64,000 bases of DNA, from the NCBI GenBank assembly GCA_965645245.1, contig OZ287078.1:558001-622000 (forward strand), given 5' to 3'. Both the position numbers and the translations under genes were made by a program. Numbering within the stretch: position 1 is the stretch's first letter; the number at the start of each line of letters is the position of its first letter. Below the pieces are notes generated by a model, which was not told the DNA's origin, made no database searches, and worked only from the letters and a program-made list of their open reading frames with translations. Origin of the DNA: Massalongia carnosa. Taxonomy: Eukaryota. Below, one piece after another: positions 1-64,000 of the stretch.

Positions 1-884
1 ATCTAAACTAACCAACTAGCCTAGCCCTGGTGTGAACATGATATTATGTAACTAGCTGCAGCGGTAGAAGAGACGAGATTGAATGAATGAATGAATGAAT
101 GAATGAATGAATAGAACAGACAAATAAAACAAAATGAACGAAACAAAGATCCTTGAGCGATTATAATAATGAAGATGATGACGATGAAGAGAAAAGGATA
201 AACTCCAAAATCATCTGATCTCCATCTCTCTCTCTCATTTCACCCCCCCCCAAGAGTCACCGGTCGCCGGTCACCGAACGTCGCATTTTACATTTTCCAA
301 TTAACCACTCCTCTTCCTGTCATGCTGTAGGGTAAGTGAGCGTCTGTCTGTCTATTCTAAAACCAGAAGAAAGGGGAAAAAAAACCAAAACCAAAAACAA
401 AACCAAAACCAAAACCCCGTGATGGATGTGTATGGAATTTGTATTGATTGATTCTGCCTGTATTGTAGTGTTCGCAAGCGACAAATGGAACCGAGCGCTA
501 AAGTGTACATACAAAAAGGGCAAGTACCTAGGTGGTAAAAAAGGGAGAGGGAAAAAAAAAACGCCAAGGGATTCAATCCCCCCCCCCCTTTTCCCCCCTG
601 AAGGAGGCAGGAAATAGAACAGGAAGCCGCCACATGGAAAACAAAACTTATGCTTTCGTTGGCTGTCTGTAGATACCTAGGTGGATGATGCAACAGGTCG
701 GAAAGCAAACAGGAAGAGCGCCGTATGATGCTGCGGGTCATGAAGAAATGTCAAAGGGTGGTCGGGAAATAGGCTGCATGGTGCAACCGAGGAGGCGGTG
801 CGTGTGCGCGGGGGAAAAGCATCAAAAGGGAAGGTGAGGTTGGTGGATGACAACAAACATGAACCCCCCCCCCCCTTCGCCCAT

Positions 885-2643
885 TCAGATCTCCACGCTC
901 TTCATCCCATCCGCCCCGGCCACGCCTAGGCCCGAAACCACGCGCTTCCCGCCGTTCTCCTTGTTTCGCTCCCCATCGTCCGGCATGGACGGCGGCGGCG
1001 GCGGCGACGACTGTTGCTCCAACGCTTGGCTCAAACTCTCCTGCATGCCCCCGGTCCCGTTGGCCAGGATCGGCGTCTCCACTTCGACCAGTTTCCCGTT
1101 CGGGAGGTCATTCATGACACGCGTCTCTATGGCCAGCATGCTCTTGGCCATGCCGCTCGCCGGACGCACCGGCCGGGGCGCCACGCTGGTCTCCTCCGAG
1201 ACTTGCGCCAACGGGCTCGGCTTCCCCATCATGGTCCCGCGCGGACTCGACGGCCCCTGTCCTCGGGTGGAGAACCGCATGGGCGAGCGGCCGCGCTCTT
1301 CGGTGGGACTGCCGTACGGAGAGGAACCGTTGGATCCGGGATGACCGTGCGTGTTGACGTGAAGACCGCTGGCCGGCCTTCTCCGCGGTCTCTTGCGCCC
1401 GTATTTCTGATCGGCTCTCCAGCGCAGAATGTCCAGATAGCCCGGCTCGACCGACGTGGCTTTAAACTCCCGCAGCTTCAACTCCTGGCTTTCTTCGTCC
1501 ACAAAAACCTTTTCGCTGCCGATGTCGTCCGCGACCGTGGCGAGGAAGGCGGCCCACGAGCGCGCGATGACGTATTTGCAGTCGTAATCGCGCCCGAAGA
1601 TGATGATCTGCCCCCATTTCCCCATGGGCCCGGGCGCCAGATCCACCGCGATGTTGTTCCCGCCCCAATCCCGCGCGAGCGGGATCCACCCGGGATGCGC
1701 GTATGCCTTTTGGATCGCTCTCGACGGCTGCGAGTCCTGCTTGTCGAGGAGTTCCTGACGCCAGAGCGGATTGGCCAACGGTTGCGACGCCGAGGCCGTC
1801 AACGGCCTGAGCGACGACCGACGTTGCGCGGGGGCGGTCAGGTATTCCTCATTCACCACGCGCCAGTTCTTCCATTCCTGCACGATTTCCTCGCAATCCA
1901 ACAGCATGCATCCAAAAATGATCCCCGTGGGCCTCCCGCCCCGTTCCTGTCCGTCGTGATACTGCAGCGACTCGCGGACCTCCAAGGGCAACGAACAATC
2001 CAGCTCGTGCTCCAGCTCGTTCACATCGTTCTGGGTGCATCCTTCCGACAGTTGATCGTAGAGCTCTTCGTAATTCTCTTCCGTCCAATGATCGATCCGC
2101 TTCCACGAATGCGTCACCGGTGGCGGAGGCGGCAAACCTTCTTGAAAGCTCTGCATCTGAATCTCGCCCGGTGTGACATTTTCCAACGCGTGGTCCCCCG
2201 ACGTCTTCCTCTGCACGGCAAAATTGGACCGCATCCCCGGCGAGTACGGAGAGCTTGGCGATTGCGGACCACCTGCGCCTGACGTTGCCGGCCAGCCTGC
2301 GTGTCCATTCGACAGCGCCGACATGGATCGGCCCGTGTTCTCGTCCACGTACGGGAAGTGGAGATCGGCGCGCGAGTCGACGGCACTCGTGGCCACCGAG
2401 GTCAGCGGAGCATGGCGACTTTGATTGAGCGGCATGTGTTGACCGGTGCGGTAGGGCGAATCATGCGAGGCATGACGGTCGTTGGATGTCATCGTGTGCC
2501 AAAACGAGCGCCATGCTGACCCAAATCTATCAGGAGTCTGGGTCAGCGAGATGGTAGATACCGACGTCATGGTCGAGGCGGTGAAGGTGGAGGTGGAGGT
2601 GGAGGTGGATGTGGAGGTAGACAAGGGCTTACGACGGCGACAT
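885..2643 (-). CDS. SMI1: SMI1/KNR4 cell-wall (1,3-beta-glucan) synthesis regulator, 2 exons (2643-2633, 2526-885)
   Basis: ATG at 2643, GTAAGC donor at 2632, GCTGAC branch point, TAG acceptor at 2527, giving MSPSFGSAWRSFWHTMTSNDRHASHDSPYRTG. SMI1/KNR4 motifs LP.EVRESL..HDGQERGG.PTGIIFG, HPGWIPLARDWGGNNIAVDLAPGP.GKWGQIIIFGRDYDCKY. Stop TGA at 885-887. Confidence 0.93.
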
Positions 2644-3577
2644 GACGAGGGGAGTGGCGATTGATATGATTGTATTTATGAAGCGACCGATTCGTAGTCG
2701 ATGAGACCATGCGTGCCCAACCGGGGCGTTTTACAGTCGTAAATAGCAGGAAAGTGTGAAGCGGGAAGGAGAAAGTGTGGGCGGGTACGGAGTGGTAGGA
2801 GCTTTTGACGATGGTGGCTTTTTTTTTCTTAGTTCTTAATTTATTTTTCTTTTTTCTTTCTTTCTCGCTCTCTCCGTTTTGCTTTCTATTTTCTATTTTC
2901 TATCTGCCTGGTCCATCGGGCGTCATTACTCTGTCACTCTGGCATCCAGCGTGACGGTGCATGAAAAGGGGAGATACGCGTGAGGAGAGAACGAGAGGCG
3001 ACGAGCCGAGTCAACTCGAATCGATTCAATGGAAGATGAGAATCCTTCGACCCGATTGGCCCGACTTTCCTTTTGCGTCCCAACCACTCCGTCGCTAGTC
3101 CATCCAATCCCCGATTACCTGATTTTCCTGAATCCTGATACTTGATACGGAGTAGGTACCGTACCGAGTCACTATTCGGTAATCTATTTTCCTCGTGCCC
3201 CGATCCCCCTATCCCTCCCCCTATCCCTCCCCCTTCCATTCCCTGCATTCTCGCATTCTAAACAACGCAAGAACAAGAAACTGAAACATTCCAAAGTGCG
3301 CTAAACCTGAAGAGTACTAGCTCGGCTCCGCCCCCGCTGATGACGGACGATGACTCATCATTTGCCGCCGCTTCCTTCCTCCCTTGCTCTCGCTTTTGCT
3401 TTTGCTTTTGCTTTCGCTCTCACTCACTCAGTCTCTTTGTTCTCCTGCTCGTTCTCCGTCCGCCTGCACCGAACTCCTTCTGCAGCCCTCAGCGCTTCAT
3501 TAACCGAATCGTGCTTTGTACCACCCTAGAAGCTGAATGAACAGGAGTGTTCCCGTTGATGTTTACCAATCGTCTCA

Positions 3578-3658
3578 TCACCACTCACCACTCACCACTC
3601 ACCACTCACCACTCACCATTCACCACTCACCACTCACCATTCACCACTCACAACTCAC
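3578..3658. repeat. Heptamer tandem repeat (CACCACT)n upstream of SMI1
   Basis: About 11 near-perfect copies of CACCACT/CACCATT visible directly. Confidence 0.9.
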
Positions 3659-4473
3659 ATCCTCTCACCGCCCGAACACGTAGGGAATGGAATCACGATT
3701 GGCCACCGATCAGCGTTCAGCCTACGTCCATAGCAGGCGCCCATACGCGTTATTCGTTGGAGGGTGGATGGAAAACGGACTAATGCAGGTCCCAGTTACT
3801 CAGTCTAACCGAGTACGGAGTACTATGTGACTCCGTACAAACTCCCACAGTCCCGTACAAACTACGGACTGCTCCTGCATCAGCCGCGGGTTTCTAGCCA
3901 ATCAGTGCTTGCCTTTCAGCCTGGCAATCCCGCCTTGTCCTTCCGTTTCAGTTGTAGGTATCGCTGTACAGAGCAGCATAGGTATACCAAGTAGGTAGGC
4001 ACACGATAGATACTCGGTATCCATGATGCACGTCAACAAATCACATGTGATGAACGAAATTTACTCCATGGAAGGAGGATGGAGATGAGGATATGTCGTG
4101 AAATATGCTATAAACCTGTTCGACCACGCAAGATCCTCATCACCCTCCATCGCGCAAGCTCGTTTGCATTTGGTCATGACTCTGGCAATATGTTCCGATT
4201 GACCTCAATCATCACCAATCATCACCAATGATGGAACGCTGGCAGCGTTGTAGATATATTGATCAACCGGCTCCCCTTGGTACCTCATCTGTGGCTTTGC
4301 TAGATGCTCTTCCACCATTCGAGCTTTCGCTTGGTACCTCAGTTCGAGGGAGGAGCCACCTGTAGCGTCTGGGAGGGATAAGGACAAGCAGACGTATGTA
4401 CCATGGTAAGGATACGTCGTCGCTGTTCGAGGACTTTGGCTTAGTCGTCGGGTGATTACAGGCGCACCCCTCG

Positions 4474-4716
4474 ATGCTGGAAGACCTCCCGGTGGAGATT
4501 CGGATCATGATGATGCGTGAGATGCCCGATGTTGATTCCCTAGCAAAGCATCATCCACGCGTCTCCGCGCTGCCATCAAGCATATCTCACGGCCATGTTC
4601 CGTTGCCAGATATACACGAGCTATTTAACCCCAACATCAGTTGTACATGTACGTGGGCGTCCCGACTCCGGTGGGACAAGCTCTCGACGATGCGGGTGGA
4701 TGGGATCTTCATGTAG
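4474..4716 (+). pseudogene. Frameshifted relic of a fungal F-box-like protein
   Basis: LEDLPVEIRIMMMREMPDVDSLA, continuing after a frameshift near 4545 as SIIHASPRCHQAYL. This matches the common fungal F-box-like N-terminal pattern L..LP.EI...I...LPD..SL..LIHASP..H.AY. No continuing ORF. Confidence 0.55.
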
Positions 4717-5068
4717 GATCGGGTCTGATTCGACGCGTGGGGAGTCTCGGAAGCTAACCTGTCTGCTCAGGTGAAGGCATGTAGAAATCAATTAAGTCGC
4801 ACGAACTGAGCGACGACCCATTGAGTTGAAAGCGAATCCCGTTTTTTCAAATGAATGATGAGATGTGCTAGCACTTGGGAAAATCCGCAACATGATATCA
4901 ACGACGTCTCCTTTTCCCCGCCCGGGTTTCATCTGCAATTAAGATTATGGTGCCCAAAAAAAAACAAAAAGAAAAAGAAAACGAAATGCCAACCAATAAG
5001 AAAGAAAAAAACATCTGTTGTAGACCGTTTGTTTTATTTTTTTTTTTAAAAAAAGGAAAAATCAAATA

Positions 5069-6863
5069 ACGTCTTAGCCACCACCCATTCGGGCCAGCCA
5101 CCCAATCGGGCCACCCCCCTCGAAATCTAGTAGCTGAATATTAATCTTTTCCTTCCAATCCACCACCATCACTCCTTTATCGATAAACTATATACAAAAT
5201 GCCTAAAAACATAGCCGTACATGACTCTGCTACCAGAATACAGTTGGCTATTGAAGAAATACGCAAAAACCCGGGCATTTCGCAGCGGGAGATAGCGCGC
5301 ATTTACGGAGTTCCCCGATCGACCTTACAGGCCCGTCTTCGAGGCAGACGGCAAAAACCTCTCATGAGGCCACTCAAAGACTATCAGTAGAAGAAGAACA
5401 GGGCTTGATCACGTGGATAGATCGGATGACTGCATGAGGTTGGCCACCTAGTATTCAACATCTTGAGGACATGATCAAAAGTCTGCTAGAAGCAAAAGGG
5501 GACTCAAAACCCCTAGGACATCATTGATATAAAAACTTCATGAATAGACATCCTCAATTCAGAACTAAATTTAAAAGAAACTTGGATCAATTCAGAAAAG
5601 ACGCAAGTCATCCCAAAATCCTGAAGGAATGATTTGAACTGTACATGATCACTCGAGCAAAGTATGGAGTCGCAGATGAAGATATTTACAATATGAATGA
5701 AAAGGGTTTTGCCATGGGCATTGCGGATAGTTCTAAAGTGATAGTCAAGAGGGAAACAATCTCATTCAATGTGCATTCAGGGAATAGGGACTGAATCTCT
5801 TTAATCGAATGCATATCCTCTCGCGGGACAGTTCTTCCTGTCTATATCATTTTCCAGGATAATCAGGTTCACAAAGATTGATTAGAGGTCATTGCTGATT
5901 CTTTGATCACTCTGCAAGTCAGTCCTAATGATTGAACGAATGCAGAGATAGGTTTTCATTGATTAGAACATGTCTTTCATCCGCAGACAAAACGTACACA
6001 GAGGATTTATAGAATGTTGATTGTGAATGATCACGAAAGTCATATATTCATGAACTTTATTAAGTTCTGCGATCAGAAGAAAATCTTAATTCTTTGTTTG
6101 TCATCTCATTCTACTCATCTATTGCAGCCATTAAATGTGAATGTTTTTGACCCGCTATCTAAGGCTTATAAGACGCTTGTTTCTGCGCGATCTCGTTACG
6201 GGGGCCGTAAATATCTCGAAATTGGAATTCCTACACCTTATTCAGGAGGCTAGATAGCAAGCTATGACATCCATCAATATCATGAATGCATGGCGAGAGG
6301 CAGGTTTTATTCCATACAATCTCGAGCATGTTTTAGGCAAATTGCCTAAACCTATCATTCCTTCACCTCGCGACATCTTCATCACTATCCTCACAACGAA
6401 CAAACGCATTCAGATAGCTAGCGATGCTTTGTTAACCCGTGTAACTTCATCTCTCCGCGCGCATGTTGAATTGCTTCAAACAATCGCATTGAATGCCGTG
6501 ACTGACAGAGTTATTCTACGAAATATCAATCAGGAACTAGTTGAAAAACAGGCTCAGCGACGCCAAAAGGCGTCTAGAAAGGGGTGTGATAAAGCGAGGA
6601 TGCTAACTGTGAGTGAGGGGCTGGCTAAAAATCGAAGAGAAACAGCAAAAAGAGGAGGCATTAGCCAGAGAAAACGAGCGATATCATGCTTTAAATGGTA
6701 AAGTGAAGTTCGCAAAGGCCGTCTGGAAAGAAATGCGTATGGATAGTGATATTTTTTAGTTAATTTTGGGGATGGTAGAAGCATCGTGGTGATGTTGTTT
6801 TCCTTTTGGTGGAGGGAGGATAACTAGTTGGCCAGGATATTTTTGATGGGGTGGCTAATACGT
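5069..6863 (+). mobile_element. Degenerate Fot1/pogo-like (Tc1-mariner superfamily, DDE_1) DNA transposon
   Basis: Imperfect TIRs ACGTCTTAGCCACC (5069) and GGTGGCTAATACGT (ending 6863), flanked by TA at 5067-5068 and 6864-6865. Internal transposase remains. Confidence 0.9.
5199..6745 (+). pseudogene. Inactivated Fot1-type transposase (HTH_psq/CENP-B HTH + DDE_1)
   Basis: HTH ISQREIARIYGVPRSTLQARLRG. Mutated catalytic motifs YNMNEKGF, LIVNDHESH, HSTHLLQPLNVNVF. Seven in-frame TGA stops and frameshifts near 5355, 6205 and 6640. Confidence 0.9.
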
Positions 6864-7195
6864 TACCAAAAAGCAAGGGGTGGGGTTCCCAATAAAATGC
6901 CGTTACATGCATACATATTAGTTTATCGGTTCAGTGAGTGCGTGAGCATGTAACAAATCTTCCAAGAGGAAATGTTGAGGGAAAACGGTGTTACATCCAT
7001 AGCATTACGGAAATGGCAGCATGTTGTTAGCTAGCGCCTCGGGGGGAAGGTTGAATTTGAACTTGAATTTAATAGATATATGTACTTCGTATGGAAGAAC
7101 ACTTGAACCCCCCCCCCCCTCGATAAAAAAAAAAAAAGAGAGAGAGAATTGCAGTAAACAAACCCCCACCCCCCTTACTTACCCCTTACCCCTTC

Positions 7196-7226
<31 letters not shown>

Positions 7227-7804
7227 CCATTTCGATCGATCGATCGGGAAGAGAGAAAGTGCTGGGCATTTGGGGAAATGGTAGCAAATAGCAGGTAAAA
7301 AGTTTTTTAAAAAAAAATTAGGATGGGGTTTGGTTTGCCTTTTTATTTCCGGTTCGGGGTTTTGAGAGGGGTGGAGTGGATGGAGGTGGGGGGGGGGGGG
7401 CTTTTTTTTACAAAAGAAAAAAAAAATCAAGGAGAAAGACGGTAGGGCAGGATTTTGGGATGGGAAGATGGGATGATGGTGATGATGGTGATGACTATGA
7501 AAAGGTGAGGGAGGATGGATACACAGATAGATGGATGAATGGTCTTCTTCTTCTTCTTCTTCTTCTCCTTCGTTACGTTTGGTAGGCTTGGAACCGAAGA
7601 ACTAAAAGTATGGGGAGAGAGGAAAGTGCTCTGGTCATGAATCCCCCACCTAGAAATGACTTTTGAAGAGTCTCCCCTCCCCTTCTCCCGCAACCAGCAC
7701 ACACACACACACACACACACACCCGTTGACATCAGCATCCGCCCCCAACCCCTCAACCTCCTCGTCCCTTGCAGCCCCTAATCAGCCCCCCACATCTTGC
7801 CCCC

Positions 7805-10800
7805 TCACCCCTTCCAGCCCCTAATCACCCCCCACATCTCGCCCACCACGCCCAAATCCCTCTCCAGTTTCTCCTCCAGCTTCCCAGGATCCAGCCACCA
7901 CGCCCGCGTCCGGAGCGTCGCCACCGCCCAGCGCGTTCGCATATCGATGATCCCAGCTTCCTGTCCGAGGAACTCGGTCCATGGGCCCTGAAGCTCCTCG
8001 AGCTGTGTCGCGGGGGTGGTAGAGTCCGTCAAAAGGCCTGATAATGCATGTCGACGCGCACGATGCTCTTCGGCGATTCTACCCAGATGAAGCTGCAGCT
8101 CGACGCCCTCGGTCAGGAACAGGGCGCGGAGGACGATCTTGATGCTAGCGGAAAGATTCAGAGGCGCTACGAGATCGAGGTAATCGGTGATGAGTCTTCC
8201 GTTAGGTCTCTGGCGGAATGCTCTTGCTTCTTGCAATTTGGGGGCGCATCGGCGCCAAAAGGCTTGAATTTTGACTACGGCTTGCGTCAGGTGCTCGGTG
8301 GGTTCGTCGCTGTCATTGGTAGATTGCATTTTCCAGGTATTGCTGGAAGTATCGTTGTCAGCCAGGACTTCTGCTAAGCTGCTCCGCACGACTCCAAGCT
8401 TAATGAGCTGTTCCGTGGTTGGCGAATTCTTCTGCTTCTCCTCGAAATCGACAATCATAAGTCGATCCTTGCCGTTGTAGATATTGTAGGATTGCATTAG
8501 ACGCTGCACGAAATCTGGAAACTTGGCTGGCCGGAGAAATTGAAGGGGTGATGAGGGAAGCAGGAAAACCTGCGCATCAAACAGGTTAGCCCGGGTCTCC
8601 TATACCTCTCACCCATACGTACATTTTGTATCTGATCGCACATTTCTCGATAACCTCGGGTTGGATTCCACTCGCTGCCCAAATTAAGTATAAAGATAGC
8701 CAGAAACTCCATATTTCGGCGCTGTGTGATGATCGAAGGCCCGCTTGAAAACGTGAAACCCAAGCTTAAAACCCGCTCAAGGCGCCCCAAAAAATGAGAG
8801 AAACTATCAATGAGCATTCGTATACATTCCGTATACTTCATTCTCTCTGCCTCCGGACGATACTCCTGCTTGGGTTGACTGGCGATAATCGGCGCAAGAT
8901 ATAGACCTGCCCAGGCATGGGGAATTACAATAGATTGACCCGAGCGTCTTGCAAAGAGCTAAATCGAGAGATGTCAGCGATAATCGTTCTAGATGTGGGA
9001 TTTAGAGCTGATACCAGATACGTGCCAATAAATTCATACAACGACACTATTGCATAGCATTCTGTAAATGCAATCTCATCAATTGTATCGAGAGTTATCA
9101 GGAGATTTCGTAGTTCGTTTTGCTATTCTATTAGCGCCAAAGGTGCTCTAAAGTGCTTCAGGCACTTACGAAGAACTCTGTATTGACCTCAGACCCAGAA
9201 AATACCGCGGCTTGAAGGCGCAGAAAGTTATGTGCTACCTGGCCAGTCTGTCGTAATTGATGATTTTGATCGAAGCAATTTCTACGCTCATAGCCAATTT
9301 TTCTCATCACCGCTATCGAAAATCGGTCATGTACCCCACAGCCTATCTGTATCAGCAAGCAATCCTTAAATCTCTGGAAATAAGGCTTCAGGTTACCAAG
9401 AATGCGCGCTAGCTGACATTGGGCCATTAAAGCTGCTATACTACTTCTCTTTTCCCATTCTCTGCTAAACCTATAGAACAAATGATCCTCAAGTGACGAG
9501 GCGAGTTTGAAGTAAGCTTGATCCGAATGGAGAGCGGATGTAGCTGCGATCACTGCAGAGGAAGCTTGATACTTTGCTGAAATATACGTAAGTGTGCGAA
9601 GTAGTTTCTCCAACCATTTACGACCTGAAAACTCAGTTGCGGCTGTATGAGCTTAGGGACACACGAAGATAGGGAAGAGGATCCTCTTACGTCTCGGAAA
9701 GTATGATTGCTGAAATTGCTCGCTCAAACCTCGAATCGTGTGTATCCTCAAAATCGCCGGGAATACGGTTGAAACACGTAGTAACGCCTGGAACGAGTTA
9801 GAGTTGGACAAAGGAACAACAATTTCTACATACTAAAACCATCGAAGTATACTCTTCAACGGTGTTGTTATGCAAGTACATACACTCATTCTTGAGCGCC
9901 TTGTAGCATTTTCCTGGGTGGTCCATTAGAAAAACTGAGAGTGAAATGGGCAAGAAGTAAGTACGATTTGATAGAAAGTGGCGGCAAGGTTCGGGCCAAT
10001 CCTTTGCCCATAAATCCCGAGCCTTCTCATCGAAAGCTACGATAGCAGTCGAAAACTTGTCTTTAATCCATGATATGGCCATTTCATGCCTCAAAACAGA
10101 AATGTCTCCCTTGTTTTCGTTTGCTTCGATTTGAAAAAATGGAGACCACGAGAGACATATCTCTTTTTGCGACGGGGTTCTAAAGAAGCCACAAACAAGG
10201 CGGAGACTTTCCGAGAATGATTCCGTTTTCTCGGATAAGAGTCCCTGGATGACAGCGCTTGTCTCATTAAGAATCTCGACGGGGAGATCTGAAACTTTTG
10301 TCGTTCGGCCAATGTAGTCTGGCAAAAAGATCACAACCTAATTACTGGATTAGCGTTATGTTGCAATAAGTGAATTAGAAAGGGCTTTTTGCCAGTAAAG
10401 AGTTACTTACAGACAAGCAAAGACACTCTTTGGCCATCCTATCTAAATCACCAAGATTTTTGGCCATCTGCCCAGTCTTAGCTAAGTTGAAAACTTGTGT
10501 AGCGAGTCTCCACTTTGCTGTCGCTGCCGATAGATAAAACGGAGGGCCTTCTTGCCAATGACTGGGGACGAAGATGATATTCGACTCATCATAATCGCCC
10601 CCAAAAATCCGTGCGACCTGGAGGAAGTTGAATACCATTTCAATCTGATCTTTGTAAAAGCTCCATACTGGATTATCTAAATCGACCGCTTCAAGCGCTG
10701 CAGTTAGTTGCCCATCCTCTATTAAGAGGTGAAAAAGACTCTCGTTTCTCCCTTGAGTTCTGTAGAAATCTGCCAACTGTGTGGTCATTTCGAACTCCTT

Positions 10801-13800
10801 GAAAAACTGCTCCTTTACATCATTAGAGCCAAGGAGTCCAATACTGAGAGAACGTAGATCCGGCGACACTCTGCCTTGTTTAAGCAAAAGATTGCAAAGT
10901 CTACCATAATTTCGACATGATTCTGGGTCAATGTATCGGCGATTGCTATTAATGTGATTAGCTTTATCCAAAGTGAGCAATTAGATGGGAACTTATACTC
11001 GTTAACGTATACAATCAAATGATCATATAGATCTCCAAAGCGTAACGCCGCAGCTGCTTTATCATAACTTCCATTCAAATGGTAGCACATGGAAGCTTTT
11101 TCGAACAGCTCGCCCTTCTGAAAAAGCTCGGCTGCTTTTTCGAATTCGCCTCGTTCATACCATAACGCTATTATCCAACGTCAGCATTAAAACAATGGAT
11201 TTTATATCCTAAAATTCTTACTAGCTGCTTTTATAAAATCTCCCATATTCTCCATACATTTTGATGCATTATTAATTAGTCCAGCTTGTAAAAAGAGTTC
11301 GATAGCTGCTTCGGATCCTTTGACAAATCCCTCATGATCATCCTGGGCCTTCGAAATTCTCGCCTCTTTGTCCTTGAGATATGCACTGGCTGTAGTTATA
11401 CCTCGACTGTCACCGGATTTCGTAAAGCAAAGCTGAGCCTGATTCAATCAGCATATTAAGACGCACTTTGCAAACAATGGCTCCATAGAGCCGACATACA
11501 TCTTCGAAATTCTTTTGTTTCAGGAATTGATATCCCCTCTCGGCCCAGCGTTTAGGATCAATGGACCCTCCTGCTCGCAGTATCTTGAGCTTTGCTGCTA
11601 CCTAAAAAGTTTTTCGACTTAGCAGAGTCTCAATGACTGTAATGAAGTTTAACTTACGTCAGCGTCCTTAGGTTTAACTACGTCAATCAATGAATTTGTG
11701 CCACCATGACCCAGAACCTTCAAGATCGGGTTTACTGATTCCTTGGAGCCTTCTAAGAACCAGAGTTGTTGTCGTGCCCTCGTTACGGCAACGTAGAGAT
11801 GCTGTTAAATTTAGGTTAGAAAATGAAATAGTTGTAAACAGAGAGGAGAATAGTTTCACCTTGAGCTCTGAGCACAAAATCTGTTTCGAGTAATTAGCAT
11901 ATCTTTAGTGAAGAATAAGTAGCCGAAAAATACTAACGGCATGCTTAATCGCGTCGAAATTTTTACGGTCTGCACCAAGTAGCATATAAAGACTTCGATA
12001 ACTGGGTCCTTGTTCGCTGTCGCTGAAAAAGTTGTATAGCAATACATCATTGAACTCCATACCTTTACTCTCGAGAATAGTTAAAGTAAGGGCTACATCA
12101 CCGATCTTGGATTTCAAATTCGCCTTGGCCTCGTCGTCTCGGACAAGGATCACTTGCTCTGCGCCAAAATCGCTTAGATTATCGTTGAGGTTGACGAGTC
12201 CGATCATCCTCGATGAAAGGACGTCTGCGTCAAAGCCCGCTGGGTATGATTAATAATGAGGCCACAGGCAAATTCGAGAGAGAAGAATTACCAAAAAAAA
12301 GAGGCTTCGGACCTTCTAGCATACCGATTTCTGGTACGAGCTTGTCTACTGTGTCTGGAAAGCCTTGAGAATGGGTTAACTTTAAAATATCGCCACATGG
12401 GAGTCAAATAATTACCTGTCCAAAGCAATTTCATTACTAAAGAAGCCAAGTTCAGGATACCTTGGTGCGAGCGGTAGTTTTTCGCAAGTGAAAACTGAGT
12501 AGGCCTCGCAAGTTCTTCTTGCTTGCTGGATTGGCTCACTGTCGCATAGCGTTGGTAGAGCAAGTTCTTGATTTCTGCAAACCGGAAAGTCGAATCCATT
12601 GATATACATTGGGCAGTATCACCCGCTAAATTGAAATCAGAGAGTTCTTGCTCATTACTCGGACGAACATACCAAGATGGATCCCTCGCGCGTCATTAAC
12701 AACAGTCAATAGTAATGCAACGTCTAAGCAGCGTAGATCTTGAACCTCTAGTTAAAATTTAGCTAGATTCATTGTACGTTACATTTTTCTAGTTTCATAC
12801 CGTCAATGTAGACATTGTCGAATGCCTCTCCTAACCGGGTGCTCAAATCTGGTGTAGACTGAATTACTTCGAGCAGGCTCCTCACGCGATCGATCTGATC
12901 GATATCTCCTGATTCCAATTTTAACCTCTCATATTGCTCATAAGTATCGTAAAGTTGCCGCCTCTCTTGGTCGGTCGCAAAGGTTGGTGCTAATCTGGAG
13001 CTTGCCCTCGAATACTCCTCACGCGAAATTGCGGCCAAGGTATCCACGGAAGAGATGGAGCCTTTGATTACTCCCATTATCTCCGCAAATACTAGTTCAA
13101 CAGAGAGATGCTTAATAAGAGCAGGCGGGAACCTAACCCAGTACTCGGTCCTGAAAACATGAAAATCTAATACTCGGGGCTTACGACGAACAGCGCCACC
13201 AGAGCCATCAAAGTCTTTACGATCCGCTATTCTGTAAGCGGGCGAAGCGTGTCAGAAAGGAAATCTATAAGATGAGATGAGTGAACTTAACTTGATCGTA
13301 TTCTCCATTAAGCTCAGAAACCGGTCAAAAGTGCACACCAGCGGAAGGGGCGCATTCGTGAAAGAGAATATAGAGTCCGTAACTTGTAGGTCATCCTCTG
13401 CATCTGGCAATGTATCTACCTCGGAAGGCAATTCGAGGGTTAATTCGTTGGCCATCTGAGACTCGAATAGATTTCGTGTGTAGCTGTTCAGTTTACTTGC
13501 TAGGTAGGATGATTTTGTTAGGAGAATCTTTATCATTATCATATAGTCAGCCTAGTCAAGGTTGGCCAATATGTGAGAAACTTACCTGACGGATGACACT
13601 CTCGCCTGGAAGAGCATTGCTAACCCGAAACCTAGTAAGAATTTTGAAAATAAGACAGGTAGTTTTCCCCGTTCCACTTCTACCAAGAATCAGAGTTGAA
13701 GAACTGAAATGCGAGACAATGTGAAGCTCCTCTTGTGAAAGCTCGAATGGGAACTCAGATGACTGATCACCCGACAAAAGAGATCTAAGGAGGGGCTCTG

Positions 13801-15583
13801 TAACGCTGTAGAATTTGTCTATAATTTGAGCTGTCAGTACTCTTTGTTTCTTCCCTAATCGAATCACCCAAGGTCTAAAGACTTAGAGATACGCACTGGA
13901 CATTTCGATAAGTCGTTTATCATCTTCTCTGATATTATCCGTCATTGAGGATATAACTAGTGGGAAATGATCCTCTGCGGGAGAAAACTCTAGGGGAACT
14001 AGAGTTCCGTCTGGTTGTGATAATGGCGCCTTTTGACACTGTCGACATAACTCAGGTCCATAGAGCTTTTGCAAGTCAATGATCCCGTTAACGGCTGAAT
14101 TGAACTAGCCAATAGGTCAATTTTTATGTTGACAGCAATAAGGAATCTCCTGCTCAAACCTTGTCGATATGGATTATTTGCCACACTGTAAGGGGTTAGT
14201 AAGTCCATATGATTCAAGCTTTCTTGTGAACACTGCATTATCCTACCTTTTACAAGTTGCCGTACACTGGCCAGCTCATCGTATATGCCAACATCAATTT
14301 GCCACAAAATCCATAACCTGCCTGGGCATCTCGCTCCTAGTATTGGCACCCGCATGCGGGTTTTTTGAGACTGAGAGCCTACTCGTGTTGATAAATTCCT
14401 CCCCTTCCAACCACCACTCGCGAGCTCCATGAACTTCTTATTAAGAGTATCAAACTGGCCTTGATCGAGTATTAATAAAGGCCACACAAGAATTGGCGGT
14501 TTAGCTAATAGACATACCAGAATGCGATAGATTTCGAAAATCCCGTAATGCTTGGGCAGATAGTAGCACTTTCCAAACCCCAATCCTCTGTCCGAATATT
14601 TCCAAATTGAAGGCCGAATCTACTGTTTCAAGTCGCCTGGTATCGGTACGAAAAAAATCACCAGGGTTGCCAGCCTTGCGGGTAGCCTGGTTGCAAGGTC
14701 TACAAGGAAACGTTTTCATGGCTGATCTCATCACCTTCAAAGTTTCCCGGACTTTTAGAGACTCAAGGACCGAGTCAAGCGTGCGTAGAGACTTCGGAGT
14801 ATCGAGTTGAAATTTAGCTAGGCCCTCCAAAATACTGGCTGGTAAATCGAATGCAGGTAGTTGCTGCTGGGACCTACCCATCTTCTTGTCGTACTCCTCA
14901 AGTCGTTTCAAATTTTGAAGGGGGATGCATTGAGCTGTGTGGCTCAATTGCGTCTGGGAGATTTGAGTATCTCTTTCCACTAATTCAAGCGAATTTTTTA
15001 GGGTTGAAAGATCTAACCACTGGTCGAACAGGTTGCTTGTACCATGATCATGGGTACATGAGTTACACAGGTCTAATAACCTTTGGGTAAATATCTGCAG
15101 CACAGACGGATTCTGAAGACTATGTTCGTAATCTTCCACCCAGCGATCAAGTGCTCGACCTCCCTTCTCATCGGTCACCAACCGTTCCAGAATACCGTTA
15201 GATTCGGACAAAGCCTCCGCAAGGGCTTCCAGCGCGGTGTTAGCGCAATTTAGAATGACTGTAATACCTGAGGTGATGATACGCGTGACTTCGTCCTGGT
15301 GATCAAGTTCTTGTGATGCAAGTAGTAATGGTAGAAGAAGGTTGTAAGCTATCGCATCCGCTACCTTTTTGGAGGGCCTCCGAAGGTTGAGTATATCAAG
15401 AACGGATCTTAATCGTGGCCCAACGCTGCCAAGATCTAAAAACAAGTCTTTTAGAGCCTTCTCATTGATTTTAGTCAATGAAGGGTCTTCTATAACTGCG
15501 TCTGCAGCCGCCTGGTACTGGGAGTAGGTTGGGGACACTGTTTGTTGAAGAAGAGTGAGAAAATCACTAGTACTTTGAGCCAT
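7805..15583 (-). CDS. Large multi-exon TRANK1/LBA1-like UvrD-type (SF1) helicase with TPR-like alpha-solenoid and C-terminal IQ-like motif
   Basis: ATG 15583 (MAQSTSDF). Walker A LILGRSGTGKTT (~13660-13695), Walker B VYIDEVQD across an intron, AGDTAQCI..DSTFRF, LAKNYRSHQGILNLA, FGAEQVILVRD, LTILESKGMEFNDVLLYNFF, LCSELKHLYVAVTRAR. Helical repeats (AAIELFLQAG, EKAAELFQKGELFEKASMCY). AVVKIQAFWRR near the C-terminus. Stop TGA at 7805. More than 15 short introns; not every junction was resolved. Confidence 0.85.
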
Positions 15584-17248
15584 TGTAGAAGTCTTGCTTC
15601 TGATGATGTCGTGGTGGTGGTTCACGGGTTGTGAAAACAGATGTTTATGTATGAGCAAATCGCGTAGTTGAAGGACTAAGAGAGATGGGTGTTGTGATGG
15701 TAGGTAAATTTGCTTAGATGCTCTGCATGCCCAATATCTAACGGAGATAAGCTGAGTTCAGCAGCTTTAGGATTAGCGGGCTTCAGGTTATCAAATGTCA
15801 AAGAGATTTGAGCATTAATCCGATTCTAGCTTATTCTGATGAGGCCTAGAGCTTGACCAAATGGCAAAAGCATCCCCCAGGAGAAGCTTAGGCAGAAGCA
15901 GCGAGAATCCCAGATGATTGATAGAATATCTGCAGGCATCCGATGAAATGGGGGGTTGTTTCGCTTCCAATGCTTTATATGAGCTACATAATATGTAACA
16001 GGGCAGGCTATCCGTTATTGAGTACCTAAGTTGATTATTGCATGTTTGTACTATCGGATAGGCTGCAAATCATAAAAATAAATGGAAATTGATAGCTTGC
16101 GCCCTTGCGCGTGTCTGAGACTTATCGATATTCTTGATACCTGGAGGCTGATTCCAAAGTTGAATATAATACAACTTTTTCATTCTTTACCCCCTCTTCA
16201 AAAGAAACCCGGCCTATAGTATCAGTTGTTAGAAGTATTTCAGAGAGGGATAACTATATTCAGTGTTGAACTTGCCAAGCAAAGAAGAAATATAAGGTAG
16301 AAGGTCGAGGACTGGATCTAGGAGACTGGGAATGATATCGGATGCGAAAAGCCAGACTGACAACTGAGACATTACTAGTGATCTGTATCTGGCCGGCACG
16401 CATATACGCACGCACACGCCCACATGCCCCCACATCGCGCCAAAGCTCACCATCTTTTATGGAATGAGAAAACGCTGTATCTGGCTATTTAAGGGGTTTG
16501 GTCCTCTAAGCAGAGGACGAAAGACTTCTATCGTGCGGTTGATCTTCATTTTCCCTTCTCCCTTAACATCCCATGAGCCGTCACTCATCCGATTATGGTT
16601 TGAGAACTGATGTTACTATGGCGTAGTCTTAGTTGTGAAACATCTGAGGCCGGAGTGCTATTTTGTCTGTAATCCTAATTTAGATCTTGCGATGAGAGGA
16701 TCAATGGAAGCTTATATGAAGCGGTTCATAGGGAGGTGTTTTTATATATATTTAAAATAGGTAGACGTACACCATGTCATTACATCGTAAATCCGGCTAC
16801 CCCGCTAGCTCCTGTTTTATGGGGCAGGATATCTGCTTGAGTCATTTGCTCCGTCATTTGCTCGGTTCGTAGTGTAGCTTAAGAGACAAAAAATTGAATT
16901 GACGGGAAAACATTAAAATTGTGAATGAATGACTGGATGCGGTTTGCATATACGCATGCTTGAAGAAACAAGTAAGATAAATCTGTGCCTGACTGACTAG
17001 ACGTGTAGCTGAAGGAATGAATCACTGCATATCACGGTGAGAATTTGAGAGTGGACGTGCAAATCTCTCCCAGGCTTTCATTAATAAAGTGGATTGATGT
17101 CAGAGTATTGCGTTCGGAAATCATACCTGGTTGTTTTATCTTGACCCGGCCTCCAAAGTCCATTCTTCGTCAATCCCGGTCGTTCGTTCTCTTAAGAACC
17201 TCATACGTTCAGAGTGAAAAGTAAATCGCAGCACTCAACCGTCAAGAC

Positions 17249-18498
17249 TCAAGTCACCGTAACCCCAGGCATAGCTCCTGGCATCTCAAAACCCCTTTCG
17301 TTCCCTTTCACCCGTCGCCTCACCTCTTCCATTCTCTCCTGCACGGTATCTCGCGTTCCTTCTACCCCTGATTCCCCTGATGCTGCCTGTACTCCACCAC
17401 CATCTTCTTTCTCATCTCCAGGCAACGGACCTCTCGTATTCTGCTTTCGCGGCCACAAACTTGGCAATATGACCTGCTGTACGCGTGGCTCCACGCATCG
17501 GTCATCGATCCATGCATGTAGCCTGCTCTCCACTAGCTGGGCGATCTTTGGGATATCCTGCAGACGCGAGCGCGAGCCCACAAGCGAGCGCACACTGAGG
17601 TCAAGGCGGTAGTCGGGAAGGAAGGAGAAGGCAAGGGTGGTAGGAGTTGTGGAAGGCGGAGCTATAGATGGAGGACTAGTGGTGGAAGGCACAGGTGGGG
17701 AAGATGACGGGAGAAAGGAGACAGACAAAGTTCCTGAGAATCGCACGACGGAAACTGCTAGCGCTATGGGAACCATGGCGGTGAGGGGTTTAGGGTAGTT
17801 GAGGATGATCTTTGTCTCGATGCCCAGGGTAATGAAATCGCTAAGATCAACATCCATGCGCGCCTGCAACTGGGGACCTTCCTGGTCCGACGAGTCGTCA
17901 TTGATAGGATGAACCCGGCAGTTGCTGAGGATGGGGAAATCCTCTCCAAGGCTGATTTCGGTGACCTTAATGCTGGAGAGGAAGCTGGGTTTTTGTGGGC
18001 CATTTAGAATGTCTGTTAAAGACGTGAGGATGGCATTGTCGTGGTGTGCGTCGTTTCTAAACTGCGCAATTGTTTGGGCTATGAGCACATTGAACCAATC
18101 CAGCGATTCAGGCTGATGAGAATTGACGTTGTAATATGTTTTTTCAAGGATGGTCGCCGTAGTAAGACGTGGAGGGGTTCGAAGGACGTACGAGGGGGAT
18201 TTCTTGCTGTCGATTTTATGTAAGGTGGTTGAAGAAGAGTTGATTGATGTAGAGCGATTACGGTGGGCAAGAGCGCGTCTTGCGGCCGTGGTTTCAGGGG
18301 AGGGTGCTTCGCCGAAAATGAAGAATTTGATAAAGGCTCCTATCAGTATTACCACGGACAGCTGGCCAAGGAGGAAACCTTCTGTGAACGAGAGCCTATG
18401 AATGATTACTTGGCGTAACTCTTTAACCCGTCGACTCAAACTTACGTGGATTGTTGATGAATTTGCTGAGGGGTATCTAGGTTCATATTTCTGGCCAT
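17249..18498 (-). CDS. MMM1: ERMES complex subunit Mmm1 (SMP-domain lipid-transfer protein), 2 exons (18498-18446, 18395-17249)
   Basis: Splicing the GTAAGT...TAG intron (18445-18396) gives [46 protein letters not shown]. Motifs [60 protein letters not shown]. Confidence 0.95.
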
Positions 18499-19178
18499 GC
18501 TGTTCTGGAGATACGCTGTCGTAATAAGGCCGTATTAGGCTCATGGTAGAAAAAGGTTCAAGTAAATTGCACTCTGTAGCAGTTACTCTGTTCGAGTACA
18601 AATCGCAAAGTGAGGATTGATTCTTCCAAATGAGGTTAGCCAAGCTTTAGGAGCTTATCTGACCTTTCCCAATGAGGTAGTTAAAGTTGGTTTTTAAGGC
18701 GAGAAACAAGCCTTACAAGGCAAAATCATGGACTCCCTATCTACCACCTAGATGCTCTGTACTCCATATCTTCTCATGATACAGATGTCAGATCTAAAAT
18801 AAAGATTTCTTCAGACGGACGAAAGAACAGTATGTTGGAAATCGATCGATGAAATTAGAGGGCGTAAATTGTAGTAAAGAACCCGCTTTCTAAATGTCCC
18901 AAATACAATAACGTTAGGGGCCCGTTTCTATCAGTACATGAAACCGTATTTTCGACCACAGAGCTAGCCCTTACCTCAGAGCAGATATAATTCCCCAGAT
19001 GGGCAATCAGTTTCATATCTTGTCGTCGGAAAGCAATCCGGGCGCCGTTTTCGCTTCTCTGGGCTCCTTATAGCGCTAGCTTATTCATAAGCTATTTGCC
19101 ATCCTGCCAAACCCTTTCGCCTTTTTAATTAGAAGTGTGAAGTTCCTTACGTAGAAACATCCAAAGAAAAGCCAGGGT

Positions 19179-20486
19179 CTAAGATTTAAATGAGTCCCGC
19201 GCGCTTTGGCTGCTGGCGCTCATCGGGGGATTTGAGGTTGGGAGGATGCCAGTCTTTGGTTTGGATGATTGCTTCACTTTGGCCAACGCATACACAATTC
19301 CGCTAACAAAGCCGACGCCAATCGCAGACACGCTTGGAAGGGTGACCGGTGCGTCGAAGAAAATAAGTCCGCTCAAGGCAATAGGCAACTTATTGAGGGC
19401 GCCTACCATGGAGTATGTAGTCGATGAAGTAACGCGGACGCACCATGCCGAGGTGTAGGAGATAAAGACGGACGAGAGACCTGAGAAGATCATGGCAAAA
19501 ATAAGGTTATTGCGGTTATCCTCGGGGAAGTTCTTGCTGACGTTATCCGACGACCAGTTCTCAAACACAATCGAGGCCACAAGAAGAATCGGTATAGAAA
19601 GCACGTTGTTGTAGAACATGGCTAGAGGAGATGTTACTGACAGCGGCTACAAAAGGAAGAAAATAGGCTTACTATCAAAATCCTTGAAGTTAGTCAACTT
19701 TATTCGCTTGCGCATTCCCAGAACATATGCCGCGCTACAGAAGCAATTGAAAAGCATCCACATATAGCCAGCATTAAGCGTGGAGACTTTTGCCGACACT
19801 TCTTCGCTTGCATGGCCATAGTTTTGCAACGCGTGCTGTATGTCTGCCCAGGCCGCAATGACTGAGCTCAGAACCATTAAAATGAAGGAGAATAGTGCCA
19901 TCCCAGTCACTGAACCGCCAAACCACAGCACCTCACCATAGGCGATGAGGATGATTGTCAAGTTTTTGAATATGGTATACACGGGGATTGAAAGGAACTG
20001 GAGAGCCTTGGTACTCGTGTAAATCATGCCAATGAGCAATAAGGATATGGGAAACCCTGCAGGATTGATAAGCACATTGAAGTTATCGTTGAGGGACAAC
20101 ATGACATACATTTCCTGGCTTCATCGGAGTTAAAATCCCGATAAGTTATAACACCTGATGATTTGCAAACTTGGATCGCAAGCACACAGACGACAGACTA
20201 TAACTGGTCAAGACTAACGGCGCCCATTTATTATTGTTTTACGTACCTGAACGGCGAGTAAGAAAAAGTTGAGGTTGAATCCAAGGCCTGAGAGGACGAA
20301 TTTATTCGTTACAGTCATCAAGATGGACGAACCACAGTAACTGAGTACAGGTAAGATAGGATTATTTACGACCGCACCGATGGGAGCAGCAGTATGTCGA
20401 GGAGGGGATAGCGGCCGCTCAAAGTTTTTTCCATTTCGATCACCCATATCCACCGTGAAGTCGTCTCTTTTCTTATCGTCTGCCAT
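19179..20486 (-). CDS. VRG4: Golgi GDP-mannose transporter, 4 exons (introns ~20246-20198, 20109-20057, ~19671-19623)
   Basis: MADDKKRDD start, [51 protein letters not shown], and the diagnostic [13 protein letters not shown] (GALNK) motif. Confidence 0.95.
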
Positions 20487-20815
20487 TGTGGGTGTTGGTG
20501 AAGGCAACGTTAAGGTTCTCGTATTTGACCTAGCTAGGGGTCGTGAAGAAAGAGGATCTCCTGGAGATTTAAGGGTGGGAACAGCAGCCCAAAAGAGTGA
20601 CGCAAGGTTATTGTGCAGGAAAGTGGGAGAGTGCGCTCCTCCAAGGATTTGCGGATTGTGTATGTCAGAAGAAGATGATTAGACGTAGAAAACAGATGGA
20701 GACAGATGGAGACAAAATTTGAAGATCATAGATTGTTGATAAGGCAATGAAAATCAGCTCGGACCAGAAATAAATTGAACGCTAGGACAATTTGGGCGAT
20801 CAGGGGCATTCGGGG

Positions 20816-20870
20816 ACGGGTAATCTACGGGTAATCTACGGGTAGTTAAGTACTCACGTGGTACTCCGTA
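20816..20870. promoter_or_regulatory. Candidate cis-elements in the divergent VRG4 / phosducin-like promoter
   Basis: Tandem ACGGGTAATCT x2 plus ACGGGTA (Reb1-like CGGGTAA core), CACGTG E-box at 20856 and TACTCCGTA at 20862, within a ~610-bp head-to-head spacer. Confidence 0.35.
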
Positions 20871-21096
20871 CTCTACACGGCTAATGGGGCTGCCCTAATC
20901 TAATCTCATCTCATTTCATCTCATGATCGTGCCTTTTAGGTTGCTGCTTTACAAACCCTCCTTTAGTACTCTAGTTGCGACAGCGAGATGATATGCCACC
21001 TGCAGCTCACCACCAATCACACTTGTGCGTATCCTAGCACTGAATCGTCCTCTCATCCAAGCTCATTCTACGCTAAACCGTTCATCATCATCACCA

Positions 21097-21838
21097 ATGC
21101 CCCCGCAACAACCTCCGTCAGACGACGAAGACGCCCTTCTCGATGCTCTAGACTACGATTCCGACCCTGAGCTAGCTCCCTATCGTGCCCAGCGCCTCCA
21201 ACAACTCGCCTCTGAGCTTGCCCTTGCAAAACAACTTCGGAAAGAGGACCATGGCACTTATACGGAGATTGTAGATGAGAAGGCACTGATGGAGATCGTG
21301 ACGAGTACGAAGTGGTGCGTGGTGCATTTTTTCAAGCCGGATTTCGGGAGGTGCGGCGTAATGGATGGGCATTTGGAGGTTGGTTCACCACTTGTCTAGA
21401 TTTTTTGTGTCCTGTGGAGGGCTGAGGAAGGGTAACATAGGTAAGAGAAAAGATAAGAAAAGCTAATAGCAAGCGCCTAAGCATCTCGCACCCGCCCACG
21501 TGGAAACTCGCTTCCTGCGGATGAATGTTGACAACGCTCCCTTCCTTGTCACAAAGCTCAAGGTCCAGGTCCTCCCATGCGTGATTGCATTCGTGGACGG
21601 GATAGGCGTGGATCGGATCGTAGGATTTGAAGGGCTGGGAAGCGGGGCGCTGGGTGGCGAAGGCTCTGTGGACGGATTCCTTACCAAGGATTTGGAGAGA
21701 AGGTTGTTGGCCGCGCGCGTTCTGGTTGGGAGCAAGGCGGTGAAAGAGGTCGGACGGGGGGGTACAGGGGGAGGGGGAATGTGGGGAAAGAAGAAAAAGG
21801 AGGGAGATGGGAATGAGGATGAGGATGATTGGGACTAA
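21097..21838 (+). CDS. Phosducin-like thioredoxin-fold protein (TXNDC9/Plp1 family), 2 exons (intron 21379-~21481)
   Basis: YRAQRLQQL...HGTYTEI.DEK, CVVHFFKPDFGRCGVMDGHLE, then LAPAHVETRF.RMNVDNAPFLVTKLKVQVLPCVIAFVDG..VDRIVGFEGLG. Acidic C-terminus EDEDDWD. Confidence 0.9.
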
Positions 21839-22099
21839 GTTATAGGCTCTCAAACCCAATTTTATCTTTACCAGCAAGTTCCGATCTGATTTCTGTCATC
21901 CAGACTCATCACTTCTCCCCCGCAGGAAATGTCTCAATGTCGCCATTCACTAATTTAAACCATTATCATTCCTCTAGTCCCCCTTTTCAGCAAATAAAAC
22001 CCAGAATTTCAGTTCTTGATCGGTCTTCTGATTCTCAACACCAGCTCTTGTTCGTTTGTCTCCGAACTTTCCTACAGGTTCAAGGGCCATTTTGACGAT

Positions 22100-25000
22100 T
22101 GATATCCTTCCTCTTTATTCAGTTACTCTCTCCCCCCGTCTTCCCGCCTTACCGCCCTATCCTTTCCTCCGCCCCTTTATACCTTCCAAAAACTTAGGGG
22201 GAAGGCATATAATGTACTAACACTATCACCAACTCACCCTACCTCATTCTTTCCACCAATCCCATCCCCCCTGTAAACCCTCCCTTCCCCCAAAACCCCT
22301 GTCCCCATCTCCCATCCATTCGCCAATCAGCCATACCTCCATTCATCCATCCATCTCTCCAATCCACACCCACCCTCTATAAGCCTTTAGATCCACCCTC
22401 CGCGTCCCCACCCCTTGACCTCCTGCTACTGTTCTTCTCCTGCAGGGAGGCGCTTATGCGGTGATGAGTAGATGGTTATTTTTATGTTGGTTCTGGGTTA
22501 AGGGAGGGAGGAGAGGAGAGGATGAGAGATGAGCTGAAAGGAGGATGAAAGGGTGGGGAAAGAGCTGCAAGTGTGGTAGAAACGATGGAAAAATAAAATA
22601 TATCAGGAAAGGGGAAACTCCAATCGCCTCTCCCCCTCCTTTTTGCAAACTTCCCATTCCTCTCCCCTTCCTCATCCGCTGGGACTGTCCCAGCCACAAC
22701 CATAACTGCCGTTGAAAGGGATTAATACATACACACACACACAAACTCATACGCACACGCACACACACACTCTCTCTCGCAACATCCTTCTCGAGAGCCG
22801 GGAGCCAAGATAGGCAAACAGGCAGGTACTGGCTACGTTGTGTTGGATTTGGTTTGGGGGGGAAGAAGGGATAGAAGGGAAAAGGACGAGGTGAGAGAAG
22901 AGACAAGCTAAGTCAATATTTTCTTCTTTCTTTCTTATTCCTAGTTAAATATCTAGTCATTAACACAAGACATCTCTGCTTTTTCTCATTTCTATTCCAT
23001 CTAATCAAACATGGATATGACTATAGATATCTCCTTTTATCAAGATCCCCCTTTTTTATTTAAATTTCATTCGGCTATACATACATACATGCAAAACTCA
23101 GTGATCTCAAAATCGGATTTTGAGCTGCTTCTTTTGATAGAGAGATAAATAGCTAATCTAGAATAGTAGCTACGGGGGTAGCTGATGGAGTAATGAGTGA
23201 TGGAGAAGCAGGCGAATTAGTTACTAAACCAAATCGGAAGCCCAATGGAATCAGCTTTTGGGTAGGTGTCGATATGCGAAGCAAAATAATAGAGGTGTGT
23301 GAATAGGAGAGAGATTTGAGAGTTAAGCTACCCCTTTTTTCGACTTATTTTTTTTTAAATCCATTGCTTTCTTTTCTACTTCTTCCTTTCATTCTTCGTT
23401 TTCTATCTTCATTCCTTTCTCGCAGGAAAAGACACATAAATTTTCCAATCCCAATCCATTAAACACTTCATATCAAAGCCTTTCTTCTCATCATCATCAT
23501 CATTATCGTTTCTATCGATCCAGCCTCTCTTTTTTCTATCTTTTACGGAGAACAAGTTAATCAATATATAATTTATTGAGTGAGGTAGTCGGCTCATCGG
23601 TTCTACCGGTTGATCGGCTGGTCTCTGTGTCAATAACCTAAATCAAGTTTGTCTGTCTGTCATTCAGTTAATCAATCAATCTATTAGCCAACCATCGGCC
23701 CATTCATCTCATCTTATCATTTTTTCACTCACCCATACCTCTTCCTAACCCAATCCTTCCATCTCTCTATATAAATATATAAGTAGCCTAATTATTAGCT
23801 AAACCCCCTCTTCTCCAGCCTCTTCCCCTTCTTCTCCAGCCTCTTCCCCTTCTTCATCCTTGCTTCCCTTCTTCCTCCTCTCTCCCTCTCCCTCTCCTTG
23901 ATCTATTCAGCATTGAACAAGCAGAAATCTAGCCACCCAGAGCGAGAGAAAGGGGTAGCTTTCGAGTTTGTGGGTTTGTATTTTTTTTGATAAGAGCTAG
24001 ATGAATACAGCACTTTTTTCTTTCATTCCATTTCTACCTTCCTTGTTCGCCCCCCTCCTCCCCCTCATTATCAATTCCTCCCTTTTCCCTTTTTCCTTTC
24101 TTCTTACCTCTCCTAGCAAAACCCTCACGAATCCACCAATTTCACAAACCCAGAAAAATTCCCACTTTCTTTTCCGAAATCAAGAGTTTAGCTTCATTTC
24201 TTGTCTTGTCGTTCGTGCTGAGTCTCAAACCTTCTTCATCGCTTCTTTTCTTTTTTAAGAGGGGAGGGAATTTCTCTTCATGATATAAATCAAAAAAAGG
24301 AAAGGGGAACAAGGATGATGAATGAAAGGGAATATTGTAAAATTAATTCGGCTGGGGTGAAAGATAATGCCAGGATCGAGGGGAGGCAGGCCGTGAACAG
24401 CCGATGAAGGCCAAGGGCAAGGGGAAGATTTTCAAATAGTTGATCTTCTAGCACTCTTCTCCTCATCATCAATATTAATTCGAAGTTCAGCACCAAAACG
24501 TCTTTTTTTCATTCACTCATTTCTTGACTCAGCCGCATAGATAAGAGGAATACAAAGTCATTATAGGAGGAGCCCTCAGCAAAACTGAGCGCTAGCCAGG
24601 CAGCAGCGAGGTGGGAGTTGCCCAATCATAGGTAGGAATTGTATATATGTTCAGCCGATGGAGCCCGCGAGTTACTGAAACGAAAAAAAAAACCGCGTAC
24701 AAACGGTTCTCCCTTCTTGTTTTTTTTGCCTGTTGCATCACACTTTTATCAAGCCAGCCACACTGATCCAGTTAGCTAAAGCATTACAAGATTCTTGTAT
24801 CCTACTAACAAACATCTTCACATAAACTAAACTGATAATCATTTTTCAGGTAGCAAAATTGACGTGGTCCCATTTCATCCTCCTCCTCTTAAATGGCTCA
24901 ACTATCTCTCTCTCTCTCTCTCTATCTACATACCCAGCAGCGGCGAGAGCTTTCCTACTTTCTTTTTTCCTCTTCACAAAATTCCAAAGCTCAAATCCAA

Positions 25001-26300
25001 CTATCAACATCATCAACTCATCTTAACATTTTTTCTTCGTATCTCTCTCTCTCTCTCTCTCTTTCCTATCCCTCTTGCATAGTCTATTTCATTTCTTCAC
25101 TCTTGCTCATTCCACCCATTCCATCTATTCCCTCCTCCCCCTCCTAAATTAATCATTCCCCAATCTATTCTCCCTTTCTTTCAATATTTCAATCAACGCA
25201 ACACAACAAAACGTAATCCACTCTCACCCAACATAAAAACAAAGTCTCTGACCTCCCTTTTCCTTCCCCCTCCCACAAATCCTCCTTCTTCTCCCCCATC
25301 ACCCCCCCTAACAAACCTTCTGCTCTGCCGCACGCACACATACCTTTCGCAAGAAAAAAGAAGAAAAAAACCAAGAGTCCCTTTCCCCCCTTTCGTTCTT
25401 CTCCCTTTCCTTTCTCGGTCTCCTAAAAAGCTGAACTCAACTGAGCTGCTTAGTGGACTATGAATGGATATATGGAGGAATGGGATGGATAGATAGACAG
25501 AAGGGATAGATAGATGAGATAGATGAGATGAATGAGATGGAGGATGCGAGGGATGCAAGAGATGAGATGGATAAAGGACGAGATGAACGAGACAGATGGA
25601 TAGACTGACAAAACAAACCCTAAAAAAAAAAACCCTCCCCACACATATATCTACAGACAGGCAGATAGACAGATCTACCAGACAGATATACTAGCCAGAT
25701 ACGTATATCAGATCGAGCTACCAGACAAGTACACCAGACAAGTACGCCAGACAAATACATCAGACAGACAGACAGACACACCAGTCAGATCCGTCTGCCA
25801 GACAGATATTCCAGGAAGAATAAAGCCAATCAAAAAAAAATGAAAAGAAAACCACAAGCAGAGGTAGGAAAGGAAGACAAGACAAGACAAGACAAAACAA
25901 CAAGAAAGAAAAAAGATATGCATATAAAACCAGCAAAACACCAGCAAATAACCCAATAAACCCATAAATCGAAACGGAAACGACCATCAAGTAGTGAGTA
26001 TATCGCACGCATAGAATGAATGAACATGCAAACAAACATATTAATAAAACAAGTTCATAGAATGCGAATTTTAATGACATACATGGAGTTTGTATTAGGT
26101 TGTGATGCGTTGCGCTGTTTCGCAAAAGGAAGAATAGGAAAGAATCGAAAGAAAGAACTTGGCCTACCTACTCTCTACATAGCTGAAAAGCGTGGAAGGG
26201 GTTATTTATAAGTTTTGATTTGGGGAAATGAAATATTTAAAAAAAATCACATTTTCCACGCCCATTTCAACTAATGATCTATCCCAACTCCCCCCAATTC
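22100..26300. repeat. Low-complexity / microsatellite-rich intergenic tract
   Basis: (CA)n, (CT)n, (AGAC)n, (GACAA)n, (GATGA)n and long purine/pyrimidine runs. The short ORFs here are compositional artefacts. Confidence 0.8.
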
Positions 26301-27077
26301 TCCAGTTCTCCAACAATCCCCCACCTCCTACGCTACAGATACAGATACAAAGCCTCCTAACCATGTATGTGCCCTAGAGGTATACGAAAAACCACGCTCT
26401 GGGTTGTCCCTTTTGCCGCAGTCTTGGTTGCTTGTAGTGATCGAGGGGGGAGGAATTTGCAACCGCAACACTAACCACCCTTCCCCGTCCTCCTGCCGGT
26501 TTGGCTTTAAACGGAGCATTTGCGGACTAATGAACGAATAAATGGAGGGTTGGGGGGATGGAAGTACATTCAGCTAACTAACCGGCTAAGTATATAAGCA
26601 AGCACCCCTAACCTCCGGGGTCCCATGAATGGCTTGGAGGGCATCCTGACCCCCCTCATCTCTACCTGTGGCGGTGACTCTTGTGGAGTCTACGAGCACC
26701 AAGTATCATCATTGGCTTTGAGAGCTGGCTTCTCGTCTCCGGTTATCATCCGAGACAAGGGTTGAGGGTGCGGGTTTCTTCTCTGGAAGTCCCTTGGGAG
26801 GAAAAGACAAGGGATGGGAAGGTATTTTGGAACAACGGGCTTCGATCTTGTGTTGCTAGGGTCTGGAATAGTGAGATGCTGTATTTAGATGGTGTTGACC
26901 ACTGTCCGGTAGAATGTTTTCAGTCTGGATTCTGATAACCCTGCCACTCGTTTGCTCGTCTTCGTAAGTCCTGCCTTTCATAAAAGCTCGAAAACGCCTT
27001 CAAACATCCAGAAGGTTGCTAGGTTAAGCATCATGGAATCGAATCCATTAGGTTACTACTACACGAAACGTAATCTT

Positions 27078-28495
27078 TCAAGACTTTCCGGGTTTCCGTA
27101 GGCGTTGCCCGGCGTTAAGAATCCTTACCGCGTCTTTGGTGTACATGTAACTTGCCCCGCTCCAGATCGTTGTAGCGCCGACCAAATACCTGAACTCATC
27201 AGCCGGGTCTCTGTCACTACAGCAATCAAGACGGAGGACCGACAACCACACATCTAAGGAAAGAAAATTAAAGAAAATCAAAGAAAAGTAACAAACTTTG
27301 GCCCCCCCTCCCCCAACAAATCGAAACTGGCCTTACCTTGGCAAACTCCAATCTACAACGAACCAAAAAAATTTTAAAAAAATTTCATTACTCACCACAT
27401 AGCTCTCAACGCCCCATCTTCACCCCAGATCCCCAGATCCCCGCCTACGGCCATCCCCCCCATAGTCCACCCGACCAATCCCAGCTGAAGCGCCGTGTTG
27501 ATCTTGCTGATCCCCGTCGGTCGTACTTCAGCACTCGGTAGGCTAAAATCCCAATAACGGCCGAACGTCTTTGGCTCCGGCAAGGATATATATCGATAGT
27601 ACAGCGCAACTAGACCGAGCAGCGCATCACGGCCGAGAATCAAGATTGCGAGGGGGACTAGACTTTTGGTTAGCCCCTGAGTCTCTTGGCATAGCAAAGG
27701 CCGGAACGAAGGTACCGGGAAGGGCGGCCTTAGCAGCCAAACAAACGGTGGCGACGGTCATCAACGTCTTGTCTGCCATCGGATCAATAACCGTCCCTAC
27801 GACCGTTTGCAGCTCCCATGTCCGCGCGATCCAGCCATCCACCAGGTCCGTAATTCCAGCATAAACGAACAGACAGAGAGCAGGGAGATGCTGTTCATGC
27901 AGGATGAGGTAGCCGATCACGGGTGCAGAGAGCAGGCGTGAGAACGTAAGGATATTGGGAACGGTGTAGATGTTTTCGTGGGGGTTGAGGGACGCGAAAA
28001 GGCGGGTTGGAAGTAAAGGGGAGCGTCTACACGAAACAGGGACTAGGGTCAGTGGGGAACGTTTCCAGAAAGGAAATCCAAGCCAGGAAAGAGCCTGAAG
28101 GAACCAAGCGGTTATGGTATCAATATTGAAAAGAGGCTGAAAGAACGGATGTGGTGGAAGCCGGCTCGTATGTAATGGAAGAACTTAAGTAGTTCTGCAA
28201 AAGCGCATGCGTGCAAAGAAGCGAAATGGAGCCCCAGCTTACCTTGTTCGACCTCTCTTCTCCTCGTTTCCCCCCTTTTGCCCCTCACTTGCACTCGTCG
28301 TCGATCGCAACCGCTCGCCTGGCCTAGAACATTCCCCACCGTTCTCAGCATTGTGCTCACCAACACTCTTTCGCTAGGATATACCTTCTCCCTCCTGCCA
28401 TGCCAATGCTTTCGCGATACGGCCAAAGCCATCCCGCGCTCTTCGCATGTAGTCCAAAATGCCGAGAGCGCTGAACGCCGACTCGTGCTACGCAT
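27078..28495 (-). CDS. CRD1: Cardiolipin synthase (CDP-alcohol phosphatidyltransferase family), multi-exon; 5' exons uncertain
   Basis: HENIYTVPNILTFSRL, AGITDLVDGWIAR...TVVGTVIDPMADK (CDP-alcohol signature DG..AR...G...D...D), ILGRD, RYWDFSLPSAEVRPTGISKINTALQL, YLVGATTIWSGASY. The Arg-rich N-terminus resembles a mitochondrial presequence. Confidence 0.88.
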
Positions 28496-30507
28496 GACCA
28501 GGACAGGAATAAGGTACGCGCTGACGCAACGGTTGGAAGTGCCATTACGGATTCACGGTGCGGCCAATCCAATCGGTAGAGAAGGAAAGAGAAGCACGTT
28601 ATTTAACGCATGAAGAGCGCACACGTTGTCGAACGACGGTGGCTTGAAGAAGTGAGGTCGTGAAAGAGCAATACTCCGCCTTAGGTTATTCTGCTGCTGC
28701 TGATGCAAGTGGCTTACAGATACTGCGTACTTCTGTCAAAGCATTCAGCCTTGTGCAACCTTATGACTAAGCTTAAAGTCAGCAAAAGCTCGATCTGGTC
28801 TAGCAGGCATTTATTTACCCCTTTTAATTGATGCGCGCGCACGCGCCCTGTACTCCCACCATACCCCTTTCCTAAGCAGGAATTCTCTATCGATTTCCCC
28901 CTATCCTACACCATCTTGTAGTCACCCTCCCTAACCTCATCAGGCAGTCAGCGGAGAATGCTCCGTAAGGAACTACGGGGTTGGTGGTTGAAAGCCCTAC
29001 CACAAGCACTCAACCATAGGACCGCCTCCCCTTGCCAAGCCCAAACATAGGAGGGCAAAGAGCCGGTTATCCCATGGCCATTAAGAATTCGGTTGAAGAC
29101 AATTATGACTATCATTATCCAGTTCTCAAAGGGGGGGGATACCACATCTAAACTCCGTTCGCCGTAAAACAAGCGTCACCGCGTTAAATCAAGTACATAT
29201 TCATCCCGAAACACGGTCAACATCAACACATTATCCCCATTCATCCCCCATCCTTCATCCACTATTCTCGTCCTCATTCGCATCCTTGTTTTCGTTTTCG
29301 TTATCATCCTCATCTTGATTCTCATTTTCCTCCTTCAACCCCTTAATGTCCTAATAACTGCCAAACCCCCTTGGTTGTGACTAAAGATGGTAAACGCAAG
29401 CACCCCTACCCCATCGTCCGTTATTCTTCAACAACGGCGGAATCCGCTCCCCAAGTGTCCACAATAGGTAGACCAACGGCCGCAGCTCAAAACTGTCATC
29501 TCCAATAAACATGCTATGAAACCCTCCAATACCCCACGATTTTAGGCGAGCAAAGAAGCCAAGGCCGTTTCCGGAACCAAACCGCTCGAAAGAGATTGGC
29601 CGCCAGCCCACAGGCAACAAAACGAGCCCTAAGTCCCGGGAGGCGCCTTTCTGGAATAATCGAGAAAGAGCCTTGCATGAAGATTGCGATGCACGAGAGG
29701 GAAGTTTCAACGCCGCAAGGACTGATAACGAAAATGGCGCGAAAATTTCTCGAGTGCGAGCCGTGTGACTAAGCGGGTCGGAGGTACTTGGTACATGAGA
29801 TATTCGATCCAACATCCGTAGGCGATTGGCTAGCCTCGCCTGGGGAAGTGTGCACACCGCCGGATTTAAGTAATGAGACGAACGGACTCAGCGTGCGGGG
29901 CCGCAAAAGCAAAGAGCAACCCCCCCCCCACCCCCCATATTGGCCATTCGTTGGGTTTGCTATCGTGGGGGAGAGATCGTGGGGAAAATGTGATGACACC
30001 GTTCGGACCGGTGAAGAGGCATTCGTTCCGGGGCCGCGTGGGAAGAAATGAGGGGAACTAAACGTACACGAAACACATCTTTCCATATTACTCTAGCACA
30101 TGGTTGCCCATGCATTTTTGCCGTTTCAAGATCGCTTCGAGCGAGAGAACCGCTGTGATGTCTCAACACACCAAAACGCCTCCAAAAAAACGAAACCCTT
30201 GTCCGAAGAACTCGTACGGTTAGTAGCATACATTCTATCCGATATTGCCGTCAAAAGCAAAACCGGTAACACTTTAATACGACGGAAACCGTCGGCTTTA
30301 GACCTGATTCCAAAGAAAACATCACAATACTCGAGATTATAAGACAGCCATTAACGCCACACCAGGCCGTTCGATCACGAATCGTGTTTCGCAATTTGCA
30401 CGTGCTGAAATGAGATGACCACCCCATCCAATCAAATCGAAAACCCCAGCGAATCAGGCGGAGGGAGAGGCAAGTCATGGGAACCGGCAGGCGTTCCTTC
30501 TCTTTAA

Positions 30508-31932
30508 TCATGATTGCGCCCGATAGGACGCATATGACGGCGCATCCGGTCGAGTGGTGTACGGCTGCACGTAATGCGCATGCCACGGCTGGGGAAGCAT
30601 CAAAGTACTATCGGTCACGGGCGCCACGCTGGTCGCGTTGGAGCTGTAGAAGTCGCTGTTTGGGCTGAAGGACGCTTGCCCGCCTTCGAGGAATTCGAAC
30701 ACTCCAGGCGGCCGAGGCAAGCCGTGTGTGGGTGGCGATGATGGAAAGCCCATTTGCTGCGTGGACTGCTCGGGATATGCCAATTGCTGGGACGAATTGG
30801 GCGGAGACGAATATTGTGAGGTATGCGTGTACGTCGAATGCGATGGATGAGTGATTTGCTGCGCCGAGGGATGGTTTTGTGACTGCGAGTGGTGATGCGC
30901 GATATGCTGCGCCTGGTGCTGGGCGGGGTGTTGGCCATGGTGATGGCTTGCATGTTGTGAATGGTGTAGATTTTGATGGTAGCTGGTGGGGGTGGAGGGC
31001 ATCGTGATATAGGTCGATGGAGTGGATGGCACGGAAGCGTAGCCAGCTTGGCTGGTGGACCCATGCATTGGTGTAGTATATTGAGATAAGCCCGGGTAGT
31101 AAACCTGCCCGGAGGGTTCATGATGCGGCGCATGTCCTTGACTTGCCACCGATAGGTGTCTTGTTGGATCATAACCACCAGGATAGTAGGCGTACGAACT
31201 CTGAGGCCCATCCATTTGATCAAAGGTGCCATCCCCGGCGTCGTCGAAGTTGGGAAACTTAAATTTGGGTTGATTCAAGAGCTCTTCTCGTAACGGAAGA
31301 TCTTTAAGGCGTGGGTCATCCCTGGGGGTCTCCAGATTATATTTGGCGTCCTCCAAGGAGTAGTACGAGACCAAATGATGATGCACGTTGTTAATCACCA
31401 CTGTCATCGTCTTCTTCAATAGCCCATTCTCCTTGAACTCGTACGAATCCACCAGCGAGCCTAGCAAGCCCCGGTTGGCATCCTTCTCCACGTTTTCTTC
31501 CAGCTTCACCCCCGATATCGATGGTGATCCCGGCGAAAAGCGGTAGCTCTCGTCGCCCGTGCTTGCCTTGGCCCCCGGAGTGGAGTATAGGTCGCCTTGC
31601 CGGGCCGGCCTTTGTCCTCGTTTGGTCGCCCTTTTCTTCTCCCCCGGAGGAAATGGATTGTTGAGCTGGCGATAAATGAGGAAGTTGGTCAGGATCCGAC
31701 TCGGGCTCCATGGGATCCCGTCCGTCCACCGCTTGATGCCGGAAGTGGCCTCCTCGTACACGAAAACATTCCCGCTGACGATCAACTGGTTCCGCTCCCG
31801 GTCATGGGGGCGGCGGAAGCAATGAGCCAGCGCGCCGGTGAAGCAGGCCTCGAAAATGATCAGAGCATCTTTGGTGGTTTCGATATGTCCTCGCCAGGTC
31901 GGTACACAAGCAGGGGCTTTTCCACCGTTCAT
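30508..31932 (-). CDS. RYP1: WOPR (Gti1/Pac2) family transcription factor, Ryp1/Wor1/Sge1 orthologous group
   Basis: WOPRa PTWRGHIETTKDALIIFEAC...RRPHDRER...SGNVFVYEE..SGIKRWTDGIPWSPSRIL.NFLIYR, the PGEKKRA motif typical of the Ryp1/Sge1 clade, WOPRb GSLVDSYEFKENGLLKKT...HHLVSYY, and a His/Gln/Pro-rich tail. Confidence 0.93.
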   Translation of the reverse strand: MNGGKAPACVPTWRGHIETTKDALIIFEACFTGALAHCFRRPHDRERNQLIVSGNVFVYEEATSGIKRWTDGIPWSPSRILTNFLIYRQLNNPFPPGEKKRATKRGQRPARQGDLYSTPGAKASTGDESYRFSPGSPSISGVKLEENVEKDANRGLLGSLVDSYEFKENGLLKKTMTVVINNVHHHLVSYYSLEDAKYNLETPRDDPRLKDLPLREELLNQPKFKFPNFDDAGDGTFDQMDGPQSSYAYYPGGYDPTRHLSVASQGHAPHHEPSGQVYYPGLSQYTTPMHGSTSQAGYASVPSTPSTYITMPSTPTSYHQNLHHSQHASHHHGQHPAQHQAQHIAHHHSQSQNHPSAQQITHPSHSTYTHTSQYSSPPNSSQQLAYPEQSTQQMGFPSSPPTHGLPRPPGVFEFLEGGQASFSPNSDFYSSNATSVAPVTDSTLMLPQPWHAHYVQPYTTRPDAPSYASYRAQS

Positions 31933-33240
31933 TGCAGCTCACCGCACGTTTTCAGTTCCCGCAGCACAACAACCTTTCGGGTGGTGGGCGAAGAGGAAGA
32001 AGAATGCGGCGTCCAGTCCAAGTTTTAATGAAACGATGGTTCGCAAGTAACGCACCACAGCTCGTAAGAGCCCGCACCAGAGGACGAGAGACGAAGCAAG
32101 CAAATCCAACGATCGACGTTGTTGAATAAGAACTGCAACGAAGCTTGTTTCTTTTTTCTTTTCAGGACGTGAACTACCGACAGATTGAGTTTCGGTACAG
32201 CCGTTTCGGTCGGGAGTGTCTTTCCAGGTACAAGGGACGAGATCCTCTTTAAGACCGATCTAACGCTGAGACTACGGGCGCAACGTTTTTGACTTCTGAG
32301 AAGGGGGGTGAATTTTGGGGGGGGAGACGGGGGAAGGGGGGGCGTGGTGGGCGAATGGGGGAGGTGGGTAGGGAGAAATAGAGGAATGAGTGACGGGATT
32401 GTTTTAGTTTTCGTTCGCCTTTTAGTAGTGTCGGGGGCTTGAGAAACGAAAATAGATGGGGCAGGCGCGAAGAGGCGAGTTTACTGGATAGTCGTTTGCG
32501 CTGAAGGCTAGCACGCGGTGTCTGACTAGTCTACTCTGTACTCCGAGAAAGGATAGTGCAGGACACGGACAGGATTGAATAGGATAGGACAGGACAGAAT
32601 AGGACAGGATCGAGCCAGCTCGTGCAATGCCTGACTAACCGTCGTAGGTGCCAAAGAGACCAAAGATGACCGCTTTTTGATGACCGAGAGATTGATGATT
32701 GGTTGATGGTTGATTATATGTGATTGAGACTGTAGATATAAATTAACGGGGGGGGTCCGGATTGATATGTACCGAATCGGTAGGGTTGGAATTGGCCAGG
32801 GAAGGTTCGAAAAGGGAATGATAGATGCAGGCAACACATACATCTGGCAGTACTTGATACAGTAGTGAAAATGTTTAGGTCTGTACTTCTCTAAGCAGGT
32901 GGTAGGTAGTAAGTAAGAGGTTGGAGGCATACTTCTGTAGATCGACATGTATGTATGGTATGGTAAATACAAGGATGTTGACGTACGTCCTCGAACCCTA
33001 GAAGATGAATGTCTTATGTATCGGGAGCTGGAAGGGGGAGGGGGGAGGAGCTAGAGAGGTAACGTGAGGCGAGTGGAGAGAGAGAGCTAGAGAGAGATAG
33101 GGCGGGAGGATCTCTGTAGTTAGGTAAGAGTAGAGAGGAATGAGAGAGAGGGAGAAAGAGAGAGCGAACGAGAGAGAGGGAGACCGAGGTGGTGTCGGTG
33201 TACTCTGTACTCGGCAAGGACCAATGGGACAAAGTAATTT

Positions 33241-33315
33241 GTGACTACTCTGTGTACTCTGTGTACTCTGTGTACTCTGTGTGTACTCTGTGTGTACTCT
33301 GTGTACTCTGTGTAC
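33241..33315. repeat. Tandem repeat (GTGTACTCT)n, ~7 copies, upstream of RYP1
   Basis: Directly visible 9-11 bp tandem units. Confidence 0.9.
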
Positions 33316-36300
33316 GGTACTCGGTATTCGTACTTTTTAGGGAGAGGGGATAAAAGGCAAGCGTGGGGGGCTCAGGGCATAGGGTTAGGTTTTTCCACCG
33401 TTTCCTCCCTTTTCGTTTTTCTGGTGGTGGCCGTGACCCAATACTTTGGTCGGTTCTCGTCTGTTCCTGTTACTACTGTGCCCTTTTCATTGATTCCCTT
33501 TTCCTCCCCACGTTGATTCTTCTGTATTCGGGTTTGAGCCTCGCGTGTTCAAGGCTTGCTTTGTCAGTGCGTCAACCTTCCCCCCCCCCGCCAAACATGC
33601 GTGGCCCTATCCCACCGAATGCTGTACTGCGGTAATGCACCACGCCTGCGCTGCTGGTGTGCTTCCGTGCGTCTTTGCTTCGGTGCTTGAAGAGCCCTGA
33701 TGATGGAAAATGATTTCTATAGTCCGATGCCTGGAGGAAAGAGGTGGTGAAAAGGCTTCCTGAACTGTGGACGTGAATGGGGATGCTCCCTGCGGCCTCC
33801 TCCCCCCTCCCAAATCTTCCTCCCTCTCGTTCCCGTTCCTGTGTACCGCCTTCGCTGTCGAGCTCCAATCCCTATTTACCCTACTATCTAACTTTCTGGG
33901 AATGCGGCAGGTACAATCTCGAGCACCGACCCACATGGGCAATGGCGTGATGCGCTGCTATGCTCAGGAGGGATGATGCCGATGATGACAGGCACGCAGT
34001 ACCGAAGAAAGACGCGGATGATGATGATGCTGATGGCGTTGATGGCGCTGCTGCTACTGCTGCTGCCGCCGAGAGAGGTGATATGATAAAACTGAATGGT
34101 AACGGTCATAACGGCATTGATAAACGCAATTCAATTCTACATCCCAGCCCCCCCAACCTCACCAGCCTGCTCCCCCCTGGTTTGCCACCAAAAAAAACTC
34201 GCTTGCCGGTCACGAACCCACGGATGAGCTTGGATCTAATAAATGTACAAGGTAACATCAGATCATTCTGTTGCCAACAACATATGAGTCGGGTCGTAAT
34301 ACGCATGTCATCCTAAGGATATCATCAACCTGAACGTCCCCGAAATTACCGTAGCATGGTATTCTAATCGTATCGTAACCCGTATCCTTGAGCATGGGAC
34401 ATACATACCTCGCTACGACCGCGATAGGTATACGAGTCGTTTAGCCTCCTTGCCCAATGATCTAATCATACATAGGTCGATCATGTCGAGTGTCGTGGCC
34501 ATAGTCGTGGGTGAAGAGGGAGAGATAGAGGGAGAGGAAGAACGAGGATTGGATGTGACTACGACCGGTCGTCTCTAGGCAGGGAAATGAAGGAGCTGGT
34601 CTGAATCATTTCCTGCAGCGATGTTGATGTTTTGCAGAGCCATCTCGAGCAATTCGAGGCTAAGACATCTAGACACCAGGGCCAAACGTCTGGACGAAAA
34701 CTGGTTGCTAAAATGAACGGATGTATTAGAATGCGCAGAGAGACTCGAGCGGCGATGATGTTTGGAGCTGCTACTGTTAGCGGGGAGAATGAAATGGGAT
34801 CCTTGCTCTCATTGACTTTGACGAGATGCAGCGAGCCACGGTACCGTTTCGAACCAGGTTCATCCTCGTCGAAAGAGCGGGAAAATTAGACTCTGAACAC
34901 AAAGTTGGAACGAGGTATCGGAAGAGGCCACCAAGCGAGTCAAAGAGCCGAATTGGTAGCGTCTTGGAGCCGATGCAAGACCCATTCCGGTCGCTCTCAC
35001 CCTTCACCTGTTGCTTTGCAGTTGCTGTGTCTTTGCGCTGCACTGCATGTCTAAACGTTTAAGACTCATGCGCATCCGTTGACTAGCATCGCATCGGAAG
35101 TTCCAGTCAGGCACTCACTCCACGCACGCCGGACGAATAAGACTTGCGAAAGAGGGCACCAATAGTGGCAACGGGTGGCGTGATTATCTGGTTGGACCCA
35201 CGACACCGATGTAACCAGTCTTTAATGTGCCCTCTGTCCTCTTTCCAAAGTTCATACCAACTCTGCAATTTCGCAGCGCGCAACCTCCGTATTCGCTGCC
35301 TTGTAAACTACAGCGTACGCATCCTCAACCAAAGAAGACCAGAAGCCAGCTTAGTGTTCGGGTGTGGCGGGGGTTGAGGCGCGATACTTTGCACTTGATG
35401 GACGATGATGACTGACTAACTTAGCGCACATAGTTATGCCTTGCCAGTGTGGGATGTGGGACAAGATAAGACAGGGAGTGGGAGTCGTTCTATGCACGTG
35501 ATACAGTAGGGTATCATTGAACAGACTCGGTACAGAGTGTTCTTACCGAGTAACTACAGCAGATTCTCTTGACGCCTTGCCTGGCAAGCTGGTCCGCGCT
35601 TGCTCGCACGTGATCCCTATGAGGTATGCTGATCTTCAGTCGAAGTACTGTACGGGAGAGTCGTGACTGGGACTATGAAGAGCAGGGTGGCTTTGAAGGC
35701 GGGGCAAATGAGTCTAGATCAATATCGATCGTCACCAGAGACAAGCGTCACCAGAGACAAGCGTAAGCTGGCCATCCGATCACGTATAGTCATGGAAAGC
35801 GCTCTGTACTCTGTATTGTGCACGGTACAGAGTGCCTACTCCGTATACGGACCATTCTTGGTTTATGGCTGTCGTGAAATGGTTCAAAGTCATGGAATCA
35901 TGCCTGATCATCATCATCCTGCATCTCATGTTCTGGCGGTGAAGAGTGAGGATGCAGCTTGATTGCTCTTGTTGACGAGACCAAATGCAATCCTTCCGTT
36001 GGGAGCATAAGAACTTCTGTAAGGCGCAAATACCAAGAGACTTTTGCTCTGTCTCTAAGCTCACTACGGTCTAGTTGAGTTGATAAGAATCTTAACATAC
36101 CTAGCGACAGAGCTGACTTACTTCAAGAAGGTTAGCTTCGATATCGGGAACATTCATTGAATTTAGCGTAGGAGGTAATTAGACCCGACCAGCTGGTTCA
36201 ACGAAGATACAGAGCATCGGCGCCAAAGTAGAGTGCCAGATACAATGACGACTATGAACGTCGTCTGTACAGAGTATGGAATAATATGTAATCGTTAGCT

Positions 36301-39300
36301 TACGTCGACACTTCGCACCATTGGAAAACCAGTGGAGAGACAACATGTCCCTGTGTCAACCGTTACTTTACACATTCCCCTCACCACTTGCCACCGCCAG
36401 TCATCACTCCCGCTACAATTAGAGTCATGAATGGAATACTCTGGAACGACACAACCGGGAGACTTTCCGATGCAGCAAGACACGACGGCCAGATCAACTG
36501 ATGCCGAGGTCTTCGGAGCATGGTGCCGGCATTGGGATTTGGTTTGACAATAAGGGGTACTAGGTGTTTCGGTAACGTATTTTACTTCATACAGGGTACT
36601 CTTACGGTAGGTAATCTGATTAATCAATATAATACCTTCAGATTGAGTATGTACATACGGGTACCTGACCCTACCTACTCTGTACAGAGAGTACATGTTT
36701 CCCTACTCAGTACCCAAAAATGGCCTCAAGCCTTTTTGTTGCTCTTCACTCATGCGTTCAAGGGGAAGATGGTAAACCCCTTAGCTATCAATATAGTATA
36801 CTTACTCGGAAATTTCTAGCCCACAATCATCACTCTTATCCACGACTCACATTATCGTGTTGAGCCTATCGTCAGCCGCCCAGTCGAGACCATCGTTGAC
36901 CCTTGTCAGTGACAGCCGATAGTTACGATTTGTCGACTACTCTAGTTTCAATTTCTCCCGTTTGCTTCCGGTAATTGTGACGGCAAGCAAATCCTTATTC
37001 CTCCTGCCTTCAACGCCCGCAGCGGTTGCAAGGACCGTGTTGTAGACATAAATGTAACGTCCGCAGGAAAAGGGTTTACTAAACTACCAGGAGGCAAAAG
37101 GGGTTCGCTCAGGTCTCAGACCCTGCCTAGTGGATGATCCTCGTTGGCAAACAGGTGGTATAGCTTTTGAGATAATCTAGTGCTGCAGGATCGTGTCAAG
37201 CATGTTGACGTTGAGAAAGGCTGTCTGGGCCCAGCTGGCTTTGGGCATTTTGTATGAATAGTCGCCAGTCTTCTAAATGGCACGGACGCCACGCTGAAAA
37301 ATCCTTGGGTGTGACTTGCATGCATCTTAATTGGTACACGATGCTTGGGCTTCGCTGGAAGCCTCAAACGAAGATCATGATTGGGAACTAATTCTCCTAG
37401 GACAACGGTGAGATTCCCTACGCGACCACGTCAGACTGACAGTGATCGATTGACGCCCATCCGGGTGCTGCCGTGATACCTAATGAATACTTTAGAACAA
37501 CGCGCCTCTAACAATGACGCCCATAGGCCTTGCGGCACAGATAATAACCCACTTTGCAGATCCCAGAATACAAACCTATGCTCCTCTCGAATCCCAATGA
37601 ACCCCACCTCCTCGTTACAACCCGTCAGACTCGTGGTTCGAAGCGCCCTTGTCAAGACGTTCGAAAGCAAGGCGATGAGCAATCCAACCTCCCCCTCAAG
37701 AGCGCTTTGATGGGGTATGCGTTCCCTGCTTCCAATCGGGCGCTGCAGATATCAGATGCGTAGCTATCAAATGGAAACTTTTTTGGGCGCTTGGCAAAAC
37801 ATCCTAGCCAACACTGGGAATGACATGTGCGTGGATGCATGGATCCGCAGCTAAGGGCCCGAAAAAACGTTTAAAGCTCCCTTCCGTACCGACCCTTGTT
37901 CCTCTTTCGGTTCCGGGAAATCATGGCGCCTTGATGGTCGTAGCTATCCAATGTCTCATTCAGCTTTGCCAGGGACTCTCAATTTCCCATCGTCTTACAT
38001 GAGCTTCCAACTCCATAGAGAACGTTGCACCGCGGAATGGTGACGCTCGCGAACTTGGATTGCTCGGCATTCAGAACTACCTTGTTAGAGTCAATTATCT
38101 CTTCCTTTGCCTTGTGGGTTTCCTTCCCCGATTTATACTCGGAAGTTGATCGCTATTCCACAAGCAGGCTTCTGACCAAAAGATACATTCATTCCCGTTG
38201 GGGAAGGAACCAGGCAGGGTGCAAGTTCTCATTCGAAAATCTGTACGCACAGGGGCATGGAAAACTATCAAGAAAAGGCACGCATCAAAGCGAGCAAGGG
38301 ACTGCCTTGACCGGAGTCAGATGATACACAACCAACTTTCCCTCTTCGTATCGGTTCGATCCTTCGCATATGTAGTCTTCTCAAAGTAGGATGCTCCTTG
38401 ACAGTGTATGGATCGACTGACGATTACGTCCTAATCAAATAGTTCGGTCAAACCCCACGCACTATCGATGATCGGGTATACTACAGAATTGAGCACGGTA
38501 GAAAAAGGCTCAACCTTTCGCTTACCTACCTACGTTACCTACGGCCTTGCACCACCATGACTCAGGTGTTGACGAAATGATTTGCGCCGAAAGTTGCTCA
38601 AGGCCCGCAGCTGGGTTGCTGCACTTGCATTCCTTCGCTGCAGACGCTCTACTCCTCAAAGGAGCAGGTGGTAAAGTTTTCCTCCATTAGCAAGTCATTT
38701 TTCAGAAGCTTAGCCTCAAAGGTCAAAAGTGGACGTCCGAAGTAGCAGTTTGCCATAGTGGTTTCTTCCCCATCAAGAGAATACTTTTTCGAGATACTTC
38801 CCAATATCAAGCGCTTGCCATATCTCATTACACTCGAGATTAACGGCAAGGTCTTGTTCTGGTCCTCGATGAAGTAGCCCGGAAGTATCGATACCTAGTC
38901 TAGGCTTCTGACACGTAGCCTTCCAAAGCTTTCCCACCGTTTTCAACCCCCTTTTTGTTATTGGGGTTCAGGTGATGTCGTCGGTTCGCAGATAGATGCC
39001 CATCTTTCTGAATTCAAGGAAGAAATCCAGCTTCCTTGATGATTTGTCCCAATCGATTATATAGAGAATTGCATTAAATTTGATCTTAATAGCTTTGCTG
39101 TTTTATCCTCATCAATATTTTGTATATGCAGGATTTTCAAGCCCAAATAAAACCCTTCATCTTTCTGCCCAAATCCTACTATGGTTCACGCCGTTCTCAT
39201 AGATTGGTATAGTAATGTATGCAATATATTCTCTGATATTGCGTTTACGAGGATAATGCGCCAGCTTAAAGGAAGATGCATACCATAACTCGAGACGTCA

Positions 39301-42300
39301 GGACTGGTTTTCGCAAAGAGTCGTCTTTCATCTTGACCAAATCTTCTCTCTAGTACGAGCAATATCTCGGAGAAGTCTTTTGACATTTCAACATCATCTG
39401 CTTTGCTCCTGATCGATCTCACTTTCATTTCGACATGGTCCTCTTGGATGGTCATCAGGAATACAGCATAATTTCCCAGTAAAAATATTCGCTGCCAGCC
39501 ATGCAGGCCAAACAGTCTCCTCCAGCAGGGTGGCAAAGTTGAACTTGCCGTTCTGAGTCTGATGCATGAAGCAAACAGGATCGTTAGTAAAGGTTAGGGG
39601 TAGGTCCACAAATGGCGCAGAACCTTTGGAGATGGCATCAAATAAAAGAACACCAAAAGTAATGAACGCCTATTCGCTTTGGATTACGTTGCTGTCTGTA
39701 CAACGCCAATCACTAGTATCATTGGATCTCTAAGAAACTTCTTAAGCTTGGGCTATAAAATCCAAGGGCGAAAGGCCCCTCTCCTCTCCTCCCTTGTACT
39801 GGCTGAAGCTACGCGCACCTCAGAAACCCTCCGTGCAAAAACCCCTCGATTCTACTAAAACCGAAGGCATGGAGAGGCATGCTTATGCTTTGGAGTTTTA
39901 AAATGACCTTGAGCACCTGTCTCCCGCACCAGCTGCCGGCACGGCTGCCTACTGTTTTCCCATAAAGGATGCTTATAGATGATGGGAACAGAAACATACG
40001 CTCCTACGGATATCGCCTCGCTCAATAGCATGGAAGACAGAAAGGTCTAGAAGGTTGAACTATTGATTTACAGCAAGTGGGTGCTTTGCGTTTTCTAACC
40101 CCCCAGAGTCTACAACTTCTGCAGTTGGAATAGTTCTGAATCCTTCTTATACACACAATCTTTTATTAACTCATTGAATACCACAAGAGACTACCATTTC
40201 TGCAGAGACTATGATATTCAATCTACGTTTGTGAAAGTGAAGCAGAGTACTAAATGTAGTGTTGGTTTCTTCACTTCGTATTCAACTTTCCGTGTAGCTC
40301 AGACCCGCCTCAGCTCAATCTCCCCGACATATATCACCTTTCCCGTCAAGAAAGCTTACTCTAGAGCATACTCGACTCCTCAAGGTTCTAATTGTACATA
40401 AAAGAAATTAATCATCGCCGACTAGTTGTTATTTCTAAGCTAATTGGAGTTTCCCAAGCGGAGACTTCGCTCTTCATTTGAAAAGAATCGCTCGACTTCT
40501 CTACTATACTATACTTCCAATCTTCTAAAAGTATTCCGCACTCGAGCTGCTCCATAAATCATATTGAGCCGACTGGCGGTAAGCAAAAGTACATTTTTCC
40601 GAGTCTCTTCTTACAACAAAGCACGCGTTCCTATCTCCTTCAAGTGAGACCTTCCGCTGGGATGGATAAAAATTTTCACACTTTCTTGTCTTCGTATGCT
40701 AACTACTTTGATCCAGACTTTACATACACAAACCCGCAAGCACTTAGCGGAAGTACAGATCGGGGGTTCAGGAGTCAACTAATGGCGTTGGCTCGTCCAG
40801 GAAACACATTTGACATTCGTACCATTTATACAAGCTTGGAGCGCTGGAGACTGGCTGATCGGAATACCTAGTTATTATTCTTACCTGGACCGATTTTCAA
40901 ATTTAGAGACCGTGAACTCATTCATGCAAGAAGCATGCGAAACGCAATAAATAGTCATAACGCACAGTCCCTTTCATGGACCATGAGTGCCACTTCCGGT
41001 CTCCCTCTAGACGAATTGTCCATGCTTTATGCAGTCTTCCAATCCAGTGAGCATGAGCGATTGAGGCTCTCAAACAATATCCTCTATGGTACCGGGCTTT
41101 GGGGATATTGGTTACGATTTTTGCTACTTCATGGTAATCTACTAGATACTTGATGTCATCGCAGGTGTTTGAATGCTATGAACGCCGAGAATTCGAGACT
41201 CCTTTTAGCTTCTTCTTGGTTGGGTCTAGTTGTGTGAGTAAGAAGGTCAGTTGGTTCTTTGCCGAGGACGAATATCTCAATTACTATATGTAACATTCGG
41301 TCAAACAATTCCGAGTAGCTCAATCATCTTTAAGAGCATAGAGGTGATTTCCGAGTGACTAGGTACATTAGCCTCGGCCGTGCACTCTTCCTTTCTTAAA
41401 AATCATCATCCAACAGACAATAGTATACGGAGGAAGAATGATCTCTCACGATTGCTCTTCGGCTACAAAGCTGCCTCAATAAAAGCTACCTAAACAGCTC
41501 ACAAGCTACGGTTCTTTTTTCTCTAGGTATCGGGCGCTTGTAATTGCTGCCAAGAATTCCCTAGACTCACTAAATGCCTGCCAGAAAAGACTTCAGGTTT
41601 GGTGGATACTAACTACTCTCCTCTCGAAGTATACAATCTATTAAATCACGTTTATTTTCAAGGAAGAGGAGCACATGGTGTACTAACCAATAGATCTTAA
41701 GCTAAAGCAGCCGATATACAACACGGAGAAAGGAGAGCTATCTTCTTTTTTTTGGAAATAAAACCGGTAGAACAAGTGGACTGTTTGAAGGAAAAATTTC
41801 CTTCCTCAACCATTGCCAAACCCACAAATACGAAATTCCCCCAGAATCGATCAACCAATATCATCCATCTCTGGCACCATAGCTTTCTCCTCCTTAACTT
41901 GCCTCCATACGCTGCTCTATCAGCAAAAGGGTGCAAGAAAACCAGTTTTAGAGGCGCTCTATTACTAGCGGCCAACAAAAATCAATTCGAAAGGAGTTTC
42001 AAGTCCCGAGCCTTCTAGTATGTACCACGAAAAAGCTCGTTTACTAATTTTAACTAGGTACTCTTAGCTAGCGATAATGGAGGTAGGAAGATTGGCGGGT
42101 AGATGGAGTTATTGTATTTGCCTGGTCTCTAAGATGGCTTTGCTGAAGAGCGGGCTGGTTTTTTAATAATTTCCTGCTTTGGTACTTTGGGAGGATGGTT
42201 TTATCTAATGGTTGCTTCTTGGCTTTTGAGCTTGTCTTCAATCTCTTGCAGTCTGTGTGTACGGTGCTCCGTATAGTGTGATCCTCTTTCTTTGATTCCC

Positions 42301-45300
42301 TTTTTTTCATTCATATTCGCTGATTTATATCGTTGACATAAATTTCTCACCAACAACACTCAGCAGAGTTTAAGGACATCAGGTATAAATCACCAATCTT
42401 CGTTTACGCAAGAGGATTTCTTTCTATATCACATTTGAGGGGAAAATCTTAGGCCAAAGATCTACTCTTTGGTCCTTCGATCTTTCTGAAACACGACGCC
42501 GGAAATAGATCTGAAGTATACGCAATTCGGCAATCAAGAAGGTCAATCCATAAAATCGCTGGATGGCAATGTGACGACGCTCTGTTTTCGGGAAACACCC
42601 AGAGTATCTCACAAAGAACAACATCCGTTGAAGCCAGACTAACCATAGGAGTCTTTTTGGTCGGAATTATTGTCTGCGAGCTTCATCATCGACAATCAAT
42701 CAATCAATCGTTTTAGTAGAATAATCGATATCAACCGCGAACATACCATTCCGCCAAAGCGCTGATTCCTTTAATTCGTTCATCGATTCCCGAATGAACA
42801 TATATAGATCAGAACATCCCACAATTGCTTTTGCCATGATACAAAGGAGTCACTGTCGATTGACGGCGAAGTTAAAAAGAGCTAAACAATTCTTCTTCCT
42901 TGTATGCATAGAAAACTCAGGGTCAGAAGAGAATGATCTTGAATGATGACGTCCCCATCGAATCTACACACCGTCAACGGGATTCCAGTCACTGTTCCAT
43001 GACCGCTAGCAAAACTAACCAAGACATTTTGGATTTGGTTCCGATTCTCCACACCGTCCATCATCGGCGCGACCACTCCTCCTCGATGATGGCATTGTGC
43101 GCGGTGGCATCGCATCTGGTGGGCGCATTGGCGCTGGATGCGGGACACATAGCGAGAGAGAGAGCGGGTTGGCATCAGGTGGATTCGTGCATCGAGTCAC
43201 TGATTGAATTTTATGTTTGCAGTGGGAGACGCTCGGGATGCGCGTTCTGGAAACACGATGAGAAAAATGTTCTGGTCGACATAGTAGTGATATATATACG
43301 AGCGAGGCAGGTTGGTGAGCGCTGATATGTCGAAGAATGTATCTGGTTATGGGTCCATCAGCCCAGCAACTTCAGCATTCTTTTCTTCTCATGAAGAGAC
43401 GGAATTCTCTCTCTCGGATTCTCCAACAATTCCACTTTGGTGCGGATGCTCCTACTTTTATTATATACTATCTTTCCAACCTTCCTCCTCTCTTCCACCT
43501 GCCGCCTATTACCCCCATATGCTCAGCTCAGCTCAGCCTAGCTTATGCTTTCAAAAACATAACTCGTCTACGTTATTTTTTTCTTTCTCTTTTCTCTAAT
43601 ACGTGAAGCTGGGCCAGGCTCTCCGAGAAGGGGGGGAAATTGCAAGATATTGACCATCGAAACCCGTTTTTTTTTAGACATTTTAACAGAAACAAAGAAA
43701 CAAACAAGCATTGAAAGGAAAAGTCCAATGACACCCGCATACTGTGCACGTGATCGAAATGCGAGCCATACATAAGCTTGGCGGAAGAGATTTCCTCTTT
43801 ACTGCCTTCCCAAGTTTACCGTCGATCCCATCGGGATCCTCGGAAAAACCTGCCTGAGCTCCCTGTGAGTAAGTAGGAAAAGTCGAGAAGTGAAAGCCGG
43901 AGAATTCTGCTACACTTAATATGGCAGAGGATGAACAGGGACAACGAGGTGGATTGATTCTCTTAGGGTTGAGTTCTGTTAGTTCCGCCTACGATATTCA
44001 TGAGCGTCTTGTCTCGCCAGGCCACCTGAATTTTTAAAAGATAGGAACATCAGGGAAGCATTACACCGATTAGCTGAAAGCTTAGGTCTCTAATCGCCCC
44101 CTTTTCAAATGGCAGCAATAACTAGGTAGTGCGAAGCTTTGGTGGTTATGTATGCGTGTTTCGTGGAATACTGAGTAAAAATCGAGAAGAAAAAGAAAAA
44201 AAGAAAGACTATACCGAAAGTCCTGTAAACGGCCATTCCAGATCCATACTTACCTACCATGCTCGTGTTATGCCTATCTATACCTAATTATACGAAGCTA
44301 GTAGGGAGCGCATTGATTGCGTACCTGGATACTCAAAAAAAGGACGATGTGCGATCACTCAGAATTCAAAGATCTCTTATAAGATGATTCGAGGTATGCC
44401 AAAATAAGGGCCACATACCCCCTCCTCAAGCCAGCGTTTCTCCTATTTTCTACCACAGCGCAAGCTTGTTTGGGAGAATATGATGAGGGTACCCTGGGCT
44501 TGTTTAAATATGAGAAAACGGCACTTGAAATATTTCTTGTTGAGGATTGCAAGAGATCCTCGGCAGCTCATTTTATTATCTTTTTCTCAGTGAAGCATTC
44601 GTGCATTGCGAGTCTTTAGTCTTTCTTTCTTTCCTTCTTTTCCCTTATTTTTCCCGATATTTTATAGAAAGCCACTCTCACACCCCTCAACTCCTCCTAT
44701 CAATAAAGCTTCTTGGCTACCCCCGTCATAGTAGCCATGGTCATTATTATCATATAGCCCAACTATCTGTCGCGCGCATTTTCAGCGACATGCCATCATC
44801 CCAATTTTACTTTTCTCGCAGTTTAGGGTTGAGATCTGTGACTATAAGAACTCGGGTTTTGGCTCAGTGGCTCCTCAATCATCATCAACCGGCGCTTTTT
44901 GCTTCTTGCCACCACCCGATTTTGCTGATAGGGAGTTTTTTTTATTTTTAAAGCTATTGCGCGGTCGGGTTGGATGGGGATATATGGGATATATTCCCCA
45001 CGATTGGTATATTATACTATGAGACATAAGGAGACTTGGGGTGTAGTACTGCTCGGTCTTCGAGCTTTTTTATGGGGGGGGGGGGGGTTCGATTTATCAG
45101 TTAAGGATTTTTGCCTAGCTTTGCGCAGGCTTGGAAGAACCCCAAGAACTGTTTATTTGTCCGGTATTTCGTTGATCTGGATTTCCTCATGACGATCCTC
45201 GAGGTTTGTTGCCGGGGGATCGGGTTTCGTATTTCATTCGTTTCACTTTCCTTTAAATCAAGAATACTATCATCCATAGGAGGACTGCGGAGACACTTTC

Positions 45301-48300
45301 GGCTCTCGAGGTAGACCCTCCACCATAGAGGGAGTTTCCAAGGTATATGCTCCGAGTACCCTCCATTGCTATGGTCATACATACTTCAAGTCCCCATGCG
45401 AGAAGAAAGGAAGAAGGTGAAACAAAAGGTTTGAAAATCACCAACTGTGGGACTTCGAGTTGGATGGGGTTTCGACAACGTTTGCGGAGTGGGTAAGACT
45501 TTTATTTTAGGTATGCCCAGGGTAGGGCAAAGATCGATTCACTCTGGAGAGTTGTGTCCTTGGGATATAGGTGTTCTACAGTTCTCACTCGATTGTTGAT
45601 CAACGTTACAATGAGTCCCTGGCAGAGATCGAGTCCTTGTATCGGAAAATTAGTTCTCCGCGGAGAAAGACGAGTATAGAAGATGCACTATTCGTCTCGT
45701 CGATTCTCTTTGATCAATCACACTTTTCTATATATTATTCTCAGCCCCTTATTTGAAATTAATTCCTTTATATTAAAATTATTATGTCGTCCCAGCTTCT
45801 ATACATATATGAACTTTGGAAGCTTCCCTCCACGGTGGGTATGAAAATGGATTATTCTCTATATTCCATGTTTCGTTGGCCCTACCAGGTTCGCATCCTG
45901 GCAACATACTACGCCAGTCAAGAATGCCTTGGTCTTTTCCTGCGTACTTTCCGCGTTTGCGTTCACCGACAAGATGCTAGTCTTACCATGATCAAATCAC
46001 CCCAGGTTGAGAAGGCACACTAGATAACTCGAAATTTACTGTACTGGAAAAACCACACTTGAGTGGATAAGTCAGGTTTTTTAAAGAATGGTTTATCGAT
46101 CAAGATTTTTCATGTAGCAGTGTCACAGCGCCTGACGGCATCGGTCAAAGAGCAGTATGCAAATAAATAAAGATAGATTTTTTTAGGCGTGCAGGCGGGG
46201 CAGTAATTTTGTTCCTGACACTTTGATGGATCTGAAGAAGTTATTAATGATTTATTGTTGTGATCAAACATTTTCTCGATTGTGCGTTTGAGAAGATGAC
46301 AACTTCGTCGAGCTGAAAGTTTGAACGTTGAACGATAATTAAACAGCAAGTTAGTTTACTCTAGTAACACTTTTACCATGCGGCTGATGAGTCAAAACTG
46401 TGTATGTGGGCAAGATTTGAAGAAATAGTGATACTGTAAAGAAGACGGCCTAGAAGAATGCATGGCTCCAATTGTTAGTGTCAAAGCGAAGATTAGTTGA
46501 AGAGAAGTAGGTTCAGAGCCGAGTTGGGATCTCTCAGCCAAATAGAAGGATTTTTAGCAAAGATGGAGATTATCGATGGTCGGTGGATTAGATATATGGC
46601 TTTCAGTGTAGAAGGAGAAGAGGAAGAAGAAGAAGCATGATTTACGGAAAGAGATGGGCCAAGACAGAAAGATCCAGCTACTCTACAGTCATTCATGCTT
46701 TAAGGTTGAGGTTTTTAAAAGAGGCACTAGATGGATATAATTCTACTATATTCTGAAGTCATGGAAACTCAGCCTAAACGGTTTCTTCAATACCGGAGTC
46801 TTTATATCCCTTTTATGAGCTTCAGGAATTAGTAAATGAACGATGTCAGCGCTGTTCTTCCACTATATGAAGCTACATGTGCTGCTCTTGAATTGGATGC
46901 CGACATCTTCCTCCCGGCAAAGGCGAGGACCCCTGGTTTTAAATTCAGGCTATATAGCGAATAGCAGCTGTGGCTTAGCTGATGCGTATTGAAAAGTATA
47001 TTTTTGGCGGATTGCTCGCGGATTGCGTGAGGCGTTTGTAGAAACGTCTTTCTAATCAAGATAACAAAAATGAAACGAAGAAGCACTTTGAAGCATATCT
47101 TGGAATGTATTCCTGATCCACGAGGGGTTGCGAATGTCATCATTGAAGAAGAAAGACGTCAACTTGGACGAGTCTGTTTTTGAAAAACAATGAATAGTTA
47201 AGAAATTATTCAGATGTTTGTTGCAATCAAGATAAGTTGAACACTGACAAAATAAACAATCGAATGATAATTTAAGGTGATATGGTGACTTAGAAGGCAG
47301 AAACGTACCTTCCCCATCTAGTTAGCTCAGTTAGCCATAACCGGCCTTTCGGCCTGTAAGACTGAATATCAAAAAAAAAGAGTTCAACAACTGGCATATT
47401 ACGTCATTTTGGCTCGTGGGGCGCTTTTTTGGAGAGGAAGGAAAATCTGTCATTTATAGCTCATAAGTTCGACAATGACTGAAGCTGAGGAACTATAAAT
47501 GAACAGGAGGTTTGGTTAAATATCTTCGGGCATAAGATATACATCGTTCGATGCGGGAAGTCATATACCAGGAAAAACCACCCAAAAAAGTACCTATCTA
47601 GCATGGCATCTACCTCCAGGTTTACGGAATAGCGCCATCAACCTCTATCAGTCAAGATCACTCAGGCTTGATTAGCGATAGTCGAAAGAGGGGGAGGAAA
47701 AAAGATGCGTCAGCGATTTATTCTTTATCTAAATTTTGTTCTTCATGTTGTCCGAGTCGGTTTCAATTTCACAATGTTCTCATCTTTTGCTGCCGGCTCA
47801 AGAAACTACTTTTTCTTCAAGTATGGCAAGCGAAGGGTTAGAAAACAGTTGTCGAAACTTTGGGTTTGATAGGCTCGGAACATTTCTTCCGGCACTCTCA
47901 TTTCTGGATTTAAGATCATTGACATCATAGCTCGTTGCTTCTTATGCCTGGTAGATGAAGATCAGGAATGGTTTTGTTTACTTTTTTTATCTACGTGGAT
48001 TTGACGGTAGCAGAAGCGAGCTTTGCGAATCGGGTTGATATTTTCAGTATTTTTTACCAGAGAGCCCAAATAAGAATATGAAGAAAAGGGTCAGATTTAG
48101 AATTCTCCCTTGATGGGGGGTTTTCCCCTGAATAAAGAATAGGAATAGGTTTAAATATATTTTAGGATAAGGGTTCAAGTTACTAACCATGGAAATTTTG
48201 AAGCTCCTGGAAACCTGTCGAATTCTCGGATTGGCATGGACAGCACAATGATCAAGAATATTGAAAGCTGCGGGTAAGCAAGAAGTCTCTATAAGGAATC

Positions 48301-49625
48301 TTTAAAATAAAATGCAATTATTGTCAAGGTGCCCTTCCCGATTGAGACAAAAGCGTACATTCTCTATAAAATTCGTCCTTCCTGATAGCAATTTGAGTTT
48401 CACCCACTCACGTTAGTGCACTTCTTCATTAATACGATAAGCCACAAGAAACCAATCTTATTGCGCCATCTTTTTCAGCTTGCTCAAAAAGTCAAAAGAT
48501 TCTGTAAAGGCAACAGAATGAGACAGTTTAGGAGATACTAACCGGAAAAACAAGATTAAGAGCTTCTGACAGCATTTTACACCTTGTTCTTTCCCTTGAG
48601 CATCATTTATAGGATCTTTGACGGATGCTGCTTGAGGGATTTGCAGTTCTGGAGAAACACTGCTTTATGATTTCTGAGGCTCGGGAAGAATAAGGGAACA
48701 ACGGCATTCTACGAGCAAGCTATCTCAAAGTACTTTGGAGTATATAAAGCTATGCTAAATCGCCTAACAGAATGAAGATGCTTGAGAAAATGGAAGCTGG
48801 TACCTAGACCGAGATAGCTGCCGCACATAAAAATCTTGTCGCCACTAAAAAGAGCAACAGGAAATGAAACTAATTAAATATGCTTTCCCTAGATCCATTT
48901 ACGTGGCGGCGTAAAGACGTCCACCCATATAGGAAATTTTCCTCATAACCGTGATCGGAAAACAAATTTATTTGACAGACTTGCAAGATAGCATACACAG
49001 CCCTCGAGCTTCACTGATCAGCTCCTATTCAATAGCCCCGAACCCAGCCAAACAGTGGATTGGCAATATAAATTTCAATTGTAATTACTGCGCTGCCTGT
49101 CTGTCCGCCTTACTTTGCCGACAAGCCTCATTCTCTGTGATCTAGTCAAGGCCGATAACCGAGTCCTCCAGCACAAAAGACTCGGTGGAGGGGAAATGGG
49201 CCTGTAGAGGGTCTAGAAATCATGACCGCTGCGATCCATGCACGCGCTGCTGGCCAGTGTTCGCAATGGAGTGATTCTTAATGGATATCCACTCCATTTA
49301 ATCCACTCCAATCCACTCCAAAGGTTTTTTTTTTAAATGGAGTCCATCCAATAAGGTTTTAGGCTTAATGGAGTCACTCCAATAAGGATTTATCTAATGG
49401 AGTGGACTCCATGGAGTCCAATGGATTAGGGCCTAAAAATAGGTGGTGTTTTAGGTATAGCTCCAGGGGCCTTAAAGCTATGGTAATTCCCACATTTTAA
49501 GTGATATTTCACTTGTTTTACTGCTTTTATTCGTGTCAACCTACAAATATCACTTGCTATGGACTGAATTTGCTTCTATTTAAACTAGAAACCACCAAAA
49601 TCCGTCCCGAACCGTACTTGCAGTG

Positions 49626-52403
49626 ATGTCTGATATTAGTGACGATACAACTACAACCCGCCCCGACCCTGGCGAGACAGAGTCAGTATTTGAGCTTCCT
49701 GGAGCATGTGATATCGACGTTCCTGAACGTATTACGCGTGGCAGAAAGCGTACGGTTGGTTCAGCAGAGCTTGGGAATGAAGCTTCAAGAGTATTGATCC
49801 ATATCCTTTATTTAATCAAGCTTATATATTAATATATGGCAGAGGTCTCCATCCCAGTCAGCCCTGAGCTTTTCTCGACGTTCCCCTGCACCCTCCACGA
49901 CTTCCCAAGCTACGGAGCGTCCCCATATCATCCTGAGCGGCACTATATACTCTGAGAACGACAGGAACGCTCCTGGTAACCATTCTAGCAGCCTTTCTAG
50001 GCCGTCACCTATAACCTCTATTGAAGGCAGGGTTATTGGTGGCCGGTTTTCGTCTCCTACAAGTGGAATAGCTTCAAAGAGAGCTAGAGCGAGCCGTAGT
50101 TGGATATGGGATTGGGGCACCAAGGCAGAGAGGGAGGGCAAGGCCTATTGGGTGTGTAACAAATGTAAAGTACCAGATTTATACTTATTTGCCATGTTTG
50201 CTATGAAAATTTGTATAGAACTCAGTGTAATTCCGCCCATTTTATATGTACCGAACCATCGAGTTGTCATTTTGACATGTACTATACATTTGTCCAATAT
50301 CTATTTAATTTATATTAACGATTATTAAAGCTAATTAACTACAGGTGTTGCAGACGGTTCTAATACTGAGTATATGATCACAAACGGCACTGCTTCATGT
50401 GGAGAGCACTTACGAAAGGACCATAATCTTGTTCCACCTAAGGAAGCAGCTGCTAGGGCATCTATCTCTGTTGTTGAACATCTTCAACAAGGGGTAGTAG
50501 TTGCTCCTTTTAGTCCAGAAGTCTTTCGACAAAAGCTCTTACGATTTCTTTGTATTTGTCATATTCCTTTTGCCATTGTAGAGCAGCGTGCTTTTCGAGA
50601 CCTGCTTTTATATTCAAGTCCGTATTTACGAGGCAATGATACACTCCCCAAGTCGGGCAATTCCATTAAAGCTGCACTATTAGAGATATTTCTAGCTTGT
50701 CAACTTGTATTGATTCAGTTATTAGTGGAAAGCAACTGCCAAGTCCATATATCCTTTGACTTATGGTCGTCTCCTAATAATTTCTCTATGCTAGGTCTTT
50801 GCTGTCACTTTATTGATCGTTCCTGGCAAGCACGTACAGTGATTCTTGGCATGAAGCGTCTTATTGGACCCCATAGTGGAGAGAATATGTCAAAATTAAT
50901 AGTCAAGGCCCTTGAAGTTTATAAACTAGGGGGTAGGCTCGGCTACTGTGTTTTGGATAATGCCGGTGATAATGACACTTGCTTGAGAGCAGTCGAGGAA
51001 CATCTCCTTTTGCAGGGAGTTAGGTGGGACGCTGATACTCACCGACTACGTTGTTTCGGCCATATCGTTAATCTCGTGGCAACTGCATTCTTAGAGAACA
51101 AACCTACGAAGCAAGCGCGTCAACGACTCCCAGGGGAGCCCAAGGCAGTCTGGAAACGTCCAATAGATGCTATTACGAAGCTTCATGTGATTATTGTCTT
51201 TATAATGGCCACCGCTCAAAGGATCGAGCAGTTTGAAGGGATTAATAAGACGATTCAAGACCCTCTCTTGCATCCAATTAAAGAGCAAATCACTAGATGG
51301 TTTTCAACTCTTAATATGCTTCGACGGGCCATTCAAATCAAAGACTCTCTTGATCTATTCGTCCATCGTAACTCTGAGCAATCATTTACTGAGAAGACTC
51401 TTTTTGATTCGCAAATGACGGTTGACGATTGGAACTACGCCAAGGAAGTGATTGCTTTTATGGAACCACTCGAAGAGCTTATGATGAGTTTACAAGGAAG
51501 AGAGATGTCTGGTATATTATATAAGCTTTAAATAACTCGATAATCACTAAGCTTTTAGTAGGAAATAATGGTTACGCTCACCAAGTGCTCCCTTCATATG
51601 ATTTAATAAAAAAGGGGATGGAAGAGCAGCTATTTGGCTTTGAGCTTGATGAAGTCGATCAGTCAAACCCACAGGAACTAGCTAGTAAACGACTGGAACT
51701 GAACATTATTAACGCCATGCAAAAGCTAGAGAAATACCGTCAACTACTCACTTCCCCTATTTATTTAGTGGCCGTCGTCCTGATGCCCTGGTATAAGTGG
51801 ACTTATTTTGAGGATAGTATGAGTGCTAGTGACCTTGCTCAAGCTCGTACGAAGGTCCAAAAACTTTGGCAAGACTTATATGCAAATATAGAGGTTGCTG
51901 AAGATGATACACCGTCACCTGGAAGTCAAAATAATTAGGTATATTAACACTTATTAATATAAAAACACGGCTAACTATATTTGTAGCACGCTAAGCCCTC
52001 CCTTTTGAAGGAACACCTTAAAAGGAGTACAAACAAAGCTAAATCCACTGTCAGAGATGAATATAGACGGTACTGTAATACAGAACCAGTTGATGAAGAT
52101 GGTTGCGGGTTCTCTGGCCACTTAGAATGGTGGAAAGCTCACGAGCCTCACTATCCTAGACTAGCTCAAATGGCCAGGGATATATTCTCTGTGCCTGGCA
52201 TGAGTGCAGAGGTCGAACGCTTGTTCTCTTCGTCCAAATTGATGATTCCAGATCATAGGAATCGTCTAAAACCCGACTTTATTGAGGCAGGAGAGTGTAT
52301 TAGAAGCTGGGCCATGGGTGGGCTAGTTCTAGGAGACTATTTCGAGTACTTACCAGCGTACCAGAAGGCAGGAGAGAAGTTCGGGGATCAAGGGAACCCA
52401 TAG
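49626..52403 (+). CDS. hAT transposase, 5 exons (introns 49791-49842, 50165-50344, 51512-51561, 51939-51986), with an in-frame TAG at 51936-51938
   Basis: BED zinc finger SWIW...WVCNKC...HLRKDH. Catalytic SFDLWS and VLDNA, RCFGHIVNL (CxxH), TRWFS, and the dimerisation domain WWK....YPRLAQMARDIFSVPGMSAEVERLFS. Confidence 0.88.
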
Positions 52404-52837
52404 GAGGTGGGATGAGTGCATGGTTGCCAAGGGGACTAGAAGTTGATATTTGCTATGTTTGATGGCAAATTTGGCATTGCTGGAAAGGTTCTTTTAGGTA
52501 TCTTTTGAATTTTTCCTAGTTAATTTTAGTTGAAAGGTTCAAAAACTACTTTGAGTTCGTGGAGAACAAATGCAAAAACACTCCTTCCTCATCACTTCAA
52601 CATCGCAACCTCAATCTACCACCTATATTTCAGACTCTACCCCCTAGCCGAGGTTTACCGGGCCATGGAAGGTGCGAAAATCCAGCCAAAATCATCAAAA
52701 CACAAAGGTCGTCGTCCTCGCTTAGCTGGGTCGTCGTCTCGATTAGGCAATTTATATCTACTACAAAGTGGTTTTACGCTCGAGGGAGGTTCCGGAAAGG
52801 TTTGTACGCACTGCACTTCAGTGGAGTCCATGGAGTC

Positions 52838-52938
52838 CATGGATTAAATGGATTAAATGCATTAAATGGATTAAATGGATTAAATGGATTAAATGGATTA
52901 AATGGATTAAATGGATTAAATGGATTAAATGGATTTAA
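52838..52938. repeat. Subterminal 9-bp tandem array (ATGGATTAA)n of the hAT element
   Basis: About 10-11 consecutive ATGGATTAA units followed by the palindrome AATCCAGTGGA-G-TCCACTGGATT. Confidence 0.92.
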
Positions 52939-54049
52939 TCCAGTGGAGTCCACTGGATTTACTCCACTGGAGATCCATGGACTCCGATCCACTCCATCCA
53001 TTAAATATATTCCTTAATGGAGTCCAATCCATTAAGGTTTAATCTTAATGGACTCCAATCCATATAGGTCTAGACTTAATGGATTGGATTGGAGCGCCAC
53101 TCCAATCCAATCCAGTCACTCCATTGCGAACACTGCTGCTGGCGCTTGAAGTATACATTCAGGGTAGGCGATTAAGACAGGAGAACTTAGCTAACTATGA
53201 GGAAAGAGGCACTAATAGTCTAAAATTCACGGCGTGATTCGATGAAAAGAGCGCTTTCGCCAGAAAAGTGGAAAGCGTTCACTAGTTTGGTATTGTAAGG
53301 CTCTTGAAAGATTGATAGGGTAGAAATCCTATATACAAGTCCCGATGAAGATCAATAAGGAATGCAAGCAGATCAAGGAAACCTTCAATCGTCTACTTCT
53401 ATGTAGTGAAGCCTGGCGGATTTGAAAAACTCCAATCTTCTCGTTGCTGCTCTCTCCTTGACCACTTGTCCTTCCTCATGGTTTCTTTAAATCTCATCAT
53501 CATTCAAAATTCTTTTTCAGAAACCTCAACTTCGAGCCCTCACGATATCAAATCAAAATAAGTCAAATTCTATCTCGATCCTCCACCAACAAAATGATGG
53601 AAGTAGTGAGATTATGATAGCCTGTCCTCAAGGCTCAATGCTGAAGTTATCAGAGCCTTCAGCACGGGATATCTATGCCATTCTAAATCTCGGGAGAGGA
53701 GACGTTTGGGCTGAGATTATTAAGAAAACGTGTTGTGCTCCGAGCAACTCTAATGGATAGAGGAATTTCAGCCTTCCGATGTATACCCTGAATATTTGCG
53801 ACCGAGGTTCTTTTGCCTCCTGCTTACTAATTTCCAGATTAGGCAATCATATGCTATATGCGAAAAGCTTCAGATATCGGCACGACTTCGGCAACTACGA
53901 GGAGGCAAAGGTATGCAGCAAAAATGCTACATTCGGAGGCAATTCAGCTGTTCATGATCACTGAGTGTCTCGGTGTCTCCGGTCAGCAATAAGGTGTATT
54001 TTGCCCAGCTGAAAAGGTTCAAAGGAAGCAGGTTCATGCATTTGATATA

Positions 54050-56018
54050 CTCGTATTCACCATTTGCAACACACCCCATTTGCAACACGCTAGTTAGTAA
54101 GCACCCGCATTAAAATCCGTTAACTCTACATTTCTCCCTCTTCTATCTGCATTATCAACTCAATTAAGTCATTATGAACTCAGCTGACGAACTGCCCAAA
54201 GAGGAGCGCATTCAGCTTGCTATTGCTGCTTATAGAGAGTCATTTAATGACTGGGAAGCCGGTCCCAAAGCTTTCGAAGACAAGCCATCCGTTCGAAAAA
54301 TCGCCCGTCAACATGGTATCGTTCATTCCACCCTTACTAGACGACTTGCAGAAACGAAAACTCATAAAGAAGCTGCTCTACTGCAGCAGCGATTACTTCC
54401 GGAGGAGGAATCAGCTCTCGTGGACTGGACAATACAAATGGAGGCATGGGGCTGGCCTCCTCGTGTAACACAGCTTCGCTTTATGGCGTTAGAAATGCTG
54501 ATAAAGCGAGACGATCGCAATGATTTGGGTATCAATTGGGTGAGCAAATTTTTATCTCGTCATAAAGAGTTGGATACTGTGTTTTGTCAGGCATTGGACA
54601 AGGAAAGAGCTTTAATGCATAATGCGGAAATGCTCAATCAATGGTTTCAGCTGTACGCAAAGAATTTTAATCAATATAAATTCAATGAGGAGGACTGCTA
54701 CAATATGGATGAAAACGGATTTGCTATGGGACTAGTGGGCAAGCTCAGAGTAATTTGCTCTAAGCATGATCGACCAGCATTATTGACTCAATGCGGTAAT
54801 AGAGAATGGGTTTCTCTGATCGAATGTGTATCTGCTGATGGAGCGGTTCTTAAACCATGGGTTATTTTCAAAGGTAAACAACAGCAAAAGGCCTGGCGTT
54901 CATTTATCAAAGAAGGTGGTCACATTGCTCTCAGTGAGAATGGATGGACAAACAATGAAATCGGTCTGGATTGGTTAAAGCAGTGTTTTGAACCGGAAAC
55001 ACGAAGCCGTTTAAAAGGTCGCTATCGTCTTCTTATTCTCGATGGACATGCTTCTCAACTTACTTCAGAAGCGATTCAGTTTTGTAAGGAAAAAGACATC
55101 ATTCTTTTATGTATTCCTTCTCATTCAACGGACATGCTTCAGCCTTTAGACGTTGGTGTTTTTCATCCATTGTCTACGGCCTATCGGGTGGAACTGGAGA
55201 AGCATACTAGACTAGGAGTTGGTTATTCAATTGATAAATCAGACTTTCTGCTTCTTTATCAAAAGGCTCGAAACAGAGCTTTATCCACTCAAAATATTCA
55301 GCATGCCTAGTCCAAAAGTGGGTTGTTTCCATTCAATCCTGCTATAGTTCTTCAAAAACTTCCTAGTCCACCTCATCCTTCTACGCCTCCGAAAATGACA
55401 GTAACGAGTTCAAATGATGTCTCTGTTTCAGTAGCATTTACTCCAGCAAATGCTGATCAAGTCAATAATTTGATGGAGCAATTGACTGACAATGACTCAA
55501 ATCAATTGGTTCTCGACAAGCTTGGAAAGGCCTGCAAATCCGCGTTGGCAAGCAGTCATCTTCTCAGGATTACAAACGAAGAACTTCTTGTAGCTGCTCG
55601 TCGTAAACACGAGAGAGCAAATCGAGCGAAGGGACATTAAGGTACTGCTAGAATCATGAATTCGGAGGTTCTCGAGGAACGAGAGCAAAAACTAGCTAGC
55701 AAAGAAAAGGAAAAAATTGATAAACAAATGACCAAAGAGTTCAATCTTTTGGTGAAATCTTTCAATAAACTCAGTCCCGATTTATTCATGGAGTCAAAAC
55801 AACGCAGTGTCATCAAGAAAGCTCTTCAAAGGCCTCCGATGCTTCCTCCGCCTTCGGATTCAATCATACTTCTCTCGCCCAGTCCTATCAAGAAGCGATC
55901 GAGAGGAACTTCATTGCCAAAAAAGACTTTCATGATTGAGCCGGAGGCGAATAGAATGAAAGAAATGCGCATCAGTCGAAGTGGTAGGACAATAAAGCCG
56001 CCGCAAAGGCTTGATTAA
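54050..56018 (+). mobile_element. Second Fot1/pogo-like DDE_1 transposon; left end present, right TIR not found
   Basis: TA at 54048-54049, then a terminus with the direct repeat CCATTTGCAACAC x2 (54060, 54076). Transposase from 54174. Confidence 0.85.
54174..56018 (+). pseudogene. Fot1-type transposase interrupted by two in-frame stops (TAG 55308-55310, TAA 55638-55640)
   Basis: HTH SVRKIARQHGIVHSTLTRR, AWGWPP, YNMDENGF, LLILDGH, QPLDVGVF. The three annotated ORFs share one frame; QHA*SKSGLFPFNP corresponds to the usual AW..SG..PFNP. Confidence 0.88.
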
Positions 56019-56484
56019 AGAACTAGAAACTCGCCTCGTACGCATGATCCTCCTCCTCCTAGCCAATAAAAAGTCTCTGTACGTATAAACAGTCCTTTCA
56101 CATGTTCATTTGCCCTGAGTTTATCTGTCAAATGATGTTGATGGGACTTCAGGACCCATCCTAAAAAAACTCCCTCCGATCCAACACAAGCAACGCCTTC
56201 TTGATCAACAGTGGTTATATTGGTCTTCATACAGTTACACACCTATTATATCCCCCCTGCTTTGCTACTCGAAAAAGTTCGCTCACCTCTTCAAGTTATA
56301 AGGGCATTGTCATTATGATTGATTGATTCTATAGATACTCTGTTACTACTTTTGCGTGTACTTATCTATTTCACGACATTTTGAATAACAATCGACAACC
56401 ATAATCTAGGCTACTATTATTGATTTGACTCTCACATCTATCTATTCTCTCAACACGTCTTCCCTTGTAACGCGTACCGACGTT

Positions 56485-58155
56485 ATGTCGACGCCGAGTA
56501 GGCGGCGTGGCGACATCGCTGCGCGGGCGCTACAAGAGAAGAAAAGCAGCGCAAACCTTACGAGCCGAGCAGTACGCGCAATAGCTGACATTGAAAAACA
56601 GCTACGCGACAAATCCAGAGAGATAATTAAGGGATCAGAGATCTTGACACTGCTACAAGAAGCAAAGGAGTTAATTCACTTTCTCGCGCTTCCGGAGAGC
56701 GAGCTACGCAATGATATGCAGCTGATTCAACAGCAATTAACGCGCATAGAAGCGAACACGACCAAGACGACGGCAGCAGTCAAGAGCTACGCCGCGGTAG
56801 CGTCCGCGGGAAGTAGCAGAAACGACAGCAACACGACGGCGACGCGCAACTCCGTAATGGAGCAGCAACGACAGCTGGAGGAGATAAAGAGAAGAAAGTC
56901 CGTTCTGATCAAGTTCAGGAACGACGCAGAGAAAGTCGGAATCAAAGCCTTGTCGAACAAGGCACTTATGGACAGAATCAAGACTATCGAGGAGAAGACC
57001 GGCGATGTACTGGCGGTGCGACGTCTCCCAAGCGGCGACTTAGAGCTGCTGGCGTGCACGATGGAAGCTAAGGCTAGAATGGAGATGGATCAACAGCTAC
57101 ATAAAGGGCTTGCGGACTCAGCGTATATAGTGCGACGCACATTCGCTGTGTTAGCGCATGGGGTGCGCGTAGACAGCGTCGACACAGTTAACGCACAAGC
57201 TACCATCAAGAGTCTAGAGAAACAGAATGAGCAGCTTCATCCGGGACTGCAGATCTGCCGCATTGCATGGACCAAAAGGGCAGTTTCAGAAGCCAAGATT
57301 CACTCCTCGCTAATAGTTGAAGTAGCCACCGCAGAGACGGCAAACAGACTGATTAAAGAGGGTCTTCTGCAGGATTACTCGCATAGAATATGTGAGTACT
57401 TCGATAAGAACTGTCGTCTAAAACAGTGCTTTCACTGCCAGAAGTACGGACATACGGGCACCGCATGCAAGAACGCCCTTCGATGCGCAGGCTGCGCTCA
57501 AGGACATCGCTCGCAAGCATGCAAAGCGCCTGCGGATCGACGCAAGTGCGCCGTGTGCGGCGGGAATCATCCGGCGTGGTCTCACCTCTGCCCCGTCCGA
57601 AAAGAGGAGAAGGAGCGTCTGAATGGCATCTGGAAGAACCGACCAACGTGGCATGTCGAGACGGAGGCGGTTGTCCTTCCTCGACAAAGTCAGACAGTAG
57701 AACGACGCAATAACGCCGGCGACACGACGTCTCATACACCTGCGCCAACACGTCATCAGGCAGTGCGTGAGCGAAGCCGCTCGCCAACCCCCGAGGCCGA
57801 GGAGCCGAACGAGTTCACTCAGGACGGCTCCACGATTATGAGCCTCGACATTAATACAGTCACCAACAGCTTTCCGGCTCTCCCCTCTACACACGGCAAG
57901 AGGGCACACTCGCAGGGACCTGGAGAAGGCTCCTCGCCATCTCCTACTAGGCGCAGAGCCAGCGTGTCGGTTGTACCTGACTCACAGCCGGCCTCGTCTT
58001 CTCATAGGTCTGACAGCGCCCTTGCAGTCCTTCGTTACCCCATGCCTCCTCCGGCGCCGAAGGCGCATTCGCAGACGCAGCCACAGCCCAAGCCGAAGCG
58101 CGGCCGCCCGCTGCTTCACAGAATCAGCGGCAAAGTCTCTCGAAATACCCAGTAA
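56485..58155 (+). CDS. LINE ORF1 (gag-like nucleic-acid chaperone)
   Basis: First ATG at 56485. Coiled-coil N-terminus, RRLPSGDL, AHGV, and three Cys/His knuckles CFHCQKYGHTGTAC, CAGCAQGHRSQAC, CAVCGGNHPAWSHLC. Confidence 0.93.
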   Translation: MSTPSRRRGDIAARALQEKKSSANLTSRAVRAIADIEKQLRDKSREIIKGSEILTLLQEAKELIHFLALPESELRNDMQLIQQQLTRIEANTTKTTAAVKSYAAVASAGSSRNDSNTTATRNSVMEQQRQLEEIKRRKSVLIKFRNDAEKVGIKALSNKALMDRIKTIEEKTGDVLAVRRLPSGDLELLACTMEAKARMEMDQQLHKGLADSAYIVRRTFAVLAHGVRVDSVDTVNAQATIKSLEKQNEQLHPGLQICRIAWTKRAVSEAKIHSSLIVEVATAETANRLIKEGLLQDYSHRICEYFDKNCRLKQCFHCQKYGHTGTACKNALRCAGCAQGHRSQACKAPADRRKCAVCGGNHPAWSHLCPVRKEEKERLNGIWKNRPTWHVETEAVVLPRQSQTVERRNNAGDTTSHTPAPTRHQAVRERSRSPTPEAEEPNEFTQDGSTIMSLDINTVTNSFPALPSTHGKRAHSQGPGEGSSPSPTRRRASVSVVPDSQPASSSHRSDSALAVLRYPMPPPAPKAHSQTQPQPKPKRGRPLLHRISGKVSRNTQ

Positions 58156-61100
58156 TGGCGGGACAAACATCTCTTTCAATATTACAGTATAACATCAGAA
58201 AGAGCAAGAACGGGGTCATGACCCCTCTACTGGCGGACAAGAGAATAGAGGAGTATGACGTCTTAGCCATTCAGGAACCATGGCGCAACCCCAGCATTTG
58301 CACGTCGCACAATCCGTTCAATTCCGGCTTTCATCTTGCGTTTATGTCGAATGAGAATGTACGTGCGTGTTTCTATATTAATAAAAGATTGGATGTCAAT
58401 TCTTGGGCTGTGGACTTCCTCACACCGGACGTGTGCACAATGAGACTAAGAATATCTGCGAGTAATGAGCCACGATACATCAATATACATAACGTCTACA
58501 GTCAATCACCCGACTCGCATTCTTCTCGCCAGCTACTCGAAAGCGTGGAGGCGGTGAGACGAAAGATTCATGAGCGGGATGAAGAGGAACACATCTTGCT
58601 GGGAGACTTTAATCTGCATCACCCTCTGTGGAGTGGCCCCTCCAGGCCTACACAACATCAAGCGGCCGACCAGCTTCTCGACGTCGTTCGTGCGGCGTCT
58701 ATACAGCTCACTCTACCTAGTGGCTCTGTCACTTGGGAGGCACGCAGATCCACGAGCACGATAGACTTAGTGTTCATGACCGACTCCCTGAGACACAGTC
58801 TGCTGCACTGTCACACCCGTCCGGAGATGAACCAATCGTCCGATCACATACCCGTCTCTACCAAGCTGACGCTAGAGGTGGAGCTGAGCGTGGAACGTCG
58901 CAAGAGAGCATGGAAGCGAGCCGACGAAGAAAATCTGGCGAAAAGTCTTCGTCTACCTGTAGTCACGGAGTGGCCGCGTACCCCGCAAGCCATAGACGAC
59001 TTAGCGAATCGACTACAGTCCGCCATTATTGACGCGATAAATGAGACCATTCCCTGGACGGCTCCCTGCCCCGTCTCCAAACCCTTCTGGAACGAGCGTT
59101 GCGCTGTCGCTGTGGCGGAGACTCGACGTCGAAGACGCGAGTGGACGAGGTGGAAGACAGAGGCAACGTGGCGCAGGTATCTCAAATCGGCGGACGAAAA
59201 GAAGAAGATCATCACCAAGGAGAAGAAGCTCGACTTCAGAAGAACCTTAGCAGAGATGACGTCTGCGTCCGAAGGCATATGGCGTCTTGCTCGATGGGCT
59301 CGTACGCGCAGTCACTTACCGCGAGACATTCCCAAGGTGCCCGATCTGACGCACACGCTTGCGGACGGCACAGCAGTCACTGCGTCCACATTCGACGAAA
59401 AGACGTCTCTTCTCTCTGACATGTTCTTCCCCAATGCAACCGCGGCAGACCTCAGCGACACGACGACGTATCGCTACCCTCCCGCTGTCGCAGAAACGGA
59501 GTCTCTTATCACAGGCGAGGAGATAGAGGGAGCAATCAAGCGTTGTAAGCCGGACTCTGCTCCGGGCCCCGACGGAATACCGAATAGAATACTCAAGCTT
59601 CTGATCAAGTCGATACTGCCCACGTTGGTCCTTCTGTTTCGCGCCTGCGCAGAGCAGGGGTATCACCCACTCTGCTTTCGCGAGGCTCACACTATTGCAA
59701 TCAAGAAGCCGAACAAGCCGAACTACACTCTCGCTAAGGCCTATAGACCTATCGCGCTTCTGAATACGCTTGGGAAGGTCTTGGAATCGATCATAGCTAA
59801 ACGCATCGCCGCTGTTGCGGAGACCCACAATCTGCTTCCTGAGTCTCAGATGGGACGACGACGACAAAGATCCTGTGAAACGGCACTTGAACTCCTCACC
59901 GAACAGATACACACGGTGTGGAACATGAGGTCAGACAAAGTGGCCACGCTTTTGAGCATTGATGTGGCCGGTGCCTTTGATCACATCTCGGCGGAGAGAA
60001 TGCTGCACAATCTGCGCAAGAGAAAAATTCCTGAATGGATCGTAGCATGGGTCGGCAGCTTTTTACAGCAAAGAAGGTCCACACTGACAATCGGCGGTCA
60101 GACGTCTTCGATGCGCCTTGTTCATGCCGGTATACCGCAGGGGTCGCCAGTGTCGCCCATTCTCTACATTTTTTACAACGCAGATATTTTGGAGGAGCTA
60201 GAGCGATCTCGACTCAAAGGCACCGCGTTGGGGTTTATTGACGACATCAATATACTGGCATACGGCACCTCGACTGCGAGTAACTGTCGAGCTTTAGAAC
60301 GTGCTCACGAGATGTGCGAGCTGTGGGCTAGACGTCATGGAGCGCACTTCGCGCCTGCTAAATACGAGCTCCTACATCTCGCCAGAAATGATCGTCGCTT
60401 CGACATGACGGCTGCCGTGTGCATAGGAGGCGTGGACAAGACGCCTTCGCCGTCGGTGCGAGTGCTTGGAATTCAGATCGACTCCAAGCTTAAATGGGGC
60501 CCTCATCTAAAGTTCATACAGGGCAAAATGGCTACACAGACCTTGGCATTATCCAGGCTTACGGCTTCTACGTGGGGAGCGTGCTTTACGAAGGCGAGAC
60601 ACGTTTATAGCGCCGTCGTGCGACGGGCGATTACCTTCGGCTCTACCGTCTGGCATTCGCCATATGGCCGTCCCGACGGCACGCAGAGGATCGACAAACA
60701 GCTCGGTGACATACAGCGAGAGTGTCTGCGAGTGATAAGCGGAGGATTTCGCGCTACTCCGCAAATCATCATCGAAGCCGAAACTCACGTTTCTCCAATT
60801 CAGCTGCATCTAGCTCACTTGCAGGCGAAGGCACGACGACGTCTTAAAGAACATGAACACGATCAACGCATCTCCGCTTTCTGTGAGAAGATCAAGCGCA
60901 AGCTGACTGCCTCGCGCGGTAGACGACGGCGCGCCCTCAACGCTACGCCGGCTCAGCGTAAGCGTGACTGGTATACGAGGCAGATTGCTCGAGTCCGGCC
61001 TGCTGACATGATAGAGGACACTCCGACGGACAAAGGGCTAGCCAAGATCTTCAACAATCAGTGGAAACAGACCTGGAGCGCGTATCAGGCGGCTCATCAG

Positions 61101-61490
61101 CGTCATCCCTGCGCTGCGCTTACTGAGGGTCTTTCGATAAAGAGACTGGGATTACATAAGAACTTCAGCAAATCCGAAAGCAGCCTCATCATTCAAATGC
61201 GTACTGAGCGTATTGGCTTGGCGGATTATCTCTTCTCTCGTCGAGTTCCCACGTTCGCTTCGCCGGCGTGTAGCTGTGGATGGGCACGCCAGACGCTCAA
61301 GCATGTGCTACTCAGCTGCCCCAGGTTTGTTAACGGCCGAAGCAACATGTGCAGAGACGCCGGAACGACGGATTATCGCCGCCTTCTGACCACCGAAAAG
61401 GGCTTACGAGCCTCCGCTCGCTGGCTTATGCGGACTAATCTACTGACACAGTTTTCGCTAGCTGTAGAGTGTCTTTCTTCCTCCCCCTGA
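58155..61490 (+). CDS. LINE ORF2: AP-endonuclease + reverse transcriptase + C-terminal zinc knuckle (no RNase H seen)
   Basis: ILQYN, AIQEPW, LLGDFNLHHPLW, STIDL, SSDH (APE); APGPDGIPN, YRPIALLNTLGK, DVAGAFD, GIPQGSPVSP, FIDD (RT); CSCG....TLKHVLLSC. Confidence 0.96.
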   Translation: MAGQTSLSILQYNIRKSKNGVMTPLLADKRIEEYDVLAIQEPWRNPSICTSHNPFNSGFHLAFMSNENVRACFYINKRLDVNSWAVDFLTPDVCTMRLRISASNEPRYINIHNVYSQSPDSHSSRQLLESVEAVRRKIHERDEEEHILLGDFNLHHPLWSGPSRPTQHQAADQLLDVVRAASIQLTLPSGSVTWEARRSTSTIDLVFMTDSLRHSLLHCHTRPEMNQSSDHIPVSTKLTLEVELSVERRKRAWKRADEENLAKSLRLPVVTEWPRTPQAIDDLANRLQSAIIDAINETIPWTAPCPVSKPFWNERCAVAVAETRRRRREWTRWKTEATWRRYLKSADEKKKIITKEKKLDFRRTLAEMTSASEGIWRLARWARTRSHLPRDIPKVPDLTHTLADGTAVTASTFDEKTSLLSDMFFPNATAADLSDTTTYRYPPAVAETESLITGEEIEGAIKRCKPDSAPGPDGIPNRILKLLIKSILPTLVLLFRACAEQGYHPLCFREAHTIAIKKPNKPNYTLAKAYRPIALLNTLGKVLESIIAKRIAAVAETHNLLPESQMGRRRQRSCETALELLTEQIHTVWNMRSDKVATLLSIDVAGAFDHISAERMLHNLRKRKIPEWIVAWVGSFLQQRRSTLTIGGQTSSMRLVHAGIPQGSPVSPILYIFYNADILEELERSRLKGTALGFIDDINILAYGTSTASNCRALERAHEMCELWARRHGAHFAPAKYELLHLARNDRRFDMTAAVCIGGVDKTPSPSVRVLGIQIDSKLKWGPHLKFIQGKMATQTLALSRLTASTWGACFTKARHVYSAVVRRAITFGSTVWHSPYGRPDGTQRIDKQLGDIQRECLRVISGGFRATPQIIIEAETHVSPIQLHLAHLQAKARRRLKEHEHDQRISAFCEKIKRKLTASRGRRRRALNATPAQRKRDWYTRQIARVRPADMIEDTPTDKGLAKIFNNQWKQTWSAYQAAHQRHPCAALTEGLSIKRLGLHKNFSKSESSLIIQMRTERIGLADYLFSRRVPTFASPACSCGWARQTLKHVLLSCPRFVNGRSNMCRDAGTTDYRRLLTTEKGLRASARWLMRTNLLTQFSLAVECLSSSP

Positions 61491-64000
61491 CTGTCGCGTA
61501 GTGATAGTCACAAACTCTAGTTATAACAGAGGCAGAAGGTAGTCTCTTGATACGCATGTGTGTCGTAGACGTGGCGCTGGCGAAACGTAGCATTCGCGAA
61601 GTGAGGTCGAGCGATCACGTGTAGGTATACAGATGAAGGTTTTTTCCCCTCGATGAGGGTTTTCCTTCTTTGAAACTTTGATAGCTTTTCTCGCATGGGT
61701 CGGCTGTAGCTGATGTCACAACGAGTATGAATTTAATAATAATAAGGGCATTGTCATGAATATTTTTTGTCGTACCGGTTGTCCTTCCGGACTCGATAAG
61801 GGGGATTTTTTTGACCTACAAGAAATGGTATCTTTTATTAGCGGTCATCAAGAAAAGAAGGAAAGTAGGCACACTATATCACAGCTGTACAGTGACCAGA
61901 ATGTACCGTTGCATCCGCCAAACTGGTAAATAAGGATAGCAATTGCATCTAACACTAGGCTTGTTAGGTTCGACGTGGAGGAACTGCTCTGTATTTCAAA
62001 CATCAAGGAGTATGGCACAGCTTTAGAAAACACTGAAGCAACTTCTCAAGCCTTAAAGACTGTCAACTGGAGGCAGGACACAACGGGATAAGATGTGGAT
62101 ATGAATATATAAATGACGCTAAAATCCTTAAATTGAGAAAAATTATATGCAAGCGCTGAATTTGGAAGCTAGCTCCCACTGGAATTGATGAAAGCAGCGA
62201 TGGTATTATGCGATTGATCTCCCCTCTTTTTGCCCCCATGCATTCCTTTTTCAGGAGCTATGGATAGAGAGTGCGTTGTCCACACGTTCTGATTCATTCT
62301 TTACCTTCTCTTCTTTCGAGCACTGAAATTTGGCAACGAGGACTCCAGTCAAACTTCTGCCCACTATATCGCTGATCAGACTTACGATCAGATTCTTCAA
62401 AGTCGCGCGATTCCTAAGGAGCCGGCTATATTCACCGGCGCCGCGATTCTTCAACGTCGATTCCAATCATCGGGTTTTCGTACCTCTGGCCATACCTTTC
62501 GTATACCCCGCCGGTGAACTCAATCCTGCAGAGGCACTGGTCTTGTCTAGAGTTATCGGGATGTGCCAGCGGAGGTATGCAATAAAGAGGATACAGAGCG
62601 TATATACGCTGTTAAGATGTGGGCGGTTTCGGTCATATTAATAGCTATAATGTGGAAGGATCCTGATAATTCCCATGACCATAGAGGTTGATAAGAGAAA
62701 ATTCGGATTTCTGCGTTCAGTATTATCATGAAAGAGATACACGGTTGAGTAGAGACATCATCCTGGTATCCCCATGGGGTGTTCTGAAAACCAACGGTTG
62801 AATGCGCGCTAGACCTGATCCAACTATTAGTTCACGGGCAAGGGCAATGATGGTGTCATACCAGTGGAGTTGCAAGATCTCACCCGACGATGTGAGGAGT
62901 CTTAAGCTTAGTAGAGTCGAGGAAGATATTTCTCATTTCTCCTTTTACACAGCTCATAATCTCTAAGTTTATAAAAAGCGCATAGTAGCTGAGATGGATT
63001 CATTATTACTAGCTTTTCGGGTTATGATCTTGGGATCTTACTACTTCCATTCGTTATATATTTCGGCGGTACTTATTGGTCTATAATGTGTATAATTCTA
63101 AGTTCGTTACCAAAGAAACTAGCTAGCCAACGCATGCAAAGAAGTACGTTCAATACCTTGTAGCATTGCGTGGAGGTCTTTCCGTAGTTACATTCAAATG
63201 ACAAAAGATCTCGAACCAAACAACAGCTAATGGAAATCATTTGAAAACTGCCTTGAGACTCCCCGACAATAGTCTTCTTTAAGCCATCTTACCATGACCA
63301 AGTACTCACAGTTTCGCTCCAGAACGATCACTTCCTTCGACTTCAATATGCCCCTTTACTAGCTTATTCGCTAGAAATATATACTTACGAAACAAGCTCA
63401 ATGTAAACCTCATACCGAGCATAAATCTGGTGAAACAGGCAGCTCAGTCATATTCAGCTAGTAGCAGAAAATTCTAGTGGTTATTCTTCCTTCATTATGA
63501 GAGATCCTCTTTTACTGTGTAGTCGGAGACGCAACCGATTGAAACCTAGGGGTTGTTCACCCCCCCCCAAGCTAACCATTATTAGCTAGCTTCCGCATTT
63601 AGCAAATTTGAATTAGTCATGCGAACATCAATTTTTTCTTGACTGTTTACCTTTCAAATGAACTTCATTGAACCTCATTCAAGCAATTTAGACCTCGTCA
63701 ATTGCTGTCTTTCTATATACGGGATTTTTACTGTGATTATGGGGCTCAACGAAGAAGAAATCCCGAGTGTTTCAGACAAATCGCCAATCTCAGCGAAGCA
63801 GCATAAAATAAATCACAAAAGAGGTGTCCAAAACATCTTGATAGTCTACTTCCTCTAAATATACCCCTATTCGTGTTATCAACAGGCCTTTTGTTCCATT
63901 AATTGAAGACATTGCTCGAAGTCCTCTGGAATTATTTTAGTTGTTTATAACAAGGTAACATTGTCGCATCATCGCATATTATACCAATATCAAAGCACAC

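What the first reader, a model, noticed from the sequence alone, without database searches (positions are those of the whole stretch)
5430..6170. RIP-like hypermutation with CpC (CC>TC / GG>GA) rather than CpA specificity
Seen: seven in-frame stops at 5435, 5525, 5630, 5792, 5879, 5933 and 5960 are all TGA, none TAG. Each aligns with a Trp in the related transposase at 54174 (AWGW, NWV, QWF, EWVS, AWR, GWTN, DWL). Missense changes show the same context: ATG GAT>ATG AAT (MD>MN), DGHGSH-type motif>NDHESH, QPLDVGVF>QPLNVNVF, and PPH>SSH (CCA CCT>TCA TCT), so both strands were hit. All three catalytic Asp residues read Asn. Established: canonical Neurospora-type RIP mutates CpA>TpA and turns TGG mainly into TAG. 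Inference: this genome has or had a repeat-targeted cytosine mutator preferring CpC, possibly a divergent RID/DIM-2-dependent pathway or another deaminase. Standard RIP indices (TpA/ApT) would miss it. Ancestral codons are inferred from family motifs.
Basis: partly seen in the sequence, partly recalled or inferred. Interest (0 to 1): 0.75.

Follow-up and report, generated by a model that had tools for sequence, protein, structure and literature searches.

The report
CpC-targeted RIP-like mutation in lichen fungus
A broken transposon in a lichen-forming fungus was knocked out by a burst of C-to-T changes aimed at cytosines followed by another cytosine, an unusual target for the fungal repeat-mutating defence that the standard tests overlook.

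Summary
Confirmed. The stretch lies in a pogo/Fot1 transposon copy (5069-6863) of a Peltigerales-like lichen fungus. Against its sister copies it carries 68 C>T changes among 85 substitutions. These hit 57/221 CpC sites (best CCA, 30/70), 2/236 CpA and 1/127 CpG, on both strands, sparing the element ends. All seven TGA stops replace Trp.

The signature is episodic: 20 of 170 repeat loci, in three pogo families, with the same sites hit in parallel. Open pogo, LINE and hAT reading frames are purged of synonymous CpC (odds ratios 0.09-0.30). Host genes (about 0.8) and 64 outside pogos (median 1.05) are not. Five outside contigs, one shown to be lichen-like, show the same bias.

Other copies show a separate, slow CpA bias, and young repeats are untouched, so the mutator looks dormant. 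Best reading: a RIP variant. Candidate enzyme: a second RID paralogue (catalytic-loop Gln in 22/22 clade members), apparently broken in this assembly. Enzyme and sexual timing are untested.

I found no report of CpC-dominant RIP; Clutterbuck 2011 could not be read. This scan had already noted the same bias in other lichen-type genomes.

The parts
5069..6863 (+). pogo/Fot1-type (Tc1/mariner superfamily) DNA transposon copy, flanked by TA at 5067-5068 and 6864-6865; the 3' inverted repeat is shorter than in sister copies
   Evidence: open relative L013 carries Pfam DDE_1, HTH_Tnp_Tc5 and HTH_psq
5199..6760 (+). Broken transposase ORF: seven TGA stops, frameshifts near 5352, 6200 and 6627; the end coordinate is approximate
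5362..6612 (.). Zone holding all 57 CpC>TpC hits (both strands); the element ends are spared
5435..5962 (+). Seven Trp codons changed TGG>TGA (5435, 5525, 5630, 5792, 5879, 5933, 5960)
5696..6136 (+). Three catalytic Asp codons changed to Asn (5696 and 6026 in CpC context; 6134 in CpTpA context)
54150..56200 (+). Second pogo family (comparison element): no CpC burst in 29 loci, but synonymous CpC purged (4/82 kept versus 90/226 in an open sister copy); coordinates are those of the searched stretch
56390..61745 (+). LINE retrotransposon (comparison element): synonymous CpC depleted on both strands (ORF2 37/141 versus 296/453; 22/85 versus 278/410)

Best explanation
A RIP-type, repeat-directed genome defence with an unusual target. 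The process recognises dispersed repeats (inferred: homologous pairing, probably premeiotic) and, in rare bursts, converts the first C of CpC, best CpCpA, to T on both strands across the repeat interior. That turns TGG into TGA and removes the catalytic Asp codons. It acted long enough in this lineage to purge synonymous CpC from resident pogo, LINE and hAT families, and it now seems inactive or very rare. SHOWN: context, both strands, episodic copy-specific bursts, parallel hits, end-sparing, repeat specificity, presence in outside contigs. INFERRED: homology trigger, timing, and a RID-family C5-methyltransferase (methylation or enzyme-assisted deamination) as the mutator. The leading candidate (about 0.35) is the second RID paralogue on contig C17, whose clade has a distinct catalytic loop and which looks broken here; the canonical RID on C15 is the alternative.
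For: Context 57/221 CpC versus 11/573. In families 5 and 1, CpC sites need 346 gains at 143 sites and 162 at 95, against 293 at 283 and 175 at 173 for non-C>T changes. Terminal CpC gains are overdispersed (chi2 340, 25 df). Ends spared: 8/271 versus 265/1147. Synonymous CpC odds ratios are 0.09-0.30 in six open TE frames, against pooled host 0.78 and 0.79 and 64 outside pogos (median 1.05, none under 0.3). Outside pairs L206/L210 (51 of 82 transitions at CpC) and L207/L238 (41 of 60) show the bias, while L209/L216 shows canonical CpA (61 of 99). The genome holds DIM-2-like, DNMT5-like and two RID-like genes. RID2 clade: SH-aLRT 96, quick tree; Gln in 22/22 versus His in 98/100 others.
Against: No burst in 114 loci of nine other families, including family-2 copies with as many private non-C>T changes as the hit copies, although they keep many CpC sites. 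No strand-polarised runs (123 switches versus 128 expected, p=0.30). No AT-rich or CC-free relics in 895 kb of mostly TE-centred loci (2 of 1704 windows under 30% GC). Host genes show weak CpC depletion too, and one (SMI1) has OR 0.33. The RID2 link is correlation only; the RID-like gene on outside contig L206 has the Gln but falls outside the RID2 clade. Non-TE duplicates were not tested.
Confidence: 0.72

Rival explanations
1. Vegetative (mitotic) mutator: DIM-2 or another heterochromatin-recruited methyltransferase methylates CpC in silenced transposons, and the sites deaminate without a homology-pairing step.
For: Dim2 drives mitotic C>T in Zymoseptoria repeats, and CC is its second most methylated CHH context (PMC8016269, passages). 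An open DIM-2-like frame is present here.
Against: In that paper over 98% of the C>T changes were at CA. Here a slow CpA bias that accompanies transversions exists separately in 19 of 170 loci, none of which is CpC-enriched, and it fits DIM-2 better. CpC gains are all-or-none rather than clock-like. Several hit copies have unique flanks.
Confidence: 0.13
2. A non-methyltransferase cytidine deaminase (APOBEC/AID-like), or a damage process acting on transcribed or single-stranded transposon DNA.
For: Hits are confined to the element interior, which overlaps the ORF. The process is episodic.
Against: Both strands are hit equally (149 versus 140) in cut-and-paste elements that have no reverse-transcribed intermediate. 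The 3' C of CC, which I recall as the APOBEC3G target, is not hit (1/158 in the window copy). No deaminase was searched for.
Confidence: 0.08
3. Genome-wide environmental mutagenesis: UV at dipyrimidines, or SN1 alkylation giving GG>GA (both signatures recalled from general knowledge).
For: The alkylation signature, as recalled, favours C followed by a pyrimidine. Host genes show weak CpC depletion (OR about 0.8). Lichens are exposed organisms.
Against: 45% of CpC sites are changed in one segment, while sister copies of similar age have 1-3 such hits. TE frames are depleted 3- to 10-fold more than host genes. The 3' C of CC is spared, unlike UV damage as recalled.
Confidence: 0.03
4. The hit copies were mutated in another host or lineage and entered by introgression or horizontal transfer; this genome's own lineage never had the mutator.
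For: Bursts occur only in families that are not CpC-depleted (families 1, 5, 6), and young repeats are untouched.
Against: Hit copies lie at many loci on different contigs. A hit family-5 copy was re-mobilised into eight loci here. Resident LINE, hAT and pogo frames carry long-term depletion.
Confidence: 0.04

Closest known systems
Repeat-induced point mutation (RIP) of Neurospora crassa, RID- and DIM-2-dependent
   Same: Dense C>T transitions on both strands in repeated DNA, copy-specific bursts, inactivation of transposons; RID-like and DIM-2-like genes present.
   Different: Target is the first C of CpC (best CCA), with CpA left intact (second C of CCA 1/70). Gives TGA, not TAG/TAA. No AT-rich islands, and the standard indices are negative. 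Homology trigger and premeiotic timing not tested.
Non-CpA RIP-like signatures: CpT (Botrytis, Sclerotinia, Magnaporthe), CpG (Tuber, rusts), TpCpG (Pucciniomycotina); PMC4352252, PMC3318451 (passages)
   Same: Lineage-specific context, linked by those authors to methyltransferase subfamilies; transposon lineages depleted of target sites (noted for Microbotryum).
   Different: CpC is the one dinucleotide not listed in the passages read ('CpC' occurs 0 times in PMC4352252).
Dim2-dependent mitotic CpA mutator of Zymoseptoria tritici (PMC8016269, passages)
   Same: Repeat-restricted C>T; probably explains the second, slow CpA signature in this genome (inference).
   Different: CpA target and clock-like accumulation, versus CpC and episodic bursts.
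RIP reported in lichen fungi Cladonia rangiformis and Xanthoria (PMC12542154, PMC13486527, passages)
   Same: Lecanoromycete hosts; transposons targeted.
   Different: Those genomes have large AT-rich RIP regions scored by GC content or RIP-index tools, with no CpC mention; none were seen in the loci examined here.

Membership tests
RIP (Neurospora type) | Directional excess of C:G>T:A transitions in repeats | tested here: met
   68 of 85 substitutions; residues ancestral in open relatives
RIP (Neurospora type) | Both strands hit | tested here: met
   29 versus 28 in the window copy; 149 versus 140 pooled
RIP (Neurospora type) | CpA preference (TAG/TAA stops, high TpA/ApT) | tested here: not met
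   CpA 2/236; TpA/ApT 0.50; family-1 Trp codons TGA 19 versus TAG 3 of 124
RIP (Neurospora type) | Restricted to repeated DNA | tested here: met
   Synonymous CpC OR 0.09-0.30 in six TE frames versus host pooled about 0.8; indirect, because flanks could not be polarised
RIP (Neurospora type) | Triggered by homology itself, whatever the sequence (non-TE duplicates also hit) | not tested
   Only transposon families were compared; end-sparing is compatible but not proof
RIP (Neurospora type) | Episodic, many mutations per event | tested here: met
   chi2 340 on 25 df; 22 CpC gains versus 1 non-C>T change on one internal branch
RIP (Neurospora type) | Strand-polarised patches of mutation (recalled feature) | tested here: inconclusive
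   No excess of runs (p=0.30); several rounds would mask them; L127 is 14 versus 2
RIP (Neurospora type) | Occurs premeiotically in the sexual cycle | not testable with these tools
   Needs crosses or ascospore sequencing
RIP (Neurospora type) | Depends on RID and/or DIM-2 | not testable with these tools
   Genes present; dependence needs genetics
pogo/Fot1 transposon | DDE_1 plus HTH domains, terminal inverted repeats, TA target duplication | tested here: met
   (domains scored on the open relative L013)
APOBEC3G-like editing | 3' C of CC hit, one strand (recalled) | tested here: not met
   C[C]D 1/158 versus D[C]C 44/156; both strands

The most novel reading that the evidence does not exclude
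Some lichen-forming fungi carry a second, dedicated RID paralogue whose altered catalytic loop (His to Gln) shifts the RIP target by one base, from the C of CpA to the first C of CpCpA. Resident transposon families evolved under it and became CpC-poor and escaped it. Recent loss of this paralogue in the sequenced lineage switched the defence off and let pogo, LINE and Ty3 families expand unmutated.
Probability: 0.25. Interest if true: 0.92.

Novelty: new variant of a known kind. Interest (0 to 1): 0.77.

Why it matters
RIP is widely assumed to share a CpA preference (PMC12543289, section 9), and surveys score it with CpA/TpA indices or GC content. A CpC-directed version would be scored as absent, so RIP's distribution in lichen fungi may be misread. 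How RID-family proteins cause C>T, and what sets their target, is still open. A natural variant with a one-base-shifted target and a candidate paralogue with a diagnostic loop residue makes that directly testable by complementation in Neurospora. The synonymous-site footprint also offers a way to tell long-resident transposon families from newcomers.

Tried and rejected
Canonical CpA RIP as the cause: rejected. Ancestral residues or a TGA=Trp code: rejected, since sisters and open relatives have TGG, and outside RIP'd pogos give TAG/TAA. One shared ancestral event: rejected by parallel gains on trees built without CpC sites (support values are modest). Search bias hiding mutated family-2 copies: tested with a degenerate motif, 0 of 23 matches mutated at its two TGG sites. 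Strand-polarised runs: not found. Saturated CC-free relics or AT-rich islands: not found in 228 held loci, 895 kb; centromere-like regions were not sampled. Link between burst status and flank repeat content: no clear pattern in 22 copies (not tested statistically). The idea that the stop in the C17 paralogue is itself a Trp>TGA hit: rejected, because orthologues have Asn or Thr there. Sequencing runs: 7 listed, no RNA holder listed; no read evidence was obtained, so polymorphism of the insertion and the paralogue's lesions remain open. Cluster look-ups gave no taxon names for RID2 members. The careful RID tree did not finish; the quick tree was used. 15 of 79 outside pogo loci had no long open frame and were left out of the synonymous test but kept in the stop-codon tally.

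Full report
OBSERVATION. The finding lies inside a pogo/Fot1-type DNA transposon at 5069-6863, flanked by TA dinucleotides. A genome search returned 100 matches, including a dozen long copies at 89-93% identity and many internally deleted derivatives (40 of 102 candidates scored). The seven stops are at the stated positions, in one frame, all TGA. Each is TGG in most sisters and Trp in three open relatives and in the 54-kb pogo. The three catalytic Asp codons read Asn; two are CpC hits and the third is in CpTpA context. Against the majority of 22 loci the window copy has 68 C>T among 85 substitutions. By context: CpC 57/221, CpT 8/210, CpA 2/236, CpG 1/127 (p=6e-24). It is the first C of CC that changes: D[C]C 44/156, C[C]C 13/65, C[C]D 1/158, and the second C of CCA 1/70. 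The best trinucleotide is CCA (30/70 here; 164/537 pooled over nine hit copies). Strands are equal (29 versus 28). TpA/ApT (0.50) and the substrate index (1.88) miss it, while the CpC index that RIPCAL defines (PMC2621366, passages) drops from 0.98 to 0.38.

HOST. The window's MMM1 protein has Lobaria immixta as its closest named relative (77%), followed by other Lecanoromycetes. The host is therefore a lichen-forming fungus, probably Peltigerales (inference). The assembly is 52 Mb in 25 contigs.

DISTRIBUTION AMONG REPEATS. Of 170 loci in 12 families (11 pogo, 1 LINE; some LINE loci are pieces of one copy), 20 are CpC-enriched at p<0.001: 4/20 in family 1, 15/28 in family 5 (partly inherited) and 1/8 in family 6, with none in the other 114. 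Nineteen other loci are CpA-enriched, usually with many transversions. On trees built without CpC sites, CpC changes need 346 gains at 143 sites (family 5) and 162 at 95 (family 1), whereas non-C>T changes need 293 at 283 and 175 at 173. The same sites were thus hit in parallel. Terminal branches are all-or-none: 40 CpC gains against 12 other changes in L179, 3 against 25 in L186 (chi2 340, 25 df). One internal branch has 22 CpC gains against 1 non-C>T change. Of its nine descendant loci, seven near-identical ones gained only 0-2 more each, so a hit copy was re-mobilised afterwards. The outer 200 bases of elements are spared (8/271 versus 265/1147). Strand-polarised runs were not in excess.

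LONG-TERM FOOTPRINT AND CONTROLS. At synonymous third positions of open frames, C before C (and G after G) is purged in several families. Family 2 keeps 4/82 versus 90/226, family 4 2/58 versus 85/222, LINE ORF2 37/141 versus 296/453 and 22/85 versus 278/410, and a hAT frame 2/41 versus 59/124. Twelve host frames pooled give odds ratios of 0.78 and 0.79; one, SMI1, is low (0.33 combined). Among 64 of 79 outside pogo loci with an open frame, the median is 1.05 and none is under 0.3, against 0.09-0.30 for six frames here; many outside loci show CpA or CpG depletion instead. The families with bursts (1, 5, 6) are not or only weakly depleted. Family 2 has no burst (0 of 23 motif matches mutated), although some of its copies carry as many private changes as hit copies. 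This inverse pattern is unexplained: timing or evasion.

OTHER GENOMES. Four of the eight outside loci with the lowest CpC ratio have only TGA at broken Trp codons, while canonically RIP'd loci have TAG/TAA. Pairwise, L206/L210 differ by 51 CpC among 82 transitions and L207/L238 by 41 among 60; the control pair L209/L216 differs by 61 CpA and 3 CpC among 99. A gene beside L210 has only lichen-forming fungi among its named relatives, at about 50% identity, so it belongs to a different lichen-like lineage. The +2 A preference is weaker there. Earlier unchecked notes of this scan describe the same bias on other genomes; I could not check their DNA.

ENZYMES. The genome has four C5-methyltransferase loci: DIM-2-like with a BAH domain, DNMT5-like (named from recalled features), a long canonical RID on C15 and a shorter RID-like gene on C17. 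The C17 protein falls in a separate clade of 22 sequences (SH-aLRT 96, quick tree), whose only named member is from Heterodermia. All 22 have Gln at a catalytic-loop position where 98 of 100 others, including the C15 RID, have His. In this assembly the C17 gene has Val where 116 of the 118 scored sequences have Asp in motif I, and an in-frame TGA before the last motifs. It looks like a recent pseudogene, unverified by reads. Consistent with a lost or dormant defence, 25 young Ty3 loci compared with one reference have 0-5 CpC differences at about 400 sites each, including two copies 6 kb apart (these were selected as top-scoring, so biased to intact copies). No AT-rich or CC-free relics were seen in 895 kb.

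MECHANISM. Most likely (0.72) a RIP-type process: repeats are recognised, and a RID-family enzyme converts the first C of CpC(A) to T on both strands in rare bursts. Context, strand symmetry, burstiness, parallelism, end-sparing and repeat specificity are shown. Homology trigger, premeiotic timing and enzyme are inferred. The slow CpA signature resembles the Dim2-dependent mitotic mutator of Zymoseptoria (PMC8016269, passages), which argues that the CpC process is a different activity. APOBEC-like editing, UV or alkylation, and import from another host fit worse (see rivals).

LITERATURE AND NOVELTY. Nine searches found no CpC-dominant RIP. PMC4352252 (abstract, passages) lists CpA, CpT and CpG. 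PMC3318451 (passages) gives TpCpG. PMC12543289 (abstract, sections 8-9) concludes that RIP-like defences share a CpA preference. In PMC2621366, PMC5555474 and PMC5381539 (passages) CpC appears as a scoring category or minor class. The lichen papers PMC12542154, PMC13486527 and PMC13535494 (passages) have no CpC mention. PMC7882544, PMC4943192 and bioRxiv 10.1101/344036 were seen as passages; PMC5602860's hits were a strain code. Other listed papers were seen only as search listings. Clutterbuck 2011 surveyed 49 genomes and reported variable contexts; I saw it only second-hand and it could contain a CpC case. No supplements were read, and most subscription papers are outside the library.

VERDICT. 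Real, well supported, and apparently undescribed in the papers I could search: a new variant of RIP-like defence that fails the CpA membership feature but works like RIP. Interest 0.77.

Noticed in passing
G000:C17, locus L167 about 4750-6460: Second RID-like gene of a distinct clade (catalytic-loop Gln), with a motif I Asp>Val change and an in-frame TGA in this assembly; two introns inferred.
   Followed up: partly
L206:528-2187 (minus strand; outside metagenome contig): A divergent RID-like methyltransferase gene lies 1.6 kb from a pogo copy showing the CpC bias; it has the catalytic-loop Gln but does not group with the RID2 clade.
   Followed up: partly
L062, L072, L078, L080, L129, L012, L022 and others: A second mutational signature: moderate CpA>TpA excess together with many transversions, in 19 of 170 repeat loci.
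   Followed up: partly
L023, L024, L027-L030: Many internally deleted (MITE-like) derivatives of family 1, with a roughly 170-bp insert after element position 555; none shows a CpC burst.
   Followed up: no
L170:4381-6160: hAT transposase frame near the C17 RID paralogue with the strongest synonymous CpC depletion seen (OR 0.09).
   Followed up: partly
L281-L307; one search list: Large young Ty3 expansions with open 1283-1474 aa frames, including two near-identical copies 6 kb apart on C21, unmutated.
   Followed up: partly
window 49816-51938: Several adjacent ORFs; the 398-aa one looks like a hAT-type transposase remnant by eye (no Pfam hit) and lacks clear CpC depletion.
   Followed up: no
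L008, L009, L010: Three truncated family-1 copies share their flanks, so they are part of a larger duplicated unit on C7 and C2.
   Followed up: no
window 885-2675 (minus strand): SMI1/KNR4 gene shows an unusually low synonymous CpC ratio for a host gene (OR 0.33), mainly on the sense strand; may be codon-pair bias.
   Followed up: no
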